This document shows positions 1 through 64,000 of a stretch of 64,000 nucleotides of DNA, piece after piece. The notes beneath the pieces are model-generated. The model did no database searches. It saw nothing but the letters and a program-made list of their open reading frames with translations, and had not been told where the DNA came from. This DNA is from Escherichia phage VEcB: sequence record NC_052663.1, one strand, 5' to 3'. Positions within the stretch are counted from its first letter, which is position 1. Each line of letters opens with the position of its first letter. Position numbers and translations under genes: made by a program.

Positions 1-268
1 CAGTAAAGAAATACCTAAGCATTTTGAAGAAGTGTTTAGAAATTATTTACTTCGTGGAAGGGGTTTAGCTGCCTTTGAACCTATTGCAAAAGTTTCACGA
101 GAATCTATTGCTAAAGCGATTGCTCTGCAACGTTATAGACCGTTATCTCCTGTGACTATCAAAATCCGTAGAGATAAAGGTAACTACTCTTCTCATATTC
201 TTATTGATACTGGACACTTAATTAACAGTATTGAATCAGAAATCAAGAAGGGTCGTTCTAAAAAATAA
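1..268 (+). CDS. 3' end of a virion morphogenesis gene, 5'-truncated by the window edge
   Basis: Frame of ORF 32..268 stays open back to nt 2, and the ORF-track start at 32 is GTG. Lies immediately upstream of the tail sheath module. Confidence 0.35.
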   Translation, partial: SKEIPKHFEEVFRNYLLRGRGLAAFEPIAKVSRESIAKAIALQRYRPLSPVTIKIRRDKGNYSSHILIDTGHLINSIESEIKKGRSKK

Positions 269-269
269 C

Positions 270-298
270 TTGCAATAAGTCTGTTTTTGATGTATACT
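270..298 (+). promoter_or_regulatory. sigma70-like promoter TTGCAA-N17-TATACT
   Basis: -35 at 270..275, 17 nt spacer, -10 at 293..298; followed by RBS AAAGGAG and ATG at 313. Confidence 0.4.
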
Positions 299-312
299 AA
301 AAAGGAGATACA

Positions 313-729
313 ATGCTATTAGACCAATTTACTCTCCTTGATCTAACAACGTATCAGGGTCGTAAAAGAACTTATGTTCAAGATCCTGATTCGCCAATTT
401 CCAATATGGGTAATACAGTAGCATACGAAGACTTTACAATAGAGGCTGCAAGTTTGCAACCAATATCAGGTAGAACACTTCAAGCACTGCCAGAAGGATA
501 CAGATCTAAGGCACAATATAGCTTCTGGACAAAAACAGAAATCAGAGGCATCCAGCAAGGATCAGATCAATTATCTGACCAAATACTAATAGATGGACAA
601 TGGTTTTCCATTTATTCTTTGAAAGACTGGACAAGAACATCTTTCTTAATACACACACATTGTGTTGCTATTCTAGATGACCAGAATAACACCTATTCAT
701 ATTCTGAGGAGGGTGGTAATTTTGGCTAA
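313..729 (+). CDS. hypothetical virion protein (head-tail joining region)
   Basis: 138 aa ORF, RBS AAGGAG 6 nt upstream of ATG; position in structural module. Confidence 0.4.
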   Translation: MLLDQFTLLDLTTYQGRKRTYVQDPDSPISNMGNTVAYEDFTIEAASLQPISGRTLQALPEGYRSKAQYSFWTKTEIRGIQQGSDQLSDQILIDGQWFSIYSLKDWTRTSFLIHTHCVAILDDQNNTYSYSEEGGNFG

Positions 730-1378
730 TATCTATGAACAAATTGAATTGTATGAAAATACGATATTATTAAATATCGCTAAGTTCTTACAAAGACTAG
801 TGGGGCTTCCGGTTTATGTTATGGATAAACCATTTGTTAAACCAACAACCCCATATCTGACATTACGTATTGTATCATCTGATGATTCAGGTGGTTGGTC
901 ACAAAAATATTCTTTTAGTGAAGATGCGTTTTCCTATCTAATGGACAATAAGTATGAAATAGAACTTATGGCTTTTAGAGGAAGACCCATGACACTTTTA
1001 AGTTATGTTCTTGCGGCACTTCGTGGTGCAGATGAATTAAAATACCAGTATCTTTATTCCAAAGGTATTAGCTTCTTATCTGCAACAAATGTTGCACAGG
1101 CTAACACTGTTCTGGATGGAGATAAAACTGAACAAAGAGCGAGAATATTTCTTACATTCAATACTACGATGGTTATTGAGGACTTAGTAACTACCGAAAT
1201 TGAAGCAATTAATATGAACATTCATTCGTTCAGAGATGATTACGATGATCCTACTCCAATAGATCTTCCTTTGGATAAGATTTACATTGTTGCTCACAGA
1301 AGTAAAACTTATTACTTTACGACGACTGATGATGGATCATTAATTAAGTATATCCCAACGGATAATTCATTGGAATAA
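677..1378 (+). CDS. hypothetical virion protein; start uncertain
   Basis: 233 aa ORF. The ATG at 677 overlaps the upstream gene by 53 nt; a TTG at 722 preceded by GAGGAGG (705..711) is an alternative start. Confidence 0.4.
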   Translation: MTRITPIHILRRVVILANIYEQIELYENTILLNIAKFLQRLVGLPVYVMDKPFVKPTTPYLTLRIVSSDDSGGWSQKYSFSEDAFSYLMDNKYEIELMAFRGRPMTLLSYVLAALRGADELKYQYLYSKGISFLSATNVAQANTVLDGDKTEQRARIFLTFNTTMVIEDLVTTEIEAINMNIHSFRDDYDDPTPIDLPLDKIYIVAHRSKTYYFTTTDDGSLIKYIPTDNSLE

Positions 1379-1398
1379 AGTTTCTAACAGGAGCATAA

Positions 1399-2805
1399 AT
1401 GGCAACTTTTCGTGATAAGGTAGTTTCCGTAACCCTTACCTACGGTGCTACTTCAATTAGTGAAACACAGTTTGATATCCCTCTAATTCTTACAGGGCAT
1501 AACGTTACTGGAAATCTTGTAGATTATTTCACTTCTTCAGACGCACTTCTGCAAGCAGGTTTTGGCACTGCCGATCCAGCTTATAAAATGGCAAAACTAC
1601 TATTTGACGGTCTGTTCGCACCAGAACAAGTTATCGTCGGTAAGCGTGATGTTTCTAAAACAACTCTAACTCCAGTAGTTGAAGATAGTGCAACTTACGT
1701 TATCACTATTAAAGCAAATTCAAAAAGCAAGGACTTCAAGTTTGTTGCCGATGATACTGCAACTGCTCAAGAGATTGTTGTTGGTTTAACAGAAATGATC
1801 AACGCAGACGCAGTGTATAAAGAATTTTTCACTGTGTCAAACGATGGTAGTGTTATCACTGTAACCCCAGTTGCAGGTAAATACGCTACTATGGATAGTT
1901 CAGGATTCACAACTAAAGTAGAATATGCAAATGATATCTTAGAAGATATTGCTAAAATTGCAGACTATGAAAACAGTTGGTTCTGGTTACTATCTGACTC
2001 TCACGCAGAACAAGATATTATCGATCTAGCAGGTTATGTAGAAGAGCATGATAAAGTGTATTTCTTCTCTACCTCGCAACCAGGTGTTCTAACTAAAGAA
2101 GAAGATAACATTCTAGAACGCTTAGGTGATATGGGCTACAATAACACTTGTATGGCATTGTGGATGACTAACGCTGATACAGTGTTCCCAGAGGCTGCTG
2201 TAGTTGGTTCTATCTGCTCTGCAACACCAGGTACTACTACCCTGCATGGTAAAACCCTTGTTGGTATCGAGATTGAAAAACTTGGTCAGACAGCAGAAAA
2301 CTTTATCGTTCAACAGAATGGTAATATTTACCGTAAAGAACACGGTGTTCTGTTCTACCGTGATGGTTTCATGGTTAGTGGTTTCTATGTTGACTATGTG
2401 GTACACGCTCTGTGGTTCAAAGCTCGCGTAGAAGAATCTCTGTTCGCTCTATTCAAACAGCAATCTATGCTTGGTAGTGGTGTTAGAGCAACTTCTGCTG
2501 GTCTTGCGTTGATTCGTCAGGCTGTTACTGCAAACCCAATCCAAGTAGGTATTAACAATGGTTCTATTGCCAATGAGGTAGTAACTTCAGAGGAAACAGG
2601 ACTTCTGGTAAGCCTTAAACCTACTATCTATATCCCATCTCGTGCAGATATGACTGATGCTCAAATCAATGCACGTTTGGTTGATGGTATGGTTATTGAA
2701 TACGTATATGCTGGATTCTTCCACTATGTTAAAGTGCAGGTAAACGTTCTGACGAACCGCACTGCAAATAGCCAGAATTCCAATAGCTCTACTGTATCTT
2801 CATAA
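1399..2805 (+). CDS. putative tail sheath protein
   Basis: 468 aa; RBS AGGAG 5 nt before ATG; followed by a strong terminator and a 159 aa tube-sized gene, chaperone-sized ORFs and the tape measure (sheath-tube-chaperone-TMP synteny of contractile tails). Confidence 0.55.
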   Translation: MATFRDKVVSVTLTYGATSISETQFDIPLILTGHNVTGNLVDYFTSSDALLQAGFGTADPAYKMAKLLFDGLFAPEQVIVGKRDVSKTTLTPVVEDSATYVITIKANSKSKDFKFVADDTATAQEIVVGLTEMINADAVYKEFFTVSNDGSVITVTPVAGKYATMDSSGFTTKVEYANDILEDIAKIADYENSWFWLLSDSHAEQDIIDLAGYVEEHDKVYFFSTSQPGVLTKEEDNILERLGDMGYNNTCMALWMTNADTVFPEAAVVGSICSATPGTTTLHGKTLVGIEIEKLGQTAENFIVQQNGNIYRKEHGVLFYRDGFMVSGFYVDYVVHALWFKARVEESLFALFKQQSMLGSGVRATSAGLALIRQAVTANPIQVGINNGSIANEVVTSEETGLLVSLKPTIYIPSRADMTDAQINARLVDGMVIEYVYAGFFHYVKVQVNVLTNRTANSQNSNSSTVSS

Positions 2806-2813
2806 TTAAAAGC

Positions 2814-2838
2814 AGCGGGGGAAACCCCCGCTTATATG
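2814..2838 (+). terminator. rho-independent terminator hairpin
   Basis: 8 bp GC-rich stem AGCGGGGG/CCCCCGCT with AAA loop, then a T-containing tail, directly after the sheath stop codon. Confidence 0.55.
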
Positions 2839-2864
2839 AAAAGTAGTATAAAAGGAGATCCACT

Positions 2865-3344
2865 TTGGATAAAATGCTTACTGGCGTAATGGCCTATGAT
2901 CCTTCTCAAGTAATCCTGTCTTTGGGTGGTTGGGAACCTTGGGGTTTCGCCGCAGATACCAAAATTGTTATTAACAAAACTAACGATATCATCAACCCAT
3001 ATTCAGGTACTGATGGTGACGTTTCCTTGGCTCTTAGTCGTAACCGTTTAGGTACGCTAACAATGTCACTGCAACGTACTTCCCCAGCAAACGAAGTTCT
3101 TGCTGCTTATGCACAAACGATGTATTCTACTCGTCAAGTAGCATTTAGCGTATATCTAGAAGACCCTCGCGGATATTATATCAGCACAATTGGTTGGATT
3201 CAAAGTCAACCGGACGACACTATTGGTGAAACTATTCAAGAAAACCAATGGGTAATTGGTCTTAAAGATGCAAGCCTACTTCGTTCTACTGTAGGTGTTG
3301 GTGTTAACGCACTTAACTCTATTAGTGCTCTAACTATTCAGTAA
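2865..3344 (+). CDS. putative tail tube protein
   Basis: 159 aa directly after sheath; TTG start 6 nt after AAGGAG; flanked by terminators on both sides. Confidence 0.5.
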   Translation: MDKMLTGVMAYDPSQVILSLGGWEPWGFAADTKIVINKTNDIINPYSGTDGDVSLALSRNRLGTLTMSLQRTSPANEVLAAYAQTMYSTRQVAFSVYLEDPRGYYISTIGWIQSQPDDTIGETIQENQWVIGLKDASLLRSTVGVGVNALNSISALTIQ

Positions 3345-3348
3345 CAAA

Positions 3349-3375
3349 AAGGGCAGAAATGCCCTTTATTTTTAA
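3349..3375 (+). terminator. rho-independent terminator
   Basis: 7 bp stem AAGGGCA/TGCCCTT, GAAA tetraloop, then TTATTTTT. Confidence 0.6.
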
Positions 3376-3387
3376 AGAGAGGAAATA

Positions 3388-3870
3388 ATGGAACAACAAA
3401 AAGATAATACTATTGCAAAATTTGCTCGTCCAGAAGTAATGGTTGAAATTGATCTGGATGAAGGACGCAGTGTAAAATTTAGAGTTCTCAAGTGGAGTCC
3501 AACTAAAGTTTTTGAAAGGATTCCAGAACTAGGTAGTGTACTAGCTGTTCCTATGACAATGTATAATACTGCTCTTATGTCAGCAGACGAAGATCTAGAA
3601 GCTCGTATTGCTATGGCACTGATCCAATTATTCAGTGGTCTGGAAGAAAAAAACTTAGCCGCATTCTTACGTAAAATTTTAGATGAAGTTTACACAGAAG
3701 CAGGTCATAGTGTTTCCGATAATTTTGATGAATTGTTTTTTGCTCACCCAGAATTAGTTGTTGACTTAGCTGCAAAAGTTCTTGAGGTGAACTATGCCCC
3801 TTTTTTCAAACGAGGTTTCGGAAAACTGTTGACCCAATTTCAAGGAATAGAGACTCTAGCGAAGAGTTAA
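3388..3870 (+). CDS. putative tail assembly chaperone
   Basis: 160 aa acidic protein between tube and tape measure; assignment by position only. Confidence 0.4.
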   Translation: MEQQKDNTIAKFARPEVMVEIDLDEGRSVKFRVLKWSPTKVFERIPELGSVLAVPMTMYNTALMSADEDLEARIAMALIQLFSGLEEKNLAAFLRKILDEVYTEAGHSVSDNFDELFFAHPELVVDLAAKVLEVNYAPFFKRGFGKLLTQFQGIETLAKS

Positions 3871-3917
3871 GTCCGGCAATTAAATCAGCAATTGAAATTG
3901 CCTCACAAACCCTTAGC

Positions 3918-4145
3918 TTGACATGGTATGAAGTAATTCTTTGTAAGGTAATTAAGAATACCTCCGAAACCTTGTCCTCGTTAGATAATTACGGTGTAGA
4001 TTATCTACTTAAAATTTATGAATATTTAACATTTGAAGACTATGTACAAGATCTTCACGTTAAAGATGCGGATATTAAACGTGGTCAACAGAGAACAATA
4101 AGAGAACTGGATACGGCTATGAAAAAATTAATTCCAGATTCATAA
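3918..4145 (+). CDS. hypothetical protein (possible second chaperone ORF)
   Basis: 75 aa ORF immediately upstream of the tape measure gene. Confidence 0.3.
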   Translation: MTWYEVILCKVIKNTSETLSSLDNYGVDYLLKIYEYLTFEDYVQDLHVKDADIKRGQQRTIRELDTAMKKLIPDS

Positions 4146-4164
4146 GTAATACGGAGGATTACCC

Positions 4165-6144
4165 TTGTTAGAAATTAACACTTCCAAGATTAAGAATACA
4201 GTAACGTTTACTGTAGATAAAGACAGTTTAAAAAATACTAAAGACGCAATTAAAAACCTTAAAACTTTTACAGAATCTATTGAACCATCTTTAAATATGA
4301 CTAAAATGCGTCGTCAGTTTAAAAGTATGGAAGAGTATGCTAAAAGAATAAGGCAGCAAATGTCAGGTCTTGGCGGCGGTAATCCTCCACCAATCCCACC
4401 AACCGGAGGTTCAAGTGGTGGTGGAAAAGGAGGAAGTGGTAGAGGTGGTTCTGGATCTTCTGGAGGACGTAAGACACCAGAGGAAAGAGCCGCAGAAGCC
4501 GCCGCTAAACGTGCAGCACTTGCTAATATGAAGCAAGACGATTTTAGTTTTAAAGCTATGCCTTTTACAAAAGCAGACAGCAGAATTCTAGAAAAATCTA
4601 AAAAGATTGTAGAAGAAACTGTTGAACTTTATCGTAAAGGTGTAATCACTAGCCAACAAATGAATAATACTTTGGCTAGACAGTTAGAAGAACTACGCAG
4701 ATCTCATAAAGAGAAGAATGCACAACTTCTTGATGAAGAGAGAGCTAGACGTAGAATTGCCCGTCTGCAAGAAGCAGAAGATAAAAGAAGACAGCGTGTT
4801 CGAGAAAGAGAAAGAAAGGAGTTCGAACGTCAGCAAAGGAGAGAAAAAGAAGCAAGACAGCGAGATAGACAACGTAAGCTATCTGGTGTAGGTAATGCTG
4901 CTATTGCTCTTAACCCTGCTATGTTTGGTGCTGCTCTTTTAGGTGCTGGTTTATATCAAGGTATAAGCAAAATAGCTGAAAGTATCACAACTGCGGCAGA
5001 ACGTATTAATATGGTTAGTAAAGGTGGTCAGAACGTACAGGTAAACCCTAATGCAATTTTAACAATGCGTACTTGGGGTGAGATGAACGGTGTAGACTCT
5101 GCCAGCATTATTAAAGCCATTGACAATATTAAAGACGTTCGTGAACGTTTAGGTAATACTGTACTCCACTCTGAATTTGATGAAAAATCAGGTAAATGGA
5201 AAGGTGGAGATAGTGGTATTAATGAAATCATGAACCAATTTGGTTGGTCGAAAGAAGATGTTGCTAAATTCCAGAACAGACCTTTAGACTTTGTTCAAGC
5301 ACTTGTTAATGAAGGTCAAAAAAGAGGAATGAACTCCGCGCAAATTGGTCGTTTGATGGAAAACCTTGGTGATGACTTAATGCACTACCAACGTATGTTT
5401 TTGGATAACGGTAAAGAGTACATGAAAGTCTTGGATATGTTAAAAAATTCAGGAGCAACTCTTAACGATGAAAACATCAAAGCAGCACAAGATTTTGTTA
5501 AGCTAAGAGCACAAATTAGTGCAGCAGGAGAAGGTTTTACCAATAACTTACTTATAGGATTTATGGATGGTTTAAAATCTGCACCAGATTTTGCAGAGAA
5601 TATGAAAACTTTCCAAGAAGCTGCTCGTGGTCTTGGTGAAATGTCTGGTAGTATTGTAAGTAGCCTTGCAAAAATTGCGAAATATTTCCTTGATTTTTCA
5701 AATAAGGTTGGGCCAAAAAACAATACTAAAGAAGCTGTAAGAGATTATTATAATGGTACGCAGTATGGGTACGATGCACAGGTTGGTGGTAATCCTTGGG
5801 CTTATTGGCCTATTGGAAGAGATCAACATAAACCTGAAAATCAACCTTTAGGTGACTTTGATAGTAGTTTCTTAACTAGTGCCTTAAACCCAAGTGCTTC
5901 TAGTATCGGTTACAATAGACCTGATTTAACAGCATCTATGCTAACACCACGCCAAGGTGTTCCAGTACCATTAAGTGTAGAGAATACGGTTGTTATCCCA
6001 GACAACGCATTCCAGATTAATGTTATTCCAGATGGCTATGGTTTTAGTAATTATCTAGATGCGACAATGAATACCAGTTTTAGTAACTTCTCACAAGGTT
6101 TAACTCTTCAGTTAAGCAGTGGACAATCTTCTACTGGTGGTTAA
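4165..6144 (+). CDS. tail tape measure protein
   Basis: 659 aa; TTG start 6 nt after RBS ACGGAGGA; Gly/Pro-rich linker, long Arg/Glu-rich coiled-coil segment, hydrophobic central segment; canonical position after tube and chaperones. Confidence 0.7.
   Translation: MLEINTSKIKNTVTFTVDKDSLKNTKDAIKNLKTFTESIEPSLNMTKMRRQFKSMEEYAKRIRQQMSGLGGGNPPPIPPTGGSSGGGKGGSGRGGSGSSGGRKTPEERAAEAAAKRAALANMKQDDFSFKAMPFTKADSRILEKSKKIVEETVELYRKGVITSQQMNNTLARQLEELRRSHKEKNAQLLDEERARRRIARLQEAEDKRRQRVRERERKEFERQQRREKEARQRDRQRKLSGVGNAAIALNPAMFGAALLGAGLYQGISKIAESITTAAERINMVSKGGQNVQVNPNAILTMRTWGEMNGVDSASIIKAIDNIKDVRERLGNTVLHSEFDEKSGKWKGGDSGINEIMNQFGWSKEDVAKFQNRPLDFVQALVNEGQKRGMNSAQIGRLMENLGDDLMHYQRMFLDNGKEYMKVLDMLKNSGATLNDENIKAAQDFVKLRAQISAAGEGFTNNLLIGFMDGLKSAPDFAENMKTFQEAARGLGEMSGSIVSSLAKIAKYFLDFSNKVGPKNNTKEAVRDYYNGTQYGYDAQVGGNPWAYWPIGRDQHKPENQPLGDFDSSFLTSALNPSASSIGYNRPDLTASMLTPRQGVPVPLSVENTVVIPDNAFQINVIPDGYGFSNYLDATMNTSFSNFSQGLTLQLSSGQSSTGG
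4366..4470 (+). repeat. low-complexity Gly/Ser/Pro-rich coding tract inside the tape measure gene
   Basis: Encodes GLGGGNPPPIPPTGGSSGGGKGGSGRGGSGSSGG. Confidence 0.6.
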
Positions 6145-6151
6145 TGCATAA

Positions 6152-6180
6152 AGCCTCGCTTCGGCGGGGCTTTTTATTTG
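6152..6180 (+). terminator. rho-independent terminator
   Basis: 8 bp stem (one G-U wobble) with TTCG tetraloop followed by TTTTTATTT. Confidence 0.65.
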
Positions 6181-6182
6181 TC

Positions 6183-6212
6183 TTGACAAAGAGTTGTTTT
6201 TCGTGATAAAAT
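6183..6212 (+). promoter_or_regulatory. sigma70-like promoter TTGACA-N18-TAAAAT with TG extended -10
   Basis: Consensus -35 TTGACA at 6183..6188; TGaTAAAAT at 6204..6212; sits between terminator and next gene. Confidence 0.45.
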
Positions 6213-6259
6213 GAGTGATAAGGGAGAATGTTTCTTATCACATTAAGAGGTAAAATTAT

Positions 6260-6970
6260 ATGGCAGCAAACACTCCAGAACAACACGTTCAAGCGGTTTA
6301 TAAAGCGGAACAAGATATAAATTCTACAAAAAACACAAATAACTCTGCCTCTACTGTGAAAGGGGAGAATGGTTTTTGTATTTTAGCAAGTGTTTACAAT
6401 AGTGCAAGTGATCAATATATTCAAAACTACCAAGCTATAGTTTTTGATGCTGTTCCAAATATCGGTGTAAAACGTCAAGCAGATGTAACTAGTTATCCTG
6501 TAGAAAATGGAGCTAATGTATCGGATCACGTTCAAGTTAAAAATAATACTTTCTCTTTATCAGGAATGATTACAGAGACACCTGTAAGATTAATGCGAGA
6601 TATGCTATATAGTGCTGGTGTTAACGGTACTCGTATCAGTCAAGCAATTACTTACTTAGATAAAATATTTGATGAAAGACAGCCTATCATTTTAATAACA
6701 GAACATAAGGTGTATGAGAATGTTATTTTGAAAGGCATATCATATGAATATCAAACAGAATATGCAATGCAATTTGACTTGGAATTTGAACAAGTAAGAT
6801 TAGTTTCTTACGGGGAAACAAATGCTATTGCACTTAAGACAAAACCAAATAAGAATACAGGTGTTAAAAACAAGAAAGGTACTAGTCCAGATGCTGATTT
6901 GGATGCAAGAACAGGGAAAGCAACTGGTACAGAACATCTTAGTGATCACAGTGCAGATGGTAAAAAATAA
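6260..6970 (+). CDS. hypothetical tail/baseplate protein
   Basis: 236 aa ORF immediately after tape measure, where baseplate assembly genes usually start. Confidence 0.35.
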   Translation: MAANTPEQHVQAVYKAEQDINSTKNTNNSASTVKGENGFCILASVYNSASDQYIQNYQAIVFDAVPNIGVKRQADVTSYPVENGANVSDHVQVKNNTFSLSGMITETPVRLMRDMLYSAGVNGTRISQAITYLDKIFDERQPIILITEHKVYENVILKGISYEYQTEYAMQFDLEFEQVRLVSYGETNAIALKTKPNKNTGVKNKKGTSPDADLDARTGKATGTEHLSDHSADGKK

Positions 6971-6981
6971 GGAGAAAATTT

Positions 6982-7401
6982 TTGGCTATTTCATCTTATT
7001 CAAAGATCAGTAGAAGCACATCTAATAGTGGCTACAATGCAGTATTTATTGATCGAAATTTAGGTTATTATTCTTGGTACTTACCTACAGAACAGTACCC
7101 AGACCAAACATATACAGTAACTCTCGATGGAGTAGATTATGATATACGTTTGAGATGGAATACAAGAGATCAAGCGTGGCAAATGCAATTAGGATTATCA
7201 GGAGACAATCCTAGTGTAACTTTTAAAGTAACCAATGGTTTAGATCTTCTAGAACCATATAAGTATATAGAATCTGTACCGGATGGTCAACTCTATTTGG
7301 TAGATACTGTTAAAATAAACGGTAGACCTAATTACTATGACACAGGTGTAGATAAAAGATTTGCTTTGGTTTATATCGACGCTCTTCCATATCAAGCATG
7401 A
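6982..7401 (+). CDS. hypothetical baseplate protein
   Basis: 139 aa ORF in baseplate gene run. Confidence 0.35.
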   Translation: MAISSYSKISRSTSNSGYNAVFIDRNLGYYSWYLPTEQYPDQTYTVTLDGVDYDIRLRWNTRDQAWQMQLGLSGDNPSVTFKVTNGLDLLEPYKYIESVPDGQLYLVDTVKINGRPNYYDTGVDKRFALVYIDALPYQA

Positions 7402-7416
7402 TAAAAGGAGTTTTAA

Positions 7417-8427
7417 ATGGCAGAAAAAAGAGATTATACAAAAGCTCCTGCACCCAATCTAAACAGAGCATACAAACTGTTAATAGGTACAGCTACTAAT
7501 ACTAAAGAAAAAAGGACAAAAAATTCCTCTTTCAAATCTACAGTAGACTTAGATACTAAACTAGGGGATGCTAAAAAATCAACCCCTAATTTGTATGTTA
7601 TTACGGAGCACCAAATATCTTTCACAATAAGAAAAGATAATAATAAAGATCCTAATCAAGCCGAGATAACTATTTATAACCTAAGTGATGATACTGTTAA
7701 TTATATTAACAAAGGTATTCGTAACAACTTGGCTGTTGCTTTAGCGGTAGGTTATGAAGGTCAAGAGTTAATTATGATCTTTAAGGGAACGGTGCAATGG
7801 GTGAGTGATACGTTTAACAATACAGACAGACGTACAGTGTTACATTGCCTGGATGGTGGTATTAACATCTCCGAAGCAAGGACAAGCCGAAGTTATCCGA
7901 AAGGTACAAAAGTAAGTAAAGTTGTTAAAGACCTAGTTAAAGATTTAGGTACTACAGAAGGTAATATTCACGTAGACACAGAGAAAACTTTATCATCTGC
8001 AACAGCTATGTGTGGTAACACATCACATTACTTAGAAAGTATCTGTAAAGGTATTGATCACAATGTGTCGATACAAGATGGATCTGTTTACGTGACACCA
8101 AGATCACAAATGTCTAGTGCAAGATGTGCATATATTAGTGCAGAAACAGGTTTAATTGGTAGTCCAGAACCTTTCCACAATGATATTAAACCGACACAAA
8201 AAGTAACCAAATCTTCTAAGAAAGCTAAAAAGCCTACCGATGGTGTTAAGTTCAGATGTGAAATGAACGGTGCTATCTTACCAGAAAAAACTGTTTGGCT
8301 CAAGAGCCATAACTATGATGGTGGTTTTAAGGTGGTGTCTGTTGTTCATACAGGAGATAGGGAAGGTAAAGACTGGACAACTGAAGTAGAGTCTGTATCT
8401 GTATCTGCAATTATTAAGAAGGGCTAG
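7417..8427 (+). CDS. putative baseplate hub-like protein
   Basis: 336 aa; directly upstream of the spike gene; RBS AAAGGAG. Confidence 0.4.
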   Translation: MAEKRDYTKAPAPNLNRAYKLLIGTATNTKEKRTKNSSFKSTVDLDTKLGDAKKSTPNLYVITEHQISFTIRKDNNKDPNQAEITIYNLSDDTVNYINKGIRNNLAVALAVGYEGQELIMIFKGTVQWVSDTFNNTDRRTVLHCLDGGINISEARTSRSYPKGTKVSKVVKDLVKDLGTTEGNIHVDTEKTLSSATAMCGNTSHYLESICKGIDHNVSIQDGSVYVTPRSQMSSARCAYISAETGLIGSPEPFHNDIKPTQKVTKSSKKAKKPTDGVKFRCEMNGAILPEKTVWLKSHNYDGGFKVVSVVHTGDREGKDWTTEVESVSVSAIIKKG

Positions 8428-8429
8428 AA

Positions 8430-9167
8430 ATGGATGCTTTAAATTTTGTAACAGCAATCCGTGGATTAATCAACGAGCAAGTTGCGGAAGTACATACATC
8501 TTTACCTGTAAGGGTAATTGGTGTAGATTATGGATCTAAGACAGTAACTTTAGAATCTATTGTAAAAAACACCAGATCTACTGAAGATGAAATAGATTAC
8601 CCAACATTCCACGATGTTCCTTTTATGGTAAATGGTGGTGGTACAGGTAGAATTTCATTTCCAATTAAAGCAGGAGATATTGGTGTTGTTGTCTTTTCGG
8701 AAAGAGATCCGTCGAATGCTTTCCAGACAGATGGAGATACAGCCAGCAGCGGGACGTTAATTCAACCTTGTGGTTTATATCCAGCCTGTTTTATTCCTAA
8801 GATAGCAACAGCTACAGATTCTTCAGAAGAAGTAGATTCTGAAAAAGTTGTTATCTCAAATAATAAGCAAACTTACGCTTCGTTTGATCCTAACGGTAAT
8901 ATATCTGTGTACAACACACAAGGTATGAAAATAGATATGACACCAAACAGTATCGTTCTTACTGATGCAGGAGGAGGAAAACTTACACTGCAAGGTGGGA
9001 CTATGACATATAAAGGTGGCACTGTAAATTTAAACGGTTTAACAATCACACCTGACGGTCGTATGAAAGATAGTGGTGGCATTGGTTTACACACACATAC
9101 ACACCCTGTGCGCGGTGTTGAAACTGGTGGTAGCACTGTTACTTCCGACAAACCAAATGGAGGTTAA
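8430..9167 (+). CDS. putative baseplate central spike (gpV / Mu gp45-like)
   Basis: 245 aa; N-terminal OB-like segment, Gly-rich beta-strand repeats and a C-terminal HTHTHP His cluster typical of spike tips; position before the wedge gene. Confidence 0.55.
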   Translation: MDALNFVTAIRGLINEQVAEVHTSLPVRVIGVDYGSKTVTLESIVKNTRSTEDEIDYPTFHDVPFMVNGGGTGRISFPIKAGDIGVVVFSERDPSNAFQTDGDTASSGTLIQPCGLYPACFIPKIATATDSSEEVDSEKVVISNNKQTYASFDPNGNISVYNTQGMKIDMTPNSIVLTDAGGGKLTLQGGTMTYKGGTVNLNGLTITPDGRMKDSGGIGLHTHTHPVRGVETGGSTVTSDKPNGG

Positions 9168-9170
9168 CAG

Positions 9171-9806
9171 ATGGGAATACCATTTGATTTAAAACTTGAT
9201 GGTTCTAACGATTTAATAATGGTGGATGGTGATTTAACACTAACCACAACTAAAAGTGAAATTGCAGCACAGACGCTTGGAATAACACTTAGAACTTTCC
9301 GTGGAGAATGGTTCCTCAATTCTAATTTTGGGGTTCCATATCTACAAGAGATTATTGGTGTTGCCAAGAAGAAAGAGATTGTTGATCGCATTTTCTTATC
9401 AACTATCGCAAGTAATGTTTATATAGATAATATTAATTCATACACGTCCTCTTATGATAGAGATGATAGGTATTACTCAATGAACGTTACTGTTACAGTT
9501 GGTGAACAAGTTGTTAGTGCGCTGTTCAGTACGCAGCCGTCTGAAGAATATATCTATCCAGAAGCTGGTGATGATAATGCAGCAATCACTTGTGAAGCAT
9601 TTGAAATTGTTGAATCTGCAAATAGACTCTATCGCTTTATTAACATTGTTGGTCTTCCTAGAGATACTTATTCTACTTGGTGGAATGAATGGTCTAACGA
9701 GGCATTGATTGAAAAATACCTTGTTAACGAAGCCAATAAAGGTCTTGCAACCAATTACAACTATGCTATAACAGCAACAATGGGAGCTACAAATAATAAT
9801 GGCTGA
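9171..9806 (+). CDS. putative baseplate wedge protein (gpW / gp25-like)
   Basis: 211 aa; N-terminal segment TLRTFRGEWFLNSNFGVPYLQEI resembles the gp25/GPW family motif as recalled; P2-like order V-W. Confidence 0.5.
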   Translation: MGIPFDLKLDGSNDLIMVDGDLTLTTTKSEIAAQTLGITLRTFRGEWFLNSNFGVPYLQEIIGVAKKKEIVDRIFLSTIASNVYIDNINSYTSSYDRDDRYYSMNVTVTVGEQVVSALFSTQPSEEYIYPEAGDDNAAITCEAFEIVESANRLYRFINIVGLPRDTYSTWWNEWSNEALIEKYLVNEANKGLATNYNYAITATMGATNNNG

Positions 9807-10272
9807 TTTAACTACAATCAAGGTGTCTGATCTACCTGTAACAACATCTGTTTCAGACACAGATTATTTTGTAACAGATCAATCAGGCATCACTAAGAAA
9901 ACATCATTACGTGTTCTTCTTGCGGGTGCTGGTGTTACACGAAATCGTCTTTCTGCAAGGGGTACTGTCACAAATACCCTAGCTTTAGATATTAGCACGG
10001 CAGAGTATTTCTCTGCCACTTTATCTAGTCCAACTTGCAGTATTTCATTTAGTAATGTTCCAGTTACAACTAACATTGTTCAAAACTTTACTCTATCTCT
10101 ACGTCAAGGTAGTGGAGCAAATAAAGTAACGTGGCCTCAATCTGTTAAATGGAGTTTTGGTCGCGCTCCTGTTTTGAGTTATAAACAGGGAGCTACAGAT
10201 ATTTTTGAATTTGTTAGTTATGATAATGGAGCTACCTGGATAGGTAGTTTAGTGATGGCAGGAGTGATTTAA
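9799..10272 (+). CDS. virion protein with fibre-type N-terminal anchor motif
   Basis: 157 aa; N-terminus (DLP..S..DYFVTDQ....K.T) resembles the N-terminus of the tailspike at 15325. Confidence 0.4.
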   Translation: MADLTTIKVSDLPVTTSVSDTDYFVTDQSGITKKTSLRVLLAGAGVTRNRLSARGTVTNTLALDISTAEYFSATLSSPTCSISFSNVPVTTNIVQNFTLSLRQGSGANKVTWPQSVKWSFGRAPVLSYKQGATDIFEFVSYDNGATWIGSLVMAGVI

Positions 10273-13148
10273 TGTCAAGAATTAAGCACAGAATTGACAA
10301 TGTTTTTCAACTGATCGATGGACATATTCAGTTCTTAGATCGTAATACAGGTTTAACTGTAGATCCTACAGTGCAACACTATGTATTAAACCCACAAAAC
10401 GTTCTAGCTAATAACAGACACTTTATAAACTGGACTGCTCAAGAAGGGCAACCAAACGGGGATGCTACAACAGAAGGTCAATCCGTGCTTATTCTTGGTT
10501 GCGCTTATGCATATCTAGCTTCCGGCGATACAAAGTATTTAGACTCTGCTAAAAAATATTGGCAAGCCTATATAGATTACTTCTTTGGTGGTCAACCTAT
10601 CCCAGATCCGCCAGCAAAGTATCGCCCTAACTGGATTATTAACGGTAAAGAACCACGTCTTGCACACTATCCTCTTACAGATGATGGCTACCCTACACAC
10701 GGAGGTTTTAAGGGTAGCTTAATGACGTGGACTAACGGTAGAACAGTTATTCCTCATGGTGCTCCACATTGGGGAGAATACCTTGACAAAGCATGGTTTG
10801 CTTTTAATGGTAATCTAGGATGGAACTCTGTAAACGCTACAGTATATGCTGTTAATGCAGATGGAACAACAGATTGGTCTAAGAATGGAGATCAATGGGA
10901 CGTTGATTGGATCATTGATCGTCTAGGACGTAAAGTTGATTGGGATGGAAATATCTTAGAAGAAGGTTTTCCAACATCTCAATACGGAACAGTTCAACTA
11001 AAAAATACTTCTGTAAACGGTACATATAAATTTAACTACGCGACTTGTAACCCTGTTGAACACGGTGGTTATTTAATGGAGCGTAACACTATGTGGCATA
11101 ACAGACCAGTTAACGTTCCGGTAGAAATGGGCTTTCAGGATAATGCGTCAGATGCCGAAACTTGGTGGTGTGATGCTAATTACCTGATGTACCAAATTAC
11201 AGGAGAAAGAAAATATTGGCTATGCTGGCAGTCTTCACTGTTAGTGTGTCAAGATTACTCAAACATTGATATGTTTGATAAATTTTTCCGTAAGTCTACA
11301 TATGCAACTATTCCGTTTACAGATGGCATCTCTTACGATTATTCATATCCATCTACAGCAATACCTAAATATTCAAGAGATACTTTAGGCTATATTGTTA
11401 TTAGACAAGATGTTGCTGCTCAAACAACATTAGAACAGCAAGCCATTTGGTTTAAAGTTGATCAGAACTCTAAGTTACGAGTCCAGTTTCAAGGTGTAGA
11501 TGACGCAGGACATGGTATTCTTTTCCGTCCAGAGTTGGAATTAAGTAAGACCAAAGATGAAAATAACACAGTAACTTACCGCTGTGGCTTACCACTAGGT
11601 ACAGCTAATATGACAAGCATGGATATTCCACTATCCAGCTTTATGAGAAGTACCCCTCCTAGTGGTGGAACATATATTATCGCAGATCCGCGAATTATTG
11701 TTGACTGGGGTGACAATACTGTGGTACAATATAAGTATGTAACAGGTATTGCTGGAACTAATAATGACCAGATTGTTACTGCATCAATGGATACGGATGG
11801 TGGTGTTACTGTTGGTTTTTGGTTAACTCCTACATCAAAAGCTAATGTTAAGTCTATTACATATAGAACATATGAAGATGACTTTAACATGACTATCACG
11901 GATGCTCAAGGTTGGAGATGGTGGGCTATGCTGCCTAAAACGCAAGGGGCATGGAGTACGAAGACTTTATCAGCCTCTGCTTTTAAGTTAAGTGCTTACC
12001 AGCCTAATCATCCAGAAACAGATCCTAAACCTTCAGCAATAAATCTTACTGCTGTAGATCAGGTAAATTTAGTTCTTGATACGGCTCCTGTCAATGGTTT
12101 AACAGGAACAATAGATTTCTATTGTATTAACGATGTACCTGAAAGATATTCGTCATCTTCTGGTGATGATTATACCATGTACTTCCGTATTACTGTACAG
12201 GCTTCAAGTCCTCATACTGCTAAGTTAGGTGATTGTACTATTATTGACTATAAGTTAAATAGTCTTAATTACACACCAGGAATAATTCCATTCTCTAATA
12301 TCAGTGACCCAAACACTGCATTATACGATGGATGGCGTGGTATTCCATACCCAGGATACCAGTATCCTTCCTTATACTGTTTCGCAGGTAGGGATATTGA
12401 TTGGACACGTTTAAACAACAGTATTGATTTCTTGTATGATGCTCAAATGTGGTTTTATAACACGTTTGATCCTGTGATGCCTGGGCCTATGGCACAAGCA
12501 TATGTGTGGGATCGTTGGGATGCAAGAAAATACGGTGAACCTAATACGTTTACAATGAAACACTGGAATGAAAAAGCGTGGGATGGTTATGAAGCTCGTG
12601 CATTCTACTGTGCTTGTCATGCTGTATACGAACTTGTACAAAGAGGAGAAACACCTCCTGAAAAACTAGTAACTGTTTGTAAAAATTGGATCAACTACCT
12701 TAAATGGTTCCAAGACAATAATGATGGAAGAACACCAACTATCTTTAATCCAGATGGTACAGTTCTTGCACCTATAGATGACTTTACTAGTCATATGTCT
12801 GCACTGTTTATGGCGGGTTGTTCAATCATGGGCTTGGCAGGTTATGATTCACAAATTCCAAACATTGGTATTGTAGCAGACAGATGTTTTGATCTGATTC
12901 AGCAAAACTATATTGTGCTTTCCCCTAACCATCCGATGAATGGTTCCTGGAGTGTTGCACCACGCCCAGATTCAGATAACGGAATGTTCTTTGGTTTCCA
13001 TGCTGGAGAACTATTACGTGGTTTTGGTTTATATGCCTTGTATCGTAAACTAAACCCTCAAAACGCTTTACCAATTTTGGATAATAGTAACATACCAACA
13101 CTAACTGTTCTAACTATGAATGATATTAGTGTTGATGTAACCAAATAA
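10272..13148 (+). CDS. large virion (baseplate/fibre-associated) protein
   Basis: 958 aa ORF; start overlaps the upstream stop (ATGTC/TAATG-type coupling); Trp/Tyr-rich. Confidence 0.4.
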   Translation: MSRIKHRIDNVFQLIDGHIQFLDRNTGLTVDPTVQHYVLNPQNVLANNRHFINWTAQEGQPNGDATTEGQSVLILGCAYAYLASGDTKYLDSAKKYWQAYIDYFFGGQPIPDPPAKYRPNWIINGKEPRLAHYPLTDDGYPTHGGFKGSLMTWTNGRTVIPHGAPHWGEYLDKAWFAFNGNLGWNSVNATVYAVNADGTTDWSKNGDQWDVDWIIDRLGRKVDWDGNILEEGFPTSQYGTVQLKNTSVNGTYKFNYATCNPVEHGGYLMERNTMWHNRPVNVPVEMGFQDNASDAETWWCDANYLMYQITGERKYWLCWQSSLLVCQDYSNIDMFDKFFRKSTYATIPFTDGISYDYSYPSTAIPKYSRDTLGYIVIRQDVAAQTTLEQQAIWFKVDQNSKLRVQFQGVDDAGHGILFRPELELSKTKDENNTVTYRCGLPLGTANMTSMDIPLSSFMRSTPPSGGTYIIADPRIIVDWGDNTVVQYKYVTGIAGTNNDQIVTASMDTDGGVTVGFWLTPTSKANVKSITYRTYEDDFNMTITDAQGWRWWAMLPKTQGAWSTKTLSASAFKLSAYQPNHPETDPKPSAINLTAVDQVNLVLDTAPVNGLTGTIDFYCINDVPERYSSSSGDDYTMYFRITVQASSPHTAKLGDCTIIDYKLNSLNYTPGIIPFSNISDPNTALYDGWRGIPYPGYQYPSLYCFAGRDIDWTRLNNSIDFLYDAQMWFYNTFDPVMPGPMAQAYVWDRWDARKYGEPNTFTMKHWNEKAWDGYEARAFYCACHAVYELVQRGETPPEKLVTVCKNWINYLKWFQDNNDGRTPTIFNPDGTVLAPIDDFTSHMSALFMAGCSIMGLAGYDSQIPNIGIVADRCFDLIQQNYIVLSPNHPMNGSWSVAPRPDSDNGMFFGFHAGELLRGFGLYALYRKLNPQNALPILDNSNIPTLTVLTMNDISVDVTK

Positions 13149-13156
13149 GGAAAATA

Positions 13157-15316
13157 ATGAAACAGGCTATTTTTACTGTAACTCGAAATACGAGAGTAAA
13201 TGCCAGTTCATTCAGCTATAAGACCGTCGATGGAACGGCGGTCGCTGGTAGAGATTATGTAGCTAAACAGGGAACAGTAACGTTCCCTTCTGATGCAGAT
13301 TCTGCTACTGTGGTGGTTGATGTATATGAACGTCCGGCAAACTCTTTAGATCTTTATTTTACTCTTGAGATTACTAGCATAAGTCAAAATAACATGATGA
13401 TCAATGAAGAAATTCGTTGTGTTATTACGACTAATCAATCGAATACAACCCCGCTAACTTGGCCTGTTGTGAAGTCTAGAATGTTTGATCCTAAGTTTTG
13501 GACAATAGATTCTCAATCAACAGAAAGTTGTTCTATTATCTCTAATGGTGATTCTTTCACGGCAAGAATGGTTAATAGGACAGTGGCTGGTCTTGCTGGG
13601 ATTATTTGGTCAACTTACGATAAATATGATCACAAAGGATTAGGCTACCAAGAACATTCTGATTTAAGTAAAGAAAAACTTTGGTTTAAAATGGAACTTA
13701 GTCAAGGTGTTCCTGGGTTAAAAGAAGAAAAATTAATGCCATCCTTAACAGTGACACTGAAGGATGAAACAGTTCATTATGTATCTCTAAACTTTTATGC
13801 AGAAGAAGTTTCAGAGGACGGTAAAACAGCAATAATCAAATTAGATTTCTCAAATTTAAAATCTGGGCCAGAAAATGATATTGTTGTTGACACTACACAG
13901 ATAGATAACATGTTCTTCTCCTTGATCTCCGCAAGGTATCAAGAAATTGAAGATGTTATACCTGTAGACAATATGGATCTTTCCTTTAAGTTTACCATAC
14001 TAGAGCCTGATACTGGTTACAGTATGATGAATATGGGTAATTTAAATGTTCCGGCGCACACCATAAGAATGTGTACATCTTATGATGATATGTATAACCT
14101 AACCCCAGAGCGAGTTATTTCTAACACCTATAGATTAGGTTATAGAGATATGATTAACCATTATAATGGTATGTCACACTATTATCAATTTAGTTGGGAT
14201 GCTGGATCTAATAAATGGGCTTTGAATAGAACAGAATATTTAAACCCAGCAACAGAAGCCTGGTTTGATAATTTCCACGCTAATGCAAAAGCTATGGGCT
14301 ACACAGTAATGAACTCCTTAAGTTTTGAACTTATGAGTACAGTGTGTCCTGTAGAATGGGTACAACATACTTGGAATGATGATCTGGCTGCTACAGGTTA
14401 TGAGCCACCAAGTTATGTTTTATCTCCTTCAATTGATGAAGGGATGAATTATTTACAAGGTGTAATAAATAAGATAGCTTCTATATCCGCTACCAATGAT
14501 CTTCCTGTTATTATTCAGGTTGGTGAACCGTGGTGGTGGTATAACACAGCTACCAATCTCCCGTGTATTTATGATTATGCAACCAAAGTTGCATTTAATA
14601 ATGAAACTGGATTATATGCACAAGATGTTGGTACAGTTAAGAATTATAAAACTGGTACACCATATGATGAATATTATGCATTCCTATCTAAAACATTAGG
14701 ACTGCGTGTTGCTAAATTTGCAACAGATACTAGATTAGCATATCCTGGAGCAAAAGTTACATTGTTACCATTTGTGCCATCCATTTTGGGTAATGGTATG
14801 ATGGAGTTTGTTAACTTCCCTAAAGATTATTATATCCCAGAAAACTTTGACTTTTATTGTTCAGAATGTTATGATTGGTTGTTGGAAGGTAAGATGGAAA
14901 GATCTTTCGACGCTATCACAATACCTAATGAGCAACTAGGTTTTAGTTACAATAAGATACATTATCTTGCAGGGTTTGTTCCAGATGCAACTCTAGCACC
15001 ATTATATGGCTTTGATCCTGAATCAAACTATAGAACATATTTGTGGAAAATGATTATAGGTAATATTGTATTGAATGATCAGAAGTTTGTTGGTTTATAT
15101 CAATACATATGGGCTTATCCACAAATAATGCATGATTCAATAACTGTTCTTAATTCAAAATCCCAAGTTTTTTATATGGGTAATGTGCCTTTGAATTGCT
15201 ATTTGCAAGATATCACTCTTAAACAGGTAAATGTTACGATTGCTACTATAAGCGGAATTACATTAGCCACTAAATCTGGAGAAGATTTAGTAACAACACA
15301 AAAATTTTATATATAG
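13157..15316 (+). CDS. virion protein with N-terminal Calx-beta-like domain
   Basis: 719 aa; N-terminal VDGTAVAGRDYVAKQGTVTFPSDADSATVVVDVYER matches the Calx-beta pattern. Confidence 0.45.
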   Translation: MKQAIFTVTRNTRVNASSFSYKTVDGTAVAGRDYVAKQGTVTFPSDADSATVVVDVYERPANSLDLYFTLEITSISQNNMMINEEIRCVITTNQSNTTPLTWPVVKSRMFDPKFWTIDSQSTESCSIISNGDSFTARMVNRTVAGLAGIIWSTYDKYDHKGLGYQEHSDLSKEKLWFKMELSQGVPGLKEEKLMPSLTVTLKDETVHYVSLNFYAEEVSEDGKTAIIKLDFSNLKSGPENDIVVDTTQIDNMFFSLISARYQEIEDVIPVDNMDLSFKFTILEPDTGYSMMNMGNLNVPAHTIRMCTSYDDMYNLTPERVISNTYRLGYRDMINHYNGMSHYYQFSWDAGSNKWALNRTEYLNPATEAWFDNFHANAKAMGYTVMNSLSFELMSTVCPVEWVQHTWNDDLAATGYEPPSYVLSPSIDEGMNYLQGVINKIASISATNDLPVIIQVGEPWWWYNTATNLPCIYDYATKVAFNNETGLYAQDVGTVKNYKTGTPYDEYYAFLSKTLGLRVAKFATDTRLAYPGAKVTLLPFVPSILGNGMMEFVNFPKDYYIPENFDFYCSECYDWLLEGKMERSFDAITIPNEQLGFSYNKIHYLAGFVPDATLAPLYGFDPESNYRTYLWKMIIGNIVLNDQKFVGLYQYIWAYPQIMHDSITVLNSKSQVFYMGNVPLNCYLQDITLKQVNVTIATISGITLATKSGEDLVTTQKFYI

Positions 15317-15324
15317 GAGTAAAA

Positions 15325-17574
15325 ATGTCAACTACAATTACTAATTTACCCGAAACATCAAAAGTTAATGGTTCTGATTACCTGGTTTTAGACCAACCTG
15401 ATAAGACTGTTAAAAGCACAGTTTCCAACTTTCTTACTGACACTGGGGTGGTTTTAGCCACCCAGCTAAAAGATGTTTCTGGAGCTACCAAGTATCCAGA
15501 ACTTCAGATTGCACGCTGGCGAGACGAGGGAGATATCAGAGGGTGGGGCACGGAAACGAACGGTGATGTTACCGAAGCAATCATTAAGGCGGTAGCGGCG
15601 ACAAGCGGCACTATCATTGTGCCTCCAGGCAATTATACGGCCACGCCAACCTTGGAGCAGGTTCCTTCTGTACTGAAATTGCTTTCACAAGCAGAGTTTC
15701 GAGGATCATTAGATATCAATCTCCCTGCGGGAACAGTTAACCTTTCTGAAAAAACGGTAATACGTTCGCAAAATGTCCATAACCTGTCTATCTCTGGGGT
15801 TAAATACTCGACATCCCTAACCGGTCTGGTAAGTGTTAGTGGCAGTCCAAAGGCATATCTGGTAACTATCTCTCTGGCAGATGCATCGAATGTTTCTGTC
15901 GGCGACGTGGTGATGATTCGCCACGACATCTCAGGAACTGGAGGGTATCACATTCACTGTGGTGGATGGGTTGTGGATGCGGTATCTGGTAATAATGTCA
16001 CCGTAAAAAATACCTGCCACCTTTCTGCATTCCCGACATCAACGATTACTAGTGGGTCGGTAGTCATTCTTAAAAGCATTCTGAAATACACTGGCTGTGA
16101 TGGTATTGTGGCAGCAGGCTCGGGATGCATTAAGACGATAAATGGTGTCGCTATTGTCGGTGATTATGATCTGGCAACAGGCTCTGGAACTATCGGGGCA
16201 CACGGCTTCTCCCTTACCACTCCAGACATAACCGTTGCTAGTCCAGACCCATCCAATGAAGTTTTTGATGCATCAGGCTGCATAGCTATTGGCCCTGATT
16301 TGGCGATTGTTGGGTTCGGTGAGCAGGGGTTTGTAGCGTCAGAGAGATCTGGTGTGGTTTCAAACTTTATATCTTCATGCTCTAACCGCAAGCGCGGTGT
16401 ATATTCTGAAGGCGCTCATATACGCGGTAAATTTATGCTTTGCTCAGGGAATGGTGAGGATGGGATTATTTCAGACATTGGTGGCGCAATTCAGGCTAAC
16501 GGTTCAGTTTGCTCAGGAAATGGACTTAACGGTTTTTGGTCATTCAACCACAGTCTCTTGAGTGCTCCTGGCGGGATTTCGTGTGGTAACTTCACGAATG
16601 GTGCGGAAGCGCGCGGACCAGGTGCATTAAATCTGCAAAATGGGAAGAGCTATTTAAACAGGCTAATTGGTGCAACCGCGTCAAATGGTGGGACGGTTAT
16701 TTTTACTGGCTCAACATCAACGCAGAATGGCACGGATGGACTGGTTGCAGTTTATGATGGTTTGATCTCTGCCGCCAATGCCAGCTCAGTGGGCAACGGA
16801 CGCTATGGGGTTGCCGTAACTCACGCAAAAATTGTGCTTACAGGCTCAGGAAGCGTAAGCGGAAATTCAACTGTAGATTTCATCGATCGCGGCGAGGGTA
16901 CTATAATTAAGCCGGATGGAACGATGCTGCCAAGAAAGGCTGCCCCGCAAAGCATCCTTTCTATTCGTAACGCCAATCTTTCCGGTGCTGATGTTACGGC
17001 ATCATCAATTGGTGATATTACCGTCTCGCAAAGAAACACATCCTCGGGTGCATTAACCCCCCTGTATGTATTCAAATCTGACGGAACCCAGCTTCCAGTC
17101 AATGACGCCACGCAGAACCTTGGCAGGGCAAGCAATCGCTACAATGTTGGTTTCTTCGCTGGCGGAACACAGTCAACTTCAGATGCCACACTTAAAGACC
17201 CTATCCGAGAGTTCAATCAGGCCGAACTCAATGCAGCAATGCGCATCTCGAAAATGTTTGGATTCTGGACGTGGCTTGATGATGACAATAAGCGTTTGCA
17301 TGCAGGGACTACGGTTCAAGCAGTGTTAGCTGTTCTGGAAGAGGAAGGTCTAGACTGGCGTAGCTATGGATTTATCTGTTTTGATGAGTGGGATGATGAA
17401 TATACCCCGGTAACCATTGAGGTAGATGGCGAAGTCGTTGAAACAGGGGAAATGAAATTAGTGCGTGAGGCTGGTTCTGTCTGGCAACTGCGCGATCAGG
17501 AATTTGACCGTTTCGTTATGCGTGGACTTTCTGAAAGGCTGAGTATTATAGAAAGTAAGCTGGATTTACTGTAA
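15325..17574 (+). CDS. tailspike with C-terminal intramolecular chaperone-like domain
   Basis: 749 aa; conserved AT-rich N-terminal anchor, then a GC-rich Gly/Ser-rich beta-helix-like body, then a C-terminal S-D..K / FGFWTWLDDD region resembling peptidase S74-type autoproteolytic chaperone domains (recalled pattern). Confidence 0.5.
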   Translation: MSTTITNLPETSKVNGSDYLVLDQPDKTVKSTVSNFLTDTGVVLATQLKDVSGATKYPELQIARWRDEGDIRGWGTETNGDVTEAIIKAVAATSGTIIVPPGNYTATPTLEQVPSVLKLLSQAEFRGSLDINLPAGTVNLSEKTVIRSQNVHNLSISGVKYSTSLTGLVSVSGSPKAYLVTISLADASNVSVGDVVMIRHDISGTGGYHIHCGGWVVDAVSGNNVTVKNTCHLSAFPTSTITSGSVVILKSILKYTGCDGIVAAGSGCIKTINGVAIVGDYDLATGSGTIGAHGFSLTTPDITVASPDPSNEVFDASGCIAIGPDLAIVGFGEQGFVASERSGVVSNFISSCSNRKRGVYSEGAHIRGKFMLCSGNGEDGIISDIGGAIQANGSVCSGNGLNGFWSFNHSLLSAPGGISCGNFTNGAEARGPGALNLQNGKSYLNRLIGATASNGGTVIFTGSTSTQNGTDGLVAVYDGLISAANASSVGNGRYGVAVTHAKIVLTGSGSVSGNSTVDFIDRGEGTIIKPDGTMLPRKAAPQSILSIRNANLSGADVTASSIGDITVSQRNTSSGALTPLYVFKSDGTQLPVNDATQNLGRASNRYNVGFFAGGTQSTSDATLKDPIREFNQAELNAAMRISKMFGFWTWLDDDNKRLHAGTTVQAVLAVLEEEGLDWRSYGFICFDEWDDEYTPVTIEVDGEVVETGEMKLVREAGSVWQLRDQEFDRFVMRGLSERLSIIESKLDLL

Positions 17575-17639
17575 TTAAGAGCCGCTATCTCCTACTATGA
17601 TGGCGGCAACCTTAAAATATTTAAGTGGGGAGCCACCTA

Positions 17640-17885
17640 ATGAGAAAATTTTTAATAGGTATGTTTTGTACATATCCTGATAATAAAGTCAGTTCTACTA
17701 AAGTTTGGAATGCTATTGGTATGATTGTTATGTCCAGTATGTTTATTTATTTGGGAATTGATAAAGAAATTCCTGAATGGATGGGCTGGGCTTTTGTTTT
17801 TATGATCACGCCATCCAGACTAATGAAGAATTTAATAGATTTACGTTGGGGCAGATCACCTGCCCCTGATAAGGAGGATAACTAA
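17640..17885 (+). CDS. small membrane protein with two predicted TM helices (holin-like topology)
   Basis: 81 aa from ATG 17640 (RBS GGGGAG 7 nt upstream; ORF track starts at GTG 17625); two hydrophobic segments. Confidence 0.3.
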   Translation: MRKFLIGMFCTYPDNKVSSTKVWNAIGMIVMSSMFIYLGIDKEIPEWMGWAFVFMITPSRLMKNLIDLRWGRSPAPDKEDN

Positions 17886-19372
17886 TGGCAGATTATGGTT
17901 TAACAGATGCTGGTTTTGTCATTCCAACGTTTGATGATATTCTAAATAATTATATGACAGCATTGAAAAACACTTTCGGTGCAGATACAGCTACATCTGA
18001 AGATACAGTCTTTGGTCAACTGTTTCGTATTATTGCATATACAGATTACACCCTTTGGGAAGGTATGCAAGGTGTTTACAATACCCAAACCTTAGATGGT
18101 GCAGAAGGTATTTACCTTGATGAAATTTTCTCTAAAAGGGGTTTTTATCGTAAAGCTGCTTCTGCTGGTAGTGGTTATGCTTATGTTAAATCTAACAATA
18201 AGGCAGCTTGGACTTATGAACTAAGCACAGATGTTTATTTTAATGCCGATAACGATTTAACATATTATGTCAGTGCACCGACAATGTTGAATGCTAAGAT
18301 TGGAGCATATACCATTTCTAAAGCAAACGCAACAGCTTCTGGTGAAACTTCTATTACTTTCTACATTCAAAGTGCTATTGATGGTGGTCTTAACAGTAAA
18401 ACACTAAGTCCTAGCAATACAAACTTTATTGTAGATCTCACGAATTTCATTAAAGCTAACGTATCAACAACAGATCGTGCTTTAGTATGGAATGATGCCA
18501 GTAATGTTTACATGGGTTATAATCCAGAAGATAATGTTAACCCAGTAGGTCTAGTAACACCAGTGAAATTTTACGCATCTATTGCAATAGGTACAAAATG
18601 GAGTGAAATTCCAGTTACGTGCTCAGACGTTGGTTATAATCCAGTAGGCACAGAAAGTATCACAGGTATTTCTTCAACGTTTACAGGCTTTTTAGATACA
18701 GGTAACTTCTATCCATTCTCTCCAGGTACAGATGTTGAAACAGATGCAGAATTCCGTTCTCGTTTCAATGATAATATGGATGAAGCTAATGCTGCTACTC
18801 GTGCTGCTATTGTTAAAGCTCTACTACTGACAGATGGTGTGACAAAGGTTAAGATTTATGATAACCCTACATTACACGATCAGGAACATGCTCCAGCTAT
18901 GACATTCCAGACTATTGTGTATGGTGGTACAGCAGAAGAAGTTGCACAGGTTATTTATAATACTAAGCCTATTAACACCTTAACCTATGGTACAACAGCA
19001 ATTACTATCGTAACAGAAGATGGCGGTCAAGAAGTAATTCGTTTTTCTCCTGGTGACAATGCTGAATATTCACTTAAACTAGTATATCAAACTGGCAATG
19101 GTAGTGTGTTAAGTACAACAGAAAGAGAAAATATTGTTTCTGCTCTTTCAAATCTACAGGCTTATTTTGAGCTAGGGTCAACAGTAACTAACGATCAGAT
19201 AAAAGGTGTAATTTATTCTGCACTTGCGTTCGGACGCTTGACTTCTCTCCGTGTTTATGTTAAACTTAATACTGAGGATGACAGTAAATATAATGAGGGA
19301 GATATCACTCCAGCGTACAATGTTGTACCATCCTTTGACCTTGATAATATTTCCTACGAGTACGGAGTCTAA
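17885..19372 (+). CDS. baseplate protein J-like (gpJ / gp6 family)
   Basis: 495 aa; N-terminal pattern typical of Baseplate_J proteins; followed by an I-like gene, fibre and fibre-assembly gene (P2 order J-I-H-G). Confidence 0.6.
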   Translation: MADYGLTDAGFVIPTFDDILNNYMTALKNTFGADTATSEDTVFGQLFRIIAYTDYTLWEGMQGVYNTQTLDGAEGIYLDEIFSKRGFYRKAASAGSGYAYVKSNNKAAWTYELSTDVYFNADNDLTYYVSAPTMLNAKIGAYTISKANATASGETSITFYIQSAIDGGLNSKTLSPSNTNFIVDLTNFIKANVSTTDRALVWNDASNVYMGYNPEDNVNPVGLVTPVKFYASIAIGTKWSEIPVTCSDVGYNPVGTESITGISSTFTGFLDTGNFYPFSPGTDVETDAEFRSRFNDNMDEANAATRAAIVKALLLTDGVTKVKIYDNPTLHDQEHAPAMTFQTIVYGGTAEEVAQVIYNTKPINTLTYGTTAITIVTEDGGQEVIRFSPGDNAEYSLKLVYQTGNGSVLSTTERENIVSALSNLQAYFELGSTVTNDQIKGVIYSALAFGRLTSLRVYVKLNTEDDSKYNEGDITPAYNVVPSFDLDNISYEYGV

Positions 19373-19374
19373 AA

Positions 19375-20004
19375 ATGGCAGTGAGTGTTGACCATGTGAC
19401 AACGTGGGATAGTATCAATGAAGATGTTAAAGACCTACTGATTGAAGATTTTAAATCTTCTCCGAACATTGTCAAACTACTCTATATCATTTCTAGCGAA
19501 AAACAAAAGATAGATCAGGCAATGATCTATCTTGCCAAACACCGCTTAATCTCTACTGCAACTGGTAAGTATTTAGATCTTATTGGTGAAGAGATGGGGA
19601 TGGAAAGAAATGGTGCTACAGATGAAGAGTATCGTACAATATTAAAAATCAGGGCTTATCGTGTTGCGTCTTCTGGTACGCGAGATGATATCATTGATAT
19701 GTTCGCTCGTTTTACAGGAACAGAAAAAGAAACGATTAATACATACGTTGGATTAAATAAAACATTCGACGTATTCTTTTATAATTTGTGTCTACAATCC
19801 GATCAGGCAGTAGCACAGTTACTTAACGTTTTCCCGATCCTAAGTAGTTATCGCTTAGGTGCGAAAGCGGGTGCAGCCTTTGGTTTCACTTCCTATTATG
19901 CCACAACTCCACCTCATGGTATAGGTGGTTTAGGTTCTCTTTACACAGAGGCTGAAGGAGATGATACAGGGCGAATGACTATGCTGATAGCTCAAATAGA
20001 ATAA
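19375..20004 (+). CDS. putative baseplate protein gpI-like
   Basis: 209 aa immediately downstream of the J-like gene. Confidence 0.4.
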   Translation: MAVSVDHVTTWDSINEDVKDLLIEDFKSSPNIVKLLYIISSEKQKIDQAMIYLAKHRLISTATGKYLDLIGEEMGMERNGATDEEYRTILKIRAYRVASSGTRDDIIDMFARFTGTEKETINTYVGLNKTFDVFFYNLCLQSDQAVAQLLNVFPILSSYRLGAKAGAAFGFTSYYATTPPHGIGGLGSLYTEAEGDDTGRMTMLIAQIE

Positions 20005-20017
20005 GGAGTTACTCTTA

Positions 20018-21001
20018 ATGGCAAAGCCACAATACTACCCTGACTGGGCGACACAAACAGTAACCCTCCCAGGAACGGGAAACACAAACAAGATTAGACC
20101 AAAAGAAACCATCCGTAATGTTGGTATGGACTTTGGTCAGATTATGACTTGTGAAGAAATGAACTGGATCTTAAACAATATTGGGTCTTGGATTCGCTAT
20201 ATGCAAGATGAATTCTTCCCAACATTGCCTACTACATATCTTCCTATAGTCGGTACTAAAATTACAATGGCAGGTGATGCTACAGGTGAAGTTACATGGA
20301 ATGGTAATGCTGCTGTAACATTATCTATTCAAGTCGTAGATAACAGCCATAATCACTTATCAGCTAACATTACAGACGCAACATCAAACCAAGTTGTAGG
20401 GAACGTCCTTGTTAAGCGTGATAATGGTGGTGCTATCTATGCAGGTGATATTTACACTTGTGGTACAGGTGCTACAGATCCTGCAACATTATTCTTTAGA
20501 AACTACAACGGACAAACAGTAGGTAATATGTCCTCTGAACCAGGTGCAGGTGGTCAACTCTATATTTATAGAATGAATCCATCAACTGGGGGAACATCTT
20601 GTGCAGTCCGTTTATATGATGCAGGTTATGTTTTAATAGACAATCCTCGTTCTAATTCTGGTCAAGATACTGGTAATGGTAATGCTCTTGTAAGATTAGA
20701 CTATCTTAACTCCAGACTAAACTCATTGCAAAGCACACTGCAAAATAATATTAACAACGTTAATAGTAACTTGCAAGGCCAAATTAATAGCATTAACAAT
20801 AGAGTTTCTTCTGTTGTGTCTGCTATCCGTCTTGGAACACGTATCCAAGCTGGTGTGTCTGAGTCTCGTTTCTATGCTGGTCACGTGATCACAGGTTGGG
20901 GTTTTGGTGACAAGAAAGAACTTCGTGGTGCTTGGTATTGGTCAGCCCCGCTACAATATTATATTAATGGTAGCTGGATAACAGTAACCAACGTTTCGTA
21001 A
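20018..21001 (+). CDS. tail fibre protein (gpH-like)
   Basis: 327 aa; Gly/Asn/Thr-rich, coiled segment, followed by a tail fibre assembly chaperone gene. Confidence 0.5.
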   Translation: MAKPQYYPDWATQTVTLPGTGNTNKIRPKETIRNVGMDFGQIMTCEEMNWILNNIGSWIRYMQDEFFPTLPTTYLPIVGTKITMAGDATGEVTWNGNAAVTLSIQVVDNSHNHLSANITDATSNQVVGNVLVKRDNGGAIYAGDIYTCGTGATDPATLFFRNYNGQTVGNMSSEPGAGGQLYIYRMNPSTGGTSCAVRLYDAGYVLIDNPRSNSGQDTGNGNALVRLDYLNSRLNSLQSTLQNNINNVNSNLQGQINSINNRVSSVVSAIRLGTRIQAGVSESRFYAGHVITGWGFGDKKELRGAWYWSAPLQYYINGSWITVTNVS

Positions 21002-21010
21002 GGAGAGTCT

Positions 21011-21562
21011 ATGAAAAAAGATGTTATTTTTACAGGTTTTGAATTGTATGAACCAGAATTAACAGAAGAAAATATTCTTTATCTTTCTGTTGGTGGTGGT
21101 TTTTTGCAAGACAAAGATGGTAACGACTGGTATCAGCTTCAAAAAACTTTGATGGTAGAATATCCCGACGCTTATTTTATTACCTTAGATGATAATAATA
21201 TTGTACGTGGTGCTACTAAAGATGTTACTACCTATTTCCCTGCCGGACAATCTATTTTAGTTACATATAATGTACCAGATAAAATAGAAGATGAAAGTAA
21301 CATTGGCTCTTGGCAATATGTTGAAGGTAAGTTTGTTCCTCACAATAATCTTGCTATTGAAGATGCTACTCTTAAGTTAGAAAAGGAGCTAACTTGGGCT
21401 ACGAATCAAGTGTCTGCGATTCAAGATTTAGAGGAATTACAAGGTTTATCTGAAGAACAAAAAGATTGGTTAGGAAAAGTTAAACTCTATCGTGCAACAT
21501 TAATTCAAATTAACGTTGAAGATGCACCTAATATAACTTGGCCTACAAGACCTAAGAAATAG
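21011..21562 (+). CDS. tail fibre assembly chaperone (Tfa / gpG-like)
   Basis: 183 aa; C-terminal motif WLGKVKLYRATLIQINVEDAPNITWPTRP matches the conserved C-terminus of tail fibre assembly proteins. Confidence 0.6.
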   Translation: MKKDVIFTGFELYEPELTEENILYLSVGGGFLQDKDGNDWYQLQKTLMVEYPDAYFITLDDNNIVRGATKDVTTYFPAGQSILVTYNVPDKIEDESNIGSWQYVEGKFVPHNNLAIEDATLKLEKELTWATNQVSAIQDLEELQGLSEEQKDWLGKVKLYRATLIQINVEDAPNITWPTRPKK

Positions 21563-21571
21563 GGGCAATGT

Positions 21572-21913
21572 ATGGAGCTAACAGAAGTATGGGATATCGC
21601 TAAAGAGGCGATTATCCCTCTTATTGGCGTAATCTGGGTGGTCTTCAAACAGAAGATAGATGATATGGCAAGTGATTTGGATAAAATGGAAGACAAATAC
21701 CGCGAACTAGAAAAGAAGTTGGTGTTTGTTGAATCCACTTATGCTACCAAAGCAGAACTTGCTCAAATGCTTAACCAGATCAACTCTACATTAATGGCAA
21801 ATAATACTGCCTTAGAACAGAAGATTGAAAAAATAATGGATTTAAAAAATGCTCCTGTTCAATTAATGCTAGAGGAGATTACAAAGCGCACACAAAGTAA
21901 GGACAAAAATTAA
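21572..21913 (+). CDS. hypothetical membrane-anchored coiled-coil protein
   Basis: 113 aa; one N-terminal hydrophobic helix followed by a charged coiled-coil. Confidence 0.3.
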   Translation: MELTEVWDIAKEAIIPLIGVIWVVFKQKIDDMASDLDKMEDKYRELEKKLVFVESTYATKAELAQMLNQINSTLMANNTALEQKIEKIMDLKNAPVQLMLEEITKRTQSKDKN

Positions 21914-24327
21914 TGGCGAATTTTCCAACATATCCTGCTACGACACTAGAACAAGGTGTTGATCTGGTTATATTCTCGTCTAACCAGATGCATGATGTTA
22001 TTAATGGAGATGCTACAGCAACTGTAGAAACCGAAACAGGTTTAATACCTACACTGCGTAAAGCACTTGTTGATAACTTCTTCTTTAAGAGTCCTGTTGC
22101 TTGGTCAGCAGGATCAACTGAAACTGTATTTAACCAGTTACGTTATTTTGAAAACGGTATCTTGAGTGGGTACTATTATGCCCCATCTGCCACTACTGCG
22201 AACCCTGTACCTATGCAGGGCACACCTGTAGGAGACAGTAACTGGACTCTGTACGCTCTTAAAACTGAACAGTTAGCTTCAGATGTGTATCCTTGGTATT
22301 TTAAAGGTGCTACAGGATATGAAACAGAAATCAGTCCTCCTTATATCTTTGATAATGCTATTGTCACCATTAACGGTGTAATTCAGATTCAAGGTGAAGC
22401 ATTTACTATCAGAGATAGTAAAATTATTCTGGCAGAACCATTAGGTTTAGATCCGTCTACTGGTCTACCTAACAAATTGTTTGCTTTTATTGGTAAAACA
22501 ACAGCCTCTACTTCTTACGTAGAGAAAAACCTTTTGTCATCTACCACTGGTGCAGCAATGGTTGGTCTTCCATCTGGAGGCAACCTGTTACAAGCTCAAT
22601 ACTTTGTAACGCCTGAGCAGTTTGGTGCAATTGGTGATGGAGTTACCGATGATACTCAAGCAATTTTAAAAACTATTACTTTCGCTAACACGAATAACAT
22701 TCAAGTACGTGCAGATAAGAATTATAGATTCACAAGCTCAATTGCTATGTCTGGTATTCGTTGGTATGGTGGTACATTCACTGGTAACGGTGGAACAATG
22801 ATTTCTACTGTGTCCTGTTGGATGGAAAACGTTCGCTTTGAAAAATGTTATGTTAAGATGTTAGGTGGTGATTGCCGATTCTATCGTAATATCTTCTCCA
22901 ACGCAACATCTACAGCAGCATTCTTAATGCAAGCAATGACAAGTGAAGGTACGTTGGACTTCAGTTACAACGAAATGTATGGTTGTAAATATGCGATCCT
23001 GCAACAAGGTACTGGAGAAGTAATGACCTATGGGCGTTACTCTAACAACTATATTCACGATATCAAAGGTGATGCTATTGAACTTAACGTAGTTCAAAAA
23101 CACTACACTGAAGGTTTGATTATCGAGAATAACCACATTGCTAACGTAGATGCTTCTGGACAAGGGGCAAACTGGGGTATTGGTATTGGTGTAGCAGGTA
23201 GTGGCCCATATGGTGTTGATGTTCCTGATTCACAATATGTACGTAATTTCAGTATCGTTGGGAATAGGGTTTACAATTGCCGTCAATGTTTACACGTTGA
23301 AATGGGTAAAAACTTCACAATACGTGATAATGAAGTTTATCCTAACACAGCAGTTTCAACAGGTACAGGTTTAACTACTTGTGGTGTTGCATTATACGGA
23401 TGCCAAGATTTTGAAGTTGATGGTTTAACTGGTTATCTGCTCAATGATCCTTCTGTTTCAACACGTATGGTCTTTATTGACTGGGGTGTTAACAGTGGAA
23501 GATATGCGGGGCCACCAATTAACTTTACAATTAAGAATTTGGATATTCCAGAATCTTCAATTGAGATTGCAACATCTGGATCAGATGCCTGGGAAAACTC
23601 TACAATTGTTAGTAATATCAATTGTAATGTTTTTAAATGGCGTGGGCTACCATCTAGCTCTACCTTTAATAATATTCGTTGCCGTAGTATTGACTTTATT
23701 GGTCAACACGGAAGCGGAGAAGGAAGTGGTGGCGGTTTCTATACTCGCAGCCAATTCACGTATATGAAGTGGGTAGGATGTACAGCACTTAGCGGAGATG
23801 AAACAACAGTTTCTTTTGCTAAAATCTACACTGATCGTTGCGATCAGGTTGGAAATAACTTTGGTGTTCCAACTGCTGTTGATGGTACAGGTCATCGTGG
23901 GCCAGTTTTAACTACTATTTCTGAACAATATTTTACAACTTATGATGAATTCCCAGGTGGGCGTGAATTCCCTACTGGAACAGTTATTCATTGTGCAAGC
24001 GGTAAAAAACATGTTGTTACAGTAGGTGGTGCTTTCTTTAGTGCCAACGAGAAAATAAAAGCAACTGTTACAGGTCAAACCTATCTACAGTCTAATGCTT
24101 TAAACTGGGCTAGTAATGGCTACGCTAAAGCAGCAGGTACTAAAATTGTTATTCCAGGTGCAGGTGCAAATGGCGGCGATCTTGTGACAACTATAGCACG
24201 TGCTACATATGTGACAAATAGTTTGTACACAATAGATATTGCAGATCCAATTGTAACACCTACAGCAGAGAATACACAAATCAAAGCTCTGAACCCTGTT
24301 ACTTTTGTTACTGTCAATAATGCTTAA
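21913..24327 (+). CDS. tailspike / polysaccharide depolymerase (pectate-lyase-fold beta-helix)
   Basis: 804 aa; contains QFGAIGDGVTDDTQAI, a hallmark of pectate-lyase-superfamily tailspikes; start coupled to upstream stop (TAATG). Confidence 0.65.
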   Translation: MANFPTYPATTLEQGVDLVIFSSNQMHDVINGDATATVETETGLIPTLRKALVDNFFFKSPVAWSAGSTETVFNQLRYFENGILSGYYYAPSATTANPVPMQGTPVGDSNWTLYALKTEQLASDVYPWYFKGATGYETEISPPYIFDNAIVTINGVIQIQGEAFTIRDSKIILAEPLGLDPSTGLPNKLFAFIGKTTASTSYVEKNLLSSTTGAAMVGLPSGGNLLQAQYFVTPEQFGAIGDGVTDDTQAILKTITFANTNNIQVRADKNYRFTSSIAMSGIRWYGGTFTGNGGTMISTVSCWMENVRFEKCYVKMLGGDCRFYRNIFSNATSTAAFLMQAMTSEGTLDFSYNEMYGCKYAILQQGTGEVMTYGRYSNNYIHDIKGDAIELNVVQKHYTEGLIIENNHIANVDASGQGANWGIGIGVAGSGPYGVDVPDSQYVRNFSIVGNRVYNCRQCLHVEMGKNFTIRDNEVYPNTAVSTGTGLTTCGVALYGCQDFEVDGLTGYLLNDPSVSTRMVFIDWGVNSGRYAGPPINFTIKNLDIPESSIEIATSGSDAWENSTIVSNINCNVFKWRGLPSSSTFNNIRCRSIDFIGQHGSGEGSGGGFYTRSQFTYMKWVGCTALSGDETTVSFAKIYTDRCDQVGNNFGVPTAVDGTGHRGPVLTTISEQYFTTYDEFPGGREFPTGTVIHCASGKKHVVTVGGAFFSANEKIKATVTGQTYLQSNALNWASNGYAKAAGTKIVIPGAGANGGDLVTTIARATYVTNSLYTIDIADPIVTPTAENTQIKALNPVTFVTVNNA

Positions 24328-24332
24328 TTAAA

Positions 24333-24355
24333 AAGGGGCGAAAGCCCCTTTATAA
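24333..24355 (+). terminator. rho-independent terminator
   Basis: Stem AAGGGGC/GCCCCTT with GAAA loop then TTT-A-rich tail, directly after the depolymerase stop. Confidence 0.5.
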
Positions 24356-24368
24356 AAGGAGTAGTAAA

Positions 24369-26330
24369 GTGATTTTAACACGTCCAAATAGTGCCATTGC
24401 AGACATGGTAGAGTCTCGCTATAGAAAGCGTAGAAGTTTTGCAAGTGGTTTTACCTTAAGAGATGCTCGTGAAGCATTGCTCTTTGAAACTGACGGTAAC
24501 TACTATCAGTGGAAAGGTTCTCTACCTAAAGTTGTACCTGCTAACTCTACTCCTACATCTACTGGAGGGATTTCAGATACAGCTTGGAAAAATGTGGGTA
24601 ATGCAGATGACATTGCTCAAATAGAATCAGAATTAGATGCTATTGAAGCTGAAATTGAAGATCTTAGAGAATCCATTCCAGAAGCTGGTAAATCAGCTTA
24701 CCAGATTGCCGTAGACAATGGTTTCCAAGGTGCTGAGACAGACTGGTTGGCTTCTTTAAAAGGTGATCCAGGTGCTCCATTAAAGCTGCTAGGGACGCTA
24801 TCTAATACCAACCAATTACCTACAACCGGAAACAATGCAGGAGATGCATGGATTGTAGGAGAAAATATGTATGCTTGGGATGGTACTGCTTGGAGAAAAG
24901 TAAACTCACAGGGGCCAGAAGGTAAATCAGCTTATCAAGTTTGGCTTGCAGCAGGAAACCAAGGTACAGAACTAGATTATCTTGCTTCAATTAAAGGTGA
25001 TAAAGGGGAACCTGGCCCAGAGGGGCCACAAGGTGTACCAGGTAACAATGCTAATGGTTTTGATTACCAAGGTGCAGCTAATTCCGTTTCAGATCTTCCT
25101 TCTGCATCTCCTGGAAACACATCTCAAGCATGGAGTATTGGTACATATCTATACGTGTCAAACGGTGTAGAATGGATCAATATGGGCGCTATAGTGGGGC
25201 CAAAAGGAGATAAAGGCGACAAAGGAGATAAGGGTAACACTGGTGATTCAGCTTATCAAGTCTGGTTAAACGCTGGTAACGTTGGTACTATTGACGAATA
25301 TATTGCCTCTCTGAAAGGAGAAAAAGGTGATAAGGGAGACAAGGGTGATCAAGGTGAGCAGGGTATACAAGGCTTGACGGGGCCAACTGGTGCAGGGTTG
25401 ACCATTATTGATATTCTGACTGACACTTCTGAACTACCACAAACTGGAGAAGATGGTGATGGTTATCTGATCAATAATGAACTTTGGGTTTGGTTGCAAG
25501 GAGCCACACAGTGGACAAATGTTGGTCGTTTAGCTGGTACTCCAATCACTGCAAAAGGACACGTTGCGTCTGCAAGTGCACTTCCTCCTACATCCAATTA
25601 CGGTGATGCTTATCTAACGGAAGACACAGGTCATCTTTACATTTACACCTATGATGAACAAACTCAAACTGCTGAATATGTAGATATGGGTAGTTTGAAA
25701 GGTGATAAGGGTGAGAAAGGTGACGCTGGTACTAACGGTACGGATGGTGCAACTTGGATTGTTAAAACAACAGATCCAATCTCTAGTGATGGTAAACAAG
25801 GTGATTATGCCTTTAATATCTCCACTGGCGAGGTGTTCTTAAAAACATCTGCAACTGTCTGGACTTCTCAAGGTACACTACCTAGCATCACAGATGCACC
25901 TAGTGACGGTAAGATCTATGCTCGTAAAGATGGAGCATGGGAAGAACTAACTAGTTCTGTAGATGGTCAAGATATAGTTCCAACAAAAGTAACAGCTAAT
26001 TTTATAGAGGTTACAGCATACACCAACAACTCTGTTATAGGTGACTGGACACCTCCAGGAACACATAACATGAATGTGTTGAATCTTACTGGTAACGCTA
26101 CTATAAAAGCATGGCCTGGTGTCGAAGATAGCACAAAACCTAAACCATTCTCTGCAATAGTTTATCTTATCCAAGATGCCACTGGAGGTCGTACTGTTAC
26201 TTTAGATCCATCTTACAAAGTAATTGGTTCTAGTGATATTAATACAGATCCTAACGGAGTAACAATACTACAACTAACATATTGTGGTGTTGGCAATTAC
26301 GTGGATGCTATTGTTGCTAAACGCACATAA
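24369..26330 (+). CDS. tail fibre protein with collagen-like GXY repeats
   Basis: 653 aa; GTG start after AAAGGAG; several Gly-X-Y runs (GDKGEPGPEGPQGVPG; GDKGDKGDKGNTGD; GEKGDKGDKGDQGEQGIQGLTGPTG) separated by a recurring approx. 30 aa motif (SAYQ.W...GN.GT..DY.AS.KG). Confidence 0.65.
   Translation: MILTRPNSAIADMVESRYRKRRSFASGFTLRDAREALLFETDGNYYQWKGSLPKVVPANSTPTSTGGISDTAWKNVGNADDIAQIESELDAIEAEIEDLRESIPEAGKSAYQIAVDNGFQGAETDWLASLKGDPGAPLKLLGTLSNTNQLPTTGNNAGDAWIVGENMYAWDGTAWRKVNSQGPEGKSAYQVWLAAGNQGTELDYLASIKGDKGEPGPEGPQGVPGNNANGFDYQGAANSVSDLPSASPGNTSQAWSIGTYLYVSNGVEWINMGAIVGPKGDKGDKGDKGNTGDSAYQVWLNAGNVGTIDEYIASLKGEKGDKGDKGDQGEQGIQGLTGPTGAGLTIIDILTDTSELPQTGEDGDGYLINNELWVWLQGATQWTNVGRLAGTPITAKGHVASASALPPTSNYGDAYLTEDTGHLYIYTYDEQTQTAEYVDMGSLKGDKGEKGDAGTNGTDGATWIVKTTDPISSDGKQGDYAFNISTGEVFLKTSATVWTSQGTLPSITDAPSDGKIYARKDGAWEELTSSVDGQDIVPTKVTANFIEVTAYTNNSVIGDWTPPGTHNMNVLNLTGNATIKAWPGVEDSTKPKPFSAIVYLIQDATGGRTVTLDPSYKVIGSSDINTDPNGVTILQLTYCGVGNYVDAIVAKRT
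24990..25750 (+). repeat. collagen-like GXY coding repeats interleaved with fibre repeat motif
   Basis: Repeated GAYAARGGNGAYAARGG-type codon periodicity visible in DNA (e.g. 25204..25245, 25318..25400, 25700..25745). Confidence 0.55.
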
Positions 26331-26333
26331 TCA

Positions 26334-26358
26334 AAGCCCCTTCGGGGGCTTATTATTT
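26334..26358 (+). terminator. rho-independent terminator
   Basis: 7 bp stem AAGCCCC/GGGGCTT with TTCG tetraloop followed by ATTATTT. Confidence 0.55.
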
Positions 26359-26369
26359 AAGGAGATTAA

Positions 26370-28256
26370 ATGTATCCTATTCCTTTATTTATGTCAACAA
26401 CATCAGCTTCAGTAGTAACAGCTACATCTATAACCACTTCCTCTATTGGTATTGCAATAGTTGGTAGTAAAAAGCAACTGACATACACAGTTTCACCGGA
26501 AGATGGTGCGTTATTTGATATAGCTTTTTCATCTTCAGATAATACCAAAATGGTTATAGATAATAGTGGTATGATGGAGTTTGTTGCCGAAGGTGGTTTT
26601 GATGCAATAATGACAGCTAAAAATAATTTAGGTGCTGTCTTAACTGATCAATCTGGTGGTTATGCTTCAGAATTAAGCGTGTACACTGAAAGTCTATCCG
26701 CTATGGATGTAGGCACTACTCAACAGTTGGTTGCTACAATCAGTCCAGAAGGTGCTAAAGACCTTCCAGATATGGTAATTACATACACCACAACAGATCC
26801 AGAAGTAGCTACTGTAAGCCCTACAGGATTAATAACTGCTCTTAAAGATGGCAATTGCCGTATAGGTTGTACTGCAACGTATCAAGGAACAGTTGTGGCC
26901 TCTGATAGTTCTTATTTAGGTGTTAATGCTATTCCTGTTATTTCTAATGTAACAGCCGTGGCAAACAGTTATGGAGACGTTCGTGTTGCTTGGGATGTAA
27001 CTGATCCACTAGACGGTGATACTTATACTGTAGAAGTATTAGATTTAAGTGATAATAGTGTTCAGTGGACTACAACAACCACGAATACTTACGCTTACTT
27101 TGATATCTCTGACTCTATTCCTCTTTATGGGTTTGCTCCAACATACCTTAAAATTAGCGTTAAGAGCACCAAAGCAGCAGCCGTTATCTTTAATAACTCA
27201 ATAGCTACAGATGATTCGTTCATTAAAGAAGTTATTGTCTTTGCTGGACAAGATAACGTAAATGCACACTTTACAGAATTATCTGGTGCAAATAAAGCAG
27301 TAATGAGTAGCACAACAACCCGTAATGCATATGCTACGCAACGTGGTTTAGCAAATGCTGAAGTTCTTCCGTTAAATACAGCTTCTGGATCATCAGCAGC
27401 AGATAAATATGCTGACGATAAAGCTGGAACAGGTACACCAGACAACTACTGGTATGATCTGGATAACACAGCAGATGGGCCATGCTTAACTAACTTTATC
27501 ACTAAAGTCACACCTTATGCAAGTAAGGTTAAAGCAATTATTTGGGGACAAGGTGAAAATGATGCTGTATCAGCATCTTCGACTGTTGCAGGTAGGTACA
27601 GTAACACTACACGTTACCATGATGCTACGATAGCTATCTTTGATAAGATGCGTACAATAGTTCCTGCTTCTCAAGCAAAAATTGTTTGGCAGATCCTAGG
27701 ACGTTCTTATTTATATGGTGTAGAAGTTAATGGTGTGGATTGGCAGAAGTACAGAAATGTACAAAGAACCATCTCTACAGCACGTGATGATGTTATCATT
27801 GGTTCTTGGGTAGATGGTGCTGAACGTTACAGTGGTTATGTTTATGAAGAAGGTATTGATGGTCGTATCCATTATATTTCTTCTGTATATCAAACAGCAG
27901 CTACAAAACTTGCTAAATCAGCAGCAGACGGTACAGATTTAACATCAACACCACCTGTTTGGGTTGATATGTCTGTTCCAACAGGAGGAGCCGCTGTAAG
28001 ACAAGCTAACCAAGATGCAATTATTTCTTGGGAACCAGCAGGATATACCAAACATTACTTCCGAAATGTAAACGTCCTCACAGCAGCAATTCTTACAGAA
28101 CAAACTCTTGATACTAACACTTACACATTTACTTATGCAGATCAGGTTGAACAATACGGGTTTGCAGCAGGTACAGCAGTGTTTGATGTTGCACACTATG
28201 ATGCTGATAATGACGTGTTATCACCTCTTGTCAGATTTACAGTCAATGTTACATAA
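26370..28256 (+). CDS. virion-associated protein with Big_2-like Ig domains and SGNH/SASA-type esterase domain
   Basis: 628 aa; two Big_2-like segments (e.g. VATISPEGAKDLPDMVITYTTTDPEVATVSPTGLITALKDGNCRIGCTA); esterase-like blocks VIVFAGQDNVNAHF and AIIWGQGENDA resembling sialate/carbohydrate O-acetylesterases. Confidence 0.5.
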   Translation: MYPIPLFMSTTSASVVTATSITTSSIGIAIVGSKKQLTYTVSPEDGALFDIAFSSSDNTKMVIDNSGMMEFVAEGGFDAIMTAKNNLGAVLTDQSGGYASELSVYTESLSAMDVGTTQQLVATISPEGAKDLPDMVITYTTTDPEVATVSPTGLITALKDGNCRIGCTATYQGTVVASDSSYLGVNAIPVISNVTAVANSYGDVRVAWDVTDPLDGDTYTVEVLDLSDNSVQWTTTTTNTYAYFDISDSIPLYGFAPTYLKISVKSTKAAAVIFNNSIATDDSFIKEVIVFAGQDNVNAHFTELSGANKAVMSSTTTRNAYATQRGLANAEVLPLNTASGSSAADKYADDKAGTGTPDNYWYDLDNTADGPCLTNFITKVTPYASKVKAIIWGQGENDAVSASSTVAGRYSNTTRYHDATIAIFDKMRTIVPASQAKIVWQILGRSYLYGVEVNGVDWQKYRNVQRTISTARDDVIIGSWVDGAERYSGYVYEEGIDGRIHYISSVYQTAATKLAKSAADGTDLTSTPPVWVDMSVPTGGAAVRQANQDAIISWEPAGYTKHYFRNVNVLTAAILTEQTLDTNTYTFTYADQVEQYGFAAGTAVFDVAHYDADNDVLSPLVRFTVNVT

Positions 28257-28289
28257 ACAAAAAGGAGCCAATAGGCTCCTTTTCTTTTA
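28257..28289. terminator. bidirectional rho-independent terminator at convergence of the two modules
   Basis: 7 bp stem AGGAGCC/GGCTCCT (loop AATA) flanked by A-rich 5' and T-rich 3' tracts, so it is a U-tract terminator on either strand; lies between convergent stops at 28256 and 28292. Confidence 0.65.
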
Positions 28290-28291
28290 TC

Positions 28292-28723
28292 TTAATCAGT
28301 GAAAATTACGCTCACATCTTCTTTAGAGAAGAGTTTATGATCTTCACCTTTTGTCTCAAGAGTTTCATACAGGTTAAGAAGTTCTGAAACATCTTTCTCT
28401 ACTAGTTTCTTCAATGTTGCAATTTTCTGTTTGCGATTTTTAATACGTTCAGCTACAACCTTACGTTGGTATCCGGCAGTACGATAACCTGAGAAAGTTA
28501 CACCAGTGAGACTTGCAGTTACAGGATCGTAATGACGTTCAATCTGAAATTTATTAAAAGGTACAGCGTCATCACGAATAATCTTACCGCCATTACTTAC
28601 TTGACGAAGACCAGTAACTTGTTCTAGTCGTGCCATAGAAATCTTTGGAGACAGACCAGAGTCCAGGTTCATACCGTTGTTAATCAGTGCTTTCAGGGTG
28701 ATTTTGCTGTTCAGTGTACTCAT
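28292..28723 (-). CDS. hypothetical protein
   Basis: 143 aa; ATG at 28723 with GGAGGA RBS 8 nt upstream; start overlaps the last 44 nt of the methyltransferase gene. Confidence 0.4.
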   Translation of the reverse strand: MSTLNSKITLKALINNGMNLDSGLSPKISMARLEQVTGLRQVSNGGKIIRDDAVPFNKFQIERHYDPVTASLTGVTFSGYRTAGYQRKVVAERIKNRKQKIATLKKLVEKDVSELLNLYETLETKGEDHKLFSKEDVSVIFTD

Positions 28724-29411
28724 TTAGTCGTTCCTCCGCTTGCTTAAAAATATTTACATCGGCTTCACAGCCTAAGTATTCTCTACCTGTTAAAAGTGCC
28801 GCAACTTGTGTTGTTGCACTCCCAGAGAAGAAGTCTAAGACTACATCTCCTTCGTTGGTGTGTATATTAATAAGGTCACAAAACAAAGTCAAGTGTTTTT
28901 GTGTTGGATGAAAACGATCTGCTCCTTGATAGATAGGATACTCAAACACACCCTTATGGTAGGAAGCATTGAAGGTTGGCTTCGAACCTTTAACACAAAC
29001 AATAGCCATCTCTTTAGCGTTACTAAGATAGTTAACACCACTGTTGATGGGTACAGGGTTTGTTTTAATCCATTCGATAGTACGGAACATACGAAAACCA
29101 AGCGGTTCAAGGATTTCACGTAGCTCCTGGATCTTCCAGATATCATACCAAACTATGCAAGTACCACCTTTTCTAAGCACCCTGTAGGCTTCTTTGAATA
29201 CTTCTTTAAAGTAAGGAATATCTACAACATCCCAATCACCAAAGTTGTAAGATACACGGAATCTATCCGTATCTTTTCCAGTAGGCTCTCCAGATTGAAA
29301 ATTTGTGTCACGAGAAATAGCATATGGTGGGTCAGTAAGAATCAAATCTACACTATTGCTTTCGAGGGTTTGCAGGTAGTTTAATGCGGTGTTGTTTACA
29401 AATTCGCTCAT
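28680..29411 (-). CDS. DNA methyltransferase, beta-class amino-methyltransferase (N6-adenine or N4-cytosine)
   Basis: 243 aa; catalytic motif IV LILTDPPY near the N-terminus and SAM-binding motif I FFSGSATT near the C-terminus (IV before I is beta-class order); RBS AAGGAG. Confidence 0.8.
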   Translation of the reverse strand: MSEFVNNTALNYLQTLESNSVDLILTDPPYAISRDTNFQSGEPTGKDTDRFRVSYNFGDWDVVDIPYFKEVFKEAYRVLRKGGTCIVWYDIWKIQELREILEPLGFRMFRTIEWIKTNPVPINSGVNYLSNAKEMAIVCVKGSKPTFNASYHKGVFEYPIYQGADRFHPTQKHLTLFCDLINIHTNEGDVVLDFFSGSATTQVAALLTGREYLGCEADVNIFKQAEERLNEYTEQQNHPESTD

Positions 29412-29420
29412 TATATCTCC

Positions 29421-29449
29421 TTCAAAGAAAAGGAGCCGTTAGGCTCCTT
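29421..29449 (-). terminator. rho-independent terminator (minus strand) downstream of the SSB-like gene
   Basis: 8 bp stem AGGAGCC/GGCTCCT, followed on the minus strand by TTCTTTG; sits between the SSB stop and the methyltransferase RBS. Confidence 0.5.
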
Positions 29450-29471
29450 ATATTCACACAATATTTAACTA

Positions 29472-30419
29472 TTAGAAACAGTGCAGGAAGTTTCGACCAT
29501 ACTGCAAACCAATAGGAGCAAATGGGATATCATCATCGAAATCTTGAACAACAGGTTCTGGTTCTTTCGGTGCTGGCTCTTTCTTCTCTACTTTTTTAGT
29601 TTCTTTCTTAACTTCTTGTACTGGGGTAGACATTCCACGGATAGCAGCAGCTACTTTATCAGACAAAGCAAGAACTTCACGAGCAGCTTCAATAATCTCT
29701 TCTGCCGTTACAGTTTTACCTGTATGATCACGACAAGCGTTAAGAATTGCGTGTCCAACTGAAGCACCAAGATCATAGTCAGTCACATCAACGCCACGAT
29801 CTTTAGCAATTTCTGCTTTCAGAGTAACAGTTGCAGATTGTACCACACCAGCCAAGTCGAAAGCATCACCTTTCACACCAGCACGTAGAAGCTCCAGAGC
29901 GCCATTTACAGCGTGTCCTGTTTCAATCCCTACAGTATCACGTTTTTTGTAGTTAGGTTTGCTACCTTCGTTATTAGATGGCTTATTTCCACCTTTTGAA
30001 GAAGATTGTGCTTGCTGAACACCTTCTGTTGAAAGAACAGTGATTTTACCTTTAGAGGAGTTGTAGTATGTTTTGCCATTCCATTCGGAAGGTTTAACAT
30101 CCATAGTTACTTCTACACCTTTTTCGATAGTAATCCACTTATCACCATCTTTAACTTGCAGGTTTTCATGTTCTGGGTGCAGTTTAACTTCACCTAGGCT
30201 AACCCAAACACCTTTATCATCAGCACCAGCACCTTTCTCTTTAATAAGCAGAGATGCTTTGTGAGTTGATTCAATTTTCTTATCTGGCTGACCTGCAACC
30301 TTAATATAAGAGACTTTCATTTCATCAAACTTATCCAGTTTGACATATTCAACGATACCTTCAGCCCAGAATGCTTCTTTTTTAGTACGACGGTCGATTT
30401 CAGAATTAATTACTGGCAT
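29472..30419 (-). CDS. putative single-stranded DNA-binding protein with SSB-type acidic C-terminal tip
   Basis: 315 aa; extreme C-terminus DFDDDIPF preceded by Lys/Glu/Pro-rich linker, as in bacterial SSB C-tails; N-terminal domain not obviously canonical OB-SSB. Confidence 0.5.
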   Translation of the reverse strand: MPVINSEIDRRTKKEAFWAEGIVEYVKLDKFDEMKVSYIKVAGQPDKKIESTHKASLLIKEKGAGADDKGVWVSLGEVKLHPEHENLQVKDGDKWITIEKGVEVTMDVKPSEWNGKTYYNSSKGKITVLSTEGVQQAQSSSKGGNKPSNNEGSKPNYKKRDTVGIETGHAVNGALELLRAGVKGDAFDLAGVVQSATVTLKAEIAKDRGVDVTDYDLGASVGHAILNACRDHTGKTVTAEEIIEAAREVLALSDKVAAAIRGMSTPVQEVKKETKKVEKKEPAPKEPEPVVQDFDDDIPFAPIGLQYGRNFLHCF

Positions 30420-30435
30420 AAATTCTCCTCTATAA

Positions 30436-30834
30436 TTACATTACTTTAACACAAAACTCTCGTAAAAGAGTAGCGTCAGTTTCTTCCAACAGGTATTTAC
30501 CAAGACCAATACCAAATCCTATTTCACCACTTTCGAAATGGAGGATTTGTATCTTTTCTCCACCAAGGTTAATTACTTTTGCTTTTCCAGGATTATCCAA
30601 AACATCTCGTATTGTATCCTGTAGTAACATAAGTTCACGTTTTGTGATAGTGGTTTCAGATATCTCTTTGTTTTCTACTCTCACTGTTAAACGATTGTAT
30701 CCACCAAAGAGACATAGTATTTGAATAAAAAAGGTATTATCTTGAGGTTCAACATCTTTTTTAGTTAGCTCAAGACGATTAGTTTCTCTACTATAGAACG
30801 TCTCGACTAAGATTTTAGAACGATTATCTGTCAT
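30436..30834 (-). CDS. hypothetical protein
   Basis: 132 aa ORF with ATG and GAGGA-like RBS. Confidence 0.35.
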   Translation of the reverse strand: MTDNRSKILVETFYSRETNRLELTKKDVEPQDNTFFIQILCLFGGYNRLTVRVENKEISETTITKRELMLLQDTIRDVLDNPGKAKVINLGGEKIQILHFESGEIGFGIGLGKYLLEETDATLLREFCVKVM

Positions 30835-30877
30835 TCAAGTCCTCATAATAACACATAATTATAATGTTTGTCAACAC

Positions 30878-31492
30878 TTAAATTTTAAATTCTTCGTTGT
30901 TAAATGAATCCAGTGTACGTACTTCTGGTTCTTTGGGAATGAAAACGTCTTTTACAAAGCGGAACATAGGGAAACGTTCTGCCATTTTACGGACGTGTGC
31001 TTCTTTACCTGTGTATCGGTGATTAATAGTACAAATATTAGTTTTCAGTGCAAATTCAAAATCTGGATGATATACATAATTTTGACCATCCCAGTAACAC
31101 AAGCAAATAGCTACATCAAAGTTCCATACGATTTCACTGCGTACACCTTCTTCCATGATCATAAAGTTAAACTTAAGATCTTTATAGTATGCTTCAAATA
31201 CCCATTTCAAATGTGGTAGTTCGGCATAAGTGTGTTCTGTTTGCTTAGTAATTTGTTTAACATTACGTGCACCAACACCCAACATCAAAAATTTCTCTAC
31301 TAATACAAGTGTATTGTGGTTAGGCATACGCAAGTAAATGTCAATATCTTGCGCAGGTTTCTCTAATCGCCAGTCACGTACAGCGCCGCCAGCTACAATT
31401 GCAAACGGATCTACCAGTTGGCACATACGTAATACTTCTAAAGCTCGTACTTTTTGATCTTCAATATTCATATTTTCTCCTATCGTGTCCAC
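30878..31492 (-). CDS. polymerase-beta-type nucleotidyltransferase, CCA-adding-enzyme-like head domain
   Basis: 204 aa; motif FAIVAGGAVRDWRLEKPAQDIDIYL (GG-x12-DxD) closely resembles the catalytic head of class II tRNA nucleotidyltransferases; no HD domain present. Confidence 0.5.
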   Translation of the reverse strand: MDTIGENMNIEDQKVRALEVLRMCQLVDPFAIVAGGAVRDWRLEKPAQDIDIYLRMPNHNTLVLVEKFLMLGVGARNVKQITKQTEHTYAELPHLKWVFEAYYKDLKFNFMIMEEGVRSEIVWNFDVAICLCYWDGQNYVYHPDFEFALKTNICTINHRYTGKEAHVRKMAERFPMFRFVKDVFIPKEPEVRTLDSFNNEEFKI

Positions 31493-32076
31493 TCTTTGTG
31501 TTGTTCTACATGCTCAAGCATTTCATTATATAGTGCTTTAAGATGTGGAACAACTCTTTCATCTTCAGTTTCAAAGAATTTTGTAAGCTGTTCTGCCTTA
31601 GCCTTCAACCAACAAAGATGCGCTTCAATTTCAGTATTAAAACGTCCCAGTGTTATAACACGTCCATCACGTTGAATATGGGCTTTATACTTTTTACGAT
31701 CTTTTTCGTAACTACATCCTACCATAGTCCCATGAGATCTTTTACTTACTCTATAAGCTAAGAACTTGTTAAGATCTCCTGTTACTAAAAGACAGGTATC
31801 GGGAGAGTAAACTCTCCCTCCTATAATATCTTTATCAAGTTCTAAGTTTTCCCAGTTATCCCAAGTTTGCAACCAAGAGTAGAAATTGGAGAACAGTTTC
31901 CATTCTTCACAAACCGTCACCCCATTATAACAAGGATCACGTTCTTGTTGACAAGGGGAGTAACACCTCCCCAACATAGCCATCCATTTCATATAATGCG
32001 GCGTTAGTTTCTTACTACCAGGTAGCGTACTCTCGCCTTCCAAATCATTAATACCTTCACCATATACGGTAAGCAT
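31480..32076 (-). CDS. HNH-family homing endonuclease (free-standing)
   Basis: 198 aa; YNGVTVCEEW...F..F..W pattern and Cys/His content typical of phage HNH endonucleases; located directly upstream of the DNA polymerase gene. Confidence 0.55.
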   Translation of the reverse strand: MLTVYGEGINDLEGESTLPGSKKLTPHYMKWMAMLGRCYSPCQQERDPCYNGVTVCEEWKLFSNFYSWLQTWDNWENLELDKDIIGGRVYSPDTCLLVTGDLNKFLAYRVSKRSHGTMVGCSYEKDRKKYKAHIQRDGRVITLGRFNTEIEAHLCWLKAKAEQLTKFFETEDERVVPHLKALYNEMLEHVEQHKEWTR

Positions 32077-32103
32077 AAAAACTCCTTTAAAATCAAAGAG
32101 ATG

Positions 32104-34683
32104 TCAGTGACAAGTTGACCATGAACTACCAACATCGTAACCAGCAGTGAGAGGTACATTAAGATTGTAATACTCACCAGCTTTATTAACAGCGATAGAT
32201 GCTAATTCTCCAGCACGACTGTAGGCTGTAAACCAACCACCTTTCGGAGATTCATGTACGTTAGCCCAAATCTTGCCAGTACGTTTCTCTTCCTCTTCTT
32301 TCCAGGCATTAACCTTATCCAAACATTCTTTATCAATTTTCTTTTGTTCTTCTGGATCATCAACTTGAGTCCAACCTAAAGATTCTTTAGAGAACCATTT
32401 AAAATGCACCAGATCACGAGTTACTTCAAGCTGTGCTTCATCGTGATATGCAATCATTTGTTGAACGAATGACTTATTTTTCCAGTCATCAACAAAAAAG
32501 TCAACAGCTAATCCTTCTTCTTCGATAAGATCGTCGTAGATAACCATTGCTCTTTTTGCACAAATAACACCACCACTCTGGAACAGAGAGTTAAGTATTG
32601 CGTGTGCAGATCGTGTAGGTACTTTCCTACCATCAATACCAAGAATGTATTTCTTACCTGTTTTAACCCAAAAATCATGCAGACGTTCTTTAAGAAGCGC
32701 AAGAGGTTTTGCAGCTTCCCAGAAAGCATCGTATACAAGCTGTCCTGTATACATATCACTACCTATAGTTTTTGCTACTTTTGCAGCTTGAGCACCATAA
32801 GTAATACCATACTTAACAGATTTAGCAGGGCTTCGTTCAAACTTACGACCAATAGTGTCAGAAATACGTCGAGCCATCATTGTATGAACATCATTAGGTT
32901 TTTCCAATAATAGAGCATTACAATATTCATGTGGTTCCTGCTCGTACCGCCAACAGTAGTGTGATTCTATTTTTGCCTCAAGAGAATCAAAGTCATAACC
33001 AATTTGGAAGTATTTTGGAACTTCTACACCAAATAAGTTACGCATTTCATATCCGTACAGAGATGTTACACGTGGGATATTTGCTACTAACCTATGTTTC
33101 ATACGAGACGTAGCTGCATCACACGTTGCAGCAGGAGTCGGTATACGACCATCAGCCCTTACTGCCGCCAGATAACCTTTATCGTAATCCTCTTCATCCT
33201 CTTCCCAATCAGCACCACCGCCTAGAATAGAGTTTCTACGATGTTTATACGTAAGATACTGCACAATCTGCGTAGCATAAGGAAACTTTTCACCTAGTGC
33301 TTCCAAGTTAGGACAAATATCCTTCTCTTGCCCTTTTGTAAAGGAAGGGTTAGTAAGCACCTTAACACCACGACCTTTAGCTTTAGCAATACGATCTCTT
33401 AGTTTCCATTCCAAAGTTTCTGGTGTGCACTCCAGATGATCACATCTATCCTGGCAGAAGTTAGATGCTAATGTTTGATCAACATAGTCACGAATAGCTT
33501 TCTCCATTTGTGCTTCATCTTTCTTAATCTTAGTGCCAGATTTAAGAGTGATATCTTTATCTTTATATTCAGATGGACTCCAACCTAAACCAACTAACCA
33601 ATTTTTAATATGTGTAGTGTCGTCTAAAGTAGCAGGTACTGTAGGATCACAAATAGGTTCTTCTGCTGGAATAGGCAGTTTAAACTCTTTACCTAATGCA
33701 AATAACCACCAACCATCTTCTTTTTGTACAAGTTCACCAGAATGTTTCTCTGCAAACTTTATCATGTTACTTGAAGGTTCACCATTCTTTTTAAACTGTA
33801 GTTTAGGTGGAATGAATGATTTCAAATAACCTTTAGTAGCAGGTTTAGGAGGTAGCACAGGTTCTGCCTCTAAACGACATGCTTCCATTCGAGCATCCAG
33901 ATCACGAATATTATCTTCTGCTTGCTTCATATTGAAAGCAAAGCCACGGTGCTCTTGACGTGTAATAATATCAGCTACACGTTGTTCTAAGTTAAATGGT
34001 TCAGACCACTTATTATAATCACCCCACTCTTCCATCAAATAACGGAACACTGCGGTGTTAGCTTTGTTATCGTAAATACAGTAATACAGCATATCTGCTG
34101 CAAATGTTTTAAATCTTTCAGTTTCAGGGATGTTTTTTCTAAAATCAATTTTAACATCCCCTCCAGCTTTCTTAGATAACTCTGCCAGACTATGACCACC
34201 GAAGCGATCAGGGTTTAGTGTCTTACTTAAGATCATAGTATCACAAATTTCAATGTTACTATTACCCCAAGTATTGTACTTAATACTGTAGTTGAGTTTA
34301 AAAAATAATTTAATTGCCAGTAAGTCAAAGTTAATGATGTTATGTCCAACTACTTTGGTAATTTTATAGTTTGAATTACCTTTAAATTTACCTGTTCCAT
34401 TTACAAAATCAGGAAAATCTTTAAGAGGGAAATGGGTATATTCTAAATGCTCATATTCCTCCAGTCGGTATTCATACTTTCCGTCAGTCTCAATATACGG
34501 ACGACCATCGAAAAGATATTTATCACCATCATGGAAAGCAATAATCTCTCCAGTATCATGACTTTCGCACACAATACAGTGCATTGCAAAACTATCTTTT
34601 AAACGATATGGACTTGCCAAGTAATCTACACTTTCGTCATTAAGCAAGTTGTTACTTTCAATGTCGAAAGTAAAAGCTCCCAT
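32104..34683 (-). CDS. DNA polymerase, family A (T7 gp5-like) with 3'-5' exonuclease domain
   Basis: 859 aa; Exo I FDIESNNL; motif A DFDSLEAKIESH; motif B RSPAKSVKYGITYG; motif C YHDE; RBS GGAGGG before ATG. Confidence 0.85.
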   Translation of the reverse strand: MGAFTFDIESNNLLNDESVDYLASPYRLKDSFAMHCIVCESHDTGEIIAFHDGDKYLFDGRPYIETDGKYEYRLEEYEHLEYTHFPLKDFPDFVNGTGKFKGNSNYKITKVVGHNIINFDLLAIKLFFKLNYSIKYNTWGNSNIEICDTMILSKTLNPDRFGGHSLAELSKKAGGDVKIDFRKNIPETERFKTFAADMLYYCIYDNKANTAVFRYLMEEWGDYNKWSEPFNLEQRVADIITRQEHRGFAFNMKQAEDNIRDLDARMEACRLEAEPVLPPKPATKGYLKSFIPPKLQFKKNGEPSSNMIKFAEKHSGELVQKEDGWWLFALGKEFKLPIPAEEPICDPTVPATLDDTTHIKNWLVGLGWSPSEYKDKDITLKSGTKIKKDEAQMEKAIRDYVDQTLASNFCQDRCDHLECTPETLEWKLRDRIAKAKGRGVKVLTNPSFTKGQEKDICPNLEALGEKFPYATQIVQYLTYKHRRNSILGGGADWEEDEEDYDKGYLAAVRADGRIPTPAATCDAATSRMKHRLVANIPRVTSLYGYEMRNLFGVEVPKYFQIGYDFDSLEAKIESHYCWRYEQEPHEYCNALLLEKPNDVHTMMARRISDTIGRKFERSPAKSVKYGITYGAQAAKVAKTIGSDMYTGQLVYDAFWEAAKPLALLKERLHDFWVKTGKKYILGIDGRKVPTRSAHAILNSLFQSGGVICAKRAMVIYDDLIEEEGLAVDFFVDDWKNKSFVQQMIAYHDEAQLEVTRDLVHFKWFSKESLGWTQVDDPEEQKKIDKECLDKVNAWKEEEEKRTGKIWANVHESPKGGWFTAYSRAGELASIAVNKAGEYYNLNVPLTAGYDVGSSWSTCH

Positions 34684-34751
34684 TCTCCCTCCTTAAAATA
34701 TTTCTAAAGTCTTAATTTGTTAATACTGTACCACAAATTAATTGTTTTGTA

Positions 34752-34769
34752 AAGGGGCTTTCGCCCCTT
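34752..34769. other. GC-rich hairpin in the intergenic region upstream of the polymerase gene
   Basis: Stem AAGGGGC/GCCCCTT with TTTC loop; the T-tract is on the plus-strand side, so strand of action is unclear. Confidence 0.3.
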
Positions 34770-34773
34770 CTTG

Positions 34774-35169
34774 TTATTTATTGTCAGCACTTAGTTGTAC
34801 TTTAATAAGGCAATTAGGGACACCATTGGTATTTCTCAAGCCTACACGTTCAATTTTAACAGTGCCTGTCAAACCATTAAAAGTGGAAACAATGTTATTA
34901 ATGTTTTCATCCTTACTAGCGATATCAAGAACAACTTTATCACTAACATTTTTCAGCATACGATCTACAAGCTCTCCCACAAAACCACTGGTAGTTTGAA
35001 TGAGAAGGTATAGGCAACCATCCTCAAACCACAAATGTTCACCATAAGCATAACCGTATGGTTCTAACTCCGATCCATCTTGAAATTTAAACTTAGCAAC
35101 AGTTTTCGTATAATCATACCCTAACGCAGAAGGGGATACCCCATAAAGGATATTTTCGTTGTCTTTCAT
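34774..35169 (-). CDS. hypothetical protein
   Basis: 131 aa from ATG 35169 (AAGGAG RBS 6 nt upstream); the ORF-track start at 35298 would overlap the primase-helicase gene by over 100 nt. Confidence 0.4.
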   Translation of the reverse strand: MKDNENILYGVSPSALGYDYTKTVAKFKFQDGSELEPYGYAYGEHLWFEDGCLYLLIQTTSGFVGELVDRMLKNVSDKVVLDIASKDENINNIVSTFNGLTGTVKIERVGLRNTNGVPNCLIKVQLSADNK

Positions 35170-35179
35170 ATTTCTCTCC

Positions 35180-36952
35180 TTAATAAGAACCATCAGGAAT
35201 ATTCTCTGGGTTACTTGTGTATTGATCGTAATCGTGAAGTGTAGCTGTTTTAATCTCATAGAAGAAACTACCTGCTGCACCAGTCTCTGAGAACTCACGG
35301 TTCTTTAGAATGTAGCAATATGTGCGGTTACGTTCCATAGGATCTTCAGCTTGTTTATCACGCTCCAGCGCAATTGTGATACCAGCACCTTTAGCAAGGA
35401 AGCTACTACCCATTGCATCATCTTCTACAATATGTTCATTACTATTGTTAGAAGACTTTTTAACGTGTGAAATTACAACAATGGTTATTGCATACTCTTT
35501 CATAATGCGTTTCAGCCACGTCGCAAGTTCCTCTTGTTGTGACACGTCCATACCAGAAAGCAAGTCAGAATAAGGGTCGATAACAAGAATGGTTACTCCG
35601 AAATAAATAATCATTTCCAGAACCTTCTCTTTAATCACATCTACGTTAGCTCCACGATCATCACAAACATAGAAACGTGGTGTTCCATCTTCTCGTTCGT
35701 AAAAATCACGAATCTTTTCTTCATTATCTTTTAAAATCTTTTCCTTCTCTTCTTTCGTTTTACGGTGAAGAGGGATATGCAAGAATGAAGACAGTAAGTT
35801 ACGAGAATACTTCTTATACGTTGCCTCCAAAGATAAAATACCAAGAGTATGTTCTGGGTGTGCAAGAATAATGTGTTTCGTAATCTCGTTAACCAACAGT
35901 GTCTTACCGATACTTGTTTTTGCAAGTATAACAGTAATTTCTTCTTCTACCAAGCCTCCACCTAACATATTCGAAGCAACACGCATGAATGGAGGAAGGG
36001 TGATCATTTTAGCTTCCAGGCATTCCAAGGCTGCTTCATATAGTACGTTAGAAGCGTAAACACCAGCAGGTGTGTACAGTTTAGCTTTGAAAAAGCGATC
36101 AATAAAATGATCAATTTTTCCTTCTACTAGTGCCTGGTTAGGATCTTTAACATCCGTTAGTTCCATCACGTAAACTTTATTACGTGGTAAGATTTTAACA
36201 CATTTCTCAACTGCTGCACGTCCAGCTTCATCATTATCCATACATAGAACAATCTTTTTAAATTGATCTAAGAATTTATAACGATGTTGAAGCTGCTTAT
36301 GCAGAGATGTTTCGCCACAAGTACCAGATACTACAGCAGGAACAGGATATTTACCACCCTTGTTATAATCTTTTAGCATCTGTGTTGCAGCCAGCATATC
36401 GTGTTCACCACCAACGATTAGAATAGTACCGCTGTGGTTACGATATTTAAACTCCCCAAAAAGATCACAATCCTTTCCTGTTTCACCGATAGGATGTGAG
36501 AAATCTTTTGGATCGATACGTTGTTTATACCCAGCAATATTGTAATCTTTAGTTGTAGGGTATAGTGTTGAAATTACTTCGCCAGTAGCTTCATCGTACA
36601 TATAACGTACACCGAAAGGCTTAGAGATATCTTCACGAATACCGCGATAACCTTTTGGATTAGTTCCAGTGCTGGCTTTTAGTTTATCATGTACTTCTGG
36701 ATTAAACTCACTACCCAAGATATCCTCCTCTTCAATTTCTTCGCCGTGTGCATTTAACCATTTTTGATCAGGGATAGTAAAGCCACAAGAAAAACAATGT
36801 GCGCCTCGATGGTCTTCATCGGCATCTAAGCCATATACCATCAAATTGTTTTGTGATCGATCACGCCCTCCTTTCATACAACGAGGACACCCAGTATGTC
36901 CTTCTTGACTTAGATCAATGTTATACCCATATTTATTTACAACATAAGACAC
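35180..36952 (-). CDS. bifunctional DNA primase-helicase (T7 gp4-like)
   Basis: 590 aa; GTG start with AGGAG RBS; N-terminal zinc ribbon CPRC...CFSC, central TOPRIM-like region, C-terminal helicase with Walker A AKTSIGKT. Confidence 0.8.
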   Translation of the reverse strand: MSYVVNKYGYNIDLSQEGHTGCPRCMKGGRDRSQNNLMVYGLDADEDHRGAHCFSCGFTIPDQKWLNAHGEEIEEEDILGSEFNPEVHDKLKASTGTNPKGYRGIREDISKPFGVRYMYDEATGEVISTLYPTTKDYNIAGYKQRIDPKDFSHPIGETGKDCDLFGEFKYRNHSGTILIVGGEHDMLAATQMLKDYNKGGKYPVPAVVSGTCGETSLHKQLQHRYKFLDQFKKIVLCMDNDEAGRAAVEKCVKILPRNKVYVMELTDVKDPNQALVEGKIDHFIDRFFKAKLYTPAGVYASNVLYEAALECLEAKMITLPPFMRVASNMLGGGLVEEEITVILAKTSIGKTLLVNEITKHIILAHPEHTLGILSLEATYKKYSRNLLSSFLHIPLHRKTKEEKEKILKDNEEKIRDFYEREDGTPRFYVCDDRGANVDVIKEKVLEMIIYFGVTILVIDPYSDLLSGMDVSQQEELATWLKRIMKEYAITIVVISHVKKSSNNSNEHIVEDDAMGSSFLAKGAGITIALERDKQAEDPMERNRTYCYILKNREFSETGAAGSFFYEIKTATLHDYDQYTSNPENIPDGSY

Positions 36953-36964
36953 AGGATTCTCCTA

Positions 36965-37234
36965 CTAAAATGATTCGTTTGTCTCCATAATATATTGCAT
37001 TTCCAAATCTTCCATATGTTTCTTAAATTGGTAAACAATTTCCGATGGGGAAATATCTATATCAAAAAGGTCTTTTGTACCAGAATAAAACCTAATACCA
37101 TCAACAATAAGACCACCATAATAATCCCAATCACTTTCTCGTGAGAAAGGGTTAGGTTCTTCATAATAGTAATCTACTTCAACAATAATAGGTTCTTTAT
37201 TATCTTGTTTATACTCAAAATCAAAAGTGTGCAT
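36965..37234 (-). CDS. hypothetical protein
   Basis: 89 aa acidic ORF. Confidence 0.3.
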   Translation of the reverse strand: MHTFDFEYKQDNKEPIIVEVDYYYEEPNPFSRESDWDYYGGLIVDGIRFYSGTKDLFDIDISPSEIVYQFKKHMEDLEMQYIMETNESF

Positions 37235-38178
37235 TATAAATCCTCGATAAGCAGTCTGCGGGTTTCATTTAAATCATCAATATTGTAGTTATCTCTTACA
37301 TACTTAGCAAGAGCCAATCCTTTCTCAATACAAACATCAGGGGATTCGATTAAGTATTCTACAATATCTTTCCACTCTTTAACTGAATCAGCAAAGAAGA
37401 TTAGATCTTTAAATTCTTCAGTATAATAGTTCTCTCGTGGCGAACAAACGAGTGGCAAACCTTTAGCACCAGCTTCAAGAATTTTTAAATTACTTTTGGC
37501 ATTATTAAAATGATTATTTACTAATGGAGCTATGGAGATTTGATGACCATCGTATGCTTCCATATAACACTCATAAGGACGAATACCTTCATAAACACAA
37601 TCTGGTTGAATATTTTCTTTAATTTGCAACCATTGAGCACTACTTAACTCTTCGTGATCTCTACGAAATCCACATAAAGTTAAATCTTTACCAAAATCAG
37701 GAAGAATTGCTAAATCATGTTTATGTGTTTCACTTCCCGCCCAAACCAGTGGACTTTTAGAATAACGATCTTTAGTAAGAACAAACTGTCCTTCATCAAA
37801 AGGTAGTCCGTTAGGCACAATATGTACATTATCATTGTATTGGCTTAATTCAACCTTTAATGCCGGAGTTGTTGTAGTTACAAGATCACTTCTTTCAAGG
37901 AACCATTTTAGGTCATCTCGGATTTGATTTTCAAATAATCCTTCAAGCATATGCCCTTCAGGAATAATTAAAGAATCATCCAGATCCATTACCAATTTAA
38001 ACCCAAGTTGTTTAAGAGCCAGGAAACCTGGCTTTCCACGTGTTGGTACTCCATTGAACACAAAAATATTATGCTTAGGATTAATGGTCAGTTTGCGTTT
38101 ATATGGCAAAATGATTCTATGAAAATCACATACACTATACTTTTCATTTCCGCGTGTGTCAAGAATAATATTAGGCAT
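37234..38178 (-). CDS. putative glycosyltransferase (GT-B-fold-like), paralog 1
   Basis: 314 aa; C-terminal motif KSNLKILEAGAKGLPLVCSP resembles the sugar-donor-binding signature of GT-B enzymes; clear paralog of the next gene. Confidence 0.5.
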   Translation of the reverse strand: MPNIILDTRGNEKYSVCDFHRIILPYKRKLTINPKHNIFVFNGVPTRGKPGFLALKQLGFKLVMDLDDSLIIPEGHMLEGLFENQIRDDLKWFLERSDLVTTTTPALKVELSQYNDNVHIVPNGLPFDEGQFVLTKDRYSKSPLVWAGSETHKHDLAILPDFGKDLTLCGFRRDHEELSSAQWLQIKENIQPDCVYEGIRPYECYMEAYDGHQISIAPLVNNHFNNAKSNLKILEAGAKGLPLVCSPRENYYTEEFKDLIFFADSVKEWKDIVEYLIESPDVCIEKGLALAKYVRDNYNIDDLNETRRLLIEDL

Positions 38179-38189
38179 ATAGCTCCTTA

Positions 38190-39164
38190 TTAAAGACTTT
38201 CAATAACTTGACGACGCAGTTCATTAGCATCTGCAAGATTATAATTAAGACGAACGTGTTCTGCAAGCATCATACCACGATCTTCTGTGTATCTAGGGTT
38301 CCTCATTAGCTTGACAACTTCATAATGCCAAGATGCTTTAGAGTCTGCATAGATAACAGCCTTTGCATCTACCGGATTGAAGTACGGCAGCACAGGAGAA
38401 CAGATAATAGGAAGACCCTTTGCACCTGCTTCCAAAATCTTCAAATTGCTTTTACAGTTGTTGAAGTCATTATCTACCAGAGGAGCAATTGCAATACTGT
38501 GACCGTCATACACAGACATATACTCACCTAAATTTTTAATAGCTGGTTTATACTGTGCATTTGGAATTTTACGTTTTACTTTAACCCACTCCGCAGTAGT
38601 TAGATACTGACTATTATTTCCAACAGGTGCAGAAGGATACACTTCATACCCTGCAATTGTCAATAGCGTATCATCAAATGTATTAGCTACAAGAGATAAA
38701 TCAGGTTCATGGCTTGCTCCTCCCGCCCAAATAATAGGCGTGTCAGAATAACGGTCTTTTGTCAAAGTAAATTGACCTTCGTCGTAAGGTAGTGCGTTTC
38801 TAATAACGACAACATTACGATTTAAATGACGAATTTTGTAAGCTAGGTATTCTGTTGTTACAGTAACCACATCTGCTAACTTAATCATCTCTACAATAGT
38901 CTTTGAGTGATTAGTAAATACGCCAGCCATATAATGTTCAGGATTAAGCGAATAAAAATCATCTAAATCAACAATAATCTTAACACCTTGTGCCTTCAGG
39001 CGTTTAACTTCGTCTGATCCACGAGAATACACTCTATTAAAAACTAAAACGTCTTTCTTAGGTTTAAACGTATTTCCAGCAAATGGCATTACAATACGAT
39101 GGTAATCACAACCACTGCCTAACTTATTATCACACTTAAGTACAGGAGTATTAGGATTTACCAT
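38190..39164 (-). CDS. putative glycosyltransferase (GT-B-fold-like), paralog 2
   Basis: Start set at ATG 39164 (GAGGAGG RBS; aligns with paralog 1 N-terminus MPNIIL/MVNPNT); shared motifs CD(F/Y)HRI, IAPLV(N/D)N.FNN.KSNLKILEAGAKGLP. Confidence 0.5.
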   Translation of the reverse strand: MVNPNTPVLKCDNKLGSGCDYHRIVMPFAGNTFKPKKDVLVFNRVYSRGSDEVKRLKAQGVKIIVDLDDFYSLNPEHYMAGVFTNHSKTIVEMIKLADVVTVTTEYLAYKIRHLNRNVVVIRNALPYDEGQFTLTKDRYSDTPIIWAGGASHEPDLSLVANTFDDTLLTIAGYEVYPSAPVGNNSQYLTTAEWVKVKRKIPNAQYKPAIKNLGEYMSVYDGHSIAIAPLVDNDFNNCKSNLKILEAGAKGLPIICSPVLPYFNPVDAKAVIYADSKASWHYEVVKLMRNPRYTEDRGMMLAEHVRLNYNLADANELRRQVIESL

Positions 39165-39837
39165 ATTTTTGAGCCTCCTCATAAGAGATAAAAGTTTTAC
39201 CATTGCGAAGATCCTCCAGGGATTGTTTATATTGTTCCCAGTTTACACCAATCCCCTGTTCTTTCTCTTCTTTTGACAGATTCGCAAAAGGTAAAGGATT
39301 GTCTCCAAATACATCATCAGGATGGATAAACGCCATAATTCGAATAGGACATGGTACGCCTTGAATACCTCGGTTCAAACCTGCCAGTGGGACGCGATGA
39401 ATCCACTCTGCATCTTCATACCCATAGCCGTGGGTGTATGAGCGGAAATAGCCAGCTTTCTCAATAACTGCACGGGAATACATACCAAACTGGCACATTC
39501 CTAGCTCCCAAATAACCACTTCCCCTTCAATACCTTTTACTTTATCTTTAAAGTATTCAGGCATACCAAAGAAATCCCAACCATTTTCCTTCGCCTGTTT
39601 TACAAAATATGTTTCCCAACCTTGAACAACAGGATAGCAATCATCATCAAAAATAAACCAGTAATCATATCCTTCATCATAAAACTTTTTCATCAGTTCA
39701 TTACGAGCATATGCAACACCTTTTCGTTCCCGATCATACTGTACAACAAAAGTAGCACTAGGATCAGTCACAAGATAATCTTTAAGAGGACGCTTACCTA
39801 CAGTAATAACACCAACACCAATTTTTGTATTTTCCAA
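39151..39837 (-). CDS. putative glycosyltransferase, GT-A fold (family-2-like)
   Basis: 228 aa; N-terminal GVGVITVGKRP nucleotide-binding start and acidic DDD motif FIFDDDCYP typical of GT-A glycosyltransferases. Confidence 0.55.
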   Translation of the reverse strand: MENTKIGVGVITVGKRPLKDYLVTDPSATFVVQYDRERKGVAYARNELMKKFYDEGYDYWFIFDDDCYPVVQGWETYFVKQAKENGWDFFGMPEYFKDKVKGIEGEVVIWELGMCQFGMYSRAVIEKAGYFRSYTHGYGYEDAEWIHRVPLAGLNRGIQGVPCPIRIMAFIHPDDVFGDNPLPFANLSKEEKEQGIGVNWEQYKQSLEDLRNGKTFISYEEAQKYGKS

Positions 39838-39846
39838 AATAACTCC

Positions 39847-40410
39847 TTAAATAATTTTATTCATGTCTTGACAATGTAAAAGGTGTGAAACAGCTTTTCT
39901 AGGATCATCATTACCTAAACGGTATGTGTGAAATAAATATAACCCACGTAGTAAACCTAGCCTTTTATTGTTAGCGTGCAATGCTTTAGAGAAAATTATA
40001 TCAAACTGTATTGATCTTTCCTCAAAAGGAATTTCATTCCACAGACTCTTACGAAAGAGAAGAAAGAATCCTGCTAAGATAGCATCTGTAGGTACTTCCT
40101 CTATTGAGTTTCCCCATTCTAGATGTGCTCTTTTTGCAATCTCAATGTGGTGTAATATATTCGGATCTTCACTTCTTTCATTATTAAATAATTGATATGT
40201 TGATCCCAATCTGTTACAAGATGCACCAAGAACATCAAAATCAGGATTTGAACGGACAATTGATTCCAGCCAAGCAGGTTGTTCTGGAAGAAGAAACATT
40301 GTATCAATGTCTCTTAGGCAAATCCAACTATCTTCTGGTAAGACACTTATTGTGTCATTGATACCTTTTCCAATATCTCCAGAAAGATAGGGAGTTATGT
40401 GAAATATCAT
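39847..40410 (-). CDS. hypothetical protein, possible GT-A-like glycosyltransferase
   Basis: 187 aa; ICLRDIDTMF DxD-like motif; adjacent to three glycosyltransferase genes. Confidence 0.35.
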   Translation of the reverse strand: MIFHITPYLSGDIGKGINDTISVLPEDSWICLRDIDTMFLLPEQPAWLESIVRSNPDFDVLGASCNRLGSTYQLFNNERSEDPNILHHIEIAKRAHLEWGNSIEEVPTDAILAGFFLLFRKSLWNEIPFEERSIQFDIIFSKALHANNKRLGLLRGLYLFHTYRLGNDDPRKAVSHLLHCQDMNKII

Positions 40411-40467
40411 ACTCCCTCCGTATTATTACTTTAGCATTTTTAGACTAAAAAGTCCAAATGGTTTTAC

Positions 40468-40662
40468 CTATTGATTACGTTTTGCGAGTTCCATTTGGAT
40501 AGCTAAACTGTGATCTCGTGCTTCCATATACTCTTTATATGTTTCATTAAGATGATCACGACAAACATCACGCAGTTTAATCAGCTTATCTGTAGGGATA
40601 CCACTAAGATCATCCCAAGATTTTACAACTTCACCAGTATCATTGATCCCAATGGTTTTCAT
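40468..40662 (-). CDS. hypothetical small protein
   Basis: 64 aa ORF. Confidence 0.3.
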   Translation of the reverse strand: MKTIGINDTGEVVKSWDDLSGIPTDKLIKLRDVCRDHLNETYKEYMEARDHSLAIQMELAKRNQ

Positions 40663-40918
40663 CTACAACCTCCTTAATTGCTACAGCACAGTTTTTGCAG
40701 ATACACTGCCCTTTACCTTTAGAAATCTGGATGTAAGGTTCATTTTCATTTTCGCCCTTACGTGAGTCATATATTACAGAATTGAAGCACACAACGCAAA
40801 TATTTTTTAAGATTGTATACTTATCAACTTTCTTTTTTGTTTTAAAGTTAACCTCAATAACATCAGCCATCAGTGTAACACTCCCAGTATGTTGTTTTGT
40901 GACATAACCATAGAACAT
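40640..40918 (-). CDS. hypothetical Cys-rich small protein (possible zinc ribbon)
   Basis: 92 aa with CVVCF and CICKNC Cys pairs. Confidence 0.3.
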   Translation of the reverse strand: MFYGYVTKQHTGSVTLMADVIEVNFKTKKKVDKYTILKNICVVCFNSVIYDSRKGENENEPYIQISKGKGQCICKNCAVAIKEVVDENHWDQ

Positions 40919-41148
40919 TCAACATTATCGTGACTACGTGAAAAACGTTCCCAAACATCTTCATCGACTCGTAAAGCTATACAAGGATAGACGTTATCAT
41001 TGATCATTTCAATTGAATAAACATCCATATTGTCTTCGTCTTCGATGAACATCATTGCAAACTGTTCTAAATGTTTCCTAATGTAATGTACATCCTCTTC
41101 TGTAAGACCAATAACAAGATAACTTGCAACGATAACGCCATCTTTCAT
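40870..41148 (-). CDS. hypothetical small protein
   Basis: 92 aa ORF. Confidence 0.3.
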   Translation of the reverse strand: MKDGVIVASYLVIGLTEEDVHYIRKHLEQFAMMFIEDEDNMDVYSIEMINDNVYPCIALRVDEDVWERFSRSHDNVECSMVMSQNNILGVLH

Positions 41149-41158
41149 CTATATCTCC

Positions 41159-41668
41159 TTAGCGATAGAATTGATGTTCTTTGTAGCGGTACACTAGAAC
41201 CATATCTTTTTCCCAGTGTGCTCTTATTGTAGATTTTTTAAAGTATAATGCTCCTTTTGTAATATCTAATGCAATTCGTAATTCTGGAAAATGCGTATCG
41301 AGATAAAGCAGACGTTCTGCTATAGCCTTAGCTTCCTTCCACTTATCACGTTCCATAACGTTGAATGTCTTTGTGTAAGAGAATTGTCCTTTTTGAAACA
41401 AAACTTCTTTTATAGTATCAGGGAAATATGAATCTCTAGCCCTATTTAATACTACATTACCAACAGCAGACATACCGCGCTTTCCTTGATTACGACTTTC
41501 TGCATAGATTGCACAAGCTAATAGATTTTCTTTACTATCACGCTTTGTACACTTGTGAACTACTTTAGCAGTTTTTACGTTTGCAGCTTCGGCTTGCGCC
41601 ACGACAGGTGTAAATGTAAAAGCAGTTAAGGATAGTAACGCAATTGCGACAAAGGTTTTTATTGACAA
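41159..41668 (-). CDS. secreted cell wall hydrolase, SleB-like (Hydrolase_2 family)
   Basis: 169 aa; TTG start 5 nt after AGGAGG; N-terminal signal peptide (AIALLSLTAFTFTPVVAQA); SleB-like core LLACAIYAESRNQGKRGMSAVGNVVLNRA...DTIKEVLFQKGQFS. Confidence 0.6.
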   Translation of the reverse strand: MSIKTFVAIALLSLTAFTFTPVVAQAEAANVKTAKVVHKCTKRDSKENLLACAIYAESRNQGKRGMSAVGNVVLNRARDSYFPDTIKEVLFQKGQFSYTKTFNVMERDKWKEAKAIAERLLYLDTHFPELRIALDITKGALYFKKSTIRAHWEKDMVLVYRYKEHQFYR

Positions 41669-41699
41669 ACTTGCCTCCTATTTTGTTAAACGAACTTTT

Positions 41700-41728
41700 A
41701 TTGTAACACAGAAGAGGCTGTTTTGCAA
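41700..41728 (-). promoter_or_regulatory. sigma70-like promoter TTGCAA-N17-TACAAT (minus strand)
   Basis: -35 at 41723..41728 and -10 at 41700..41705 read on the minus strand; about 25 nt upstream of the SleB-like gene RBS. Confidence 0.5.
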
Positions 41729-41731
41729 GTT

Positions 41732-41750
41732 GAGGGGGATTATCCCCCTC
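41732..41750 (-). other. GC-rich hairpin downstream of gene 41761..42363 (possible terminator or processing site)
   Basis: 8 bp stem GAGGGGGA/TCCCCCTC with 3 nt loop; no strong U-tract. Confidence 0.3.
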
Positions 41751-41760
41751 TTACACCCTG

Positions 41761-42363
41761 TTAGATGTTGTAGACCTTCGTATGAGTTACTACACCATCT
41801 TCTACAAAATCAATACGTTCTTGATCCGTAATTAGTGCAGACAATACTTTAAATTTAATTGTTACACGTTCAAAAGCTGGTTGACCATCTTTAAGATAAT
41901 TATGTTCAGTTGTTACTGTCTTGTTTACAAAATCAACTTTTGCTTTACCGTTTTCGCGCAAGTGGAATGTTTTTCCTGCTTTATACACAATTTCAACATT
42001 ACCTTCGAGAGTAATTCCTTCAAAAAGTTCACCCTCTTCTTCATTTTCTTCATTTTTGAACAGACGACGAAACTCTTCCATATCAAGATAAACAACATCT
42101 TCAGAATAACTATCAGTAAGGTATGTCTTACCATCCATTAACCCGAAATATTGCCAGATTGCCGAATAAACATCACTAGTTGATCCAAGGGTATCTCTGA
42201 GTTTAGTTCCACGGATTACTTCATAAACTTCAAAATTGAAACCAGACTGCAAAGCATTAAACAGTACATCACTAACTTCTAAAGCATAATCTTCATTGTT
42301 GTCAATATCCACAAGAAAATTACCGCTACGAATAAGTTTTTGACCTTCTAAAGTAATACCCAT
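41761..42363 (-). CDS. hypothetical protein
   Basis: 200 aa acidic ORF downstream of terD. Confidence 0.35.
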   Translation of the reverse strand: MGITLEGQKLIRSGNFLVDIDNNEDYALEVSDVLFNALQSGFNFEVYEVIRGTKLRDTLGSTSDVYSAIWQYFGLMDGKTYLTDSYSEDVVYLDMEEFRRLFKNEENEEEGELFEGITLEGNVEIVYKAGKTFHLRENGKAKVDFVNKTVTTEHNYLKDGQPAFERVTIKFKVLSALITDQERIDFVEDGVVTHTKVYNI

Positions 42364-42415
42364 TGTTTTCTCCTCTTCTATTTAAAATATGCGCCCCGAA
42401 GGGCGCTATGATTTA

Positions 42416-43012
42416 TTACTCGAACCAATCGTCGCCAGCGCCAAACGCTTTAACTACATCATAAATGTCAAGTCCAGCTTTACCTACACCATATGCTTTC
42501 AGTTTCCATTCGCTATCTTCCCGTACCAGGGAGGCAACGTGGCAAATGGTATTACCTGCAAGTTCTGGAGCCAAGAAGTCAAAATCCAGCAGTTCAACGT
42601 TACGTTCATCATCGAAGATTTTAAGGAAACCTTCGGTAGCGTGACCAAGGCGTTTCTTACCCGTTTCGTCATCAATAGTGATTACGAATGCAATTTCCTG
42701 TGCTTCAGCAGAGATATTACCCAGTGTAACATCAATCTGCTCCATCTGTCCTACACCATCACGAACATCTTCACCTGCAAAAGTAGAACGTTCAGGATCA
42801 AATTTCTGTGCGTAGCATACCAGGTGGCGAGGAGACAACAGTTCCGGCAGACCAGATGCATTGTGTCGGCAAATCAGAGCACTAACATCCAGATCCAGTT
42901 TTTCGTTAGATTTCCAAGAGAATTCCAGACGAATGCGTTTCAGTGCTGGTGCAATCTTTTTCAGAGAAACTTTTTCGCTAGAACCTTTTTTCAGGGAAAT
43001 TTTCTGAGTCAT
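42416..43012 (-). CDS. terD: TerD-family protein
   Basis: 198 aa; N-terminal SLKKGSSEKVSLKK, DLDVSALIC, IAFVITIDD and C-terminal SEWKLKAYGVGKAGL closely parallel conserved TerD blocks; AAGGAG RBS. Confidence 0.8.
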   Translation of the reverse strand: MTQKISLKKGSSEKVSLKKIAPALKRIRLEFSWKSNEKLDLDVSALICRHNASGLPELLSPRHLVCYAQKFDPERSTFAGEDVRDGVGQMEQIDVTLGNISAEAQEIAFVITIDDETGKKRLGHATEGFLKIFDDERNVELLDFDFLAPELAGNTICHVASLVREDSEWKLKAYGVGKAGLDIYDVVKAFGAGDDWFE

Positions 43013-43049
43013 AATTTATTATCTCCTTTGTTGTTAATTTACGTTATCT

Positions 43050-43077
43050 ATTTTACTAATCTTTTCTACAAAGTCAA
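43050..43077 (-). promoter_or_regulatory. sigma70-like promoter TTGACT-N16-TAAAAT (minus strand) upstream of terD
   Basis: -35 at 43072..43077, -10 at 43050..43055 (minus-strand reading). Confidence 0.45.
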
Positions 43078-43084
43078 GCGTTTT

Positions 43085-43879
43085 TTACGCTTTTGCTCCG
43101 AATTTTTTAACCCACTCGCCAAACTCTTCGGATAGCAGTTTATCGTAAAGTTCTTCGTCAGACAAGGACAAATCTGCAATACCGATAAAGTCAACGTTAT
43201 CGTATTCTTTTGCCAAGTCTTTCAGGAATTTAAAGTTTGCATTACCTACACCAACCATAAACCAGTAAACAGGAGTGTTGCGGTGTTTGTTCAGCAAACT
43301 ACGTACTGCTGAAGTATCCATGTTCTCCCCGTCAGTTTGGAAGAAAATCATTGCAGGAGTACGATCAACTTGTGCATCAGTATCTACAACCTGTTCTACA
43401 ACAGTACGTGTAACTTCTACAAGTTCTTTTTTACCAGTCAGTTTAGCAAGGAAACCCTTAGCCGGAACTTCTTCATACTCAACGACTTCGCGTGTAATAT
43501 TTTTCATAGGTACACTACCGAAGTATGTATCATAGATCTCTTGCATTACTGGAGCATAAGCTGTACCACCATTGATGCAAATGTTAGACATGCAAGAGCC
43601 GACATAATCATCATATACATCAGCCGTTGCAGGAGGCAGTTCAAAAGAAGAACTATTGAAAGCCCACATGTCAATCTGTGCATTATCATCAAACTTCATA
43701 CCAAACGGCAGCAGTTTACCTACAAAATCACTAACAGTGCCATCACGATATAGCTCACACATACTACCCGAAATATCTAAGGCGCTACCGACACGAAGAA
43801 CAACATCGTTAATCTTTTTCTTACGCAGAGATACAGTAAGAGTTTCTTGACGTTTTTTAAGACTGATTTTATTGGACAT
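43085..43879 (-). CDS. vWA-domain protein (TerF/TerY-like)
   Basis: 264 aa; TerD-like N-terminal SLKK..TLTVSLRKK start followed by vWA MIDAS motif DISGSM and downstream Thr/Asp metal-site residues. Confidence 0.55.
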   Translation of the reverse strand: MSNKISLKKRQETLTVSLRKKKINDVVLRVGSALDISGSMCELYRDGTVSDFVGKLLPFGMKFDDNAQIDMWAFNSSSFELPPATADVYDDYVGSCMSNICINGGTAYAPVMQEIYDTYFGSVPMKNITREVVEYEEVPAKGFLAKLTGKKELVEVTRTVVEQVVDTDAQVDRTPAMIFFQTDGENMDTSAVRSLLNKHRNTPVYWFMVGVGNANFKFLKDLAKEYDNVDFIGIADLSLSDEELYDKLLSEEFGEWVKKFGAKA

Positions 43880-43880
43880 A

Positions 43881-44150
43881 TTATTTCTCCTTTCTGACTG
43901 TAATGTTAGTAACTTCTAAATCCACTTCTACCACTTCTGTATCATATAAAATACAGTTAAGTTGACCTCTTTGTGAACCGTTCAGACACATTGCTTGGTT
44001 TGTATTAACCTTAATAAACACTAAGTTTCTGAACGTATCTAAACCAGCATCTTGATAGGCAACATAATATACAAATGTATCACCTGCGTCAAGTTCTCCA
44101 AAACATTTAGGTTCATCTGATTCGTCGTCTTTGATATTAAATTTAAGCAC
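43881..44150 (-). CDS. hypothetical small protein
   Basis: 89 aa ORF. Confidence 0.3.
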   Translation of the reverse strand: MLKFNIKDDESDEPKCFGELDAGDTFVYYVAYQDAGLDTFRNLVFIKVNTNQAMCLNGSQRGQLNCILYDTEVVEVDLEVTNITVRKEK

Positions 44151-44706
44151 TATCTTCTCCTTTACCTACTTTCAAGCCTAAATAGAAAGCCTCTCTAGTG
44201 ATTTTTTGCAACTCGTTTAAAGAGATAGTTACAACTAAATCATCTTCAATTTCTAGCTTTGAGTCTTCTTCTGTCTCAATGCAAGTATTATGCACTTTGT
44301 GGTAAGGATTGTCAACACGTTTAAATTTATTATTTTCAGTGCTGAAGAAGCAATCTGGATCTTCCTCCCCATCACCCCAACCCTGGTTAGGATCTTCTTC
44401 AGATCTTTCTGTTGGGATCTCGCCTGTAAAGTGCTCTTCTAATACCAGAGCAATCCCATCTCCAAGATCGGAAGAGAACATCAAATTACAAACTTCTTCC
44501 CAAGGCATAGACCACTTAAATCTTTTACGATTGCCATGTTTATCTTCTTCGTTAGAGAAAACACTACCATAACTATCATAATTCCCATACATCTCTTCGA
44601 CAACCTTACCACCTTTCAAAAGAAATAGGTAGCAAGGAGAGCCATCGAAAGAGGTAGAAAGAGCAGCATTACCAGACTCTTTGCACAAGAAACTAAAACA
44701 CCCCAT
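44143..44706 (-). CDS. hypothetical acidic protein
   Basis: 187 aa ORF, start coupled to upstream stop. Confidence 0.3.
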   Translation of the reverse strand: MGCFSFLCKESGNAALSTSFDGSPCYLFLLKGGKVVEEMYGNYDSYGSVFSNEEDKHGNRKRFKWSMPWEEVCNLMFSSDLGDGIALVLEEHFTGEIPTERSEEDPNQGWGDGEEDPDCFFSTENNKFKRVDNPYHKVHNTCIETEEDSKLEIEDDLVVTISLNELQKITREAFYLGLKVGKGEDSA

Positions 44707-44906
44707 TATACACCAGCCTTAAGATCAATTAAAGCCAAAGTTGTTTCAGAGTGTGTTTGCTCGTCTACAGGTGCAGTCATATGATAATACAAAAAATCTT
44801 CAGCATCATACCAATCTGATTCTTGACCTTGTTTCCAACCATCAATGAAAGCATCTTCCATAATGGTTTGCAATTCTTCACGAGTTAAGTGAATATCTTT
44901 ACTCAT
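44706..44906 (-). CDS. hypothetical small protein
   Basis: 66 aa ORF. Confidence 0.3.
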   Translation of the reverse strand: MSKDIHLTREELQTIMEDAFIDGWKQGQESDWYDAEDFLYYHMTAPVDEQTHSETTLALIDLKAGV

Positions 44907-45139
44907 TACACATTCTCCTCTTTTACCAATTCCATCGTTGAATTGTCAAAACCATCTTTAGAAGAATAGGTATAGACAGAACGTAGTTCTCGCAGGACAG
45001 TGAATACATTAGGATCATCTAACCAAGCATCCTGGAGGAGAACATAACGATCTTCATTGTCATACTGAACAGCAATCATAGAACCAGACAGTTTGTAAAT
45101 TTTAATATTCATAATATATTTCTCCTTAAAGTAGACCAC
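44906..45139 (-). CDS. hypothetical small protein
   Basis: 77 aa ORF. Confidence 0.3.
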   Translation of the reverse strand: MVYFKEKYIMNIKIYKLSGSMIAVQYDNEDRYVLLQDAWLDDPNVFTVLRELRSVYTYSSKDGFDNSTMELVKEENV

Positions 45140-46229
45140 GTTTAACAGTTTGAATCATACCATCTTCAAGAGATTGCACTTCTTGAATGTAATCAATACG
45201 AGCAGCACGGGCTTCAGTGTTGATTCGGTTAGTTTCTTCCAACATTTTAACTAAGTTTTCTTGATCGCGACGTAATGTTTCAATATCCAATACTTGACGA
45301 TTAGCAAGTTTTGTAGCTTCAATTTGGTTTTGTGCAGCCAGATCACTACCCATTGCAATAGCAGCATTAAATTCATTCAGTACATTGTTCTGTGTATCGG
45401 CTGCTTTCTTCTGGCGTAAACTTTCAATATACATAGAAAAGTTTGCAGAGTAAGCAGGAATAACATTATTCACAATATTACGGGCTGATCGCATCAAACT
45501 TGCAGATACTTTCTGCATACTTTGTACACGTGGCCCCATCTGAACACACAGTAAACGCAAGGCTTTCAGGTCTGCAATACGAATTTCAAGCAGATCCATA
45601 GTATCACGAGTACGTTGACGCTCTTCTACTTCATTTTCAGGTAGTGTATTAAGGCGAACTTCTTCTTTTTCATAAGTAGCTGTTAGAAGCTCTATATCCC
45701 TGTTTAAGCTAAGAGCATATTTTGCAATAGCCTCCTCTAAACGTTGCAGATATCGTAAAGAATCTTCTTCTTTTTTCAAATCTGTTTGGAGTGTCTTTAC
45801 CAAACCTTCAATACGGTTATTGATGGTGTCAAATTCTCCAAACAAATCTTCTTTCATACCTAAAACTTTCTTAACTAGTTTACCTAAACCTTTAGATTGT
45901 TTAATAGAGTTAGGATCAAGTTGCTTTGCTTGCTTAATAAGTGCAGTTAAACGTTCACTCATTTCATCTCCCTGAGATGAACGCTGGTGTTTAAGCACTT
46001 CAGCATTAAGGTTACGAAGAGTAAGTCCTGCATCAGCACCAACCTGTTCAATCTCTTCACGAGACATTGGAGGCAGCATTTGTACAGGGCGTGCAACAGC
46101 AGGGGCATATACAGGGCTTGCATCCATAGCACTTGGAGCAAACAAAGACTTACTTTTTTCTGTTGTTGCCGTGAATACACTCATTTCAGACGGTTTGCTT
46201 TTTACGGCACTGATAAAAGGACTGGACAT
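45126..46229 (-). CDS. telA: TelA-like (toxic anion resistance / KlaB family) protein
   Basis: 367 aa, largely alpha-helical coiled-coil protein of TelA size and composition; context with terD and terC; assignment by gestalt, not by a defined motif. Confidence 0.5.
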   Translation of the reverse strand: MSSPFISAVKSKPSEMSVFTATTEKSKSLFAPSAMDASPVYAPAVARPVQMLPPMSREEIEQVGADAGLTLRNLNAEVLKHQRSSQGDEMSERLTALIKQAKQLDPNSIKQSKGLGKLVKKVLGMKEDLFGEFDTINNRIEGLVKTLQTDLKKEEDSLRYLQRLEEAIAKYALSLNRDIELLTATYEKEEVRLNTLPENEVEERQRTRDTMDLLEIRIADLKALRLLCVQMGPRVQSMQKVSASLMRSARNIVNNVIPAYSANFSMYIESLRQKKAADTQNNVLNEFNAAIAMGSDLAAQNQIEATKLANRQVLDIETLRRDQENLVKMLEETNRINTEARAARIDYIQEVQSLEDGMIQTVKRGLL

Positions 46230-46297
46230 TCAATTTCCTCCATATTCTTTAGTAAATGGTGATACCTCTGTACCACCATAATAACACAAGTTAAGTA

Positions 46298-47149
46298 TTA
46301 AACAAACATATCTAAATAATTTGTAGTAATAAATGCTCCATCTGCTTCCAGATTAACATAACCCGTGGTATTAGCAGTTAAGAAATCTAGATCGAAGGAC
46401 TCTTTAACACCCCGTACCTCAACACGAGAGATATCGAATACAGGTAGTGTAACAGCCTCTTCGTGCAATACCGTACCTTTGTAGGTTGCCTTAATGATAA
46501 ACTTGATATTACCTGTTCCAGCATCATATAAAACACTTTCAAACCCTTTGAGAGTATATTTATCACCAGAAGTGAAGTGCAAAGTTGCTTTGTTTACAGT
46601 ACGTTTCTTACGAGGAGTTCCTTTCACACGTTTATGATCACTACGTTTTTTGTATTTAGGAATGAATACAAACGATACACTCTCAAGAAAGGTATCAACA
46701 TCAAGGATTTTAATATCCTCTGTTGCAGCAAATTTTGAAGTCGTTGCATCAAAATGCTTTTCCCTGCGATCATACATAAAGATATCAAACCGATCTTCTA
46801 AATCAAACAAATTATGTATTTTAATTTCAGAATGCTTGCGCATTGCAGCAACCTTGAACTCTTCAAAACGTGGGTGTTCTACAAGTTCTTCAAGTTTTAC
46901 ACCAAAGACAGTATATGGCTTCGAAGTCTTTTCTGGTGTTGGCATTACAGAAGCATAGTCCCCGATTGCGCTCTTAAAGCAAAATTGTTCTTGACCTGTA
47001 TTTTTACCAACGAATTTACAGTATTCATCATCGTGCATACTTTCCTTGGTAGTACCAACAAACTCAAAACCATCTTTATTCTTCTCAAGGATTTCTTGAT
47101 TAAAGATCCAACCTTCCAGGCGATATACTTTACCAACTTCTAGTTTCAT
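46298..47149 (-). CDS. hypothetical protein
   Basis: 283 aa ORF. Confidence 0.35.
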   Translation of the reverse strand: MKLEVGKVYRLEGWIFNQEILEKNKDGFEFVGTTKESMHDDEYCKFVGKNTGQEQFCFKSAIGDYASVMPTPEKTSKPYTVFGVKLEELVEHPRFEEFKVAAMRKHSEIKIHNLFDLEDRFDIFMYDRREKHFDATTSKFAATEDIKILDVDTFLESVSFVFIPKYKKRSDHKRVKGTPRKKRTVNKATLHFTSGDKYTLKGFESVLYDAGTGNIKFIIKATYKGTVLHEEAVTLPVFDISRVEVRGVKESFDLDFLTANTTGYVNLEADGAFITTNYLDMFV

Positions 47150-47184
47150 CTGTTTCTCCTTCTTATTTAATCTGTATTAAATTA

Positions 47185-47775
47185 TTAACGACGACGTGAG
47201 CTACTAAAACTACGTTTCGACGAAGAATAACTTTTCGAAGACTTACTATAAGAACTAATAGGGCTTGAGTAAGACTTACGAGCAGAGTAATCACTATTCA
47301 CTTTTGTTGTTGACGGGCGTGAATACGTTTGTACACTTTGCTGCTTAATTGTGTTTTGTTTAGTGGTTGTATATGTATTTCCTTGTTTATCATAAAAACT
47401 ATGCTTTTGTGTTGTATATGCTTTACTGTTAGTTGTAGGAGCAGCGTTGTTATTAATAATTGTTGTGCTGCTACCACCATCTCTATAACCGCCACCGCCA
47501 CTATTACCACTCAACATATGACCAAGAAGCATACCTGTAGCAAACTCACCTACACCAGAAGAACCACTGCCGCCTCCTTGCACAACAACTGTTGAAGGTT
47601 GTGCAGGTGCTGCTTGAACAACTTGAGGTGCAGGCTGATTTACATATTGTTCATCTACCATCTGATTTGGTGTTTGTTGGTAACGTTGATTTTGTACATT
47701 TTCAGAATCATCACAACCTACCAGCAATGCACTACCTAATACAACTGCAACAATAAAAGATTTAATGTTTTTCAT
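47185..47775 (-). CDS. lipoprotein (Gly- and Ser-rich), probable inner-membrane retention signal
   Basis: Start set at ATG 47775 (MKNIKSF; GAGAGGG RBS); signal peptide with lipobox LLVGC, Asp-Asp at +2/+3; Gly-rich and Ser/Tyr-rich C-terminal low complexity. Confidence 0.5.
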   Translation of the reverse strand: MKNIKSFIVAVVLGSALLVGCDDSENVQNQRYQQTPNQMVDEQYVNQPAPQVVQAAPAQPSTVVVQGGGSGSSGVGEFATGMLLGHMLSGNSGGGGYRDGGSSTTIINNNAAPTTNSKAYTTQKHSFYDKQGNTYTTTKQNTIKQQSVQTYSRPSTTKVNSDYSARKSYSSPISSYSKSSKSYSSSKRSFSSSRRR

Positions 47776-47968
47776 TTGTAACCCTCTCATTTAAAGTCTC
47801 AACACAATTTTTAAAATCCCTAGAGAAACAATACATCTGTTCTCCGTTCCTGTTGATAGTAATTGTATGGTTATCAATATATGTTGTCAAGATAAAAATC
47901 AAACAAAACAACCCTAGAGCAAAACAAATATTTTCAAACAGAATCCAAAGAACACGTAAAACCACCAT
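47762..47968 (-). CDS. hypothetical small membrane protein
   Basis: 68 aa with one hydrophobic helix. Confidence 0.3.
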   Translation of the reverse strand: MVVLRVLWILFENICFALGLFCLIFILTTYIDNHTITINRNGEQMYCFSRDFKNCVETLNERVTNEKH

Positions 47969-48019
47969 CAGATCACCTCAACAAAGCCCCCGAAGGGGCT
48001 TAATGAATTAAGCAACAGT

Positions 48020-48985
48020 CTAGTCTTCTTTTTCAGGGAAGATTAAACTTGCAATAACACCCAGCCCAAGAGTACCTAACACAATATACATACTGATCGT
48101 CGGATCAATGTGTGCTGGCAGGAAACTCACTTTTGCGTGCAGAGTTTCTGCAAACGGGTGATACATCAGTTTTACACCCACAAATACCAGGACTACGATA
48201 ACTGCTTTCTCCAGATGAACCAAATACTTCAGTGCAACACTAAGAACAAAGAACAGAGCACGTAAACCTAAGATTGCACAGAGCATCGAAGAGAACACCA
48301 GCAGAGGTTCTTGTGTCACCGCAATTACCGCTGGAACAGAGTCTACTGCAAAGATTACGTCAACCATTTCCATTACAAACACACAAACCAGAGCCGGAGT
48401 TGCTACACGAACACCATTTTTGATTGTGAAGAACTTCTCACCATCCATCTGATCAGATACAGGGAACAGCTTACGAACAATGCGAGTAGCCCAGTGTTTA
48501 GAGTAATCAACTTCTGCATCATTATCCCCAGCGAATACCATTTTAGCCGCACAGAAAAGGATGACAGCACCGAAGAAGATATTAACATACCAGCCCAAAC
48601 TCAACAAGTAAGTGCCTACTGCTACAAACACACCTCGGAAGACAATCGCACCTGCAATACCCCAAAGTAGAATTTTGTGCTGCAAGTGTGTGCTTTTAAT
48701 ACCAAAACTTGCGAAGACTGCCACAAATACTACTAAGTTATCTACAGAAAGAGATTTCTCCAACACATACCCACTCAAGAACAAGCTCGCAAAATCAGCA
48801 CCGTGTTGGAAGTATACAAAACCATAGTAGGCTAATGATACCCCAATCCAGAAAATTGACCAGCCAATTGCAGATTTAAATGAAATTTCTTTGTTTTCTC
48901 TGTGTCCAAAGAAGTCAATACAAATCGACAAGACTAAAATACCCACTAAAACAACCACATCAATAATTGGGAAACCCAGTTGCAT
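48020..48985 (-). CDS. terC: TerC-family integral membrane protein
   Basis: 321 aa polytopic membrane protein with the diagnostic EKSLSVDNLVVF motif; GAGGAG RBS. Confidence 0.8.
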   Translation of the reverse strand: MQLGFPIIDVVVLVGILVLSICIDFFGHRENKEISFKSAIGWSIFWIGVSLAYYGFVYFQHGADFASLFLSGYVLEKSLSVDNLVVFVAVFASFGIKSTHLQHKILLWGIAGAIVFRGVFVAVGTYLLSLGWYVNIFFGAVILFCAAKMVFAGDNDAEVDYSKHWATRIVRKLFPVSDQMDGEKFFTIKNGVRVATPALVCVFVMEMVDVIFAVDSVPAVIAVTQEPLLVFSSMLCAILGLRALFFVLSVALKYLVHLEKAVIVVLVFVGVKLMYHPFAETLHAKVSFLPAHIDPTISMYIVLGTLGLGVIASLIFPEKED

Positions 48986-49003
48986 TCTTTTCTCCTCTTT
49001 AAT

Positions 49004-49022
49004 GCGGAGGACAATCCTCCGC
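49004..49022 (-). other. GC-rich hairpin in the 5' leader of terC
   Basis: 8 bp stem GCGGAGGA/TCCTCCGC with 3 nt loop, located between the predicted -10 and the terC RBS. Confidence 0.35.
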
Positions 49023-49034
49023 TCTATGTCTTAT

Positions 49035-49062
49035 ACTATAAACTGTTTTTAAAGAAAGTCAA
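49035..49062 (-). promoter_or_regulatory. sigma70-like promoter TTGACT-N16-TATAGT (minus strand) upstream of terC
   Basis: -35 at 49057..49062, -10 at 49035..49040 (minus-strand reading). Confidence 0.4.
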
Positions 49063-49311
49063 CTAGTTCAGTTCTGTAATTTTAAGTTTATCTTCTTTGT
49101 TAATGATAGGGAAAGCTACAGCATCACCTACGTCATCAATAAAGCAAATAGCAAGACCACCTTCCACTTTGCTAATCTGACCATTAAAGGCGTGATACGG
49201 GGCAGGAACTTGATCTCCATCTTCAAGGAGAATAGCCTCGTAAACCTTGCCGATAGTACAATCACGAGTGTTTTTAAATTTTTCAAGCACTTCAACATTT
49301 ACTTTACGCAT
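49063..49311 (-). CDS. hypothetical small protein
   Basis: 82 aa ORF. Confidence 0.3.
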   Translation of the reverse strand: MRKVNVEVLEKFKNTRDCTIGKVYEAILLEDGDQVPAPYHAFNGQISKVEGGLAICFIDDVGDAVAFPIINKEDKLKITELN

Positions 49312-49325
49312 ATAAAGATCCTCTC

Positions 49326-49532
49326 TTATTTGTTAGATTGAAAGATACCACGAAGTACCGCAAGAATGAACGTCACACAGACTACACTCCAAAACGTTAC
49401 AGGAACATGATGCCAGTCTAAACCGATAATGTCAATCATATAGTTGTATGCTAAAAGCAGTAGCCAACTAGGGATTAACACAATCAAGAACACAACAATA
49501 AAACAACCTAATACTGCTAAAACACCTGCCAT
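49326..49532 (-). CDS. hypothetical small membrane protein
   Basis: 68 aa, almost entirely hydrophobic (two TM segments). Confidence 0.3.
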   Translation of the reverse strand: MAGVLAVLGCFIVVFLIVLIPSWLLLLAYNYMIDIIGLDWHHVPVTFWSVVCVTFILAVLRGIFQSNK

Positions 49533-49541
49533 ACTTTCTCC

Positions 49542-50258
49542 TTATTTCAGTTTGTAAACAATTACATTTAAACCTTTGTTCACTAGAGTTTCTTCGATCA
49601 TAAGTTTTACAATATTCCAAGAACCTCCAGCCAAACCACAACCAAGCATTGGTAAACCTACAATTTTACCGCCTGAAGATACAACATCGTCTCCCATACT
49701 ATCTAACGCATTGTAGATAGCTTCATAATTCAGGTCACGCTTACCTTCCTCACGACGACTATAACCATATTGTCCATATAAATTATAAATTGTCAAATTG
49801 TTTTCTGCATACTTAGTAAACGTACCTAATTTTTTATAATCACCACGTTTAGTGGCACAATCTGCTTTAAACGCACCAGGCCACTTGCTTTTAATTTTTG
49901 GTGCAATACCACTACCCATAGTGCAAAAACAGTTACAGCAGTGTGCTATAGCGTCTATATCGCCTCTCTCGGCTGCTGCTAAAAGATCACCGTACACCTC
50001 AATGATACCTGCTGGATAACTTGTTACAATTTCATCTTCCCAGTACATTTTCTCTACACCACCGATCAGTGCAAAGTTTTGTGTAATACGATCATCAATG
50101 TAATTAAGACCTGAGACATACACAGCGTATTCATCACGTGCTGTGATACCTTGTACACGAATTCTTAAGACACCATCTTTATCTGTTGCTACACGCCCAA
50201 AATCTTTTTCTGTAATATTGGTGATAGGATCTCCGAAAGTCATTACTTTATTAGACAT
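49542..50258 (-). CDS. macro-domain protein (ADP-ribose binding / processing)
   Basis: Start set at ATG 50258 (AAGGGGA RBS; 8 nt overlap with the PRTase stop); motifs AIAHCCNCFCTMGSGIA and IVGLPMLGCGLAGGSWNIV resemble the N-x6-G-G-G and G-x-G blocks of macro domains. Confidence 0.5.
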   Translation of the reverse strand: MSNKVMTFGDPITNITEKDFGRVATDKDGVLRIRVQGITARDEYAVYVSGLNYIDDRITQNFALIGGVEKMYWEDEIVTSYPAGIIEVYGDLLAAAERGDIDAIAHCCNCFCTMGSGIAPKIKSKWPGAFKADCATKRGDYKKLGTFTKYAENNLTIYNLYGQYGYSRREEGKRDLNYEAIYNALDSMGDDVVSSGGKIVGLPMLGCGLAGGSWNIVKLMIEETLVNKGLNVIVYKLK

Positions 50259-51108
50259 AATAATCCCCTTTAACATTAGGTTTGTTGATAATGTTGCTTT
50301 CAAAAAATTGACGTAGGAAATCAAAGTTCTCTTTGTATTTTTCAATGTTATTGTAACCTTCTGCAAGGCAACCAAAGAACAGTTGTTCTACATAATACAA
50401 AGGAAGTTGTGAAAGTGCAATTTTAAAGTCAACTTCGCTTTGACTCATTAGATACTTAATAGGACGAACCAAACATTTAGCATCAGCTTCTTGCTTAATC
50501 ATTTTAATAAAAGCTGCCAGATTATTGATATAGTTGAAGTTAAGTGCAGCTTCGGTGTTGGCTTCTGTACCTTCATACTTTGCAAAGTACAGGAAAAACG
50601 TATTGTTTTCAACACCTTCTTTGTCTAAAATTTCAATAAGTTTTTCTTCGTGTGTACCTGTAATATTAACATCATCAATGAAAATCAGATTTTTATCGCC
50701 CCAAAAATCACGATTGATAGAGAAAGTATCACCATCGATCAAAGCCTTACGATCTTCTTTGCTAAGAAATCCATAATCATTGATATAGCTTACTTTACGA
50801 TGAACGATATCCCACTCTACTGCTTTACCTCCTTTGATAGAGATTAGGTAGTTGAGGTGATCTACAAAATGTTCAGATAACACTGTAGCTGCATTTTTAA
50901 CATAGTTATACGGAGATGGAATAACAACAGAACTTTCATTTACCAGTCGTTCTTCATATTTAGAAAAGAAACTTTCAGCCAGAATGCGTCCCATTCTTTT
51001 TGCTGCCTGGTTACTACCAAACTTTAGTTTGGAATAATCTGCAATGTTAAATTTTGCTTCCTTCAGGTTAGTAAAAGTATTAGCAAAATGTTGAATTTGA
51101 TTACGCAT
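50251..51108 (-). CDS. phosphoribosyltransferase (type I PRTase fold)
   Basis: 285 aa; PRPP-binding motif NLIFIDDVNITGTHEEKL; start overlaps the HAD gene stop. Confidence 0.6.
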   Translation of the reverse strand: MRNQIQHFANTFTNLKEAKFNIADYSKLKFGSNQAAKRMGRILAESFFSKYEERLVNESSVVIPSPYNYVKNAATVLSEHFVDHLNYLISIKGGKAVEWDIVHRKVSYINDYGFLSKEDRKALIDGDTFSINRDFWGDKNLIFIDDVNITGTHEEKLIEILDKEGVENNTFFLYFAKYEGTEANTEAALNFNYINNLAAFIKMIKQEADAKCLVRPIKYLMSQSEVDFKIALSQLPLYYVEQLFFGCLAEGYNNIEKYKENFDFLRQFFESNIINKPNVKGDYYV

Positions 51109-51775
51109 TAATAAGTTCCTCTTTTTTAAGTTTAGCCAACAAGTCTTCTGGATTAATAATATGACAGAACTTCATCCCTATGTCAACAGCTTTTCCATCA
51201 TAAATCAAACTATCTCCAACGTGTAAAATCTCCTCTGGTGCGAGATCAAACGTCACCATTTCATCAAAAGAGAGTTTAAAAAACCTAGGATCTGGTTTAC
51301 ACAAGCAAAACTCGTCAGAAAAATGCATAAAGTCGAATGGTAATTTTGTTAAGCCAGAATATACAGCTAAGAAACTACCTGGTACAAAATTAGTATTGCT
51401 CTTAATACTCAAAGAGTAGGTTGAACTTAACTCTTCCAACTTCTTGCAAAGTTCAGGATTCAATGTTGGAGGATGTTTTATAAACATTGCTAAACAGTCT
51501 CTTTTTAACCCATCCACTTTATCAAGATCAATGTTCAAACGAGTAGAAAGTGTTACCCAAGCATCCTTAGACGTTCCACAAATGCCTTTTTCTGCTTTTA
51601 AATCCAAGAGAGTTTTTACCTCTTTATATACGGTAGCTGCTTCTACCTCAGAACAAGAGGCATACTCGGCAATAACCTTGTTGCGCTCTTCTGCATACAA
51701 AGGGTTAGCAGTAATAAGAGTATTCCATACATCAAAAGAAATATGCTTAACAGTCATTTTTAATCCTCCGTCCAA
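51101..51775 (-). CDS. HAD-superfamily hydrolase (phosphatase-like)
   Basis: 224 aa; motif I ISFDVWNTL near the N-terminus and motif IV HVGDSLIYDGKA near the C-terminus. Confidence 0.55.
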   Translation of the reverse strand: MDGGLKMTVKHISFDVWNTLITANPLYAEERNKVIAEYASCSEVEAATVYKEVKTLLDLKAEKGICGTSKDAWVTLSTRLNIDLDKVDGLKRDCLAMFIKHPPTLNPELCKKLEELSSTYSLSIKSNTNFVPGSFLAVYSGLTKLPFDFMHFSDEFCLCKPDPRFFKLSFDEMVTFDLAPEEILHVGDSLIYDGKAVDIGMKFCHIINPEDLLAKLKKEELINA

Positions 51776-51927
51776 AAGAATATCATCTGCTTAATTTTAT
51801 TGATCTCTTGATGTAGTAACTTTCCAGCATGTGATTGATCTTTAATATTGACAGCAAGAATTTCAAGCTCCGTTAGTTTTTCCTGGATAGCTTTATATTC
51901 ATCATCTGTAAGCATTTTCTTCCCCCT

Positions 51928-52131
51928 TTAGAATGGTAATCTTTGTATGTCACTTATCCCCACACCAAGAAGTCTAGCAATATCCTTATCTAAAAGCAAC
52001 TCTTTTTGTTCTAAAATGTTAATCAGATCTCCTAATACTTCTTTAATGTCACGATCATTTTTAGCAACGTGACCACCTGCCGTATCAACTTTATCTTTAA
52101 AAACAAAGTAATGATCCATAATACCCTCCAT
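51928..52131 (-). CDS. hypothetical small protein
   Basis: 67 aa ORF. Confidence 0.3.
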   Translation of the reverse strand: MEGIMDHYFVFKDKVDTAGGHVAKNDRDIKEVLGDLINILEQKELLLDKDIARLLGVGISDIQRLPF

Positions 52132-52165
52132 ATAAATAAAGGAGGCTTTCGCCTCCTTTTATCAC

Positions 52166-53326
52166 TTAGTAAGAACGACCACCAAACACATACTCTGTGT
52201 AGTTTTTACGTTCTTTGTTTTTAATAACAACTTCAATGTTGTTACCTTTATCATCGGTGAACACAAAGTGATAACCGTCACCACCCATTGTACGGATGTG
52301 TTTTTCATCATACGTCAGCAAGATACGGTCTACACCCCAGTAGTAGTCACCTTCTTCATCTTTGTCTTCTACTGTAACGACCCCTTCCATTTCAGGAAGA
52401 TGTTCTTCTCCTAGCTTATGGTCTACAGCTACAACATAACGATTACCGCTAAACAAACCCTGTGCTGTCATACCGTCAATATCGGTATCTGCCGAAACAT
52501 CTCCTGTACGATCTACACCGTTGACTTTCAGAAGTTTAACTTCTTTTGCAGCATAGCGGTGTTCAGTAATACTGATACCCATTAATGCAAGTGCATCAGA
52601 GAATTTGTCATTAGGGTAACGGTTAAGTTCTTCTACTAATGACTGAACAATATCAAAGTTCAAGTCCACGGACAGATTATAAAGCGTTTCAAAATCTGGT
52701 AAAAAGGCTTTGTTCTCCAGATTTTTAGCCAGATAATCATCCATAGTAGCTTTAGGTAGTTTCTTATAGCTAAAACTGTAGAAAATACGGCTAGGACGAT
52801 TACGCAAAAATTCTGATACATAACCATCATTTTTAGTCAATACAAACAGCTTGTCATAACCACCAACACCATCCAGCAGGGTAAGCAAACCATCTTGTGC
52901 ATCTTTTTCAGCATACAGTTTATCAAATTCATCGATCATAATCATCACAGGTTGTGTGATTTTAGACATAAAGTTGATAAAGCCTTCACCATTAAAAGCA
53001 CTACCGATAGAAATAGTAGGAATACCCATTTCACGAAGAGCAGAAGACAGCATTTTAGCTTGCAAAGTTTTACCGCTACCTTTCGTACCCTCAAGGAGAA
53101 CACCTGTGTTTTTACCTTTGCGGCTAAGGAACGTCTTGATAATACGTTCTGATTTATCATCAGTATCACCGTATGTTACTGAAGGGACTTCCATATCGTT
53201 TTTAGGATACAGGAAGAACTCGCCACTTTGAGTAACACCTACACCAAAAGTTCCTGCTGGAATTTCTTCAATATCTGTACCAGACTTCTGACGCAGGAAG
53301 ATTTGATTGCCGAATACTGTAAACAT
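52166..53326 (-). CDS. AAA-family ATPase
   Basis: 386 aa; Walker A GTKGSGKT, Walker B VMIMIDEFD, sensor-1-like LFVLTKND. Confidence 0.5.
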   Translation of the reverse strand: MFTVFGNQIFLRQKSGTDIEEIPAGTFGVGVTQSGEFFLYPKNDMEVPSVTYGDTDDKSERIIKTFLSRKGKNTGVLLEGTKGSGKTLQAKMLSSALREMGIPTISIGSAFNGEGFINFMSKITQPVMIMIDEFDKLYAEKDAQDGLLTLLDGVGGYDKLFVLTKNDGYVSEFLRNRPSRIFYSFSYKKLPKATMDDYLAKNLENKAFLPDFETLYNLSVDLNFDIVQSLVEELNRYPNDKFSDALALMGISITEHRYAAKEVKLLKVNGVDRTGDVSADTDIDGMTAQGLFSGNRYVVAVDHKLGEEHLPEMEGVVTVEDKDEEGDYYWGVDRILLTYDEKHIRTMGGDGYHFVFTDDKGNNIEVVIKNKERKNYTEYVFGGRSY

Positions 53327-53346
53327 AGTTTTCTCCTCTATTTAAT

Positions 53347-53817
53347 TTAGTCAGATTCCCAAATGTTGTCTTTCTTAACCCACATTCGTTGATTATCTGA
53401 ACCTCTATAACGTTTCGTTGTTGGTTGAGTCATATCATACTTACCATCTATTACTATGTCAACCAGTTTTTTAATTTTCTCTGGAATTTCTTCAAAAAGA
53501 TATCCTGTATATAAGACAATATCTTTTTTGTTTCCAAAACAATCTCTTACCTTCTCAAGAACATACTCTACAGTGTCAATGTTCTCTTTGTCAAGAGGTT
53601 CACCACCTAAAACTGTTAATCCTTTAATGAAAGGTCGAGATAAATCTTCCAAGATAAGATCTAATGTTTCAGTAGTGAACTCTTGTCCGTAGTTATACGA
53701 CCAGGCTTTCTGGTTGAAGCAGCCACGGCAACCGTGGCTACAACCGCTCACCCACAAAGAGCATCTTACACCGTCACCGTTGAGCATGTCAACAGGTTCA
53801 TATCCGGCGTAATTCAA
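53347..53817 (-). CDS. nrdG: anaerobic ribonucleoside-triphosphate reductase activating protein (radical SAM)
   Basis: 156 aa; radical-SAM cluster motif CSHGCRGC near the N-terminus; directly downstream of and coupled to nrdD (ATGA overlap). Confidence 0.8.
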   Translation of the reverse strand: MNYAGYEPVDMLNGDGVRCSLWVSGCSHGCRGCFNQKAWSYNYGQEFTTETLDLILEDLSRPFIKGLTVLGGEPLDKENIDTVEYVLEKVRDCFGNKKDIVLYTGYLFEEIPEKIKKLVDIVIDGKYDMTQPTTKRYRGSDNQRMWVKKDNIWESD

Positions 53818-54755
53818 AAATGTTTCTCCCTTTCTAATACTTCTTGCATTTTACCTTTATTATAAGGGCGAGAGTTAGGGGCAGAAAGGTATCCTGACAC
53901 TCTTCTGATCACAGATATGGATTCTTCTTCATGATTACCGCAACTTGGACACTCGAAGCCTTTAGCCGTTGCTTTAAATTCACCATGAAAACCACATTTG
54001 AAACACTGATCTACAGGTTGGTTCACGCCAAAATAAGGAATTTTGTTGTAGGCATAATCTACAAGAGTTTCCAGTGCTTGCAAGTTATTTTTAAGGTTTG
54101 GTGTTTCTACATAACCTATGTTCCCACCATTACTAATTTGTGCAAAACCTTCCTCATAATCCCACTTTTGGAACGGGGTAGTGTGCATCCACACAGGTTG
54201 ATGGAAAGAGTTTGTCAAGTAGTCACGATCAATAGAACCAGGATAGCGATCATTTAATGCTTTGGCAAATTTATAGCACAAGGATTCTGCTGGTGTTCCA
54301 TACAAACTAAAAGCTAAACCAGAACGTTCTTTAAATGTGCCACAGATATCCTTCATATATTGAAGGATGTTTTTACCCATTGCTTTTGGATTGGTGTTAC
54401 CTGGGTATAAAATCTCCATAGCTTCTGCTAAACCTACATAACCGATACTAATAGAGGCATAACCACCTTCGAATAGTTTACCAATCTCTTCATTAGCTTC
54501 TAGTCGAGCTAAAGCCCCTTCCATAAACAATGTAGGGTTTTGAGATGCTTTGGTATGTCTAATACGGTTAACACGTAGCATATGTGCCTTATACGCCATC
54601 TCCATATGTTGTTCCAACAGTTCAGTAAATAAGATGCCCTTTTCACGGGACTCTGCTGCAATGATAGGTAAGTTTAAAGAAACTACGCCTAAGTTGAAAC
54701 GACCATCATATTTTTCACCTTGCTCTGTTGCATAGTATGACAAGAAACTTCTACA
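53814..54755 (-). CDS. nrdD: anaerobic ribonucleoside-triphosphate reductase, exon 2 (C-terminal part)
   Basis: Contains the C-terminal zinc ribbon CFKCG...CPSCG and glycyl-radical motif RRVSGYL; the frame upstream of Cys codon 54753..54755 has no ATG/RBS and continues the exon 1 frame after an approx. 770 nt insertion. Confidence 0.65.
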   Translation of the reverse strand, partial: CRSFLSYYATEQGEKYDGRFNLGVVSLNLPIIAAESREKGILFTELLEQHMEMAYKAHMLRVNRIRHTKASQNPTLFMEGALARLEANEEIGKLFEGGYASISIGYVGLAEAMEILYPGNTNPKAMGKNILQYMKDICGTFKERSGLAFSLYGTPAESLCYKFAKALNDRYPGSIDRDYLTNSFHQPVWMHTTPFQKWDYEEGFAQISNGGNIGYVETPNLKNNLQALETLVDYAYNKIPYFGVNQPVDQCFKCGFHGEFKATAKGFECPSCGNHEEESISVIRRVSGYLSAPNSRPYNKGKMQEVLEREKHF

Positions 54756-55525
54756 CATTATGTTCAAAGTGGCTCGCAAGGCCACTCCCGCACCATTACG
54801 TGCTGCTGCATGTCACCATGCAGATCAGACTATATCTTCATGCTTAAAGCATGTCTACCATTTGGGGTGTCATAGGCTTACACCCTACGCTGCTACATTC
54901 ATCACAGCTAGTCGTTAGGCATTTCGTAACAGAACTCATAATCATAATTATTTGGTGCTCCGCGCTTTAAGATTGCAGATATTCTTTTTCTGTCCAACCC
55001 TAAAGCGTCAGCACAACATCTCAGACTTTTAAAGTAAAAAACTTCACCAGTAGCCTTATGAGTAGCTTTTACACTGTGACACCTTGTGTAGAAAGCATAA
55101 CAGTTATTATCGTAACCCTCTTGCGTGTTGTCTGGACAAGATCCCCACTCAAGATTGTATACACTGTTGTCTTTCCTATTGTCACCTTTATGCTTCACAT
55201 AAGGTAAATTGTCTGGATTGGGTAAAAACGCTTCAGCTACAAGTCTGTGCACCCGAAAGCAAACAGTTTTCTTGTTTTTACGTATTCTGACAAGTTGGTA
55301 TCCTGTGTTTATTTCTTCCCACGAGCGAAGGATTCTTTCATCCTTATACCTGGTACAATAAACATTTCCAAGCTCGTCAATTTCATACCCTTCAAAATCA
55401 CGAATTTGTTTTCTCATATCAGTACCCCCCTTCTTCTGTGTTGGGAGTTCTGTTACGTTTAGCACGGGATTGTCTCGTTGAGAGTTCCCCCGTTTAGGCA
55501 GATTTTACATGAGCAGTTATAGTTT
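54756..55525 (-). mobile_element. putative group I intron interrupting nrdD, carrying an HNH homing endonuclease ORF
   Basis: An approx. 770 nt insertion separates two halves of one NrdD reading frame. Proposed 5' splice site follows a U (exon GGU) and the proposed last intron nt is G. Internal ORF is in a different frame with its own RBS. Boundaries inferred from recalled NrdD conservation around SMG/CRSFLS, not from a folded intron model. Confidence 0.5.
54908..55417 (-). CDS. HNH homing endonuclease (intron-encoded)
   Basis: Start set at ATG 55417 (AAGAAGGGGGG RBS); N-terminal FEGYEIDELGNVY (NUMOD4-like) and HNH region VHRLVAEAF..H.....N.....N. Confidence 0.6.
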   Translation of the reverse strand: MRKQIRDFEGYEIDELGNVYCTRYKDERILRSWEEINTGYQLVRIRKNKKTVCFRVHRLVAEAFLPNPDNLPYVKHKGDNRKDNSVYNLEWGSCPDNTQEGYDNNCYAFYTRCHSVKATHKATGEVFYFKSLRCCADALGLDRKRISAILKRGAPNNYDYEFCYEMPND

Positions 55526-56383
55526 ACCCATGCTTGTGACGCGACCATCTGAAGATCCTGTAACTTCTTTGTTTAAAGGTACAGAGATAAAATCAGGATA
55601 AATGCGTTCAGCACAACACTCCATTGCCAGTTGCTTCAAATCATAATTTGGATCGCCAGCTTTCATGTTAACACCATCTTCCAAGAAGAAGATAACTTTA
55701 GGAAACACAGGAGTTACCCTATCTTTTCCTAATCCTTGTTTGTGCACCATTAGGTAGTTTTTAGTGATCATTCTACCAAAAGCAGAGGTATCCAAACCTA
55801 AACTAATTGTTATAAAAGGTGACTGACCATTTACACTCATTAGGGTGTTCACCTGGTAGATTAAAGTTTGCATTGCATCATAGACCTGTTTATCTACCAT
55901 ACGCATAGCAATATCATAATCGCCAACATCGGCATATATTTTATTAAAACTTGCTTTAACGTATTGACTAAGCCCAGTATCAACATGTGCACAAGTTTGT
56001 CCACCATATTGGCTAGAAGCTACTGCTTGAATAATTTGAGTTAGGACAGTAGTTGCTACACCAATAGATTTTGGTTTTTCAATATGTGCATTACCAATAC
56101 GGAAACCGTTCTCAAGCATATCTTGGTAATTTACCAGGCAACAATTAGTTAAAGGTGAGAGTAAATAATCTAAATCGTGGATGTGACCATACCCACTTTT
56201 ATGCCATTCTGCTAAATCTTCAGGCAAAATATGGGTCATTGCCATGTGCTTGCTTAGGATACCTGCTAGTAAATCTCGGTGAGTATTAACAATCATTGCA
56301 GGTTTGTTTGCATTTTCACGAGTAAATTCTTCGGATGTTTGTTCGAGGAATCCGATTACATCCTCATATAGTTTTTGGGTCAT
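55526..56383 (-). CDS. nrdD: anaerobic ribonucleoside-triphosphate reductase, exon 1 (N-terminal part)
   Basis: Start set at ATG 56383 (GGAGGA RBS); conserved NrdD blocks HIHDLDY, LTNCCLV, PKSIGVAT, SQYGGQT, NGQSPF, DPNYDLKQLAMEC; the ORF runs on 2 codons into the intron before a stop. Confidence 0.65.
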
Positions 56384-56392
56384 TAATCCTCC

Positions 56393-56425
56393 GTGGAAAA
56401 TAAAAGCCAGCATTAAGCTGGCTTT
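56393..56425 (-). terminator. rho-independent terminator (minus strand) between gene 56473..57423 and nrdD
   Basis: 9 bp stem AAAGCCAGC/GCTGGCTTT followed on the minus strand by TATTTTCC. Confidence 0.5.
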
Positions 56426-56472
56426 AGGGTGGATCTTTATTTTAAATCTTTTTCGTAAGATTGTCCTTGATC

Positions 56473-57423
56473 TTAGTCAAGGTTTTTGGTAATACGTGTA
56501 CAACCGTCAGAAGTCAAACCGTCAACTTGAGTTTCCCAAGTGCCATGAATATTTCGGAACAATGTTGTTACACCTTTTGGTTCATTAATAATGATTGCCA
56601 TAACAAGTTTAGGATCGATAACAGACATAATCTTTTCCTCAATACCCTCTGTAATAACATTATTACGCACAATATTAATTACATCTTCTTGTACAGTAAG
56701 AGTGCTTACGTTCTTAAGAGTATATACCTGCTGCGTAGTGTAAATGATACGAACATAGCTTACAGAACGAGTAGGCACAGGTTTACGCGGTCGGCGAAAA
56801 CGTGGTTTTGGTGAAGATTCAGTCTTACTTTCATTTTTTGAATAATACTCCTCAAACAGTTTAGTAAATGTTTTTACATCAACTACAAACCGATCTTTCC
56901 TATATGGAGAATACTTATGTGCACCATTAATTCCACTGTTTTCATCAAAGAAAGTAATATTTTCTTCAGTTGAATATGTTAGATAATGGTCTGCATCTTT
57001 CCAATGTGGTTGTGGACAATGCGGATTACAAACGGAAAGCAGATAACTAATATCTTCTTCCGTTGCACTAGTATCCAGGAAACATGTATTATGCACAGAC
57101 AGTTCTACTTTTTCAACCATATCCTTTTCTTTATCCTCTTTGGCAAGATACTCAGTACGAATAATATCCAGAAAATCTTTAGGTGTTACTTCCATAAATG
57201 TATATTCAGGGTGAAGTTCCATATATTCAAATCCACAACCATCTAATTGCTGTAGGAAGTTAGGATAGAAGAACAAGTCATTAACACTATGAATCAGATC
57301 ATTGATTTCTGCTTCAGATGTGTAACCAAAACTCTTGTGAATTGCTTCATTAAGAATATGCAGGATACCCATCTCTTCTGCTGCTTTTTTAACTTCCAGT
57401 TTATTAGCGTAAAATGCAATCAT
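56473..57423 (-). CDS. hypothetical protein
   Basis: 316 aa ORF. Confidence 0.35.
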   Translation of the reverse strand: MIAFYANKLEVKKAAEEMGILHILNEAIHKSFGYTSEAEINDLIHSVNDLFFYPNFLQQLDGCGFEYMELHPEYTFMEVTPKDFLDIIRTEYLAKEDKEKDMVEKVELSVHNTCFLDTSATEEDISYLLSVCNPHCPQPHWKDADHYLTYSTEENITFFDENSGINGAHKYSPYRKDRFVVDVKTFTKLFEEYYSKNESKTESSPKPRFRRPRKPVPTRSVSYVRIIYTTQQVYTLKNVSTLTVQEDVINIVRNNVITEGIEEKIMSVIDPKLVMAIIINEPKGVTTLFRNIHGTWETQVDGLTSDGCTRITKNLD

Positions 57424-57440
57424 TATGTTCTCCTTCTAAA

Positions 57441-57875
57441 TTAGTTTAAAATTTCTTTGGCAATGGTAGAAGCAAGTTTTCCATCATATTGATTAGGATA
57501 CTCTGCTTTAAGGTGTTTCATCATATCTGGCATTTTCTTGCCTGTCAAGGCAAATTCTTCAGCAATCGCTCGAAGGTCATCTTCAGATAGCATTTCTGGT
57601 AAATATTTTTCCAGAGTGGTGATATCACGCATAGCTCGCTCACATTTGCTAATGGAAGCATTAACTTTCTTAAGTGAGTCTAGCTCCTCTTTAGCGTGTG
57701 CAATACCAATCTTAACAATGTTAATCATAATATCATCTTCTGATTTATTTAGATTTGCCTTTTGAGTACGAGCAAGGTCAAACTCACCAATAATATTAGT
57801 TAACAAAGCAAAAGCACCTTTATCGGTTGTACGTGCTAAGATACGATCTGCTTTCATTTGTGTCACAATAGACAT
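57441..57875 (-). CDS. GatB/YqeY-domain protein
   Basis: 144 aa helical protein whose length and pattern (KYLPEMLSEDDLRAIAEEFALTGKKMPDMMKHLKAEYPNQYDGKLASTIAKEIL) match the YqeY/GatB C-terminal domain family. Confidence 0.45.
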   Translation of the reverse strand: MSIVTQMKADRILARTTDKGAFALLTNIIGEFDLARTQKANLNKSEDDIMINIVKIGIAHAKEELDSLKKVNASISKCERAMRDITTLEKYLPEMLSEDDLRAIAEEFALTGKKMPDMMKHLKAEYPNQYDGKLASTIAKEILN

Positions 57876-57887
57876 TCTATTCTCCTC

Positions 57888-58460
57888 TTATTTGCTAATG
57901 CTTTGAATCTTATTTACAACACGGTTTATTGCCAGTGAAGCCCTAGGCTCCGCAATACCTGTTGCATAGATATAAGGATGACCTTTTGGAGACTCCCTCA
58001 TACCGAATGAACCTAATTCTAAACCATATTCATCCTCTACGTCAACCCCAATATTAGTGGGTACTAAATATGTTTTAACTCCATAGTAAGTAGAGAAGAA
58101 ACAGCGCATAGAGTTAGCATACTCTTCAATTGTAGCATCAGGGTAGAACTCAATCAACTCCAATTTCAAGAAAATATTGAAATGAGTGTCATCTAAATTT
58201 TCTTCTGTACGGTAACATGGTGTTAGTGCCATATAAGGATTACCTGCTGCAAATTCAAAACCATCCTTCTCCATTTGCAGGAAAGATTGTTCTGCACTGG
58301 CTACATAGTATTTACCGTTAGGATGCCCTAATGGGCGATCCTCTTTATTTTCTGGTAGTGTGTACGCCAGTATATCAGCATCCACGAGATATGGAACTTC
58401 CAACATTTGTGCAAACCGACCATAGTAATCAATAGCTTGAGCTATTACTTCAACATTCAT
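57888..58460 (-). CDS. hypothetical protein
   Basis: 190 aa ORF; start coupled to the upstream stop. Confidence 0.35.
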   Translation of the reverse strand: MNVEVIAQAIDYYGRFAQMLEVPYLVDADILAYTLPENKEDRPLGHPNGKYYVASAEQSFLQMEKDGFEFAAGNPYMALTPCYRTEENLDDTHFNIFLKLELIEFYPDATIEEYANSMRCFFSTYYGVKTYLVPTNIGVDVEDEYGLELGSFGMRESPKGHPYIYATGIAEPRASLAINRVVNKIQSISK

Positions 58461-58708
58461 GAGCGACCTCCATTGCGGAATGCACGTTTAGTAATGTTCG
58501 ACATAGTGATCAAATCTTGAAGCGTCATATCAGGAAAATGCTGTTCAAGAACACCTTCAACAGCGCCTACAATATCTGATAACTCAATAAGTTGCATCAG
58601 CTTGCAATCTTGATCAATAGCATCCTGAAGTTCATAAAGCTCTTCCTGAATTTTAGCAATAGAACCATATTCCTCTTTGCTAATCTCCTTCAAATGATAC
58701 CCTGCCAC
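58457..58708 (-). CDS. small all-alpha protein, possibly MazG-like nucleotide pyrophosphohydrolase
   Basis: 83 aa with acidic EE...E...EL.D pattern reminiscent of the MazG/HisE fold; weak. Confidence 0.3.
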   Translation of the reverse strand: MAGYHLKEISKEEYGSIAKIQEELYELQDAIDQDCKLMQLIELSDIVGAVEGVLEQHFPDMTLQDLITMSNITKRAFRNGGRS

Positions 58709-58718
58709 TTTAACCCCC

Positions 58719-61493
58719 TTAGTTTACCAGTTTATTTATATCTGGTAAAAGATTTATTTCACCTAAAAAATCACCTTCACCTTCCTCTAACCAACTCTCA
58801 TATGCTTGTGCATGATTATAGTTACCATCAAAAGAATCTGCAACAAATTTTTCTACAGCTTTTCGAGATGTGCCAGCGCCAAATACACCAAGTTTAATAC
58901 CATTGATCGGTAAAGTGGTGCTTGTTGGTACTTTCTCTGTTGCAACACGGTTGATATCTATAATCTCCTGTACGGTTGTGTTCCATTGTAAGCATTTAAC
59001 ACAACGGGTATGCGCTACATACAGTAGGTTTCGCTCTGCCTCTTCCAGTCCTACCCATTCACCAGTCTTTTTATCATAGTTGGAAGGAAAATCATTAGCA
59101 ACAATAACCTGATCCCACTCCAAACCTTTAGACTTGTGTGCTGTAGTAAGTGTGACTTTTGCTGTAGGAGAATTTCTGTGCGTTCTAAGTGTATGTGCTA
59201 TGGTGTTCGCCTTACCAGAAACTACGATGTTTAACAAGCGTTTAGCATCTGGATCAGCCTCTGCACACTCAACAAATTCATCCCAGTCTGCGTAAGGTAA
59301 TACAGTTTCATGTTTTACTTTCTCAATATCTCCTCTCCGAAGAGCATTAACACTATCTACCATAGAGATAAAATCCCTGGTATCTACGTTAATAATAATT
59401 TCTTCCCCATCTGCAATACGATCCATTGCCTCCATAAGCAAGGTTAAATTCTTGCGAAAGATGATAGTGTAAGGTTTTGTATAGTCTACAACATCTGATT
59501 TGTAGCTACCTACTACAGTATCAAAGCCTTTACCAACCAAAGGATGACGCAAAGGTTCTTTATCGCTTAAAATCATATTGGCAATGTTTGCCACTTTGGG
59601 GCCAAAACGGAAGCAAGCAGTTAATGGAAGCTCTGCCCCATACTTAGCTGTTTCAATCATCATATTAGAGCTACCTCTAAATTGATAAATGCAGTTGTGG
59701 CTAAGAATTTCATTGCCAAAGAAGTTAGCAGTATCCTCTACTTCAATATCATAATAGATACCCTCACTATCTACAATGTCCACAATCTCTTCTGCCGTTA
59801 CAGTATCACCATCTTTTACCAACACAGACATGCCTTTAAACAAACCCGCTGCCGGAATTAAGTTATATTTGGCACTGTTCACAGAGGACATGCATTCTTT
59901 TAAAGATGCAAACGGAACTATTTCAAGGATCTTTTGTGCAAAACTCAATGCTTCACGATAAGAATTGAAATATTTACGTACACGGTAACGACCTTCCAAT
60001 TTAGCAGCACTTACGCTTACACCTGCTTTAATCAGTGAAGAATAGATCGGCATTTCACTTTCTGTCCACTCAAAACTAACTTGTGTTCCTTTACAACCTT
60101 GTGCTCGCAAAGTCACTGTTAGCATTTTTCTTTCATCTACTGCACAATTGATGCTGTGCCAGTGTGGATAAGCAAAATGATAATCTTTATCCTCTAAAAG
60201 TTTAAAACCATTTTGTCCGAATTGTTCAAAGATGTTATTGATCCTTTCTTGATTAATGCCGCGTGAACTTGCTTCAAATACACAAGTAGGAATGCCATAT
60301 TGTAAACTGTATGCCATTTCTTTTTCCATAGCAGCTTCACGGTTTTCAACAATATCCAACACCCATAATTTCTGTGCTTTTTCAGAACGTGTACGTTGCC
60401 CCAGTTTAGAAAAACCTTCTTTATCATCGAATTTGTTAGTGATCCCTACTCGGAAACCTAAATCTTTCCTCCACATTAGGTATACCACCATCTGATCATC
60501 TTTCAGAACATAGGATGAAGCCCAAATACGATGGTTATGTGTCATATCTAAAGTTTTACCTGTGGCAGTAATAATATTCCTACCTTTTGTACGTGTAGAT
60601 AAAGTCTTATTTGTTACTTTTCTAAATGTAATTTTACCATTAGAATAAGACTCTACCTTATCACCGATTTGTAGGTCTTTCATTGTAACCTGACCATTCT
60701 CGGTATTAAGTACCGTGTTTTCCGACACACATTGGAATTCATCGCCCACTACCACAATTTGTTTTGCAGATTTAGCATTTCGCAGAATAGACAAGAATGC
60801 AGGGTTAACATCCTGGAATTCATCACCAAAAATAATGTCATAACCAAGGTCAGCACCTGATAATTCAAACAATTTTACATAGGTGTCATGCGTCATCAAA
60901 GTATCTGTGTTAGGATCGATGCGCTCTCGCCACAATTGTTTTGCATACTTAACCACTTCTGTAATTAGTTTGTGTTCGTTAATACCTTTTCTTTTAATAT
61001 CTGCAAGATGTACACTAGGAAAATGTTTACGGCTGATAAAAGGATCATCCGAAAATTCAAACTTACCTACGGTTTGCTTGATCATTAAACCGATCATAGC
61101 ACGAGTTAAAAGTGTTTTACCTCGTTTATCAATAAGATTATTAATCTTAAATTTCTTTGCTATCTCGCTACCTGTACCTGCAACGTTAACATACTGTCCT
61201 TCTGGTCGTGACAGTTTTGCGCGTAAACGATGATCCAGGAATTGATAGCAAATAGAATGCAATGTACGGCATTCTACATTTAGTGGCATCTTACGTCGTG
61301 CTTCTTCTGCCATGCTTTTATTGAAAGCTAAGTAAAGAATGCGATCTTCTGTACTGTTAGCCAGCAAATAAAGTGTTGACGTTTTGCCTGATCCAGATTT
61401 AGCTTGGATAGTTAAAAAGCGATGGTCTGGAAAAGCCTCCTTAATAGCTGTTTGCTCTTCTGTTGGAGTGAAGCTCAACTCTTTCTTAGCCAT
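58719..61493 (-). CDS. UvrD/Rep-like superfamily 1 DNA helicase interrupted by an intein
   Basis: Start set at ATG 61493 (AGAGAGG RBS). Walker A AKSGSGKT, motif II IIFGDEFQDVN, motif III VVVGDEFQ-[intein]-CIYQFRGS, C-terminal motif VAHTRC. Confidence 0.75.
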   Translation of the reverse strand: MAKKELSFTPTEEQTAIKEAFPDHRFLTIQAKSGSGKTSTLYLLANSTEDRILYLAFNKSMAEEARRKMPLNVECRTLHSICYQFLDHRLRAKLSRPEGQYVNVAGTGSEIAKKFKINNLIDKRGKTLLTRAMIGLMIKQTVGKFEFSDDPFISRKHFPSVHLADIKRKGINEHKLITEVVKYAKQLWRERIDPNTDTLMTHDTYVKLFELSGADLGYDIIFGDEFQDVNPAFLSILRNAKSAKQIVVVGDEFQCVSENTVLNTENGQVTMKDLQIGDKVESYSNGKITFRKVTNKTLSTRTKGRNIITATGKTLDMTHNHRIWASSYVLKDDQMVVYLMWRKDLGFRVGITNKFDDKEGFSKLGQRTRSEKAQKLWVLDIVENREAAMEKEMAYSLQYGIPTCVFEASSRGINQERINNIFEQFGQNGFKLLEDKDYHFAYPHWHSINCAVDERKMLTVTLRAQGCKGTQVSFEWTESEMPIYSSLIKAGVSVSAAKLEGRYRVRKYFNSYREALSFAQKILEIVPFASLKECMSSVNSAKYNLIPAAGLFKGMSVLVKDGDTVTAEEIVDIVDSEGIYYDIEVEDTANFFGNEILSHNCIYQFRGSSNMMIETAKYGAELPLTACFRFGPKVANIANMILSDKEPLRHPLVGKGFDTVVGSYKSDVVDYTKPYTIIFRKNLTLLMEAMDRIADGEEIIINVDTRDFISMVDSVNALRRGDIEKVKHETVLPYADWDEFVECAEADPDAKRLLNIVVSGKANTIAHTLRTHRNSPTAKVTLTTAHKSKGLEWDQVIVANDFPSNYDKKTGEWVGLEEAERNLLYVAHTRCVKCLQWNTTVQEIIDINRVATEKVPTSTTLPINGIKLGVFGAGTSRKAVEKFVADSFDGNYNHAQAYESWLEEGEGDFLGEINLLPDINKLVN
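59694..60731 (-). mobile_element. intein (346 aa) inserted in helicase motif III
   Basis: Begins with Cys (CVSENTVLNTENG), has a block-B TxxH motif (LDMTHNHRIW), ends with SHN followed by extein Cys. Removing it restores GDEFQCIYQFRG; size suggests an embedded endonuclease domain. Confidence 0.7.
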
Positions 61494-61494
61494 T

Positions 61495-61971
61495 TCAACC
61501 TCTCTTAATTTGTTTAACAAGCATAGGAACAAAATCTCGTTTTAAAATTTGTTCAATAATATGATCAGGTAGCTGTTGGAAATTATAATTAAAAGCTACT
61601 GTCTCACCTTTAGGTGTTTCTACCCGCACATATAACATGTTACGAAGTTTATCCACTTGTGCTGTATATTCTAAACCATGTAATTGATGCATTGCAAACA
61701 TCAAATCATCAGTTTCAGTTTGGAATCTATCATTTGCTTGCATTAAGGATAAGGTAAAAGGTAGATTTTCCCTAAGAGCCACCTTCTTAGGAACTAGTGA
61801 AGGAAAATACTCACCAATAACTTCCTGTGTAAGCTGGATACACTCTTTTTCAAGTTGGTTTTGTTCCTTAAGTTCACAAACACTTTTTTGTAAAGTGTTA
61901 ACCTCTTTTTGCAAAGCTGCTAGTTGAGCACTTAACTTTCTTTTTTGATTACGACCAAAACGTTTAGACAT
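61495..61971 (-). CDS. hypothetical coiled-coil protein
   Basis: 158 aa ORF with basic N-terminus and leucine-zipper-like segment. Confidence 0.35.
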   Translation of the reverse strand: MSKRFGRNQKRKLSAQLAALQKEVNTLQKSVCELKEQNQLEKECIQLTQEVIGEYFPSLVPKKVALRENLPFTLSLMQANDRFQTETDDLMFAMHQLHGLEYTAQVDKLRNMLYVRVETPKGETVAFNYNFQQLPDHIIEQILKRDFVPMLVKQIKRG

Positions 61972-61979
61972 ATTTCCCC

Positions 61980-62495
61980 CTAGTAAAACCCTTTAACAAT
62001 CTGTATTAACTCGGCACAACGGTTGACCAACTTTTCCTCATACAATACACGTTGTGGCATATGTTGTATAATATACTCCATTTGCTCATGCCATGTCCAC
62101 TTTTCTTTTTTGTCTGGGATAACATCACTAGCACGAGAATTATCTTTTAATGTTTGTATAATCCAATTGCTTGGAAAGTGCTCTCCACCTTTCTTAAATG
62201 GTTTATAGTGGCCTAGAGTAAATTGAGAATCTCCTGTTAGAGCACCCAATTTATTTAGATGAATAATCAAACTACGAAACACGTAGTATTCATAGATGTT
62301 ATCCACCGTATAGCAAGCATAATATTTCAAGATGCCCTTATCTCGCGGATACTTACCAACATCCAGATTGCACCAGTTGACATTTTCTGGATCATAGTGG
62401 TGTTCCTTAAGCCATATTTCTCTTTCATCAAAGTCTGGATATATTACCGCCCTGCTTACAGAGTCAACAAGTGGAGATTGAGCATCAAAAAACAT
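61980..62495 (-). CDS. hypothetical protein
   Basis: 171 aa ORF. Confidence 0.35.
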   Translation of the reverse strand: MFFDAQSPLVDSVSRAVIYPDFDEREIWLKEHHYDPENVNWCNLDVGKYPRDKGILKYYACYTVDNIYEYYVFRSLIIHLNKLGALTGDSQFTLGHYKPFKKGGEHFPSNWIIQTLKDNSRASDVIPDKKEKWTWHEQMEYIIQHMPQRVLYEEKLVNRCAELIQIVKGFY

Positions 62496-62516
62496 TATAT
62501 TTTCCTTATTGGTTTG

Positions 62517-62882
62517 TTAAACGTTTTCTAAATCTTTTAAGGCATTACCCAACGTTAGAACAATAACATCGTTTGCTGCCTCTTCCCCATTGATATTGGT
62601 GAAATTTGGTGTGACAAAAGTAACCATATAAAACTCGTCTACCTGGAAGACAGCAATAACACCATCCATCTTAACATCTTGACGAAAGGAAAAACCAATC
62701 ATCTTCTCTTGCAAAGGCATATCCCCTTCCTTCATTACCGCTAGGGAGTTTTCAGGAATGTTATATTTATCTGCTCCGATGTAGATGTACGTAATGTTAT
62801 CTTTATCGTGATGATACAGGGTTGCTTTTTCCATATCTAAACCTGACAGATCAAATACGTTAATTTCTTGTGTAGTCTTCAT
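62517..62882 (-). CDS. hypothetical protein
   Basis: Start set at ATG 62882 (GGGAGGA RBS 5 nt upstream); the longer ORF-track start would overlap the upstream gene by 98 nt. Confidence 0.35.
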   Translation of the reverse strand: MKTTQEINVFDLSGLDMEKATLYHHDKDNITYIYIGADKYNIPENSLAVMKEGDMPLQEKMIGFSFRQDVKMDGVIAVFQVDEFYMVTFVTPNFTNINGEEAANDVIVLTLGNALKDLENV

Positions 62883-63246
62883 AAATATCCTCCCAAATCC
62901 AATAATCATCTGTGTAAGTAGGATGCCTTTTATCCCACTCTGTTCTAGCCCAAGCAACCGCTGCTACCAACACATCACCATGACAAGGTTGAGGTGCGCA
63001 GAAGCAAACTAAGTCTTTCCCTTCTAATTCTAACAAATCCTCAAGAGTGATTTTACCACAACGAATTTGTTCCCACAACCACTCTTTATATCTTTGTATA
63101 GTTGATCCTCGTGGTTCATCATCCTTTAACTTAAAAGGATTTGCAAACTTTGAGGCTTTTAACCCCATATGAGGCATAGCTCTGCCAATGTACACTGCAC
63201 CTTCAGGTATTACTTTACCTAAGTGGTAAAAATTTAATACTTTCAT
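62860..63246 (-). CDS. hypothetical protein with DUF4326-like Cys/His motif
   Basis: Contains GKDLVCFCAPQPCHGDVL; start at ATG 63246 is uncertain (weak RBS; ORF-track start is TTG 63270). Confidence 0.35.
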   Translation of the reverse strand: MKVLNFYHLGKVIPEGAVYIGRAMPHMGLKASKFANPFKLKDDEPRGSTIQRYKEWLWEQIRCGKITLEDLLELEGKDLVCFCAPQPCHGDVLVAAVAWARTEWDKRHPTYTDDYWIWEDIYEDYTRN

Positions 63247-63247
63247 A

Positions 63248-63598
63248 TTAACCCAAACACATCTGTGCAATCAAGCCCTGTATAAATTTATTAGCTTCTT
63301 TACTGTCGTAATCAGTCTCTTCTGGATATCCATCTTCATCGTACACAACTGTACCTTCAATATACCCTGCCTCAATTAAGGCGCGGATCATATCAAATTG
63401 CCGGCATGAGTTACCAAATGGACGTTTACCATTAAAACACTCTTCTTCTCTCCATAACGTAGAGAGTAGTTGTCGGAAATATTCCCGTACAGTGACAGTA
63501 CCAAGATCTGAATCCTCAAACATAACATCCAAGGCATCAGGATTGCTTTTCTCTACATAAGGAATATATTTAACACCATTAATAGTTACATCAAGCAT
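63248..63598 (-). CDS. hypothetical protein
   Basis: 116 aa acidic ORF. Confidence 0.3.
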   Translation of the reverse strand: MLDVTINGVKYIPYVEKSNPDALDVMFEDSDLGTVTVREYFRQLLSTLWREEECFNGKRPFGNSCRQFDMIRALIEAGYIEGTVVYDEDGYPEETDYDSKEANKFIQGLIAQMCLG

Positions 63599-63961
63599 TT
63601 ATTTCTCCTTATCATCATATTCTAGGAACATATCTGCACGATATGCTTTACGCTCTTCAAACTTAGCAGGATCTACAACAATAAGCAATACAAGGTTAAC
63701 ATCTAAATACTTTTTAACAAATAGAAATAAATCTTTTCCACAGTTAAAACCTACACCAGTATAGGCATCCCCATATTGATCTACTGATTTAATCTTCTTA
63801 CTAACCGTACATTCTATGCTATTCTTTTCTTCTTGGTATAAGGCTTTTCCACCCCAATATGTAAAGAATTTAGTACCGTCAGCACCAAGTTTAAAACCTT
63901 CTGTTGCATGTCCAGCAAATGAAAGTAAACATAACCAAGTAATCATCAGGTACTTTAGCAT
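63599..63961 (-). CDS. hypothetical secreted protein
   Basis: Start set at ATG 63961; N-terminal signal-peptide-like segment MLKYLMITWLCLLSFAGHA. Confidence 0.3.
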   Translation of the reverse strand: MLKYLMITWLCLLSFAGHATEGFKLGADGTKFFTYWGGKALYQEEKNSIECTVSKKIKSVDQYGDAYTGVGFNCGKDLFLFVKKYLDVNLVLLIVVDPAKFEERKAYRADMFLEYDDKEK

Positions 63962-64000
63962 TTTAACCACCCAATTGCAAATGTTTAGAAAGAACAATAT

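Follow-up and report, generated by a model that had tools for sequence, protein, structure and literature searches.

To our knowledge, the phage lipoproteins known to remodel the envelope of an infected cell form a small, well-studied set (Llp, Cor, Bor and Rz1), and all of them are outer-membrane proteins. Llp of T5 and Cor of phi80, N15 and T1-like phages are small, folded lipoproteins of the outer membrane that bind FhuA and block this receptor. Ltp of Streptococcus phage TP-J34 is lipid-anchored at the outer face of the cytoplasmic membrane. Among bacterial proteins, the glycine-zipper lipoproteins carry a 'GH' pair in the sequence IGHQ-GGG, and bacterial ter operons are not known to encode a lipoprotein. 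The window (the whole stretch of 64,000 nucleotides of Escherichia phage VEcB, record NC_052663.1, that was analyzed) encodes a lipoprotein whose family has a different design: predicted retention in the inner membrane (in the enterobacterial phages), full predicted disorder, a charge dipole and a basic C-terminus. The coordinates of its gene, its segments and its immediate surroundings are collected in the table.

Table. Features of the lipoprotein gene and its upstream region in the window
Feature	Positions	Strand	Basis
Lipoprotein gene, Phi92_gp180 homologue	47185..47775	-	ORF list; 196 codons, stop 47187-47185
Signal peptide, residues 1-20, ending L-V-G before Cys21	47716..47775	-	hydropathy and lipobox rule
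Cys21 (putative lipidation site) and Asp22-Asp23 (predicted Lol-avoidance signal)	47707..47715	-	conservation and published rule
Acidic/neutral Gln/Pro/Val-rich spacer, residues 24-66 (QYVNQ, PQVVQ, VVVQ)	47578..47706	-	composition and conservation
Gly-rich core, glycine-zipper-like, residues 67-96 (GVGEFATGMLLGHMLSG)	47488..47577	-	invariant G/S positions; family signature
TTIINNN strand-like motif, residues 104-110	47446..47466	-	conservation; distant members have TVVNKT repeats as its counterpart
Polycationic Ser/Thr/Tyr/Lys/Arg low-complexity tail, residues 111-196, ending SSSRRR	47188..47445	-	composition
Ribosome-binding site GAGAGGG	47782..47788	-	sequence read; 6 nt 5' of the lipoprotein ATG
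Candidate sigma70-like promoter, TTGACA-17 nt-TACAAT	47862..47890	-	within the gp181 gene; 115 nt before the lipoprotein ATG
gp181 homologue, 68 aa	47762..47968	-	ORF list; stop overlaps the lipoprotein start by 14 nt

Judged from its conservation, the open reading frame is a real gene, belongs to a phage of the phi92-like group, and encodes a lipoprotein precursor. Phi92_gp180 and Paula_0138 have 99% sequence identity to the product, phrog_21570 matches it at 3.3e-122 in a search of PHROGs, and the isolate records of family members all annotate a 'hypothetical protein'. A longer reading of 201 aa would start at position 47790, but the ATG at 47775 is the one preceded at a spacing of 6 nt by GAGAGGG, no such site precedes the ATG at 47790, and the start codon in the phi92 and Paula records is identical to the ATG at 47775. 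The GAG within the ribosome-binding site is invariant in the eight relatives compared. Codon differences from four close relatives are 27 synonymous and 5 nonsynonymous, in comparisons that are not independent of one another, and this pattern indicates that the gene is under purifying selection.

The initial annotation described the product as a lipoprotein with an Asp-Asp Lol-avoidance signal after the lipobox Cys, continuing into a Gly-rich part and a Ser/Tyr-rich low-complexity tail, and each of these elements held up on closer analysis. This anatomy, with the localization predicted from it, is likely correct. The N-terminus (MKNIKSFIVAVVLGSALLVGC) has lysines at positions 2 and 5 in its n-region and an h-region with KD hydropathy of 2.4-2.7, and its L-V-G-C lipobox, with Cys21, conforms to a PROSITE-PS51257-style rule; the phi92 record carries a SignalP annotation on the lipoprotein gene. 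Scanned in six frames for lipoboxes, the whole 64 kb contained no match in any other annotated gene or long open reading frame, the remaining matches being short shadow open reading frames. Among the homologues used to count conservation (29-30 sequences of 43-97% identity; 30 for the positions given here), Cys21 never varies and D22 and D23 reach at least 90% conservation, with positions 24-30 variable. The context Cys-Asp-Asp-Ser-Glu fits the Lol-avoidance pattern, in which Asp at +2 precedes an acidic residue or Gln and basic residues are absent next to it. The strongest enterobacterial Lol-avoidance signal is the pair of Asp at +2 and Asp at +3 (PMC6469965), the rule for Asp after Cys is also given by PMC5727369, and Asp at +2 is not absolute as a sorting rule (PMC6469965). 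In the sister genus Phapecoctavirus, the phAPEC8-type homologue has Cys-Glu-Asp instead of Cys-Asp-Asp, and Asp at +2 is present in 35 of the 132 lipobox-bearing distant members of the family, roughly three quarters being without it; thus, inner-membrane retention may not be essential to the function of the family.

The mature lipoprotein, of 175 residues, is rich in Ser (32), Gln (17), Thr (17), Gly (16), Asn (12) and Tyr (11), and its charge is distributed unevenly: residues 22-70 have a pI of 4.05 with five acidic residues versus one basic, and residues 111-196 have a pI of 10.4 with 16 Lys plus Arg versus two Asp plus Glu. In the spacer, Q43, V63, V65 and Q66 are invariant in the 30 homologues, as are G74, G76, G81, G85 and S89 in the Gly-rich core (residues 67-96, GGGSGSSGVGEFATGMLLGHMLSGNSGGGG) and N108 in the strand-like motif, of which T104, T105, I106, I107 and N109 are at least 90% conserved. 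The core contains just one G81-x3-G85 unit. A true transmembrane helix in the core was judged unlikely on hydropathy, as the family median of KD19 is 0.62, which is too low for a normal transmembrane helix, with an oligomer left as a possible case. The C-terminal 86 residues are hydrophilic and basic and contain no hydrophobic window. AlphaFold2, run with the 30-sequence alignment, returned a pLDDT of 45 with no residue above 70, and the mature chain is predicted to be intrinsically disordered with a charge dipole.

Profile searches found 210 clusters at E <=1e-3 and 21 at E <=1e-10, and cross-matches link phrog_21570, phrog_32479 and phrog_13808 as PHROGs that span the family. The family signature consists of a lipobox, an acidic or neutral Gln/Pro spacer, a GxGDFxTGMxLGHMxSGG core, TVVN strands and a polycationic Ser-rich tail whose last two or three residues are basic, typically as a C-terminal RRR, all of which the VEcB lipoprotein has. 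Of 145 distant members, a lipobox is present in 132, and at least two of the last three residues are basic in 128. Beyond the core, toward the C-terminus, the net charge has a median of +10 across the family, and 97% of 122 members show the charge dipole. Neither Pfam nor NCBIfam was found to have a model that covers the family; searches of Pfam, NCBIfam, PADLOC and PDB with the protein, its homologues and distant members gave signal-peptide or compositional matches only, and the PHROGs matched by the lipoprotein are of unassigned function, with no named family among them. A literature search on the lipoprotein, on glycine-zipper exclusion lipoproteins and on Justusliebigvirus lipoproteins found nothing specific. 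Family members were found almost exclusively on phage-like DNA, namely viral contigs and ORFan-rich phage-like contigs. Genome scans with the pattern GMx[LM]GHM[ML]S found at least two loci in bacterial genomes and at least 18 in metagenomes; the pattern was taken from a narrower alignment and is biased to phi92-like members, so these counts are lower bounds. One of the two bacterial loci is a 420-nt fragment, and the other (L014), the only one long enough to judge, has the phi92-like gene order. A tblastn search with a distant member against cultured phages gave no match, probably owing to the low-complexity filter, and blastn with the locus of the distant member matched Rz and endolysin genes and nothing else. 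On these comparisons, the family is apparently a broad, unnamed and phage-specific family of predicted lipoproteins.

The location of the gene between TelA-like and TerC genes, inside a Ter-like block, was confirmed by Pfam matches to TelA (45126-46229; PF05816, 2.6e-34) and TerC (48020-48985; PF03741, 1.1e-38). The direct flanks are gp179 (46298-47149) and gp181 (47762-47968), and the latter adjoins the lipoprotein gene in all Stephanstirmvirinae-like loci. The product of gp181 has a hydrophobic N-terminal segment that was read as a single transmembrane helix, two cysteines conserved among closer homologues (by alignment with the L006 homologue) and a weak match to DUF6693 (2.9e-4) that is below the Pfam cut-off. 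Pfam found no Ter domain in the lipoprotein, while its neighbors strongly match TelA, TerC, TerD and vWA-TerF.

The promoter candidate within gp181 matches 11 of 12 consensus positions, and matches of this quality occur three times in 16 kb versus 0.43 expected from shuffled sequences. The motif recurs at about -112 to -118 in eight diverged relatives, with TTGAC and TA...T as invariant columns although the gp181 residues encoded there differ. The lipoprotein gene is probably transcribed by the host sigma70 RNA polymerase from this candidate promoter, the conservation of which supports early or host-polymerase expression. In the phAPEC8 record, a 'host dependent promoter' is annotated ahead of TerC; from this annotation and the conserved motif, early expression of the lipoprotein is plausible. 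Besides having its own candidate promoter, the lipoprotein gene is probably translationally linked to gp181, and by either route it would be made early.

The function that is tentatively favored for the lipoprotein is a role at the level of the envelope, on the periplasmic face of the inner membrane, most likely exclusion of superinfecting phages and in the second place control of lysis. By established rules, the precursor would be exported by Sec and lipidated at Cys21 by Lgt, LspA and Lnt; in E. coli, Asp22-Asp23 would prevent extraction by LolCDE, so that the protein would remain on the periplasmic side of the inner membrane, in its outer leaflet. The acidic Gln/Pro spacer would lie beside the anchor, followed by the short glycine-zipper-like segment, which could drive self-association or shallow membrane insertion, and by the polycationic tail. 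Self-associating anchored chains might, speculatively, form a cationic brush on the periplasmic face of the inner membrane, which would bind anionic envelope material or incoming DNA and protect the infected cell, most likely by hindering entry of the genome of a secondary phage at the inner membrane. The lipoprotein may act jointly with gp181, and would resemble T4 Imm and Sp or Ltp functionally, unlike the receptor mask Llp. A role against superinfecting phages has been proposed for phage Ter blocks (PMC7824862). A more far-reaching possibility, which is distinctly improbable as a whole, is that the lipoprotein represents a new class of envelope effector, a disordered tethered polycation that would self-assemble through its zipper and Ser-Tyr-Ser sequences into a periplasmic brush or gel, with RRR as the binding or recognition element, and would capture nucleic acid or anionic envelope polymers such that superinfecting DNA is trapped or reported to the lysis clock. 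Periplasmic DNA has been proposed as a signal in T4 lysis inhibition.

Some genomic settings of the family point to lysis rather than exclusion. In one lineage of phage or prophage contigs of ~30-47 kb, a holin, a SAR endolysin and Rz with embedded Rz1 are followed by the lipoprotein gene, 19-50 nt downstream on the same strand, and this position in the late lysis cassette, as close as 19 nt to Rz/Rz1, argues for lysis together with an architectural look-alike in the unrelated podovirus GAP52, which is encoded two genes after a SleB-type endolysin. In a distant relative (L004) the lipoprotein gene is 2 kb downstream of the endolysin, and in the window a SleB-type endolysin with a predicted cleavable signal peptide is encoded 5.5 kb downstream in the same direction of transcription. 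It is therefore possible, though doubtful, that the lipoprotein is an accessory of lysis control that acts on the lysis machinery in the periplasm, where it might restrain the Sec-exported SleB-type endolysin, tune the timing of holin and antiholin, or sense superinfection like T4 RI. However, the phi92-like gene, with its sigma70-like promoter, is located among early and middle metabolic genes, away from the annotated holin and spanin genes; T7-like and L025-type members are not adjacent to lysis genes; and the region after the lysis cassette commonly hosts unrelated accessory genes, of which lambda bor is an example. It is less likely that the lipoprotein is a dedicated membrane subunit of the Ter-like stress module and, jointly with gp181, cooperates physically with TerC and TelA, for instance as their anchor or regulator at the inner membrane. 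All Stephanstirmvirinae-like loci retain the order TerC, variable genes, gp181, lipoprotein, variable genes, TelA despite insertion of a DNA methylase, an HNH gene and a SprT-like gene, and the GAP52 look-alike is encoded 2.6 kb after TerC/TerD, but this synteny comes mostly from a single phage lineage and thus counts roughly as one observation. The L004 gene has moved away from TelA, the Ter-carrying phages Privateer and Bambus have no family member near TerC, and no lipoprotein is named in the description of the Ter system in PMC7824862. The dependence on Ter genes that the location had seemed to imply does not extend to the family: many members have no Ter gene within 5-8 kb, and those without nearby Ter genes occupy at least six different genomic settings, among them the position after holin-endolysin-Rz/Rz1, T7-like replication regions and a position beside a tailspike gene. 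Because members occur without Ter genes, the lipoprotein gene looks like an autonomous accessory gene, which may have settled in the Ter/endolysin neighborhood of phi92-like phages and would not encode a core Ter subunit. Accessory genes that move around phage genomes are not exclusion genes alone.

Two further readings concern receptor masking and spanin function. Masking of a receptor, as by T5 Llp or Cor, had been suggested in the initial annotation and is now very unlikely. A phage lipoprotein that is probably made early would suit a block of an outer-membrane receptor, 175 disordered residues would in principle be long enough to span the periplasm, and the distant members that lack Asp at +2 are consistent with sorting to the outer membrane. 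Nonetheless, Asp22-Asp23 is conserved in the clade of E. coli phages and predicts inner-membrane retention; no folded domain is predicted, in keeping with the low pLDDT; and no named phage lipoprotein family was matched in Pfam, PHROGs, NCBIfam or PDB. The phi92-like phages use several surface receptors via a multivalent tail apparatus, so masking one receptor would help them little. The other reading, in which the lipoprotein is an o-spanin with gp181 as its i-spanin, or else a unimolecular spanin, is effectively refuted. It draws on the resemblance of a small gene with an N-terminal transmembrane segment, overlapping the start of the lipoprotein gene, to an 'overlapped' two-component spanin, on the Pro/Gln-rich, unstructured chain, which is like that of o-spanins, and on weak matches of six of the 30 homologues to an Rz1-like LysC model (best E 0.021). 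In phi92, an overlapped i-spanin/o-spanin pair has been curated at another locus (phi92 coordinates 55669-56336; PMC6139136 supplement), which implies that the lipoprotein is not the spanin, and the holin-endolysin lineage carries a classical embedded Rz1 besides its family member. Moreover, gp181 has only 68 aa and no coiled-coil periplasmic domain, Asp at +2 would bar the lipoprotein from the outer membrane, and the C-terminal transmembrane domain of a unimolecular spanin of the T1 gp11 type is absent.

A family member was found in every sampled phage of the subfamily that comprises the phi92-like and phAPEC8-like phages, which are under development for therapy, and further members occur in phages of other hosts, both T7-like and temperate. 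If the lipoprotein controls superinfection or the timing of lysis, it would affect the design of phage cocktails, and a disordered periplasmic effector, if true, would be a new mechanism in phage-host envelope biology. If it is a minor accessory protein, the gains are the definition of the family and corrected annotation, with respect to lipoprotein status, the start codons of phAPEC8-type homologues and the candidate internal promoter.

Compared with the systems described above, the VEcB lipoprotein is like Llp and Cor in being a phage-encoded lipoprotein, made during infection, that would act on the envelope of the infected cell, but unlike them it is predicted to be retained in the inner membrane by Asp at +2 and +3, is predicted to be disordered and matches no named family. 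Lambda Rz1-type o-spanins are likewise Pro-rich, unstructured phage lipoproteins, and one lineage has the family gene directly after Rz/Rz1, but Rz1 needs the outer membrane and a coiled-coil i-spanin, and Asp at +2 of the VEcB lipoprotein predicts the opposite sorting. Among bacterial proteins, OsmB, SlyB/Pcp and the entericidins also have a lipobox and, after it, a segment of the G-x-x-x-G type that includes a 'GH' pair (here LGHMLSGNSGGGG); these glycine-zipper lipoproteins are without a Gln/Pro spacer, TVVNKT strands or a cationic tail ending in RRR, and the VEcB lipoprotein has one short zipper. Glycine-zipper Pfam models were absent among the listed matches even at E up to 10, and a distant member matched PRK11280 of NCBIfam at E 0.0063, which is far below the cut-off. 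YgiB/YjfM (DUF1190) and DUF2076 proteins are likewise lipoproteins or secreted proteins in which a stretch rich in Ala, Gln and Pro precedes one rich in Met and Gly (for YgiB, SFWMPLMAGYMMGRLMGGG), and weak matches far below the Pfam cut-offs were obtained for 21 of the 30 homologues to DUF2076 (best E 0.0066) and for three of the 30 to DUF1190 (PF06693; E 0.38). This likeness may reflect composition alone; DUF1190 was not matched by distant members whose core is GYMLGR. Identity with the YgiB-like family was rejected, as hhalign with YgiB covered only 17 columns of signal peptide at a probability of 9%. The proposed site and mode of action, a block of genome entry at the outer face of the cytoplasmic membrane, are those of T4 Imm and Sp and of Ltp of TP-J34. 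No relation of sequence or fold to Imm, Sp or Ltp was found; Imm is integral to the membrane and Ltp contains folded domains of helical repeats, whereas the VEcB lipoprotein is a low-complexity chain whose tail is polycationic.

The lipoprotein open reading frame, on the minus strand, has two possible starts (47790 and 47775) and ends at 47185; a GAGAGGG ribosome-binding site lies six bases 5' of the ATG at 47775, the start used in deposited annotations, and the ATG at 47790 has none. The 196-residue product, with N-terminus MKNIKSFIVAVVLGSALLVGC followed directly by DDSEN, satisfies the PROSITE-type lipobox rule (Cys21, hydrophobic core KD 2.4-2.7, K2/K5), and when all six frames of the window were scanned for lipoboxes, no second candidate appeared in any annotated gene or long open reading frame. 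In the mature chain Ser accounts for 18% of residues, Gln and Thr for 10% each, Gly for 9% and Tyr for 6%; residues 22-70 form an acidic stretch (pI 4.05), residues 67-96 read GGGSGSSGVGEFATGMLLGHMLSGNSGGGG, and residues 111-196 are strongly basic (pI 10.4, 16 K+R versus 2 D+E), ending in SSSRRR. The direct neighbours are gp179 and the small, hydrophobic gp181, and the final 14 nt of the gp181 gene overlap the start of the lipoprotein gene. Thus the observation in the initial annotation, of a lipobox followed by Asp-Asp (Cys21-Asp22-Asp23), a Gly-rich part and a Ser/Tyr-rich tail, encoded between TelA and TerC (both confirmed by Pfam), was correct throughout.

Features of the window and of related loci
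Feature	Sequence	Coordinates	Strand	Remarks
SleB-type (Hydrolase_2) endolysin	window	41159-41668	-	phi92 gp170 homologue
TerD	window	42416-43012		Pfam-confirmed
vWA-TerF	window	43085-43879		Pfam-confirmed
TelA	window	45126-46229		Pfam-confirmed
gp181	window	47762-47968	-	68 aa
Promoter within gp181	window	47890..47862	-	TTGACA-17 nt-TACAAT
TerC	window	48020-48985		Pfam-confirmed
G+C-rich hairpin	window	49004-49022		GCGGAGGACAATCCTCCGC
Sigma70-like promoter	window	49062..49035	gene strand	TTGACT-16-TATAGT
Macro domain	window	49542-50261	-	Pfam-confirmed
Putative phosphoribosyltransferase	window	50251-51108	-	name from phi92 record
Hydrolase	window	51101-51775	-	name from phi92 record
gp054 as annotated	phAPEC8 (L042)	8477-8989		170 aa
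gp054 counterpart	Mt1B1_P17	8552-8989
gp025	GAP52 (L045)	11448-11996		182 aa, hypothetical
Follower protein, setting (iii)	L020	1903-2397
Follower protein, setting (iii)	L018	8358-8768
Follower protein, setting (iii)	L023	8362-8784
Follower protein, setting (iii)	L033	5532-5741

The 5 kb around the gene are 98-99% identical to arall, Paula, alia and phi92 (genus Justusliebigvirus, subfamily Stephanstirmvirinae), in which the homologues Phi92_gp180 and Paula_0138 are annotated as 'hypothetical protein'; the phi92 record gives a SignalP-predicted signal peptide for Phi92_gp180. No literature on the gene was found, and every record calls it 'hypothetical'. A search of 5.8 billion proteins yielded 29 homologues, in whose alignment Cys21 is invariant, conservation of Asp22 and of Asp23 is 90% or higher, the next seven positions are variable, and the conserved blocks are QYVNQ, PQVVQ, VIVQ, SGVGDFATGMILGHMMSGG, TTIINNN, SYSSP and the terminal SSSRRR. 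Codon differences from four close relatives number 27 synonymous and 5 non-synonymous (comparisons that are not independent), and the G+C content of the gene (0.384) matches that of the genome (0.379), so that the gene is no recent foreign insert. The strong Lol-avoidance (inner-membrane retention) signal of E. coli is Asp+2, usually followed by Asp, Glu or Gln (PMC6469965; PMC5727369), a rule that is not absolute (PMC6469965); the window lipoprotein and its 29 homologues fit it, with the caveat that the phAPEC8-type homologue has Cys-Glu-Asp. The sequence thus establishes a conserved predicted lipoprotein precursor that carries the enterobacterial signal for retention in the inner membrane, followed by a disordered, dipolar chain whose basic C-terminus is invariant.

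Beyond the signal peptide the lipoprotein matches nothing in Pfam, NCBIfam or PDB, and its PHROGs assignment is phrog_21570, a function-unknown group. When 1.84 billion cluster representatives were searched with a profile built on residues 1-112, 210 proteins scored E <=1e-3 and 21 scored E <=1e-10, mostly of 110-200 aa and matching the whole profile; ten of the shorter distant members likewise match no Pfam or NCBIfam family. In a set of 145 distant members, a lipobox is present in 132, two or more of the last three residues are basic in 128 (RRR, RRK, GRR, KRR) and 105 match a loose core pattern, G-x-(F/L)-x-T-G-M-x-L-G-H-M-x-S-G-G; Asp+2 occurs in only 35 of the 132 lipobox-bearing members, a further caveat to the predicted sorting. 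For the 122 members having both landmarks (lipid Cys and core), net charge between Cys and core has a median of -3 and never exceeds zero, net charge C-terminal to the core has a median of +10, and 97% combine an N-side of zero or less with a C-side of at least +3. The hydropathy of the core (19-residue KD, median 0.62, maximum 1.36) is below that of an ordinary transmembrane helix, and AlphaFold2 with the family alignment predicted no fold (mean pLDDT 45, no residue above 70). Taken together, charge, hydropathy and modelling describe a predicted charge dipole, disordered and anchored by lipid, that contains a single short glycine-zipper-like segment. The core, SGVGNLATGMMLGHMMSN, also occurs in two larger distant relatives, P0156 (352 aa) and P0138 (268 aa), and is therefore not restricted to the usual architecture: one larger relative has an N-terminal TPR region, a transmembrane segment and an acidic Ser/Asp/Trp-rich tail, and another has a C-terminal transmembrane segment.

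The promoter scan placed a sigma70-like promoter in the gp181 coding sequence, 115 nt 5' of the lipoprotein ATG; matches of at least 11/12 number three in this 16-kb strand versus 0.43 expected. Eight relatives, in which gp181 is only 36-62% identical, have the same motif approximately 112-118 nt upstream of the lipoprotein ATG. Invariant columns of the DNA alignment are TTGAC and, within the -10 element, TA...T, although the amino acids encoded at the -10 element differ (NHTI versus GGNI). Together with a 'putative host dependent promoter' annotated just before TerC in the phAPEC8 record, the conserved motif indirectly supports transcription by unmodified host polymerase and hence the early expression that had been proposed; the promoter would give the lipoprotein gene its own gp181-independent transcript. 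The hairpin between gp183 and TerC is a terminator in the phage Paula annotation, where it is assigned to the strand that does not encode the genes; another sigma70-like promoter lies just upstream of it. The gp181 gene is directly upstream of the lipoprotein gene in all Stephanstirmvirinae-like phages; its product has a hydrophobic N-terminal segment read as a transmembrane helix, two Cys common to its closer homologues (MYCF...C) and a weak, sub-threshold match to DUF6693, and may be a periplasmic disulfide-bonded partner of the lipoprotein.

Directly upstream of TerC is the macro-domain gene, followed by the phosphoribosyltransferase and hydrolase genes. The latter two match the 'nucleoside-like signal' biosynthetic part described for Ter systems (PMC7824862), so that the phage carries a reasonably complete Ter-like system. 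The SleB-type endolysin, encoded where the Ter block ends downstream, has an N-terminus, MSIKTFVAIALLSLTAFTFTPVVAQAEA, that resembles a cleavable Sec signal peptide, and no holin or spanin gene adjoins it; a Sec-exported endolysin would need some restraint before lysis.

Among cultured phages, tblastn found the lipoprotein in 53 Justusliebigvirus records only, with a low-complexity filter that hides diverged copies; a local HMM added phAPEC8 (gp054), Mt1B1_P17 and Citrobacter phage Tr1, in each of which the gene lies a short way downstream of TerC. In phAPEC8, gp054 is annotated from a start that adds an N-terminal extension, and the lipoprotein frame begins further on, at MKKLALILIGCIFLTAC, the start used in the Mt1B1_P17 annotation; phAPEC8 has no annotation for the small gp181-like gene upstream. 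Four 'Campylobacter phage' records (MG065645, MG065656, MG065689, MG065650; host C. jejuni) closely match E. coli Stephanstirmvirinae, three having the lipoprotein at 98% identity and one (B15) a phAPEC8-type TerC, and their host labels look doubtful. Cronobacter phage GAP52, an unrelated podovirus, encodes a protein (gp025) with a marginal HMM score (E 0.013, high bias) and an architecture identical in plan: LLGC-DD, Gln-rich, Pro/Val-rich and Gly/Ser-rich parts, GSHVATAALGAAAGYAAG at the position of the glycine-zipper-like segment, and a basic tail ending in KKRK. Its gene follows a SleB-type endolysin at a distance of two genes and TerC/TerD at a distance of 2.6 kb; the resemblance reflects either very distant homology or convergence. 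In the TerC phages of other families, Privateer and Brevundimonas Bambus, no member was found within 8-10 kb of TerC. When 185,579 species of bacteria and archaea, each represented by one genome, were scanned with a pattern, two loci emerged, a lower bound given the biased pattern: an 18.6-kb MAG contig (L014) with phi92-like gene order and a fragment of 420 nt (L013).

Viral and metagenomic scans, together with exact-protein-sequence look-ups, revealed many phage contigs with family members, in seven settings: (i) phi92-like contigs of about 145-155 kb, with the order TerC, variable genes, gp181, lipoprotein, variable genes including a gp179-like gene, TelA, vWA, TerD, endolysin; (ii) the distant 153-kb phage L004, where the gene has no gp181 partner and the endolysin is 2 kb upstream of it; (iii) one lineage, with contigs of 17-47 kb and 50-60% G+C and the order DNA methylase, holin, SAR endolysin, Rz with embedded classical Rz1, and the lipoprotein 19-50 nt later; (iv) T7-like replication regions, where helicase and ligase flank the gene or DNA polymerase adjoins it; (v) the last position of an early operon, preceded by an HTH protein and convergent with a tailspike-like gene (L025); (vi) adjoining a phage COOH-NH2 ligase (L041, L062, L063); and (vii) ORFan-rich contigs. 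Setting (iii), unlike the early expression supported above, would put the gene on one transcript with late lysis genes. The conserved protein that always follows it there is of low complexity, with an Arg-rich N-terminus (MFRWLRERRKRR...) and a His/Ser/Asp/Gly-rich tail (...DSSSSSDGGGGW) ending in Trp; it has no PHROG match, and its charge pattern is opposite to that of the lipoprotein tail. The lipoprotein gene travels alone from one phage genome to another, does not need Ter genes beside it and is all but confined to phages; its product is therefore regarded as a putative autonomous accessory envelope factor.

In the proposed mechanism, the lipoprotein would be made early in infection and sit in the periplasm at the inner membrane, where its chains may self-associate via the zipper segment and its basic tail may bind anionic partners. 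Exclusion of secondary infection at the inner membrane is ranked first, tentatively, and fits a published proposal that Ter blocks help phages to compete with superinfecting ones (PMC7824862). Control of lysis by the lipoprotein is nearly as good a candidate, since independent lineages repeatedly place the gene near those for endolysins and spanins. A role as dedicated subunit of the Ter module is possible at longer odds, but the basis for it is mostly synteny within one lineage. The lipoprotein is not itself a Ter-domain protein, as it has no Ter domain. The masking of a receptor, which the initial annotation offered beside exclusion, was not borne out and is quite unlikely: a mask of the Llp/Cor type is countered by the predicted inner-membrane location, the absence of a predicted fold and the lack of a match to any named family. 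Least credible is a spanin, since Kongari et al. curated an overlapped i-/o-spanin pair of phi92 at 55669-56336 (PMC6139136 supplement), far from gp180 at about 112.2-112.8 kb; gp181 has no coiled-coil domain, the lipoprotein tail has no transmembrane segment, and classical Rz1 genes are present alongside family members. The remaining probability falls to roles outside these readings. E. coli YgiB, a DUF1190 protein, has a similar SFWMPLMAGYMMGRLMGGG segment, and a relation to it failed on profile comparison and on Pfam scans; a PADLOC search for a known defence protein returned nothing.

The lipoprotein has a clear anatomy and belongs to a large family; its likely roles are of conventional kinds, and claims about biological function are speculative. 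A phage envelope lipoprotein is a known kind of element, of which this family and its design are undescribed. T4 Imm/Sp and the lipoprotein Ltp of TP-J34 exclude secondary infection at the cytoplasmic membrane, and it is these systems that the window lipoprotein would resemble in its proposed exclusion role.

Follow-up and report, generated by a model that had tools for sequence, protein, structure and literature searches.

A probable mobile group I intron of the T4 type, with an I-HmuI-like HNH endonuclease gene, in nrdD of Escherichia phage VEcB

The minus-strand segment 55525..54756 of Escherichia phage VEcB (NC_052663.1; positions refer to the window, the whole stretch of 64,000 nucleotides that was analysed) is very probably a mobile group I intron of the T4 type (IA2). 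It interrupts the gene for the anaerobic ribonucleotide reductase (RNR), nrdD, immediately 5' of the catalytic cysteine codon (SMG/CRSF; here and below a slash in such strings marks the junction), and the nrdDG operon is intact around it. The evidence comes from the anatomy of the locus, the restoration of the reading frame on excision, the conservation and covariation of the fold, a series of alleles among relatives, and a signature of horizontal transfer. The element is of an ordinary, textbook selfish type, and for phage phi92 the splicing of this same intron is already part of the public annotation.

Results

Alignment with the intron-less nrdD of phage Antha (PP925826) places the insertion exactly, as a clean gap of 770 nt between ...ATGGGT and TG(T/C)... 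in the nucleotide alignment, and so gives precise limits to the split of approximately 770 nt that had been proposed in an initial annotation of this DNA (Table 1). The two minus-strand ORFs that flank it had been read there as the N- and C-terminal halves of one reductase, and they do match consecutive parts of the Pfam NRDD profile, exon 1 at positions 1-263 and exon 2 at 264-562, with the profile continuous over the junction at 263/264; exon 2 also matches Gly_radical and includes the glycyl-radical domain. The exon 1 ORF called by program opens at 56413, and the ATG at 56383 is the start annotated in the relatives phi92 and Antha; read from this start, exon 1 encodes the same 286 residues with which Antha NrdD begins. 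Exon 2 opens with the Cys codon equivalent to Cys290 of T4 NrdD (SPMG/CRSFLS in the T4 alignment). The frames, already judged compatible, are indeed so: excision in silico yields a 599-aa NrdD identical to the contiguous Antha protein, with the conserved frame restored, and in the comparison with intron-less nrdD the absence of the insert is both precise and frame-restoring.

Reading of exon 1 is halted two codons into the intron by an in-frame UAA at 55519..55517, and in the homologues that were read an in-frame stop likewise lies 0-3 codons from the splice site. An intein is ruled out, since 770 nt is not a multiple of three, the stop comes two codons in, and the ORF within the insert has no intein motifs. 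Among intron-bearing alleles, nrdD shows 12-23 nucleotide differences and only 0-1 amino acid differences, and neither exon is frame-damaged; this imbalance argues for purifying selection on the spliced frame.

Table 1. Features of the VEcB nrdD locus, with positions in the window; a slash in the junction sequences marks the site of insertion.
Feature	Position	Strand	Details
Group I intron, IA2-type (predicted)	54756..55525	-	770 nt; Antha gap, RF00028, covariation
nrdD exon 1	55526..56383	-	286 codons, MTQKLY...VTSMG
nrdD exon 2	53814..54755	-	313 codons + stop
nrdG (activase)	53347..53817	-	Pfam Fer4_12 + Radical_SAM; directly downstream of nrdD
Predicted ligated-exon junction			RNA ...CAUGGGU/UGUAGAAG..., reading ...AUGGGU/UGUAGA...
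Spliced-type junction (DNA)			ATGGGT/TGTAGAAGT
Antha- or T4-type uninterrupted junction (DNA)			ATGGGT/TGCCGTAGC
Internal guide sequence GCUCAUGU	55507..55514	-	intron nt 12-19; 5' partner of P1 is the exon-1 end
L1 loop	55517..55522	-	contains P10 guide; stop UAA 55519..55517 overlaps
Ribozyme core 5' half	55445..55502	-	P3-5', P4/P5, P6-5', P6a-5'
P3-5'	55502..55497	-	core 5' half
P4/P5 hairpin domain	55493..55464	-	core 5' half
P6-5' + P6a-5' strand CGUAACAGAACUC	55463..55445	-	core 5' half
Hairpin at P6a tip	55420..55452	-	CAG.AACUCCC...GGGGGGU.ACUG; MFE -11.1 kcal/mol, z -2.8
Putative HNH homing endonuclease gene, I-HmuI-like	54908..55417	-	169 aa + stop; P6a loop
Ribozyme core 3' half	54756..54937	-	terminus ...CAUAAUG
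P6a-3' GAGUUCUGUUACG	54937..54925	-	core 3' half
P6-3'	54920..54919	-	core 3' half
P7-5' GACUA	54913..54909	-	core 3' half
P3-3' GGUAGA	54859..54854	-	core 3' half; P7.1, P7.2 precede
J8/7 + P7-3' UAGUC	54832..54828	-	core 3' half; P8 precedes
P9 (GUGA loop), P9.1, P9.2	3' of P7-3', before terminus	-	core 3' half
Exon-2 signature	54747..54753	-	four synonymous differences; UGUAGAAGU vs UGCCGUAGC in intron-less alleles

The putative self-splicing group I intron of the initial annotation gained in definition on comparative analysis, which supports P1 with its U.G wobble, helices P3-P9 together with the P3/P7 pseudoknot, and the terminal G, and by these features the insert is classed as a T4-type group I intron of subgroup IA2 with P7.1/P7.2. 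The Rfam check that had been suggested gave a match to RF00028 (39.3 bits, E 4e-8) that is under the cut-off of 50 and in which the 3' half alone aligns, the core being interrupted by the 510-nt ORF. The natural ORF-less alleles of phi92 (70.6 bits), pEC-M2929 (70.4) and 24-2-1 (79.8) all exceed that cut-off, and the T4 sunY intron scores 105; without its ORF, the VEcB intron differs from that of phi92 by zero substitutions and a single one-base indel in a G-run of the P6a loop. A scan of the entire 64-kb window at the Rfam gathering thresholds returned no match and a scan of it by E-value matched the nrdD intron alone, so there is no evidence of further Rfam-detectable introns in the 64 kb.

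To assess the fold, 75 pairs in P1, P3, P4, P5, P6, P6a, P7, P7.1, P7.2, P8, P9, P9.1 and P9.2 were scored in nine homologues. The proposed partners were paired in 94.4% of cells, as against 31-42% in slid-partner controls, and both-side (compensatory) changes were seen at 35 of the 75 pairs; shuffles equalled the observed covariation in 0/500 cases on four of five measures and in 1/500 on the fifth. RNAalifold independently recovers every nested helix, and the minimum free energy (MFE) fold of the phi92 copy recovers the nested helices as well (z -4.3). The helices of the core 5' half, from P3-5' through P6a-5', are 97-100% paired with compensatory changes and are recovered independently both by RNAalifold and by single-sequence MFE folding, and the core helices are all intact in the VEcB copy. 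Subgroup IA, as reportedly defined by Michel and Westhof in 1990, has two additional hairpins, P7.1 and P7.2, lying between P7-5' and P3-3'. Both are present here, with compensatory changes in 4/4 pairs of P7.1 and with P7.2 kept through G-C to G-U changes. A P2 helix was looked for in the intron and is lacking, just as it is in the T4 copy of the alignment. Compared with the T4 nrdD (sunY) intron, the core shows 70.5% identity over 78% of its length (query positions 12-230), with the 3' half about 70% identical to the sunY core, the 3'-terminal P9.2/UGAACA motif included.

The 5' splice site follows U55526, and the insert ends with the terminal (omega) G54756, so the junction bases are those expected of group I introns, as had been pointed out. 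The guide GCUCAUGU pairs with the last eight bases of exon 1, GCAUGGGU (55533..55526), as P1, with 8/8 pairs in VEcB and 6-8/8 in the nine homologues; the U55526.G55514 wobble that closes P1 at the splice site is invariant in all nine, and position -7 carries a compensatory C-G to G-C swap in L016 and JSE. The candidate P10 pairs CUAUA (55522..55518, intron nt 4-8) with UGUAG of exon 2 (54755..54751); in VEcB it has 5 bp only and is offset 3 nt from the guide. Its two strands co-vary among homologues: GAUUGGCA with UGCCGAUC in F99, CUCUAUA with UGUAGAG in L016, and UUACG with UGUAG in L014.

The 169-aa protein encoded in the P6a loop appears, on sequence comparison, to be related over its whole length to the HNH homing endonuclease I-HmuI, which is encoded by the DNA-polymerase intron of Bacillus phage SPO1 (PDB 1U3E; E 8.3e-9, residues 3-166 against 4-172), and it matches PHROG 59 'HNH endonuclease' at E 1.9e-34. 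These two matches bear out the HNH half of the earlier label NUMOD4/HNH; the other half needs a small correction, as the Pfam search reported no NUMOD4 in the 169-aa protein, the domain being found in relatives. Relatives at 35-55% identity carry PF07463, PF07453, PF13392 and PF22083. In VEcB the Pfam scores fall slightly under their curated cut-offs for both HNH_3 (22.0 bits vs 24.8) and I-HmuI_NUMOD-like (25.4 bits vs 27), for which reason endonuclease activity is not assured, and an NCBIfam search with the endonuclease gave no match. His76, Asn88 and Asn97 of the HNH motif are invariant among 24 aligned relatives. Just before the catalytic His, VEcB has Lys where I-HmuI has Asp and most relatives have Asn; in I-HmuI this Asp is reportedly a metal ligand, according to the crystal-structure paper.

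The endonuclease gene is tightly fitted into the ribozyme, its last 10 codons (EFCYEMPND and the stop) doubling as P6a-3', J6/7 and P7-5'. It has its own ribosome-binding site (RBS), as had been noticed, with an A/G-rich Shine-Dalgarno sequence, GAAGGGGGG, that ends 7 nt before the ATG at 55417. The statement that it lies in another frame is right for exon 2 but not for exon 1 (56413-55465 = 948 = 3x316), from which it is separated by stops. The predicted hairpin at the tip of P6a would sequester the Shine-Dalgarno sequence; its 5' arm overlaps the distal P6a 5' strand, so that the two pairings are alternatives. Equivalent hairpins in A140 (ACUCCU with AGGAGU; -11.7, z -3.5) and L013 (CUCCUU with AAGGAG) keep the pairing through both-side changes. 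A sigma-70 promoter/terminator scan of 53300-57500 found 16 against 13.3 expected in shuffles, no enrichment, and placed no promoter before the endonuclease ORF; it thus lends no support to a late promoter of its own for this gene, such as the T4 intron ORFs have.

Homologous introns with the endonuclease occur at the same site in Stephanstirmvirinae, Vequintavirinae, the T4-like phage JSE, Vibrio phage F99 and metagenomic contigs, the last of which include distant endonuclease homologues of 48-76% identity. The copies of lower similarity were retrieved through the protein database and by looking up contigs. When the IMG/VR viral contigs were searched with the endonuclease as query, one locus only was returned, an ORF-less remnant. 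Among Justusliebigvirus records, about 31 are intron-less, 19 are ORF-less and 3 are full. The ORF-less alleles represent two independent deletions (279 and 290 nt); in phi92 (NC_023693), at the same site, 491 nt with the endonuclease ORF are lost and 279 nt are left, compared with the full 770 nt of VEcB. The full form is shared within the genus only with arall, phiWec187 and SD2, in whose records two NrdD genes and a hypothetical protein or 'endonuclease' are annotated. The RefSeq record of phi92 joins both exons as CDS PHI92_gene_192A, 'spliced variant', and annotates the halves separately as well.

The VEcB intron is 99.4% identical to the copy in Phapecoctavirus nepoznato, while the exons of the two genera are about 75% identical, and the high identity falls off from 7 nt upstream (first mismatch 55532) and from 39 nt downstream (first mismatch 54717) of the intron. 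Four of the 14 nrdD differences from Antha are at 54753, 54752, 54750 and 54747, the next nearest being at 55625 and 54192, and nepoznato, 24-2-1, A140 and JSE carry the resulting UGUAGAAGU after their introns too. We interpret this exon-2 signature, which travels with the intron, as a probable co-conversion tract. A role in strengthening P10 was considered and dropped, since exchanging the VEcB exon 2 for the intron-less one costs P10 only about 1 kcal/mol; co-conversion, or immunity of the target site, is the simpler reading. From the 99.4% identity across genera, the sharp borders, the exon-2 signature and the coexisting alleles, we infer that the intron is mobile.

Discussion

By the chemistry of group I introns, splicing would proceed as follows. 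The nrdD-nrdG transcript would carry the intron, with ribosomes on exon 1 halting at the UAA two codons in, and the RNA would fold into P1 (GCAUGGGU with GCUCAUGU) and P3-P9 with the P3/P7 pseudoknot, P7.1/P7.2 and P9.1/P9.2. Free guanosine, once held by P7, would attack 3' of U55526, the U of the P1 wobble; the terminal G54756 would then take its place and the exons would be ligated, yielding an mRNA for the 599-aa NrdD. Homing, to judge from the enzyme family and the signatures described above, would depend on the I-HmuI-like HNH enzyme made from the P6a loop, with its Shine-Dalgarno sequence locked in a hairpin. I-HmuI nicks one strand, and the VEcB enzyme presumably nicks or cuts the intron-less nrdD of co-infecting phages close to the insertion site, after which repair off the intron-bearing copy would install the intron along with a few exon-2 bases. 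A literature search found no paper reporting splicing or cleavage for the VEcB nrdD intron.

A first alternative keeps the splicing and gives up the homing: the HNH ORF would no longer be an active homing endonuclease, being on its way to loss or kept for another role, and the intron would now be inherited vertically only. The Lys that stands before the catalytic His in place of Asp or Asn and the sub-threshold Pfam domain scores point this way, as does the predominance in Justusliebigvirus of ORF-less over ORF-bearing records (19 vs 3), the loss having arisen at least two times. We nevertheless think it unlikely. Between two genera with exons of about 75% identity the ORF has stayed intact and 99.4-100% identical, which implies recent lateral spread of exactly this version; the Lys variant is common to the relatives P0002 and P0003 (76-89% identical) and to JSE, all of them likewise intact at the same site; and the three HNH residues are invariant.

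The lack of an ATG or RBS for the downstream half, as stated in the initial annotation, does not hold in full. An AUG in frame with exon 2 is formed by the last three intron bases (54758-54756), and upstream of exon 2 a GTG (54785) and a TTG (54779) stand directly 3' of a GGAG that the phi92 annotators labelled as an RBS, alongside the separate CDS halves. Separate translation of the C-terminal half is therefore formally possible, and the insert might be an endonuclease cassette between genes in pieces, with two NrdD polypeptides, an N-half ending ...SMGKL and a C-half starting at the GTG, the TTG or the AUG, that assemble without splicing. There is a precedent in Aeromonas phage Aeh1, whose NrdA is split by mobE and works as two chains (PMC3653736, PMC7344957), and purifying selection on both halves would be equally expected. 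We regard such an arrangement as very improbable, however, as it leaves unexplained both a conserved, co-varying 279-nt ribozyme core that has outlasted the deletion of the endonuclease and a guide that pairs with both exon ends. The GGAG itself sits at the foot of P9.2, and the stretch around it is conserved in T4 sunY as well as in every homologue, which suggests that it is there for reasons of RNA structure. We also take it, from the structure of class III RNRs, that a break in NrdD would fall at the loop of the catalytic Cys. The Aeh1 locus is likewise an RNR gene broken by an HNH endonuclease gene, but it has no ribozyme, whereas the VEcB ORF is surrounded by a conserved one that is kept after ORF loss. 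Least probable of all is an nrdD pseudogene with a dead or splicing-defective intron, tolerated through the aerobic RNR or the host; some relatives do lack nrdDG altogether (Certrevirus, PMC7344957), but the alleles show 0-1 amino acid differences for their 12-23 nucleotide differences, with both exons free of frame damage, and the core, with all helices intact, matches that of the widely retained phi92 allele without a single substitution.

The mobile group I intron that we favour is most readily compared with the T4 nrdD (sunY) intron and its endonuclease I-TevII, which reside in the same host gene. Both introns are of type IA with P7.1/P7.2, lack P2 and have a P9 with a GUGA loop; the cores correspond helix by helix, the 3' termini are homologous (P9.2 and UGAACA..UG), and the same guide, GCUCAUG(U), pairs with an exon-1 end that reads AUGRGU. 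Both also have an in-frame stop just inside the intron and an RBS of the intron ORF within a hairpin. They differ in the site of insertion, which in T4 follows nt 538 (codon 180, AYE/YEV) and in VEcB precedes the Cys290-equivalent codon, where the T4 sequence is uninterrupted (ATGGGT/TGCCGTAGT). They differ as well in the endonuclease, a GIY-YIG enzyme of 258 aa in T4 vs an HNH protein of 169 aa in VEcB, and in the place of its ORF, which in T4 is 3' of P9.1 and in VEcB is in the P6a loop, overlapping P6a-3'/P7-5'.

The VEcB enzyme resembles instead I-HmuI, with which it is homologous over its full length, sharing a NUMOD4-like N-terminal beta segment, an HNH core and a C-terminal helix-turn-helix module; I-HmuI is also encoded in a phage group I intron, though its host gene and target differ. 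The layout of the ORF has parallels in the T4 td intron with I-TevI and the RB3 nrdB intron with I-TevIII, in which the ORF is looped out of the P6 region, shares its 3' end with the core and has a sequestered RBS, and which home with co-conversion of flanking exon sequence (PMC2988022). These introns are in other genes, and I-TevI is a GIY-YIG enzyme; I-TevIII is described as an HNH enzyme with zinc fingers that acts as a dimer (PMC1865063).

For annotation, nrdD in VEcB and in its closest relatives, arall, phiWec187, SD2 and nepoznato, should be given as one spliced gene with an intron-encoded HNH homing endonuclease, rather than as two 'NrdD-like' genes and a hypothetical protein. The locus also illustrates that Rfam screens at the gathering threshold miss ORF-containing introns, which here scored 39 bits vs 70-80 for the ORF-less alleles. 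More broadly, it offers a natural illustration, not new in principle, of the homing-endonuclease life cycle, with invasion across genera accompanied by exon co-conversion, repeated loss of the endonuclease, and coexisting intron-less alleles. Set beside the T4 nrdD intron, it also illustrates how a ribozyme, its endonuclease and its insertion site may evolve independently, which is again not new in principle.

A further reading, which we offer tentatively as a possibility that we do not favour, is that the T4 and VEcB nrdD introns are one ribozyme lineage at two sites, codon 180 and the Cys290 codon, which moved by reverse-splicing transposition and then captured different endonucleases, an HNH enzyme in P6a in VEcB vs a GIY-YIG enzyme after P9 in T4. 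The shared guide and the matching AUGRGU ends of exon 1 are the traces to be expected if an intron had reverse-spliced into a site complementary to its guide. If true, the T4/VEcB pair would document a natural case of ectopic movement of a group I intron within a phage gene, and it would provide a tractable system for such movement because close relatives with intron-less, ORF-less and full alleles are all at hand.

The nrdD exons and their junction

Insert boundaries were set by aligning the window with three relatives. The nrdD gene of the intron-less relative Antha is continuous, and the window adds exactly 770 bases between ...AGCATGGGT and TGT..., at 55525..54756 on the minus strand, which carries all of the nrdD-intron features described here and in the table; the interval proposed in the initial annotation was thus exact. 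Joining the exons precisely restores the frame, giving 1800 nt and a product that equals Antha NrdD in 599/599 residues. Positions 1-263 of the Pfam NRDD profile match the N-terminal ORF; the C-terminal ORF takes positions 264-562 and also has the glycyl-radical domain, confirming that the two are halves of one anaerobic ribonucleotide reductase. The exon junction is SMG|CRSF, its Cys aligned with Cys290 of T4 NrdD, which we take to be the catalytic thiyl-radical cysteine. Intron-bearing alleles differ in the spliced frame by 12-23 nt, yet by 0-1 aa, so nrdD has been kept functional.

Coordinates of nrdD, its insert and neighboring features in the window
Feature	Position	Strand	Source or remark
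316-aa ORF, directly 5' of nrdD	56473-57423	-
Terminator-like hairpin	56403-56425	-	AAAGCCAGC-TTAAT-GCTGGCTTT and T-run
N-terminal NrdD ORF	56413..55517	-	ORF listing
nrdD exon 1	56383..55526	-
185-codon ORF inside insert	55465..54908	-	ORF listing
ORF deletion region, P6a loop	55420-54938	-	phi92 vs pEC-M2929-1AR.1
HNH endonuclease ORF, 169 aa	ATG at 55417	-	Shine-Dalgarno GAAGGGGGG 7 nt before ATG
C-terminal NrdD ORF	54785..53814	-	ORF listing; nrdG next
nrdD exon 2	54755..53814	-

Escherichia phage arall matches the region at 99.0% identity, and phi92 and other Justusliebigvirus genomes (Stephanstirmvirinae) do so at ~99%. Because the mechanical ORF start at 56413 lies within the terminator-like hairpin that separates the 316-aa ORF from the nrdD start, ATG 56383 is favored as the true start. 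The 316-aa ORF is called 'ribonucleotide reductase' in the RefSeq records of phi92 and Antha and 'hypothetical protein' in the original notes.

A predicted group I ribozyme core

Nine homologues (from the window, A140, phi92, pEC-M2929, 24-2-1, Vibrio phage F99, T4 and two metagenomic copies) were aligned structurally, with ORF bodies taken out and 10 nt per exon retained. Helices P1, P3, P4, P5, P6, P6a, P7, P7.1, P7.2, P8, P9, P9.1 and P9.2 were drawn from the window sequence, P7 being pseudoknotted with P3. Standard pairs fill 94.4% of 644 cells, as opposed to 31-42% when the 3' partners are slid by 1-3 columns, and 35 of the 75 pairs show changes on both sides; the observed values were reached by 0/500 shuffles on four of five measures and by 1/500 on the fifth. 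RNAalifold, which was not given the drawn structure, recovered every nested helix and lengthened P1 by a covarying A-U/U-A pair spanning the splice site, and the minimum free energy fold of the phi92 copy alone has the same helices (z -4.3).

In P1, exon GCAUGGGU pairs with the guide GCUCAUGU (intron nt 12-19). The initial annotation had placed the junction after a U with a G at the intron end, and the cleavage-site U.G wobble is indeed invariant and the last intron base is G. Position -7 of P1 is swapped from C-G to G-C in JSE and another carrier of the intron (L016), and P10, the pairing of the L1 loop with the first exon 2 bases, co-varies (8 bp in F99, 7 bp in L016, 5 bp in the carrier L014 and 5 bp in the window). 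A UAA two codons into the intron ends the exon-1 translation frame, and similar in-frame stops occur 0-3 codons into the intron in the homologues read.

No Rfam match was found within the window at gathering thresholds, and a local scan placed RF00028, the group I intron family, at 54913..54806 (39.3 bits, E 4e-8), the score falling short of the cut-off because the match is confined to the part 3' of the ORF. Phi92 provides a natural control: its ORF-less insert is that of the window minus 491 nt (279 nt left), the shared sequence has no substitutions, and it scores 70.6 bits (E 3e-17, cut-off 50). The ORF-less introns of pEC-M2929-1AR.1 (290 nt) and Avunavirus 24-2-1 reach 70.4 and 79.8 bits; in six other genomes, all copies with the ORF stay at 33-39 bits. 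Taken together, the sequence comparisons argue that the group I interpretation in the initial annotation is right and the finding real.

The nearest characterized ribozyme relative is the T4 nrdD (sunY) intron, which itself scores 105 bits on RF00028 and is 70.5% identical to the core over 78% of its length. This similarity and the P7.1 and P7.2 hairpins between P7 and P3' assign the predicted ribozyme to subgroup IA2. The T4 intron follows codon 180 and carries the GIY-YIG enzyme I-TevII 3' of P9.1, whereas that of the window lies at the Cys290-equivalent codon with an HNH gene in the P6a loop; T4's own Cys290 site is empty (ATGGGT|TGCCGTAGT). The two introns share their guide, and exon 1 ends in AUGRGU in each, a weak 6-nt match that hints at movement between nrdD sites by guide complementarity.

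The predicted endonuclease ORF and its loss

The initial annotation had described a NUMOD4/HNH gene with its own ribosome-binding site. The HNH identity and the Shine-Dalgarno stand: the 169-aa product matches PHROG 59 (HNH endonuclease, E 2e-34) and can be aligned over its full length with the SPO1 homing endonuclease I-HmuI (PDB 1U3E, E 8e-9). The Pfam HNH_3 and I-HmuI_NUMOD-like matches are slightly below cut-off; NUMOD4, NUMOD1, HNH_3 or NUMOD-like domains are present in 613 database relatives. His76, Asn88 and Asn97 are invariant in 24 aligned relatives; just before the catalytic-motif His, the clade of this endonuclease has Lys where most relatives have Asn and I-HmuI has Asp.

Two other details required correction. 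The ORF, placed earlier in another frame, is in frame with exon 1 in the window copy, with stop codons between, and the downstream nrdD half, said to have no start or ribosome-binding site of its own, is preceded by an AUG in its frame, formed by the final three bases of the intron, and by GTG/TTG behind GGAG. The G-run in the endonuclease Shine-Dalgarno (55424-55429) has 6 G here and 5 G in arall, phi92 and nepoznato; with the sixth G the intron is 770 nt long instead of 769, and the ORF shares the frame of exon 1. Either a true polymorphism or a sequencing difference in the homopolymer could account for this.

The P6a loop that houses the ORF is closed by a 13-bp long-range helix (CGUAACAGAACUC with GAGUUCUGUUACG). 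The final ten codons (EFCYEMPND and stop) double as P6a-3', J6/7 and the P7 5' strand, which explains the conserved ...YEMPND C-terminus of relatives. The Shine-Dalgarno is held in a hairpin (-11.1 kcal/mol, z -2.8) whose pairing is kept by compensatory changes in A140 and a further carrier (L013), and a resembling translational control is known for T4 intron endonucleases (PMC2988022).

The ORF was deleted at least two times independently, as the phi92 (279-nt) and pEC-M2929-1AR.1 (290-nt) remnants differ in their breakpoints, that of phi92 lying at a CTG microhomology. Both natural deletions spare the 3' codons that double as P6a/P7 core. The Justusliebigvirus records divide into roughly 31 without the intron, 19 with its ORF-less form and 3 with the full element; the full ORF is present in 27 records of the phage collection.

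Indirect signatures of mobility

The intron of Phapecoctavirus nepoznato has 5 differences over 770 nt (99.4% identity), and its flanking nrdD exons are ~75% identical, the collapse of identity setting in 7 nt before the intron (first mismatch 55532) and 39 nt after it (54717). Four of the 14 differences between Antha and window nrdD are synonymous and lie at exon 2 +3, +4, +6 and +9 (UGUAGAAGU vs UGCCGUAGC), the nearest others being 99 nt upstream and 555 nt downstream. Nepoznato, 24-2-1, A140 and the T4-like phage JSE all have the identical signature beside the intron. Homing with co-conversion would carry exon-2 bases along with the intron, and such a signature is what it would leave, as indirect evidence of mobility.

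Homologous units of intron and endonuclease occur at the same nrdD site in Vequintavirus, Avunavirus, Krischvirus JSE and Vibrio phage F99. Three metagenomic contigs also have one there, with endonucleases only 49-76% identical. The uninterrupted T4 Cys290 site (CCGATGGGT|TGCCGTAGTTTCTTG) is near-identical to the intron-less Justusliebigvirus site of Antha. By this resemblance, T4-type phages would be possible targets of the predicted endonuclease, and JSE carries the intron there.

Related records

The nrdD gene of 24-2-1 (OK181862) has a second interruption of ~260 nt (2233-2495) near codon 445 (...GTPAESLCY...). Motifs resembling a group I P7 (AACGACUAU ... GAUAUAGUCUAG) lie within it, Rfam gave no match over it at E<1e-4, and we suspect a putative second, different intron. 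The nrdD gene of F99 (OZ196423, 1-3300) seems to be broken up in several places: the homologous intron with its HNH gene occupies the Cys site, another HNH endonuclease gene precedes a truncated N-terminal part, and the frame apparently breaks at 2905/2906. Records MG065639-MG065690 ('UNVERIFIED: Campylobacter phage A140, A145, C3 ...') are labelled as Campylobacter jejuni phages and, in the nrdD region, match Justusliebigvirus or Vequintavirus genomes from E. coli at ~99% identity. The host label is probably wrong, and would inflate the apparent host range in database summaries.

A literature search found no paper on splicing or cleavage of the nrdD Cys-site intron. HNH-bearing introns in other genes of related Vequintavirinae splice, as seen by RT-PCR (PMC7344957). 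In the RefSeq record of phi92 the exons are already joined, under the name 'spliced variant'; several Vequintavirus records label the ORF an HNH homing endonuclease, and the JSE record has the same nrdD split and a 'Homing endonuclease'. Its predicted features make this an ordinary mobile group I intron of the T4 type, one that had already been annotated; its worth is in correct annotation and as a clear illustration, in nature, of the homing cycle rather than as a discovery.
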